Assembly: GCA_041572575.1 (NCBI GenBank)
Contig: JBFFSH010000043.1
Span: forward strand, 1-20,337
DNA length: 20,337 nt
DNA from: Thermodesulfobacteriota bacterium
Lineage (GTDB): Bacteria; Desulfobacterota_D; UBA1144; Nemesobacterales; N074bin48
Direction: 5' to 3'
Below the pieces are notes generated by a model. It worked only from the letters and a program-made list of their open reading frames with translations, was not told the origin of the DNA and searched no databases. Each line of letters opens with the position of its first letter. The stretch's first letter is position 1. This document shows, in pieces, positions 1-20,337 of the stretch. The translations under genes and the position numbers were made by a program.

Positions 1-1
1 A

Positions 2-985
2 AATGTTGAAATAGAGTATTGGGGACTCGTTGGATTTATTGAAAATCTGGAACTGCAGCAAAAGGCACTTGAACTAGCCAAAGATCTGCAGCAAAGAAAT
101 GAGATTCAGGTTGATGTAGGTGTTCTTCCTCCAATAACTGTTACTCAGGCTAAATCTGAAGTAGCTGCAAGACAGGTAGATGTGATTACTGCTGAAAATA
201 ATGTTGAAGCAGTTTCTGATAGATTAAAAAATATACTTGTACTTCCTTTGGATTCTAGAATAAATCCGGTAGATGATCCCAATAAAGAATTTATTGATTA
301 CAGAGATAGTGAAATAATAGAAGAGTCATTTAAAAATAGACCTGAAATAAAGCAAGTAAAACTAGAATTAGAAAAGAATGAAAAGCTTAGGAAATATTAT
401 TCCAATCAGAGGCTTCCAAGACTCTCGGTACAGGGCACTTTGGAGTATCAGGGACTTGGTGGGGATGAAAATCCAAATAGAATAGATTTTGGTGGTGGAA
501 TATTGGAACCTATTTCAGAACAGTTCAATAGCCCCGGTGATGCATTCGATCAGCTTTATGACGGAGAATTTTTAACATGGAGCATTCTGGGCGTTTTTAG
601 TTATCCCCTGTTTAACTGGCAGGCCAGGGGGGATTATATAAAAGCAAAAGCTGACTTAAACAGAACTGTAATAGAATACGATAAGGTCATTGATGACGTA
701 AATCTTGATGTAAGAAATTCACTTAGACAAATTGAAAACAGTAAAAGGCGAATCGAAGCGGCTAATCTATCGGTTGATCTTGCTACACAGGTTTTATCCA
801 ATGAAGAAGAAAGGCTTAAGGTTGGTATAGGAACTACCAGAGAAGTTTTAGAAGCACAGCGTGACCTTGTTGATGCAAGAGCGAGTCAAATAAGGGCTAT
901 AGCAGATTATAATATTGCTCTTGCAAGGCTTGAAAAGGCCAAGGGTACAATTATTCAGAGTAAAGGGGTAGTTTTGAAGGATTAA
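2..985 (+). CDS. TolC-family outer membrane efflux protein, 5'-truncated by the window edge
   Basis: The frame is open from position 2 (NVEIEYWGLVGFIENLELQQKALELAKDLQQRNEIQVDVGVLPP...), so GTG 182 is not the real start. It has OEP repeat features: RPEIKQ, RLPRLSVQG, FSYPLFN, 'EEERLKVGIGTTREVLEAQRDL', and the C-terminal 'YNIALARLEKAKG'. Confidence 0.9.
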   Translation, partial: NVEIEYWGLVGFIENLELQQKALELAKDLQQRNEIQVDVGVLPPITVTQAKSEVAARQVDVITAENNVEAVSDRLKNILVLPLDSRINPVDDPNKEFIDYRDSEIIEESFKNRPEIKQVKLELEKNEKLRKYYSNQRLPRLSVQGTLEYQGLGGDENPNRIDFGGGILEPISEQFNSPGDAFDQLYDGEFLTWSILGVFSYPLFNWQARGDYIKAKADLNRTVIEYDKVIDDVNLDVRNSLRQIENSKRRIEAANLSVDLATQVLSNEEERLKVGIGTTREVLEAQRDLVDARASQIRAIADYNIALARLEKAKGTIIQSKGVVLKD

Positions 986-2544
986 TGCTTAAAGTGCCTT
1001 ACCCCAGTAAACACCATTGATATGCCGTGCTCTTCACACGCATCAATAATATCCTGATCCCTTATTGATCCACCGGGTTGTATGATAGCTTTTACGCCGA
1101 GTTTGGCAGCTTCATCAATACCATCTCTAAAAGGAAAAAAAGCATCAGAAGCAAGTACTGAACCATCAGTTGATATATTTGCTTTTATACCACAAAGCTT
1201 TACTGAATCCACTCTGCTCATCTGTCCTGCGCCTATTCCTACTGTCTGGCCGGGTTTTGCAAGTATAATTGTGTTTGATTTTACATGTTTGCATACTATC
1301 CATGCAAATTTTAGAGCTTCCATTTGCTGATGGGTTGGTGAATTTGATGTGGCAACCTTAATATTATCAAAATCAGAACTTACCCCAAGGTCTTTATCCT
1401 GAAATAGAGCACCACCTGTAACCTTTTTTAAATCAAGATAAGACTGCGAGAGATTTTTAAGTGGTGGAGTTTTTAATACTCTAACATTTTTCTTTGTAGA
1501 GAGTATCTCCAGGGCTTTTTCGGTATACTCTGGAGCTATTATTACCTCTAAGAACATCTCTGTCATCTCTGTTGCTACAAGCTCATCTACTTCGGTATTA
1601 AATGCGACTATTCCTCCAAATGAACTTACGGGATCACATTCCTTTGCATTTAAAAAAGCTTCTTTTACACTACTGCCGGTAGCAACACCACAGGGATTGT
1701 TGTGCTTTACGATCACACATGCAGTCTCTTTAAATTCCTTTACTGCTTCAAGAGCAGAGTCTGTATCATAAATATTATTTAGAGAAAGTTCCTTACCCTG
1801 AAGCTGGGATGAATTGGAAACAGATGGCTCATTAAAATCCGGTTGAATATAAAATGCTCCGTCCTGGTGAGGGTTTTCACCATATCTTAGGTCCAGTGAT
1901 TTTGAATAATGCATTGTAAGAGAATCGGGGAATTTAATTTTAGAGCCATCGAGATTTGTAGAGCCTAGAAAGTTAGAGATTGCTGCATCATAGTTTGCTA
2001 CATACGAAAATGCTTTTTTAGACAATTCGTAGTTAGTTTCAACAGATACATGCCCGCCATTTTTCTTAAGTTCCTTTAATACTATTTTATAGTCTGCAGG
2101 ATCGTGAATTATACTTACGTATTTATAGTTCTTGGCAGCGGCTCTTAGCATTGTCGGGCCGCCGATGTCTATATTCTCTATGGCTTCATCAAGTGAAACT
2201 CCGTCTTTTTTTATTACATCTATAAATGGATAAAAGTTAACAACTACTATGTCTATAGGGCCAATATTGTTTTTTTCCATATCCACTATATGTGTCTCAT
2301 TATCTCTAATTGACAAAATACCCCCATGTATCCTTGGATGTAGAGTCTTAACTCTTCCTCCAAGCATTTCAGGAGAGTTTGTATATTCAGAAATATCTGT
2401 GATCTGAATTCCTGAGTCCTTTAATTTTTTAGCTGTACCACCGGTGGAAATTATTTCGATACCGAGTTTTACAAGTCCCTCGGCAAACTTGTTAATCTCT
2501 TTTTTATCCCATACACTTAAAAGTGCTCGTTTAGCTTTTTGCAT
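982..2544 (-). CDS. purH: Bifunctional AICAR transformylase / IMP cyclohydrolase
   Basis: Motifs RALLSVWDK, STGGT, GGRVKTLHP, ENIDIGGPTMLRAAAKN, LRYGENPHQ, KHNNPCG, GAGQMSRVDS, SDAFFPF, IQPGGSIRD and C-terminal TGVRHFKH. Confidence 0.98.
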   Translation of the reverse strand: MQKAKRALLSVWDKKEINKFAEGLVKLGIEIISTGGTAKKLKDSGIQITDISEYTNSPEMLGGRVKTLHPRIHGGILSIRDNETHIVDMEKNNIGPIDIVVVNFYPFIDVIKKDGVSLDEAIENIDIGGPTMLRAAAKNYKYVSIIHDPADYKIVLKELKKNGGHVSVETNYELSKKAFSYVANYDAAISNFLGSTNLDGSKIKFPDSLTMHYSKSLDLRYGENPHQDGAFYIQPDFNEPSVSNSSQLQGKELSLNNIYDTDSALEAVKEFKETACVIVKHNNPCGVATGSSVKEAFLNAKECDPVSSFGGIVAFNTEVDELVATEMTEMFLEVIIAPEYTEKALEILSTKKNVRVLKTPPLKNLSQSYLDLKKVTGGALFQDKDLGVSSDFDNIKVATSNSPTHQQMEALKFAWIVCKHVKSNTIILAKPGQTVGIGAGQMSRVDSVKLCGIKANISTDGSVLASDAFFPFRDGIDEAAKLGVKAIIQPGGSIRDQDIIDACEEHGISMVFTGVRHFKH

Positions 2545-2641
2545 CGTGATGTCCTTATTGTGTTAAATTAGATTTGAATTAATGGTTTTTTTATGAATAA
2601 AGTAGGTAAATGTTTATTGTAAATCATAATTAACATTACTT

Positions 2642-2670
2642 TTGTGAACTTGTCAATTGTTACGTATACT
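2642..2670 (+). promoter_or_regulatory. Candidate sigma70 promoter for the MCE gene
   Basis: TTGTGA (2642-2647), 17-nt spacer, TATACT (2665-2670), 37 nt upstream of ATG 2708. A perfect TTGACA lies on the minus strand at 2651-2656 facing purH, but without a clean -10. Confidence 0.45.
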
Positions 2671-2707
2671 CTAAGAATTCAGGAAATACTTTGGTTAAAT
2701 ACTTCTA

Positions 2708-3769
2708 ATGAAACGAGATAAATCATCATCTGTAAAGGTTGGGATTTTTGTACTTCTAAGCATAGCTGCATTTATAATATTCGTGTTCATGCTTGGTGGA
2801 GAAAATAAATTATTTACAAAATCTTATAAAGTACAGACATCGTTTACAAACGTTGCGGGCCTTTCAGAAGGGGCTTCGGTTAGACTATCGGGGGTGAGGA
2901 TTGGAAGTGTTAAAGAAATTGAGTTTCCAAAGGACATAGATAAAAATTTTATTGTTGTACTAATGGATGTCAAAGAAGACGGTGTTAGAAGGATTGGTTC
3001 TGATGCCATAGCGACTATAAAAACCGAGGGGTTACTTGGAGATAGGTATATTGAAATAATAAAGGGATCAAAAGAAACTCCCAAAGAGATCAAGGATGTA
3101 ATAAAGATTAACAGTTTTAACCCTGCTGATATAACAAAGCTGATTGACCAGTCTGATGAGCTTATAGGAAATATTATAAATATATCTGAGAGTCTTGATG
3201 AAATTGTAAAAGCATTTGGTAAGGAAGAAAACATAAATAACATATCAAACACAATTGCTTCATTCAGAAGGAGTATTGAGGCAATAGAAAAAGAGGATGG
3301 AATATTAAACACGCTAATATATGGAAAAGAAAATCAAACCCCTGGGGATAAGAATACACTTGAAAAACTCGATGAAACTATTGCACTCTTAAATGATCTT
3401 CTTGGTGAAATAAAAAGCGGAGATGGTCTTCTCACAGCCCTTCTCTTTGAAGAAGATTTAAAAATAAAGGTAGACAATGCAATTACTAATATTGAAAAGG
3501 CAGCCGAGTCAATTGGTGATGATAAGGGTATTGCAAGTGACCTAAAAGACACGGTGGCAAATCTAAAAAGTATTTCAGAAAAACTCGATGAAGGAGAGGG
3601 TACTATTGGGGCTATGATAAACGATCCGCTCCTATATGATCAACTTAATTCCGTACTTGGTGAAGCCGAAAGAAGCAGGTTTGTTCGGGCTACAATCAAA
3701 TATCTTATTGAACAAAAGTTAAAAAGAGAAAAAGAGAATAAAACTGAAACTAAGCTTTATGGATATTAG
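2708..3769 (+). CDS. MlaD/MCE-domain protein with long helical C-terminal region
   Basis: N-terminal TM (VKVGIFVLLS...), MCE motifs FTNVAGLSEGASVRLSGVRIGSV and AIATIKTEGLLGDRYIEIIKG, followed by helical repeats with G-T/L-I/L-G/x-A-L/M-I motifs (GEGTIGAMINDPLLYDQL). Confidence 0.93.
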   Translation: MKRDKSSSVKVGIFVLLSIAAFIIFVFMLGGENKLFTKSYKVQTSFTNVAGLSEGASVRLSGVRIGSVKEIEFPKDIDKNFIVVLMDVKEDGVRRIGSDAIATIKTEGLLGDRYIEIIKGSKETPKEIKDVIKINSFNPADITKLIDQSDELIGNIINISESLDEIVKAFGKEENINNISNTIASFRRSIEAIEKEDGILNTLIYGKENQTPGDKNTLEKLDETIALLNDLLGEIKSGDGLLTALLFEEDLKIKVDNAITNIEKAAESIGDDKGIASDLKDTVANLKSISEKLDEGEGTIGAMINDPLLYDQLNSVLGEAERSRFVRATIKYLIEQKLKREKENKTETKLYGY

Positions 3770-3841
3770 CGGGTGACGGGATTCGAACCCGCGACCCTAA
3801 GCTTGGGAAGCTTATGCTCTAGCCAGCTGAGCTACACCCGC
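3768..3841 (-). tRNA. tRNA-Gly (anticodon CCC), no encoded CCA
   Basis: Minus strand reads GCGGGTG TA GCTC AGCTGGCTA GAGC A TAAGC TTCCCAA GCTTA GGGTC GCGGG TTCGAAT CCCGT CACCCGC T. This is a complete cloverleaf with U73 discriminator, followed by AAT rather than CCA. Confidence 0.97.
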
Positions 3842-3853
3842 AGTTGCTTTTAA

Positions 3854-3882
3854 ATTAAAGCAAATTAACTGTATAAAGTCAA
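3854..3882 (-). promoter_or_regulatory. Candidate sigma70 promoter of tRNA-Gly
   Basis: Minus strand TTGACT (3882-3877), 17 nt, TTTAAT (3859-3854) with an upstream TG, ending 12 nt before the tRNA 5' end. Confidence 0.55.
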
Positions 3883-3906
3883 TCGCATTACCAAGACTTA
3901 ATCATA

Positions 3907-4803
3907 ATGAAAAACAAGAGAAAAATCGACAAGCTTATTACAGAATCAGTAAACCCGGATACGGTTGATATAGATATATCATCTACGAGCAGGATAATAA
4001 AACTAATCTCGGATGAAGACCGTAAAATATCAAAAGCGGTTTATGAGCAAAGAAAATTAATAGAGGCAGCGATTGAGCTAATTTATAAAAGAATTAAACA
4101 AGGTGGCAGGATATTTTTTGTAGGTGCCGGCACAAGCGGCAGGCTTGGGGTTATTGAAGCAGCTGAATGTCCGCCTACTTTCGGGACATCACCAAATCTT
4201 GTTCAGGCTATTATGGCAGGTGGTAATAGAGCTGTATTTCACTCTGTGGAAGGCGCAGAGGACTCATACAAAGATAGCCTAGAGCAGCTTGAGAAAAAGA
4301 AGTTTAGCCATAAAGATGTTGTAATTGGAATTGCTGCTAGCAGTTCTACTCCTTTTGTAATAGGAGCAATTGAATATGCCAAAGAACTTAAGGCTTCCAG
4401 TGTACTTATATCTTTCAATCCTACAAAAAAGAGATCGGCTGATATTGTAATATCACCAATACTCGGGCCTGAGGTTATTGTTGGCTCTACAAGAATGAAA
4501 GCAGGTACAGCTACCAAGATGATTCTCAATATGATAACAACAGCAGTGATGATAAAGCTTGGAAAGACATATAAAAACCTTATGGTAGATGTACAACCTA
4601 AATCACTCAAGCTTAGAAGCAGAGCTGTAAGAATAGTAAAACAGCTTGTAGGAACTACAGAGAATAAATCAAAAAGCCTGCTTGAGTCTGCAAACTGGCA
4701 GGTGAAACCTGCAGTAGTTATGGGAATAAAGAAAGTTACATATAACCGTGCAAAAGAGATACTTACACAAAACGATGGTTTTTTAAGAAAGGCACTAAAG
4801 TAG
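3907..4803 (+). CDS. murQ: N-acetylmuramic acid 6-phosphate etherase
   Basis: SIS-domain MurQ motifs: TESVNP, GAGTSGRLG, ECPPTFG, VEGAED, GIAAS, GPEVIVGSTRMKAGTATKMILNMITT, NLMVDV; 298 aa. Confidence 0.97.
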   Translation: MKNKRKIDKLITESVNPDTVDIDISSTSRIIKLISDEDRKISKAVYEQRKLIEAAIELIYKRIKQGGRIFFVGAGTSGRLGVIEAAECPPTFGTSPNLVQAIMAGGNRAVFHSVEGAEDSYKDSLEQLEKKKFSHKDVVIGIAASSSTPFVIGAIEYAKELKASSVLISFNPTKKRSADIVISPILGPEVIVGSTRMKAGTATKMILNMITTAVMIKLGKTYKNLMVDVQPKSLKLRSRAVRIVKQLVGTTENKSKSLLESANWQVKPAVVMGIKKVTYNRAKEILTQNDGFLRKALK

Positions 4804-4821
4804 TTTTTTTATAAAATATTA

Positions 4822-5994
4822 ATGAATCCTATCCTGAATTTATCTAACAAGAAAAAGAAGATTGTAATCGGCCTTATGTCTGGAACTTCTATGGATGGGA
4901 TCGATGCTGCGGTAGTTGAAATTAAAGAAAGCGGTATTAACTCTAAGATCAAACCCCTTGGTTTTGTTTGCAAGAAATACAGTGCCAGAGTAAAAGAAAG
5001 ATTATTAAGTGTAAATGCAAAAACACGGATAGATGAAATTTCAGAACTTAATGTTTTAATATCTAAAGAGTTTGTAAGAACTGCACTTCAGTGTGCTACT
5101 AAATTTGTCTCCGATTCGAGCAAGGTCGATCTAATAGGTTCCCATGGGCAGACCATCTATCATAATCCTCCTTCGAGAAAAATCGGTATACCATCAACTG
5201 TCCAGCTTGGGGATATAGACGTCATCTCTCATAACACAAAAGTCACCACGGTTGGAGATTTCAGATCCAAAGATATAGCCGCTGGAGGTGAGGGGGCTCC
5301 TATCATGCCTTATGTAGACTACATATTGTTTAATAAACAAAGCCCTGTTCTTGTACAAAACATAGGTGGAATTGCCAATGTAACGGTAGTTACCAATAAA
5401 ATGGAGGAAATGATAGCTTTTGATACAGGCCCGGGAAATATGCTTATGGATAATATGGTTAGGCTGTATTCAGAAGGTAAAAAACTATTCGATAAAAACG
5501 GAGCAATTGCCCGTGCCGGAAATATTAATCATAAACTGCTCGAATCATTACTTTTAGAGGAGTACTACAGACTAAAACCTCCAAAGTCTACCGGAGCAGA
5601 AAAATTTGGTTCTATTATGGTAAAGAAATTATATAAACAAGTTATTAGTAATAAAATTAGATATGAAGATATGCTAAGAACTCTGCTCCAGCTTACTGTA
5701 GAGACATTAGCGCTGGCTTATGAAAAATTTATTATTCCAAAATATCATCCCCAAAAAGTCATTTTAAGCGGTGGCGGTGCCAAGAACTTATTCATGTTAA
5801 GTGAGCTTAAAAAAAGGCTTGGTGATATGGATATATTAACATCCGACGATTTTGGTATTCCCTCGGATGCCAAAGAAGCAATAGGGATGGCAGTTCTGGC
5901 AAATGAGATTATATCGGGTAACAAGACCAATATTCCTTCATGCACAGGGGCAAAGGTAAAAGTACCTCTTGGAAAAATATCATACAGTTTTTAA
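4822..5994 (+). CDS. anmK: Anhydro-N-acetylmuramic acid kinase
   Basis: Motifs IGLMSGTSMDGID, GSHGQT, DFRxxDIAAGGEGAP, NIGGIAN, FDTGPGN, PPKSTG, GGGAKN, KEA, TGA. Confidence 0.97.
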   Translation: MNPILNLSNKKKKIVIGLMSGTSMDGIDAAVVEIKESGINSKIKPLGFVCKKYSARVKERLLSVNAKTRIDEISELNVLISKEFVRTALQCATKFVSDSSKVDLIGSHGQTIYHNPPSRKIGIPSTVQLGDIDVISHNTKVTTVGDFRSKDIAAGGEGAPIMPYVDYILFNKQSPVLVQNIGGIANVTVVTNKMEEMIAFDTGPGNMLMDNMVRLYSEGKKLFDKNGAIARAGNINHKLLESLLLEEYYRLKPPKSTGAEKFGSIMVKKLYKQVISNKIRYEDMLRTLLQLTVETLALAYEKFIIPKYHPQKVILSGGGAKNLFMLSELKKRLGDMDILTSDDFGIPSDAKEAIGMAVLANEIISGNKTNIPSCTGAKVKVPLGKISYSF

Positions 5995-6003
5995 CATCAA
6001 TAA

Positions 6004-7752
6004 ATGGATAATATTATAAATTCATTTGCAGCTGTAGATTGGGTAATTATTCTCTCATACCTTGTAGTCACAATTGGAATTGGCCTGTATTTTACCAAAA
6101 GAGCAAGCTCAAACATAACAGACTACTTTGTTTCAGGTAGGAACCTGCCATGGTGGCTTCTTGGCACATCGATGGTTGCTACCACATTTGCAGCAGACAC
6201 CCCGCTTGTAATCACAGGCTGGGTGCGCACCGAGGGGATTTGGAAAAACTGGTTTTGGTGGAACTACATTTTTGGTCATGTGCTTGCTGTATTTCTTTTT
6301 TCAAGGCTTTGGAGAAGGGCAGAGGTACTCACTGATAATGAATTTATCGAGCTTCGCTACAGCGGAAAACCGGCAGCATTTTTAAGAGGATTCAAGGCTC
6401 TTTATTTTTCCACACTGTTTAATTTTATTGTAATGGGCTGGGTTATAAGTGCCATGGCCAAAGTGTTTTCCGTCTTTTTTGGAGTGGATACTTATGCAGC
6501 CGTTGTTGTCTGCCTTGTAATTGCAGTAACATACACGGCACTTTCTGGAATTTGGGGAGTGGCTATAACAGATTTTTTACAGTATATAATTGCTATTATT
6601 GGCTCGGTAATTCTAGTCCACTTTGTAATTAGCTCACCTGATATAGGCGGGTACTCCGGGTTTCTTTCAAGGCTTGGCGAAGTGGAGGGAAACCTTAAAT
6701 TTTTTATGACCCCTGAGACAGGCACTCCTGTTTCAGATGGATTTTTATCCTCAAGCTTCTTTTCCTTTCTGGTATTTATAAGTGTTATATGGTGGTCATC
6801 GCATAATGCAGATGGAGGCGGTTACATAATCCAAAGAATGTCCTCAGCAAAGAATGAAAACCATGCCGTTGCCGGCACTGCGTGGTTTGTTATAAACCAT
6901 TATATAATAAGGCTCTGGCCGTGGGTGCTTGTGGCTGTAGCATCGCTTCTTGTATTTCCATATGCAGAGCACAAGGATGCTGATCAGGAGATTTATTACC
7001 TTTTGATGATTAAGAAGTTTTTAGGCCCAGGGCTGCAGGGGCTTCTGTTTGTCACATTTTTGGCTGCTTTTATGTCTACAATCACAACTCACCTTAACTG
7101 GGGGTCGTCTTATCTTGTAAATGACATATACAAGAGATTTATTGATAAAAACGGCTCAGACAGACGTTATGTGCTTGTATCGAGGATATTTACAATAGTA
7201 ATAACCATACTTGCCGGAATATTTGCCCTGTATATTAAAAATATTGGAAAGGCATGGATTTTCCTTTGGGCAATGAGTGCCGGAATAGGGCTTGTTCTCA
7301 TTCTCAGGTGGTTTTGGTGGAGAATTAATGCATGGTCCGAAATTTCTGCGCTTGCAAGCTCCATTATCACAATTATAGCAATGATATTGTATACCAATTT
7401 AAAAGGAATATCCCTCGAACTAAAGCATCAGGTAATTGTAATACCTATTTCAATCACCACCTGGGTTATTACTACTTATCTTACTGCCCCTGAGCCGACT
7501 CAAAGACTACAATCCTTTTATAACAAAATTAGACCCTGGGGTTTTTGGGGGCCTGTAAGTACTAACAATGAAAACAAAGAACCGTTAACCGATCTTCTGC
7601 TTAACTGGGTATTAGGCATATGTGTAGTAATAAGCGGTATGTTAGGAGTGGGTAAACTGTTATTAGGTCAGTTTGGTTTAGGATTTATATTATTTATAAT
7701 TTCAGTCTTCTGTTCCTTTATTCTTTATTATAGAATTTTTAAAATAAAGTAG
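6004..7752 (+). CDS. Sodium:solute symporter (SSS/SLC5 family), substrate unknown
   Basis: Motifs DYFVSGRNLPWW, SMVATTFAAD, EFIELRYSG, QRMSSAKNE, GLxGLL...AAFMSTITTHLNWGSSYLVNDIYKRF, RWFWWRINAWSE, with many hydrophobic TM segments. It starts 9 nt after anmK. Confidence 0.93.
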   Translation: MDNIINSFAAVDWVIILSYLVVTIGIGLYFTKRASSNITDYFVSGRNLPWWLLGTSMVATTFAADTPLVITGWVRTEGIWKNWFWWNYIFGHVLAVFLFSRLWRRAEVLTDNEFIELRYSGKPAAFLRGFKALYFSTLFNFIVMGWVISAMAKVFSVFFGVDTYAAVVVCLVIAVTYTALSGIWGVAITDFLQYIIAIIGSVILVHFVISSPDIGGYSGFLSRLGEVEGNLKFFMTPETGTPVSDGFLSSSFFSFLVFISVIWWSSHNADGGGYIIQRMSSAKNENHAVAGTAWFVINHYIIRLWPWVLVAVASLLVFPYAEHKDADQEIYYLLMIKKFLGPGLQGLLFVTFLAAFMSTITTHLNWGSSYLVNDIYKRFIDKNGSDRRYVLVSRIFTIVITILAGIFALYIKNIGKAWIFLWAMSAGIGLVLILRWFWWRINAWSEISALASSIITIIAMILYTNLKGISLELKHQVIVIPISITTWVITTYLTAPEPTQRLQSFYNKIRPWGFWGPVSTNNENKEPLTDLLLNWVLGICVVISGMLGVGKLLLGQFGLGFILFIISVFCSFILYYRIFKIK

Positions 7753-7818
7753 AGATTGTTTTCAATATCCTTATTTTGTGTTAATAATTATCACAGTATT
7801 TTTTTTAGATAAAACAAA

Positions 7819-8409
7819 ATGGCTATAAAAATTAAAGTACTAAAAGCCCCTGAGCTTACGTTTTTTGAAAAACTTTATTTTCCTCAGATATTAAAAGGGA
7901 TGTTTATCACCCTTAAGCATCTGCTTGGGTCTAAATCGATTACGGTACAGTATCCTGAAGAGGTAAAAGAGCTTCCTCCCAGGTACAGAGGGCTTCATAT
8001 CATGCCTGGGGATGATGATCAAAAAATAAGATGCGTAGCGTGTAAGCTTTGTGAGGTAGCATGCCCCACTCAGGCAATATCAATTGTAGCCGAGCCTGCT
8101 GATGATTATGGTGTTGAAAGAAGACCAAAGATATACAATATCGATTTTATGAGGTGTGTGTTTTGCGGTTTTTGTGTTGAGGCCTGCCCTTGTGATGCAC
8201 TAAGGATGGGTATGAAGTATGAGCTAGCTTCATACAATAGAGCTGGGCTAGTACACACAAAAGAGGTTTTCTTTGAGCCTAGAGTCAGAAGTGAAGCACC
8301 AAGAGACAATGCAAATTTCTTATACGAAATGGGCAAGGGGAAAATCCTCGATTCTCCAGAGGCCGCAGAAAAGGTAAAAGAGTTATCCGGAATTTATACC
8401 CCTAAATAA
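7819..8409 (+). CDS. nuoI: NADH-quinone oxidoreductase subunit I (2x[4Fe-4S])
   Basis: KGMFITLKHL, TVQYPEE, PPRYRGLH, and two ferredoxin motifs CVACKLCEVACP and CVFCGFCVEACP (preceded by IDFMR). Confidence 0.92.
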   Translation: MAIKIKVLKAPELTFFEKLYFPQILKGMFITLKHLLGSKSITVQYPEEVKELPPRYRGLHIMPGDDDQKIRCVACKLCEVACPTQAISIVAEPADDYGVERRPKIYNIDFMRCVFCGFCVEACPCDALRMGMKYELASYNRAGLVHTKEVFFEPRVRSEAPRDNANFLYEMGKGKILDSPEAAEKVKELSGIYTPK

Positions 8410-8468
8410 GTATTTCATTATATATATTTAGTACACCACTTACTACTGATTCATCAACACTCCCAGTT

Positions 8469-8505
8469 TTCACTCTTGAAATTTAGATTGCTAAAATAGT
8501 ATAAT
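8469..8505 (+). promoter_or_regulatory. Candidate promoter(s) for the TPR-P450 unit
   Basis: TTGAAA (8476-8481), 18 nt, TATAAT (8500-8505); alternatively TTCACT (8469-8474), 17 nt, TAAAAT (8492-8497) with an upstream TG. The first overlaps ATG 8504, which favours a start at 8528. Confidence 0.45.
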
Positions 8506-8527
8506 GATACTGAAGAGATTAATCATT

Positions 8528-9091
8528 ATGCATAAACTAATTTTACTACTTCTAGGATGTCTAATTTTAATATTAAACGGCATAAATGTTGTTTATTCTC
8601 AGGATATAGAACCTGCTGCGAGGCAAGTTGACACGAGCAAAGAAGCTGCAAGGGGATATAACAACAGGGGGCTATTATATTTAGACAAGAGACTCTATGA
8701 TAATGCAATTAAAGATTTTGATAAAGCCATAGAGTATCACCCGCGCTATGCAGAGGCCTACAATAACAGAGGCCTGGCTTATAACAAAAAAGCCATGTAT
8801 CAGGATGCACTAAATGATCTGATTTCAGCTATTAAAATAGATAAGGCATTTGCCGGTGCTTATGCTAACCGCTGCTTTACTTATATAAATATGGGTGAAT
8901 TACAAAAAGCAGAGCTTGATTGCAGCATGGCTATAAGTCTTGATAAGCAGCTTTATAAAGCCTATTTATATAGAGGGATAATCTATCAGGCTAATGACGA
9001 TAAAGGAAAAGCTAAAGAGGATTTTAATACGGTTATAAACAATAGCTCAGATAATCTGCTGGTTATACAGGCTAAGGCTCTTTTGAAATAA
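8528..9091 (+). CDS. Secreted tetratricopeptide-repeat protein (4 TPRs)
   Basis: Signal-like N-terminus MHKLILLLLGCLILILNGINVVYS, then four 34-aa repeats (GYNNRG..., AYNNRG..., AYANRC..., AYLYRG...). The ORF track starts at 8504; 8528 is preferred from promoter position and signal peptide length. Confidence 0.88.
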   Translation: MHKLILLLLGCLILILNGINVVYSQDIEPAARQVDTSKEAARGYNNRGLLYLDKRLYDNAIKDFDKAIEYHPRYAEAYNNRGLAYNKKAMYQDALNDLISAIKIDKAFAGAYANRCFTYINMGELQKAELDCSMAISLDKQLYKAYLYRGIIYQANDDKGKAKEDFNTVINNSSDNLLVIQAKALLK

Positions 9092-9115
9092 TCTTTTAAA
9101 TTAACCCAAAACAAT

Positions 9116-10480
9116 ATGAAAACACTTCTTTTCCCACCAGGTCCTAAGGGATTACCTCTGCTAGGCTCATCATATCATTACTTTACAGACATACTGGGAT
9201 TTTTAACACACATGCGTAAGACTTACGGTGAGATTGCCTTTTTCAGACTTGGAAAACGAAATATATATATGGTAAGTGACCCGGAGATTGTAAAGGATGT
9301 GCTTGTTACTAACAATAAAAACTTTAGTAAGAGCAGGGCGCTTAAAAGGGCAAAGATGGTCGTGGGTGAGGGACTTTTAACAAGTGAGGCAGAAGTTCAT
9401 CTAAAACACAGGCGTATGATTCAGCCCGTGTTCCTTCAAAGAAGAATATCCAAATATGCATCTGTTATGAGCGAGCACTCTCATAGAATATCAGAAAAAT
9501 GGCACGACGGGCAGATATTGGATATGCACAAGGAGATGATGAAGCTTACATTTAGCATTGTAGTAAAAACGCTTTTTAATTCTGATATTGAAAAAGACCC
9601 TGATGAAATTGGAGCAGCGCTTACAGATGTAATGAAGCAGTTTACAAGGCTTGTTTTTCCGTTTTCAGAGTACCTAGATAAACTGCCACTTCCCGGAGTA
9701 AAAAAATGCAATGATGCTCTTGCAAGTCTCGATAGGACTATATATGAGTTCATTTCGGAAAGGCGAGGCAATGAAGACAAATATGATGACCTGCTTTCAC
9801 TGCTTCTCTCTGTAAGAAGTGAAGACAGTGAGAGCGAAGGATTTTCAGATCAACAAATAAGGGATGAAGCGATTACTCTTTTCATTGCAGGGCAGGAGAC
9901 TACGGCAAATTCACTATCATGGTCTCTGTATTTAATATCTCGGCACCCTGGGATTGATGTTAGATTACATGAAGAGATTAGCTCTGTTCTCAGTGGCAGA
10001 CTTCCCAGCATGGACGATTATAACAAACTGCAATACACAAGGATGGTTTTTACTGAAGCCATGAGGCTTTACCCCCCGGCATGGACTGTAGTTAGGAGAG
10101 CACTATCGGATTATCATTTAAAAGATTATATTGTACCGCAGGGTGATGATATATTTATGAGCCAGTATGTGATACAGCGCGATCCTAAATATTATCCAGA
10201 GCCATTAGAATTCAGGCCGGAGCGCTGGGAAAATGATTATATGAAAACAATACCCAAATTTGCGTACTATCCTTTTGGTGGCGGCCCTAGGCTTTGTATT
10301 GGAGAGGGATTTGCCTGGATGGAAGGAGTACTCGTGCTGGCTACAATACTACAGAACTGGAAGATGAATCTTGTTGATAACAAACCGGTTAAGCCTGATC
10401 CGCTTATCACACTAAGGCCAAAGGGCGGGCTTAAAATGCGACTTGAAAAAAGAGTAAGCCAAAGTCTTAACAACTTCTAA
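9116..10480 (+). CDS. Cytochrome P450
   Basis: N-terminal PPGPKGLPLLG, I-helix AGQETT, K-helix EAMRLYPP, FRPERW, and heme-binding PFGGGPRLCIG. Confidence 0.97.
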   Translation: MKTLLFPPGPKGLPLLGSSYHYFTDILGFLTHMRKTYGEIAFFRLGKRNIYMVSDPEIVKDVLVTNNKNFSKSRALKRAKMVVGEGLLTSEAEVHLKHRRMIQPVFLQRRISKYASVMSEHSHRISEKWHDGQILDMHKEMMKLTFSIVVKTLFNSDIEKDPDEIGAALTDVMKQFTRLVFPFSEYLDKLPLPGVKKCNDALASLDRTIYEFISERRGNEDKYDDLLSLLLSVRSEDSESEGFSDQQIRDEAITLFIAGQETTANSLSWSLYLISRHPGIDVRLHEEISSVLSGRLPSMDDYNKLQYTRMVFTEAMRLYPPAWTVVRRALSDYHLKDYIVPQGDDIFMSQYVIQRDPKYYPEPLEFRPERWENDYMKTIPKFAYYPFGGGPRLCIGEGFAWMEGVLVLATILQNWKMNLVDNKPVKPDPLITLRPKGGLKMRLEKRVSQSLNNF

Positions 10481-10785
10481 ACCATGAGTCCAAACTGCTC
10501 TACAATTACCTCTTTAGCACTTGGGGGGCCCGATACTTTGATTACTGTGTATCCACCTTCGGAAATAACATCGAACTCCAAAAATGGGCAGCACTTTTTT
10601 TCCAGCTGAGTGATGTTATCAACATCTATTATGTTTACTACATTTGAAAAGACGCTGATATCATAACCGTTTTCAGTTTCAATAACGTCTGTTATTGCAA
10701 ACTTCATTTTATCAAAAAGCGCATCTCTCTTTTCCTTTTCCTGTTCGTTTAGATTGTCCAGATTGCATTTTAGTGATTCGCTCAT
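10477..10785 (-). CDS. Small acidic hypothetical protein with N-terminal Cys and E-x-x-CCPF motif (possible metal-binding)
   Basis: 102 aa: LKCNL ... ETENGYDI ... EKKCCPFLEFDV ... VSGP. It is co-oriented 43 nt downstream of the NTF2-like gene. Confidence 0.7.
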   Translation of the reverse strand: MSESLKCNLDNLNEQEKEKRDALFDKMKFAITDVIETENGYDISVFSNVVNIIDVDNITQLEKKCCPFLEFDVISEGGYTVIKVSGPPSAKEVIVEQFGLMV

Positions 10786-10828
10786 AACTAAAATATTAAA
10801 CTAAATGGATTATTTTAACAATATATGC

Positions 10829-11308
10829 TTAATACCCCTCTTCAATTGCTCTGTCCAGACCTTCGGATTTTATTACTTTCCATTCTCCCAGCTTGGTTTT
10901 CTTGAATGTAATTGTGATGTTTTCATAAGATTCGTCTTGTCCAAGCAAACTAAAGAACATATTGGATTTTTTCCCTTTTATGTTCATGTTCAAATTAGCA
11001 ATAGCTATTTTGCTGCCGTCATCAGACTCATTCATGGTTACAGAGAGGCCATCGTATTTAGTCTCAAACTTATCAAATTTTTCAAAGACTTTTTGAACTA
11101 TGTTTTTAACAACAAAAAACGTAGCACCATACTCGTCTCTATAGTCAAAAGAGACGTGTTCTGTGACTCCTTCAAAATTGCCAGCCTCGCCAGCTGCAAT
11201 CATTTTTTTCAAAACCTTTTCAATTTCTGTAGGATCATCAGATGCAGGCCACAAGAAAAATGCGGCTACGGCGATTATCAAAACCGTTATAATAGATAGA
11301 ATTTTCAT
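10829..11308 (-). CDS. Membrane-anchored hypothetical protein, probable NTF2/SnoaL-like fold
   Basis: N-terminal TM (ILSIITVLIIAVAAFFLW), 'EIEKVLKKMIAAGEAGNFEGVTEHVSFDYRD' helix pattern, beta-rich middle and terminal 'GEWKVIK'. The fold assignment is by pattern only. Confidence 0.7.
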   Translation of the reverse strand: MKILSIITVLIIAVAAFFLWPASDDPTEIEKVLKKMIAAGEAGNFEGVTEHVSFDYRDEYGATFFVVKNIVQKVFEKFDKFETKYDGLSVTMNESDDGSKIAIANLNMNIKGKKSNMFFSLLGQDESYENITITFKKTKLGEWKVIKSEGLDRAIEEGY

Positions 11309-11336
11309 ATTATTAATAATAAAGTATTTATTGGAT

Positions 11337-13661
11337 TTATCTATTGTGGGGGAGAATTTTAAGTGATTTATTTTTCAAAACAACTTTGATCATTCCGTCC
11401 TTGCTTGTCTGATATTTCTTAAATTTATAAGACTCGTTAACAATTTTATCCTTCTTAGTAATTAAAACATCGGGTTTGTATGTTTGTATATAATCAATAG
11501 CTGCATAGTCATTATTCATATATGGTAAGTATATAATCTTCTTTATTTGATCATCTGGATTCTTATCATTAAATATTTTAATACTTTGTTTATAGACACT
11601 AGCATCCGTAATCAATAATCTTAAATTTTCATTTTTAATATTTATGGAAACGCTGTTATCCCCGGACAGCTGAGTACCATTGTTTGGACTAAACTGCATT
11701 GTGATATTGGTTTTGCCAAGGTGAAGTGGTTCATATCCTGTTTGTAAATTTATCCATTTTAAATTGGCGCTTTTTATTTCCTCCCATACTTTGGAGTTTA
11801 ATCTCGCTCCATTTGTCCATAAATAATCGGTATTGAATTTACTTATTAAATGGCTTGTACCTTCTAAAATATCCTCATTTGTTTGAGTTAAAATAATATG
11901 ATCAATTTTGGATATACCGGTTTTTAATAAAAACGGAGTGATAACACTTTTTTCAGTAAAACCATTTTGATTAAATCTGGAAATCCCTCCATTTATAAGG
12001 ATATGTTTTCCACTCTGTGTTCTTATAAATACAGTGTTTCTTGTTCCCGAGTCTAAAAAATAAGCCTCGAAATTTTTATTTGTTATGTCCTTAAAGAATC
12101 CAAAAGAAGCCGAAAATAGAAATAAAAAAATAACAGCCGGGGTTAGTAATTTGAGCCATTTGGATCCGGTAGATATGAATGCAAAAATCAAAAATACAGA
12201 CAAATAGTAAAGAGTCACACTTAAATTGTTTAAATATGGCACGGTAACAGACGCTATATTCAAGCTGGACAGGCTCTGCACAAGAGAGAGTAATAAATTT
12301 ATTAGATGATTGTTTGCTTCTATTAAATAAACTGTGGCAGAGCTGCTAATATGAAACAGTATATAGCTTATAAGCCCCAAGGGGACTATAATAAATTCAA
12401 CAAGTGGTATAAAGATGAGATTTGCAGGAACTGAGAGCAGGGATACTATACCAAACGAGTTAATTATTATGGGAAGCGTAAAGATGGTGGCTATAAACGT
12501 AGTTTTAAGGCTTGTAAGAAGCTTATCTTTAAATGTATATATATTTAGAGGATAGTAGTGGTGTATTGTAAGGATTCCCAAAACTGAGAGAAAGGATAGC
12601 TTGAACGATAGATCATAAATAGCTGATGGATCAATCAGAAGAATTATAAAAGCTGAAGCTAATAGCGTGTTTAGTTTATAGTGAGCTCTTCCAATAATTA
12701 TAGATAGTAAATAGACTACGGCCATTATGGTTGCTCTTATAACAGGAGTCGCAAATCCTGATACAAACATGTAGCAAATGATGGGTAAAATAGTAAGTGC
12801 TGCAGTTATTCTCGGCACATTATAATTAAGCAGCAATCTCTCTGATCTTTTAAGCAGCCAGTCAAAAATAAAATAGAAAATAAGGACAATTGCTCCCAGA
12901 TGAAGACCTGATATGGCTAACAGGTGAGATATTCCAAGAGAAGAAAAACTGTTTCTAATCTCATGTGGGATGCCCTTTTTTTCGCCTATCGTGAGTGCGG
13001 AATAAATTTCACTATTTGGAAAACCAAGGTTTGATCTTATAAACCGTACAAAACCCTCTCTGCTTTTTTCTACTAATTCAAAAAATGAAATTTTTGATGA
13101 AGCCCTTCCAAAAGAAATGATATCTGATTTGTCATCTATAAAACCACTTAGGTAAATCTGTTTTCTCTTATAATAATTTTCAACATCAAAATTGCCAGGG
13201 TTTTTGTAGTTTCTGAACTGCTTAAGTTTAATACCTAATATTCGTATCCTGTGCCCTTTGTAAATGCCGTATAGATGTTCGTTTAGAGTTATCATGACCT
13301 TAACATCGAGGTTATGTCTTTTGCCATCAACCGTGGCCATATTTACATGTAAAAAAAGTCTTGAGCTTTGGTCTCTTCTTTCTACTGGTTTAATCAAGAT
13401 GCCTTCAATATCTACTTTATTGTTTACTAAAAGCTCTAAATCTTTTTCATCCGGTGGGCTATGTGTAGAAAATAGTATTCCGAGCGGAATAAACAGGAGG
13501 TATTTAAAGTTTAATTTATAGTAGGTAAGTAAAACAAGTAAGAAGCTTAAAATAATAATGAATTTAAAATCAAGCTCTATATATTCAGTGCTTATAATCC
13601 CTGTAACAAAAAAAAATAGAGGTGAATATACGGGGTTTCTTAAAAGAAAAGATTTAATCAA
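11337..13661 (-). CDS. comEC: ComEC/Rec2 DNA-uptake channel (OB + competence + degenerate MBL domain)
   Basis: NPGNFDVENYY (end of DUF4131/OB domain), GISHLLAISGLHLG, RATIM, SFKLSFLSV, PANLIFIP, then a beta-lactamase-like C-terminus. The start is uncertain: ATG 13685 (ORF track) or in-frame TTG 13661 overlapping the ispF stop. Confidence 0.9.
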   Translation of the reverse strand: MIKSFLLRNPVYSPLFFFVTGIISTEYIELDFKFIIILSFLLVLLTYYKLNFKYLLFIPLGILFSTHSPPDEKDLELLVNNKVDIEGILIKPVERRDQSSRLFLHVNMATVDGKRHNLDVKVMITLNEHLYGIYKGHRIRILGIKLKQFRNYKNPGNFDVENYYKRKQIYLSGFIDDKSDIISFGRASSKISFFELVEKSREGFVRFIRSNLGFPNSEIYSALTIGEKKGIPHEIRNSFSSLGISHLLAISGLHLGAIVLIFYFIFDWLLKRSERLLLNYNVPRITAALTILPIICYMFVSGFATPVIRATIMAVVYLLSIIIGRAHYKLNTLLASAFIILLIDPSAIYDLSFKLSFLSVLGILTIHHYYPLNIYTFKDKLLTSLKTTFIATIFTLPIIINSFGIVSLLSVPANLIFIPLVEFIIVPLGLISYILFHISSSATVYLIEANNHLINLLLSLVQSLSSLNIASVTVPYLNNLSVTLYYLSVFLIFAFISTGSKWLKLLTPAVIFLFLFSASFGFFKDITNKNFEAYFLDSGTRNTVFIRTQSGKHILINGGISRFNQNGFTEKSVITPFLLKTGISKIDHIILTQTNEDILEGTSHLISKFNTDYLWTNGARLNSKVWEEIKSANLKWINLQTGYEPLHLGKTNITMQFSPNNGTQLSGDNSVSINIKNENLRLLITDASVYKQSIKIFNDKNPDDQIKKIIYLPYMNNDYAAIDYIQTYKPDVLITKKDKIVNESYKFKKYQTSKDGMIKVVLKNKSLKILPHNR

Positions 13662-14133
13662 CTTGTTTGAGAAGTGCAGTTGCATAGGCCGCTATTCCTT
13701 CTGCCCTGCCCGTAAACCCAAGCCCGTCGGTTGTTGTTGCCTTTATACTTATTAATGAATCAGCAACTCCGAGTGACTCAGATATTCTGTCTGACATTTT
13801 TGAGATAAAGCTGCTAAGCCTTGGCTTTTCGCATATTATAGTTGTATCAATATTCTCAATAACAAAGCCTTTGGACTTTACGATGTCATAGGACTGTTTT
13901 AATAAAACAAGGCTTGATATGTTTTTGAATTTAGGCTCGGTGCTTGGAAAATGTGTTCCAAGATCACCGCAATTTGCAGCTCCAAGAATCGCATCACAGA
14001 TGCTGTGACAGAGTACATCTGCATCCGAATGCCCGCTAAGCCCATATTTATATGGAATTTCTACCCCACCTATAATAAGTATTCGGTCTTTTGCAAATTT
14101 GTGCGCATCAAATCCATTTCCTATTCTATACAT
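13654..14133 (-). CDS. ispF: 2-C-methyl-D-erythritol 2,4-cyclodiphosphate synthase
   Basis: RIGNGFDAH, GHSDADVLCH, DAILGAA, DLGTHFP, KATTTDGLGFTGRAEGIAA. Start is at 14133 (MYRIG) or 14139. Confidence 0.97.
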   Translation of the reverse strand: MYRIGNGFDAHKFAKDRILIIGGVEIPYKYGLSGHSDADVLCHSICDAILGAANCGDLGTHFPSTEPKFKNISSLVLLKQSYDIVKSKGFVIENIDTTIICEKPRLSSFISKMSDRISESLGVADSLISIKATTTDGLGFTGRAEGIAAYATALLKQVD

Positions 14134-14830
14134 CAGCATGTTCCATTAAATAAAATTCTGCTAGTTTCAGATCATCAGGTGTGGTTATTTTAATATTATT
14201 CTTAGGCCCTGGTACTATTGCCGGCTTTACGCCTAACTCTTCAACCAGGCTTGCCTCATCTGTACAGCTAAGGTTGTTATCAAGTGCGTTTTTGTATGCG
14301 CGCTTAATCAATTCATATTTTATACCCTGTGGAGTCTGAGCAAGCCACAGATTATCTCTTGGTACAGTTTTTTCAATGAGATTTTCTGATGCCTGCTTCA
14401 CGGTATCGCTTACGGATACAGCACATATTGCACAGTCTGAAACTATTGTTTGCTCTATAACTCTGTTTATAGTACTTATATTTACAAGCGGCCTTGCGGC
14501 GTCATGCACTAAAACAATATCTGTTATCTCTGATAATTTTTGAAGTCCATTTAATACGGATTGCTGTCTTGTTTGCCCGCCTTCAGTAATTGTTCTTACT
14601 TTATCAAATTTACCAATTCCTGATAAGTTATTTTTATAAAATTCAATATTATCAGCGGGTAGAACTAACACAATTTCTGAGACCAGTTCGCATCTTTGAA
14701 AGGCATCTATTGAGTAAAATAATATTGGCTTTCCGGCAAGTTGTATAAACTGCTTTTTTTGTCCATTTCCAAAGCGCCTTCCAGTACCGCCTGCTACTAT
14801 AATTGCCGAGATATAATCATTGCTAGCCAT
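14126..14830 (-). CDS. ispD: 2-C-methyl-D-erythritol 4-phosphate cytidylyltransferase
   Basis: AIIVAGGTGRRFG, KQF, GGQTRQQSV, VLVHDAARP, DTVK, QTPQ, TDEASLVE, NIKITTPDDL. Confidence 0.97.
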   Translation of the reverse strand: MASNDYISAIIVAGGTGRRFGNGQKKQFIQLAGKPILFYSIDAFQRCELVSEIVLVLPADNIEFYKNNLSGIGKFDKVRTITEGGQTRQQSVLNGLQKLSEITDIVLVHDAARPLVNISTINRVIEQTIVSDCAICAVSVSDTVKQASENLIEKTVPRDNLWLAQTPQGIKYELIKRAYKNALDNNLSCTDEASLVEELGVKPAIVPGPKNNIKITTPDDLKLAEFYLMEHADV

Positions 14831-15854
14831 TTATTTCAGAAACCATATCGTGTTCTGTTCCTTTTATTTTAGAAAAAACCATCCTTCCGGTTGGAGTCTG
14901 AAGTACGCTTGTAACAGAAACCTGCATTTGTTTTCCTATCTTGTTTCTAGCGTCGTCCACTACAACCATTGTGCCGTCTTCCAGATAGCCAATACCCTGT
15001 TTTTCTTCTTTCCCTTCTTTAGCAATGAGAATATTGATCGTCTCTCCAGGAAGTACTATCGGTTTTAGGGCATTTGAGAGTTCATTTAAGTTTAACACCT
15101 TCACTCCCTGCAGGCCTGCAACCTTATTTAGATTAGAATCGTTTGTTACAATTACTCCATTTATTTTCTTTGCAAGCTCTACTAATTTAAGATCCGCCTC
15201 CCTAATTTTCGGGAAGTCATGGCCTGTGATCTTAATGTTTACAGTAGTAATATCCTGCTGCATTCTTTTTAAAATATCCAGACCTCGTTTCCCTCTTACA
15301 CGCTTTATGGGTTCACCGGAGTCTGCAATATACTGCAGCTCTTTTATAATAAATTTCGGTACTAATACCTCGCCATTAATAAAACCAGCTTCGGCTACAT
15401 CTGCGATTCTACCGTCTATGATAACACTTGTATCAAGTATCATTGACCTAAAAGAACTTTTCTTTGATGAATACTTTCCACCAACTCTGTTATCCGAATC
15501 TGCGCCTTTTTTGATTCCTATTGTTATTCCCGTGTATACAAGAACAAGAAGCGCTGCAACATCTGCGAAAGGTGCATATTCTGCAGGTATTGGTGCAATA
15601 TTCATGAGTTCTTTAATAAGGAAATAAAGTATTGATGCTGCAACTATTCCGCCTGCAATTCCTGCTGCTGATTTAGGAGATATCTCCTCCGTACTTGGTT
15701 CGATGATAAATATAAATACAGCAGCAAGTGCGCCGAATAGAATTGTTATTTTAATACTGAAATCTACATTTTCCGGGTTATAGCTGAAAAAGAATCCCAG
15801 AAAAGTAACTAATGCAAGAACAAGAAGCTTAATTAACATTTCTGCTACCCCCAA
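14823..15854 (-). CDS. YacL-like membrane protein with PIN and TRAM domains
   Basis: Four TM segments, then PIN (ILDTSVIIDGRI, ELQYIADS, RGKRGLDIL, TNDSNLNKVA) and TRAM (GKEEKQGIGYLEDGTMVVVD). It sits in the classic position upstream of ispD. Start is TTG 15854 (GAGAGGA RBS) or ATG 15839. Confidence 0.93.
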   Translation of the reverse strand: MGVAEMLIKLLVLALVTFLGFFFSYNPENVDFSIKITILFGALAAVFIFIIEPSTEEISPKSAAGIAGGIVAASILYFLIKELMNIAPIPAEYAPFADVAALLVLVYTGITIGIKKGADSDNRVGGKYSSKKSSFRSMILDTSVIIDGRIADVAEAGFINGEVLVPKFIIKELQYIADSGEPIKRVRGKRGLDILKRMQQDITTVNIKITGHDFPKIREADLKLVELAKKINGVIVTNDSNLNKVAGLQGVKVLNLNELSNALKPIVLPGETINILIAKEGKEEKQGIGYLEDGTMVVVDDARNKIGKQMQVSVTSVLQTPTGRMVFSKIKGTEHDMVSEING

Positions 15855-15947
15855 GATTAAATTCCTCTCCCCAAGACTTATAATTAATTAAGAAAGTAAA
15901 TTATTAACTAATAGGCATATATCCGTTATGAGGAAAGGTGAAAATTA

Positions 15948-16502
15948 TTATGAATTTTTTGCTGTTATTTTTAGAACTAAACTGACAATTTCATCCCTTA
16001 CTCTTATATACCTGCTTTCACCATACCCGGGACTTTTTGCCCTGCCCTTAATACTTTTATCAGCAATTATCTCACCAGTATGTTTATCTATAAGGTTTAT
16101 TCTTACGGTTACCGAGCTTTTTCCCTTGTCATTTCTTCTGAGAAACCATTCGCAGTATTTACATCCTCTGTTGTAATTTGTAACCTCTCCTTTTACAAGT
16201 AAAATGTTTTTGCCTGAAATATTAGATCTGGGTCTGAAAAATTCAGAGCTTGTACGGGTAATTTCTATATTTTTAAATTGAGATTCAAGAGACTTGGCTA
16301 CCATATCTGGTATAATGGTATTTGAATCATATGGAACCCAGTTCTCTTCGGTTTTGTCAAAGTCAGGAATTTCAATTAATTCATAAGAATAATTAATGTT
16401 ACTGTCAATATTTTTATAACTTATTATCTTAATAGGACTACAACCAGTAAAAATTATTCCGGTAAATATAAAGATAATGATAAATAAGTTCCTAGCTAAC
16501 AT
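15948..16502 (-). CDS. Putative lipoprotein (DUF4410-like)
   Basis: Strong RBS AAGGAGG, signal MLARNLFIIIFIFTGIIFTG-C with lipobox FTGC, and pattern 'LVKGEVTNYNRG...GKSSVTVRINLIDKHTGEII'. The family assignment is from recollection. Confidence 0.75.
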   Translation of the reverse strand: MLARNLFIIIFIFTGIIFTGCSPIKIISYKNIDSNINYSYELIEIPDFDKTEENWVPYDSNTIIPDMVAKSLESQFKNIEITRTSSEFFRPRSNISGKNILLVKGEVTNYNRGCKYCEWFLRRNDKGKSSVTVRINLIDKHTGEIIADKSIKGRAKSPGYGESRYIRVRDEIVSLVLKITAKNS

Positions 16503-16580
16503 AACACCTCCTTTTTTAGAATAATAAATACAATACTTAATTAAAAAAAAAATAAAATAAAATAACAGATTATTATTGAT

Positions 16581-16589
16581 ATTATAACA
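16581..16589 (-). promoter_or_regulatory. Extended -10 promoter candidate for the lipoprotein (and possibly the downstream minus-strand genes)
   Basis: Minus strand TGTTATAAT (TGnTATAAT consensus), 78 nt upstream of ATG 16502, in a very AT-rich divergent gap. Confidence 0.45.
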
Positions 16590-16611
16590 AATAAAATATT
16601 AATTTTGACAG

Positions 16612-17364
16612 ATGAAAATTTGCACACTAGCAAGCGGAAGCTCAGGAAATTCTCTATACGTTGAGACTGAACATACAAAAATATTGGTTGATGCGGGTAT
16701 CAGTAATAAACAAATTACCAAAAGGCTTAGCAGTATTGATGTTGATATTAATGACATAGACGCTGTAGTGTTAAGCCACGAACACACTGACCATGCTCTG
16801 GCACTTCCGTATTTAAAGGTTCCGGTTTATGTATCAAGTTCAATTGCGTATATCTGGAGTGATAAGGTAAAAAACCTAAGGCTGTTTGAAACTGGAAGCA
16901 CTTTTAGTGTAAATGATACAACAATTAGATCATTTCCCGTACCACATGATGCAGTGGATCCGGTTGGCTTTACTCTGCAAGCTGATAAGCATAAGCTTGG
17001 TGTAGTAACAGATATTGGTGTGACCACCAGGCTTATAAGTGAGAGGTTAAAAGATTGCAATTTGCTTGTTGTTGAATTTAATCATGATGAAAACATGATG
17101 CTTTACAGCCCTTATCCCTGGCATCTTAAACAAAGAATAAAGAGCAGGCTTGGACATCTATCAAATACAGAGGCCTCCAGTTTATTGAGTACCATTGCGG
17201 GCATGGACTTACATTCAGTGGTACTGGCACACCTGAGTAAAGTGAATAATAAAGCAGATTCAGCTCTTGAGTTTGCATACAATGCACTCAAAAAGCTGGG
17301 TCTGGGGGATGTAAATATTAACATTGCACCAAGAAATAATATAAGCGAGGTAATAGAAATTTGA
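16612..17364 (+). CDS. YycJ/WalJ-like metallo-beta-lactamase fold hydrolase
   Basis: LASGSSGNS, LVDAG, SHEHTDH, PHDA, TDIG, EFNHD, YPWHLKQRI..GHLSN, LAHLSKVNN. Confidence 0.92.
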   Translation: MKICTLASGSSGNSLYVETEHTKILVDAGISNKQITKRLSSIDVDINDIDAVVLSHEHTDHALALPYLKVPVYVSSSIAYIWSDKVKNLRLFETGSTFSVNDTTIRSFPVPHDAVDPVGFTLQADKHKLGVVTDIGVTTRLISERLKDCNLLVVEFNHDENMMLYSPYPWHLKQRIKSRLGHLSNTEASSLLSTIAGMDLHSVVLAHLSKVNNKADSALEFAYNALKKLGLGDVNINIAPRNNISEVIEI

Positions 17365-18653
17365 TAAGCAGATACAGTAGAGAAGAAATATCAAAAATTT
17401 GGACAGATGAGTCAAAATATTCATATATGTTAAAAGTAGAGCTTGCTGCATGTGATGCTTGGGCAAAGCTAGGCAAGATTCCTAAAAGGTCACTTCAAAC
17501 CATAAAGAAAAAAGCAGATTTCAAGGTTTCACGAATTAACAAATTAGAAAAGACCCTAAAACATGATGTTATAGCGTTCTTAACATCAGTTGCCGAGTAT
17601 GTAGGGCCGGATTCCAGATTTATTCATATGGGGCTTACTTCATCCGATGTACTGGACACAGCATTTGCCTTACAGCTTAGAGACAGCTCAGACATTATTT
17701 TAAAAGACATAAAAGAAGTTCTTACAGCAATAAAAAAACTTGCAAAAAAGCATAAATATACCCCAATGGTAGGAAGGACTCATGGTATTCATGCAGAGCC
17801 AACGACTTTTGGTCTGGTGGCAGCGCTTTGGTATGACGAGATGAGCAGAAACCTGGAAAGGATGAAACGGGCAAAAGAAGCTATAAGCGTAGGGCAGATA
17901 TCCGGAGCAGTCGGGGCTTATGTAAATATTCCGCCATCTATAGAAAAAGATGCTTGCAGAATTCTTAAACTTAAGCCTGCTAATATTTCTACTCAGGTTA
18001 TACAAAGGGATTTACATGCAGAATTTTTTCTTACCCTTTCTATGATTGCTTCAACAATTGAAAAGATTGCCCTTCAGATAAGACATTTTCAAAGAACGGA
18101 AGTTTTAGAGGCAGAAGAAGGATTTACAAAAGGACAGAAAGGGTCTTCGGCAATGCCCCACAAAAAAAACCCTATACTATCAGAAAACCTGTGTGGTCTC
18201 TCAAGGTTAGTAAGATCAAATGGCTCAGCTGCTCTTGAAAATAACCCTTTATGGCACGAAAGAGATATTAGTCATTCCTCGGTAGAAAGGGTAATAGGGC
18301 CGGACAGCACTATACTTACTGATTTCATGCTAGCCAGGGTAAAATCATTAATTGATAATCTTGTGGTTTATCCAAATAATATGAAAAGAAATATGGATAT
18401 TACTAATGGCCTTATACACTCTGAAACGGTGCTACTGAAGCTTGTTGATAAAGGAATTACAAGAGAAAAGGCTTACACACTTGTGCAAAAAAATGCAATG
18501 AAATGCTGGGAGCAAAAGACCCCCTATAAAGACCTGTTAATTGCAGATCCTGATGTAATGAAATATCTGACTGAAAAAGAAATTGAGAGCTGTTTTGATC
18601 TCAAAGGTGAATTCAAGAATATAGATATGATTTTTAAACGAGTATTTAACTAA
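17361..18653 (+). CDS. purB: Adenylosuccinate lyase
   Basis: MISRYS, HDVIAF, HMGLTSSD, GRTHGIHAEPTTFG, SGAVG, signature GSSAMPHKKNP, LWHERDISHSSVER. The TTG start overlaps the upstream TGA (TTGA). Confidence 0.98.
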   Translation: MISRYSREEISKIWTDESKYSYMLKVELAACDAWAKLGKIPKRSLQTIKKKADFKVSRINKLEKTLKHDVIAFLTSVAEYVGPDSRFIHMGLTSSDVLDTAFALQLRDSSDIILKDIKEVLTAIKKLAKKHKYTPMVGRTHGIHAEPTTFGLVAALWYDEMSRNLERMKRAKEAISVGQISGAVGAYVNIPPSIEKDACRILKLKPANISTQVIQRDLHAEFFLTLSMIASTIEKIALQIRHFQRTEVLEAEEGFTKGQKGSSAMPHKKNPILSENLCGLSRLVRSNGSAALENNPLWHERDISHSSVERVIGPDSTILTDFMLARVKSLIDNLVVYPNNMKRNMDITNGLIHSETVLLKLVDKGITREKAYTLVQKNAMKCWEQKTPYKDLLIADPDVMKYLTEKEIESCFDLKGEFKNIDMIFKRVFN

Positions 18654-18676
18654 TACTGATAGTATTATTTTAGATA

Positions 18677-18720
18677 AAAATAAAAAACCCCGGCAAGCAT
18701 AATGTTTACCGGGGTTTTCT
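18677..18720. terminator. Bidirectional intrinsic terminator between purB and the porin
   Basis: AAAACCCCGGCAAGCA-taa-TGTTTACCGGGGTTTT (18684-18718). The minus strand continues TTTTTTATTTTT; the plus strand ends TTTTCT. Confidence 0.85.
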
Positions 18721-18776
18721 GGCTTTTATGGGTCAGGAGAGATGAGCAAATGACCTTAATATAAGCCTGCGTGTTT

Positions 18777-20144
18777 TTAGAAATAAGCTTGTAGTTGTAG
18801 TCTGAAGCGATTTTCTTCTTCAGTAAAACCATCAATATCTTCTTCTTCAATATAAGAGTAATCAGCCTGAATTTTCCATCTGTGAGATTTACCCAGATAG
18901 TAGCTTATTGCAGGTGTGATTTCCCAGGCGGAATCATCACTTCCTACCGCATCATCAAAGTCTACATATGCATATCTCGCAGCTACTTCAAGAAGTTTAG
19001 GCATTAAGAAAACGCCTGCCTGTACTCTGAAACCCTGGTCATAAGCATCTCCGCTTATACCAGTAGGATCATAATCCGCACCTATATATGAAGCTTCAAA
19101 ATTTGCTCTTGGATGAAGAAGGGCAATATCAAATGCATAGGTAATGAGCTGCAGATCCGTAGCACTTAAGGCTGCAAAGTCAGCACCCCTTGCTATGAAG
19201 TTCCTGTTATCTGTTTCATCAAAGAGTGAAGAGTTTCCGTTGTCACCTGTTATCTCAGATTCTATACCTGCAATTGCAGCACCAATCTGGATTGTTGGTT
19301 CTTTTACGAAGTTGTGTTTTGGTTTTAAGTCTTTTCCAAGCGGACTGAACATGATTCTGCCAGACCATAGTAGACCTGTGTCCAGGCCGTTTTCATCACC
19401 TTCATCTGAGTTTCTTCCTTCACCCTGAAAAACGCCAAGTTCATAGAAGAACATTTTCTGTATCTTGCCATGTAGTCCAAAACCTACGTCTCTTCCGAAT
19501 GAAAAGTTTCTGTCAACGATTGAACGGTCGACAAACTGCAGAGCCGATGATGATGTAAGCTGTTCTCTGTTAAATGGTACTTTATACTGACCGACTCTTG
19601 GTACAATCTGAGGATTGTAAGCGAAATCAAAGACAAGATCTCTTAGGTTAAAGCTGTCTTCTCTAACATCTAACTGCAGTTTATATTTAAACCAGGGTCT
19701 GAAAGCATTACCTTTCCACTGAAGTCTTACCCTAGAAAGATCAAACTCTAGTGTTTCATCTGCATTGTCCTCAGGGTCTAAATAGATTGCTCTGAACTGG
19801 CCACGAATATTGAACGTGGTCTTGAAGTTTCCATCTGCAGACTCTATGAAAAAGCCCTTTTTATATCCGGCTTTCATGCCTTTGTACCAGGCACCTTCGT
19901 CTTCTGCCTCTTTTTTGGCTATAAACTCTTCTACCTTAAGATCACTTGAAGCTCTTTGAGCCTCGAGGCTTTCAATTTTTTGATTGAGCTGCTGGATCTG
20001 CTGGGCATTTTGCTTCTGGATCTCCAGTATCTGTTGTTTTAGCTTTTCAATTTCGCTTGTTTTAACTTCAGCTAATGTAGCATTTGTTAATAACAAAGGA
20101 ACTGACAGCAATGACAATACTAACAACTTAATTTTATACGACAT
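18777..20144 (-). CDS. OprO/OprP-family (phosphate/anion-selective) porin with N-terminal coiled coil
   Basis: RBS AAGGAGGAAGGAG; signal peptide ending ATLA; Gln-rich coiled coil; GFFIESADGNF, RVRLQWKG, GQYKVPFNREQLTSSSALQFVDRS, GRDVG; C-terminal beta-signal RLQLQAYF. Confidence 0.88.
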   Translation of the reverse strand: MSYKIKLLVLSLLSVPLLLTNATLAEVKTSEIEKLKQQILEIQKQNAQQIQQLNQKIESLEAQRASSDLKVEEFIAKKEAEDEGAWYKGMKAGYKKGFFIESADGNFKTTFNIRGQFRAIYLDPEDNADETLEFDLSRVRLQWKGNAFRPWFKYKLQLDVREDSFNLRDLVFDFAYNPQIVPRVGQYKVPFNREQLTSSSALQFVDRSIVDRNFSFGRDVGFGLHGKIQKMFFYELGVFQGEGRNSDEGDENGLDTGLLWSGRIMFSPLGKDLKPKHNFVKEPTIQIGAAIAGIESEITGDNGNSSLFDETDNRNFIARGADFAALSATDLQLITYAFDIALLHPRANFEASYIGADYDPTGISGDAYDQGFRVQAGVFLMPKLLEVAARYAYVDFDDAVGSDDSAWEITPAISYYLGKSHRWKIQADYSYIEEEDIDGFTEEENRFRLQLQAYF

Positions 20145-20203
20145 CTCCTTCCTCCTTAAAATTTATTCATGGAAAGAGAGGTTATTGCTGTTATTTAAAT
20201 TTA

Positions 20204-20337
20204 GGAGCTCGCATAGAACAGAGCTATAAGTAATGCAGAATCTCCTTTATTTTATTAACTAAATCTACATTTCTGTTATTAAATCTAAATTCCATCTCTT
20301 TTAGATACAAAACAAAGTGTTTTCTGTCAATTCCATT
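20204..20337 (-). mobile_element. Right end of an IS1595-family insertion sequence
   Basis: Transposase 3' end plus a candidate terminal IR read on the plus strand from 20204 (GGAGCTCGCATAGA..., resembling IS1016-type GGGGCTnnnnTAGA ends). It abuts an AT-rich 8-mer TAAATTTA (20196-20203) as candidate target duplication. Confidence 0.7.
20224..20337 (-). CDS. C-terminal 37 aa of an IS1595-family (IS1016-like) transposase, truncated by the window edge
   Basis: Minus-strand translation from 20337 gives NGIDRKHFVLYLKEMEFRFNNRNVDLVNKIKEILHYL*, matching the family C-terminal motif G-I/V-x-x-x-H-F/L-x-x-Y-L-x-E-x-x-F/W-R-F-N. It is absent from the ORF track. Confidence 0.85.
   Translation of the reverse strand, partial: NGIDRKHFVLYLKEMEFRFNNRNVDLVNKIKEILHYL

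Follow-up and report, generated by a model that had tools for sequence, protein, structure and literature searches.

The locus described here is located in a window of 20,337 nucleotides, by which we refer to the whole stretch of DNA that was analysed, and consists of three open reading frames on the + strand that are separated by gaps of 18 nt and 9 nt. The first (murQ, 3907..4803) codes for a MurNAc-6-phosphate etherase of 298 residues (TIGR00274 356.5 against a cut-off of 302; NF003915 377.8 against 168), the second (anmK, 4822..5994) for an anhydro-MurNAc kinase of 390 residues (NF007148 426.5 against 387; PF03702 E 1.6e-92) and the third (6004..7752) for a symporter of the SSS/SLC5 family of 582 residues, a member of the ATTFAADTPL clade, which we predict from its PF00474 match, its AF2 model with the corresponding Foldseek comparison and its gene context to import GlcNAc-anhMurNAc. 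The co-orientation of the three genes and the size of the gaps, already described in a sequence-only reading of this DNA, are borne out by the coordinates of the reading frames and by the scores of the MurQ, AnmK and PF00474 profiles. The host of the operon is a marine, Dadabacteria-like genome (G000), where the symporter is the sole SSS protein found. A promoter and terminator scan returned promoter-like sites at chance level (12 against 15.3), and the intergenic gaps contain nothing that resembles a terminator. Since contigs of the RNA runs X1 and X3 show equal depth over genes and over intergenic DNA and those of X6 and X9 contain scattered fragments only, we make no statement on expression or on the ends of the operon.

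The third protein matches the SSF profile PF00474 (E 1e-40, 140.2 bits against a gathering threshold of 22.8), stays below the cut-offs of TIGR00813 (159.9 against 184), of the PutP model TIGR02121 (119.5 against 515.5) and of the PanF model (80 against 328), and is not matched by TIGR00901, which describes the MFS protein AmpG. As judged from the AF2 model (pLDDT 95.1, pTM 0.93), it adopts a LeuT-type helical fold like vSGLT, SGLT1 and SiaT, with the top Foldseek matches all being SSS structures led by SGLT2, SGLT1 and SiaT (TM 0.66–0.73). Its identity to sugar symporters of the vSGLT, hSGLT1/2 and SiaT type amounts to only 19–23%, with profile matches at E 8e-64 to vSGLT and 6e-38 to SiaT. 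The motif MVATTFAADTPL, from which the subgroup had been recognised, is located at residues 57–68 (6172..6207, + strand) and falls, in the alignment, on the segment of core helix 1 that is unwound. Within this stretch, A59 and F62 pair with A76 and I79 of hSGLT1, and D65, T66 and P67 are specific to the clade, D65 being kept in 176 and P67 in 181 of 184 homologues outside Dadabacteria; ATTFAADTPL is present at 93 of 110 related loci. The positions of N78, H83 and E102 of hSGLT1, which we take to be its glucose contacts, are occupied by T61, T66 and W85. With respect to the Na2 and Na3 sites defined for hSGLT1 (PMC9616851, in part), D190 (6571..6573, + strand) is the counterpart of D204 of the Na3 site (conserved in 179 of the 184 homologues), and the segment S358-T359-I-T361-T362 (7075..7089, + strand) that of S392/S393 (Na2) and of residues 395/396 (Na3), with S358 found in 181, T359 in 179 and T362 in 157 of the same 184 proteins and position 361 varying. 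In this alignment the residues of the Na+ sites appear intact and coupling to Na+ is predicted, in a family where some SSS domains are driven by protons (PMC7918813, in part). Fusions of clade proteins to an Amidase_3 domain (P0271) and to a nucleotidyltransferase (P0172; a 70-member Atlas cluster) also occur and agree with a role in peptidoglycan recycling. The earlier statements that the subgroup is usually annotated generically and that no measured substrate is known for it both hold, as relatives in the ESM Atlas carry generic SSS names only, source annotations read 'sodium:proline symporter', and the literature searched contains no measured substrate for any member of the clade.

The proposed link to peptidoglycan recycling extends to close relatives. 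Among 41 genomes of the order, 31 contain both the symporter and the pair anmK and murQ, eight contain neither and two are discordant, and in 27 of the 31, covering seven of eight families, the symporter gene is found on the same strand less than 5 kb from anmK, which points to a linkage that exceeds chance. In 23 genomes, a gene for a signal-less GH3 protein, NagZ, resides directly upstream of the symporter, between the latter and anmK, thus suggesting that the ancestral module comprised four genes. The three-gene form of the window, which recurs without nagZ in G001 and G032, is consequently a reduced version of this module, so that the unit murQ-anmK-SSS proposed previously is real but incomplete with respect to these relatives. 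The operon-encoded NagZ carries the motif KHFPGHGxxxxDSH, presumably the signature of this enzyme, and no N-terminal signal in all seven full-length copies inspected. Both G000 and G032, where the operon copy was lost, encode another signal-less NagZ-like GH3, which in G000 is found on contig C92, contains the NagZ motif and scores 204.2 against the NagZ cut-off of 207, its cellular location being judged from its N-terminus only. Joint absence of the module is encountered in three separate places, namely in the entire family f6, which consists of small genomes, in G003 (f3) and in G013 (f7). In G010, which belongs to the same family as G003, the symporter gene is located between nuoD and nuoI at a distance of 271 kb from anmK, and in G003 nuoD and nuoI are joined and the genes for the symporter, MurQ, AnmK and NagZ are all absent; a single deletion is thus not an easy cause of the co-loss. 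Synteny alone is weak evidence, since nuoI also follows the symporter at 21 of 30 relative loci; it is retained in G003 and G006. A ROK kinase was rejected as a member of the module, since G003, G013 and G038 retain it and no copy was found in G002.

An indication of the function comes from the relationship to AmpG, whose cargo is GlcNAc-anhMurNAc with or without peptide (PMC7670621, in part). None of the 41 genomes of the order contains an AmpG above the TIGR00901 cut-off (best E 1.8e-6), and in G000, where the sequence-only reading had suggested looking for ampG and murP, neither subtype of AmpG, canonical or distantly AmpG-like, and no PTS EIIC was found. In Nitrospirota, 71 nagA loci include 10 with a symporter of the clade, 15 with canonical AmpG (about 500 bits against a cut-off of 350 in the five scanned), 17 with a distant AmpG-like MFS protein (about 190 bits in the three scanned) and none with both. 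The slot concerned lies upstream of nagA and is occupied by the symporter in 10 genomes and by AmpG-family permeases in 32 others, and an AmpG-like gene is found beside nagA in none of 17 symporter-bearing Nitrospirota genomes, an exclusion that refers to the vicinity of nagA only. In G070 and G232 the order is nagZ-SSS-nagA, with flanks that are 58–66% identical to the arrangement nagZ-ampG-nagA of G107. Since the symporter takes the exact position of AmpG in this phylum, it is likely an importer of cell-wall sugar fragments. The clade accompanies nagA in Nitrospirota (17/22 vs 54/129) but not anmK (15/22 vs 78/129), associations whose significance is overstated by Fisher values as kin are not independent. 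In a FastTree tree, the SSS proteins of the order group together in a single clade, with Brocadiales and Marinimicrobia-type rows as the closest neighbours, and the Nitrospirota row is found on a long branch, and we thus claim neither transfer nor an order of events.

On balance, we lean towards an account where the SSS symporter replaces AmpG and mediates the predicted Na+-driven import of peptide-free GlcNAc-anhMurNAc, which would then be split by a cytoplasmic NagZ. The disaccharide would be freed in the periplasm by a lipoprotein lytic transglycosylase and a signal-bearing AmiC-type amidase, whose genes are present and whose activities are putative, and would enter with one or two Na+, as suggested by the aligned sites, with the cargo deduced from context. 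The signal-less NagZ, an operon gene in most relatives and encoded on contig C92 in G000, would cleave it after import. AnmK, whose substrate is the anhydro form, yields MurNAc-6P, and MurQ yields GlcNAc-6P and D-lactate, both following the established chemistry of their families. The exit of GlcNAc-6P would be independent of NagA and, in a speculative last step, most likely proceed by a phosphohexomutase to GlcNAc-1P for GlmU, with GlmM (C20) and a PMM/PGM (C7) as candidate mutases of G000. We regard the disaccharide as the likeliest cargo because beyond the order the clade goes with genes for GlcNAc rather than with anmK and, in Nitrospirota, holds the AmpG slot, and its peptide-free form fits the absence of the AmpD family, and of Mpl above cut-off, in all five genomes tested. 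The earlier proposal of a Na+-coupled importer for peptidoglycan sugars is supported in part, in a genome where neither AmpG nor a PTS EIIC was found. Of the cargoes it named, GlcNAc-anhMurNAc is favoured, by the signal-less NagZ partner, the AmpG slot and the association with nagA, over the free anhMurNAc or MurNAc of its title.

The proposal that these sugars are scavenged as nutrients is unsupported as stated. No nagA is found above cut-off in any of the 41 genomes (best E 1.6e-6, fragments only), the short Nitrospirota-type NagA has no match in G000, nagB was not found there either, and matches to PF01182 in two of five genomes fit NagB or 6-phosphogluconolactonase. The product of MurQ is thus left without known exit, which argues against a catabolic role. 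As substitutes for NagA, PIG-L/LmbE proteins were not found in G000, though they are in four other genomes, and the best amidohydrolase of G000 resembles aminofutalosine/MTA deaminases. A MurNAc auxotrophy as in Tannerella was rejected, MurA being present in five of five genomes. A more far-reaching idea, which we advance tentatively and consider rather unlikely, holds that this widespread clade forms a novel peptidoglycan-recycling permease family, which has taken over the genomic position of AmpG in several phyla, and that in Dadabacteria it supplies a third muramic-acid route with MurQ and without NagA, where GlcNAc-6P is led back to UDP-GlcNAc without loss of the acetyl group.

Several observations count against a replacement of AmpG. 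The window operon itself lacks nagZ, G038 (94% complete) contains the symporter but not anmK, murQ or nagZ, and G000 encodes two Opp/Dpp-type ABC systems, which could import muropeptides as YejBEF-YepA does. Among distant clade-bearing genomes, AnmK is found in only 22 of 50 and AmpG-like MFS genes exist alongside the clade in 15 of 50, and 48 of 73 distant loci have no amino-sugar neighbour. In favour of the replacement, the DNA around the distant symporters is enriched for amino-sugar and peptidoglycan genes, with 42 matches in 896 kb, whereas control DNA yields 5 in 591 kb, a contrast inflated by the use of profiles built from the same loci. A plasmid collection gave two distant matches, which are uninformative. 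The common denominator of these neighbours is GlcNAc, with secreted GH20, NagA, NagB, ROK kinases and NagX (no NagX/DUF5009-like protein was found in G000), and at one locus (L031) the set of GlcNAc catabolic genes is complete. It is this theme, together with the preference for nagA in Nitrospirota and the Opp/Dpp-type systems, that would suit an SSS protein which, like NagP, imports free GlcNAc, with anhMurNAc and the disaccharide entering otherwise, for example by a peptide ABC system. We consider this improbable, as it leaves unexplained the exact exchange with AmpG between nagZ and nagA and the co-loss with anmK and murQ in an order without nagA, and as the presence of the ROK kinase does not go with that of the module.

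Quite improbable also appears the import of free anhMurNAc or MurNAc for direct processing by AnmK and MurQ, despite the exact composition of the operon in the window, G001 and G032. AnhMurNAc belongs to the N-acetylated sugar acids, as do Neu5Ac and GlcNAc1A, which are carried by the SSS proteins SiaT and OngIT (OngIT: PMC9537276, in part), and some distant members are found near secreted NamZ, which releases MurNAc (PMC8054146, in part). The proximity of several distant members to secreted GH20 or NamZ suggests a monosaccharide cargo in those lineages. However, with free anhMurNAc or MurNAc as cargo nothing would supply a substrate to the signal-less NagZ encoded next to the symporter in 23 genomes, anmK or murQ are found at 0 of 73 distant loci within the fetched flanks, and a different SSS clade adjoins anmK in G088. 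Free MurNAc would in addition need another kinase as AnmK acts on the anhydro form. Finally, an importer of an unrelated solute such as proline, merely syntenic with mur genes like nuoI, would agree with the source names, the position of nuoI and the unrelated neighbours at two thirds of distant loci, but is very unlikely in light of the low PutP score, a profile and model closest to sugar symporters, the survival of nuoI but not of the symporter upon loss of the module, and the independent linkage to nagA and nagZ in another phylum, the Nitrospirota.

The literature searched, exclusive of subscription papers, supplements and fitness databases, describes no SSS protein in peptidoglycan recycling, which includes the available parts of PMC11509177, PMC13543919, PMC8054146, PMC7918813 and PMC6987092. 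Dadabacteria have been proposed to live on peptidoglycan in a study that leaves open whether they recycle their own or scavenge, and whose searched text, available in part, does not mention anm, mur or symport (bioRxiv 10.1101/2020.06.22.165886). Our results bear on this idea insofar as uptake and sugar enzymes are present, NagA as the known way out to catabolism was not found, and f6 is devoid of the module. Characterised importers of cell-wall fragments are few, comprising AmpG, Opp/MppA, YejBEF-YepA, the MurP/NagE PTS and MurT, none of which occurs in many of the lineages with recycling enzymes. If Na+ symporters of this clade do alternate with AmpG, they would close this gap for Dadabacteria and some of the Nitrospirota, and a large family at present annotated as 'proline symporter' would gain a substrate.

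Among the routes by which MurNAc or GlcNAc is known to cross the inner membrane, the PTS permeases MurP and NagE have no EIIC counterpart found in G000, and MurT of Tannerella is, to our knowledge, not an SSS protein. Family and fold are instead shared with vSGLT, hSGLT1/2, SiaT, a transporter of Neu5Ac, and the GlcNAc1A transporter OngIT, the latter two of which illustrate that SSS proteins are able to carry N-acetylated sugar acids (OngIT: PMC9537276, in part). YejBEF-YepA of Agrobacterium offers a precedent for a non-homologous transporter in the role of AmpG, in lineages without ampG that contain recycling enzymes, but unlike the symporter it is ATP-driven, multi-subunit and peptide-binding, and its hosts keep AmpD (PMC9790009, in part). 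In comparison to the E. coli-type route of AmpG, NagZ, AnmK and MurQ, AnmK and MurQ are present in G000, AmpG and NagA were not found, and the host genomes tested yielded no AmpD, Mpl or NagA. As to a Pseudomonas-type route (AnmK-MupP-AmgK-MurU), APH-family matches as candidates for AmgK occur in three of five genomes, and the protein of G000 matches only homoserine-kinase models, weakly. The symporter would thus do the same predicted job as AmpG (TIGR00901), with the same downstream enzymes and in Nitrospirota in a common slot between nagZ and nagA, yet with an unrelated SSS/LeuT-type fold in place of that of an MFS protein and with predicted coupling to Na+.

The operon at 3907..7752 comprises three open reading frames on the same strand with gaps of 18 and 9 nt, as the sequence-only reading had described. 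In model scans of the window proteins, MurQ and AnmK exceed curated cut-offs, and the third product is an SSS protein that falls short of both the PutP and the PanF model. A divergent tRNA-Gly gene lies 65 nt upstream, and nuoI begins 66 nt downstream (7819-8409), set apart from the remaining nuo genes; farther on, a cytochrome P450 adjoins a TPR protein (9116-10480), with no operon link seen. The best named protein matches are from Candidatus Dadabacteria (97% identity), and the symporter gene is the only one of its kind found in the genome (2.6 Mb, 96% complete).

An AF2 model of the symporter from 78 sequences (pLDDT 95.1) matches SGLT2, SGLT1, SiaT and vSGLT with TM values of 0.65-0.73 at about 20% identity. 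The positions aligned to the glucose-contact residues of SGLTs hold other residues, and residues conserved specifically in the clade are D65-T66-P67, N82-W83-x-W85-W86, N140 and R303-x-W305-P306-W307. S358/T359 align with S392/S393 of hSGLT1 and D190/T361/T362 with its D204/T395/S396, which excerpts of PMC9616851 describe as Na2 and Na3 residues, and the aligned residues are, position 361 excepted, conserved over 184 homologues. The sequence is that of a putative symporter of the sugar type and does not name its cargo.

Within the order, 41 genomes (that of the window and 40 relatives) were searched with SSS, AnmK, MurQ and the two-domain GH3, taking the top-scoring group of each list as orthologues and leaving out weak paralogue matches. 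SSS and anmK with murQ occur together in 31 genomes and neither was found in 8, the two discordant genomes being G021 (80% complete), without SSS, and G038, with SSS only. The anticipated linkage of SSS to anmK was recovered at less than 5 kb on the same strand in 27 of the 31 and spans 7 of 8 families. Since nagZ precedes SSS within 1 kb in 23 genomes, the ancestral order was likely murQ-anmK-nagZ-SSS, of which the window, G001 and G032 likely carry a reduced form. As nuoI follows SSS in 21 of 30 relative loci, synteny alone constitutes little proof. The module is gone in G003 and G006 with nuoI retained. In family f3, where nuoI comes after nuoABCD, G010 has SSS inserted between nuoD and nuoI, 271 kb away from anmK, whereas in G003 nuoD is directly joined to nuoI and all four module genes are missing. 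Family f6 (G006, G012, G017, G022, G027, G031) contains the smallest genomes (1.2-1.6 Mb), in which neither the module nor the ROK kinase was found; three of them keep a GH3 with a signal-like N-terminus, and Amidase_3 was not found in G006. Because kin are not independent, we count about three separate joint losses instead of eight. In G010, a CRISPR array adjoining nuoI is suggested by a short repeated unit that was noted by eye next to a Cas1-like gene, within a stretch resembling an ORF (L197:10398-10808 and 11162-12001).

The lack of ampG proposed as a check was borne out, with no match above cut-off in the 41 genomes (best E 1.8e-6; controls detected) and neither AmpG subtype found in the window's genome. 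This genome also yielded no PTS EIIC, while AmpD, and Mpl above cut-off, were found in none of 5 genomes tested. It does encode an Amidase_3 protein with a signal, an MltD-like lipoprotein, MurA, GlmM plus a PMM/PGM, GlmU- and GlmS-like genes assigned from their sequences, two ABC systems of the Opp/Dpp type and a ROK kinase, whose presence does not follow the module. The operon NagZ of relatives carries the NagZ motif, with a catalytic domain from about residue 11 and no signal; the window's genome and G032 each have another single-domain GH3, equally signal-less.

The strongest evidence on the function of SSS is its in-place swap with AmpG in Nitrospirota, where the clade is present in 22 of 151 sampled genomes. 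NagA occurs in 17 of these 22 compared to 54 of the 129 others, and AnmK in 15 compared to 78. Sequence surrounding each of the 71 nagA genes was compared, two of them taken from earlier loci and some lying on short contigs; it holds SSS in 10 cases, canonical AmpG in 15, a distant AmpG-like MFS protein in 17 and neither in 29, with five canonical and three distant permeases scanned against NCBIfam and the others assigned by tblastn. SSS and an AmpG-like permease share none of the 71 loci, and no AmpG-like gene lies by nagA in the 17 SSS-bearing genomes, a comparison made at the level of the locus. The order nagZ-SSS-nagA (G070, G232) mirrors nagZ-ampG-nagA (G103, G133, G148, G180, G204, G216, G240, G107), and in their flanks G070 and G232 share 58-66% identity with G107. 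The distant subtype (L296:7832-9202, L273:7706-9151, L284:1583-2986), which lies near nagA in 17 Nitrospirota genomes, scores about 190 bits, below cut-off, in the three scanned.

Beyond the order, flanks of up to 8 kb were fetched for 73 loci of the clade from many phyla (37-51% identity). None contains anmK or murQ. Of the 50 host genomes searched, 22 proved to have AnmK, and in 15 of 50 AmpG-like genes accompany the clade. Nearby genes of the amino-sugar or peptidoglycan type occur in 25 of the 73 loci (within 2.5 kb in 23); they include GH20, NagA, NagB, NagX, NamZ, SpoIID and GH3 along with ROK and GalK-type kinases, which need not be amino-sugar specific. Around these loci, 896 kb of sequence yield 42 such matches, against 5 from control DNA (591 kb) that was taken from 40 of these genomes, a contrast inflated by profiles derived from those same loci. 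Several neighbouring GH20 and NamZ proteins carry signal peptides, which makes a monosaccharide a plausible predicted cargo in those lineages.

At L008:3951-7945 and L011:5519-7995, a GT2-like gene, a ROK-like protein with no clear family match and a signal-less SpoIID lytic transglycosylase lie directly upstream of SSS, with NagX downstream in L008. A second, unrelated SSS clade adjoins anmK in G088 (L119:2655-4052) and stands in tandem with the ATTFAADTPL clade in several Ignavibacteria (L017:6426-7859 and other loci); a Cof-type HAD phosphatase, with a possible MupP-like role, is often next in line.

The clade also occurs in fusions. In P0271, a lipobox-like segment joins SSS to an N-acetylmuramoyl-L-alanine amidase domain, and P0172, like a 70-member Atlas cluster mostly from Gemmatimonadota, combines it with a nucleotidyltransferase. 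In P0172, that Atlas cluster, L055, L056 and L080, the nucleotidyltransferase is fused to or beside SSS with a GalK-type kinase adjacent, which looks like salvage from sugar via sugar-1P to NDP-sugar. Eleven clusters of 1444-1481 residues (P0199, P0272-P0281) are predicted fusions with TonB-dependent receptors, in which a signal-like helix links the inner-membrane symporter to an outer-membrane barrel; they may be genuine fusions that are cleaved afterwards or products of read-through.

In weighing the cargo, we counted as observed the genes, their linkage and co-loss, the swap and the failed finds of AmpG, PTS EIIC, AmpD and Mpl. The reactions of NagZ, AnmK and MurQ are established for their families (PMC13691567, in excerpt), as is the disaccharide among the cargo of AmpG (PMC7670621, in excerpt). 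Peptide-free GlcNAc-anhMurNAc would be released in the periplasm, imported by SSS coupled to Na+, cleaved in the cytoplasm and phosphorylated prior to ether cleavage. That SSS carries a peptidoglycan- or GlcNAc-type sugar in general is very probable, and the disaccharide is, by a modest preference, our choice among them. GlcNAc, with GH20 and NagB among the distant neighbours and nagA not found in the order, appears unlikely; free anhMurNAc or MurNAc, put forward by the sequence-only reading, which also named the disaccharide, ranks next and is about as unlikely, with anmK linked in the order and missing from the distant flanks. An unrelated solute is improbable in light of the swap, and the remainder falls to something else.

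The predicted fate of the product departs from the textbook. No nagA was found in the 41 genomes, 32 of which have murQ, with a model sensitive enough to detect the short Nitrospirota type as well (about E 1e-55); with no matches to NagB and PIG-L in the window's genome either, MurQ-derived GlcNAc-6P has no known exit. We prefer, as a guess, a direct mutase step to GlcNAc-1P, the alternative being an unrecognised deacetylase; by either exit, the suggestion that the sugars serve as food lacks its textbook step, and the module may serve self-recycling or scavenging. For mycobacteria, a 2026 study (PMC13691567) describes, in the excerpted text, the entry of muramic acid as GlcNAc-1P with its acetyl kept, which it ascribes to enzymes and a transporter yet to be identified.

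The recycling pathway and the SSS transporter family are each already known, and the literature searched (open-access texts, without supplements) did not show them paired. The role of SSS as recycling importer is a predicted function well supported by genomic context, and the replacement of AmpG has a precedent in YejBEF-YepA, as described in excerpts of PMC9790009.
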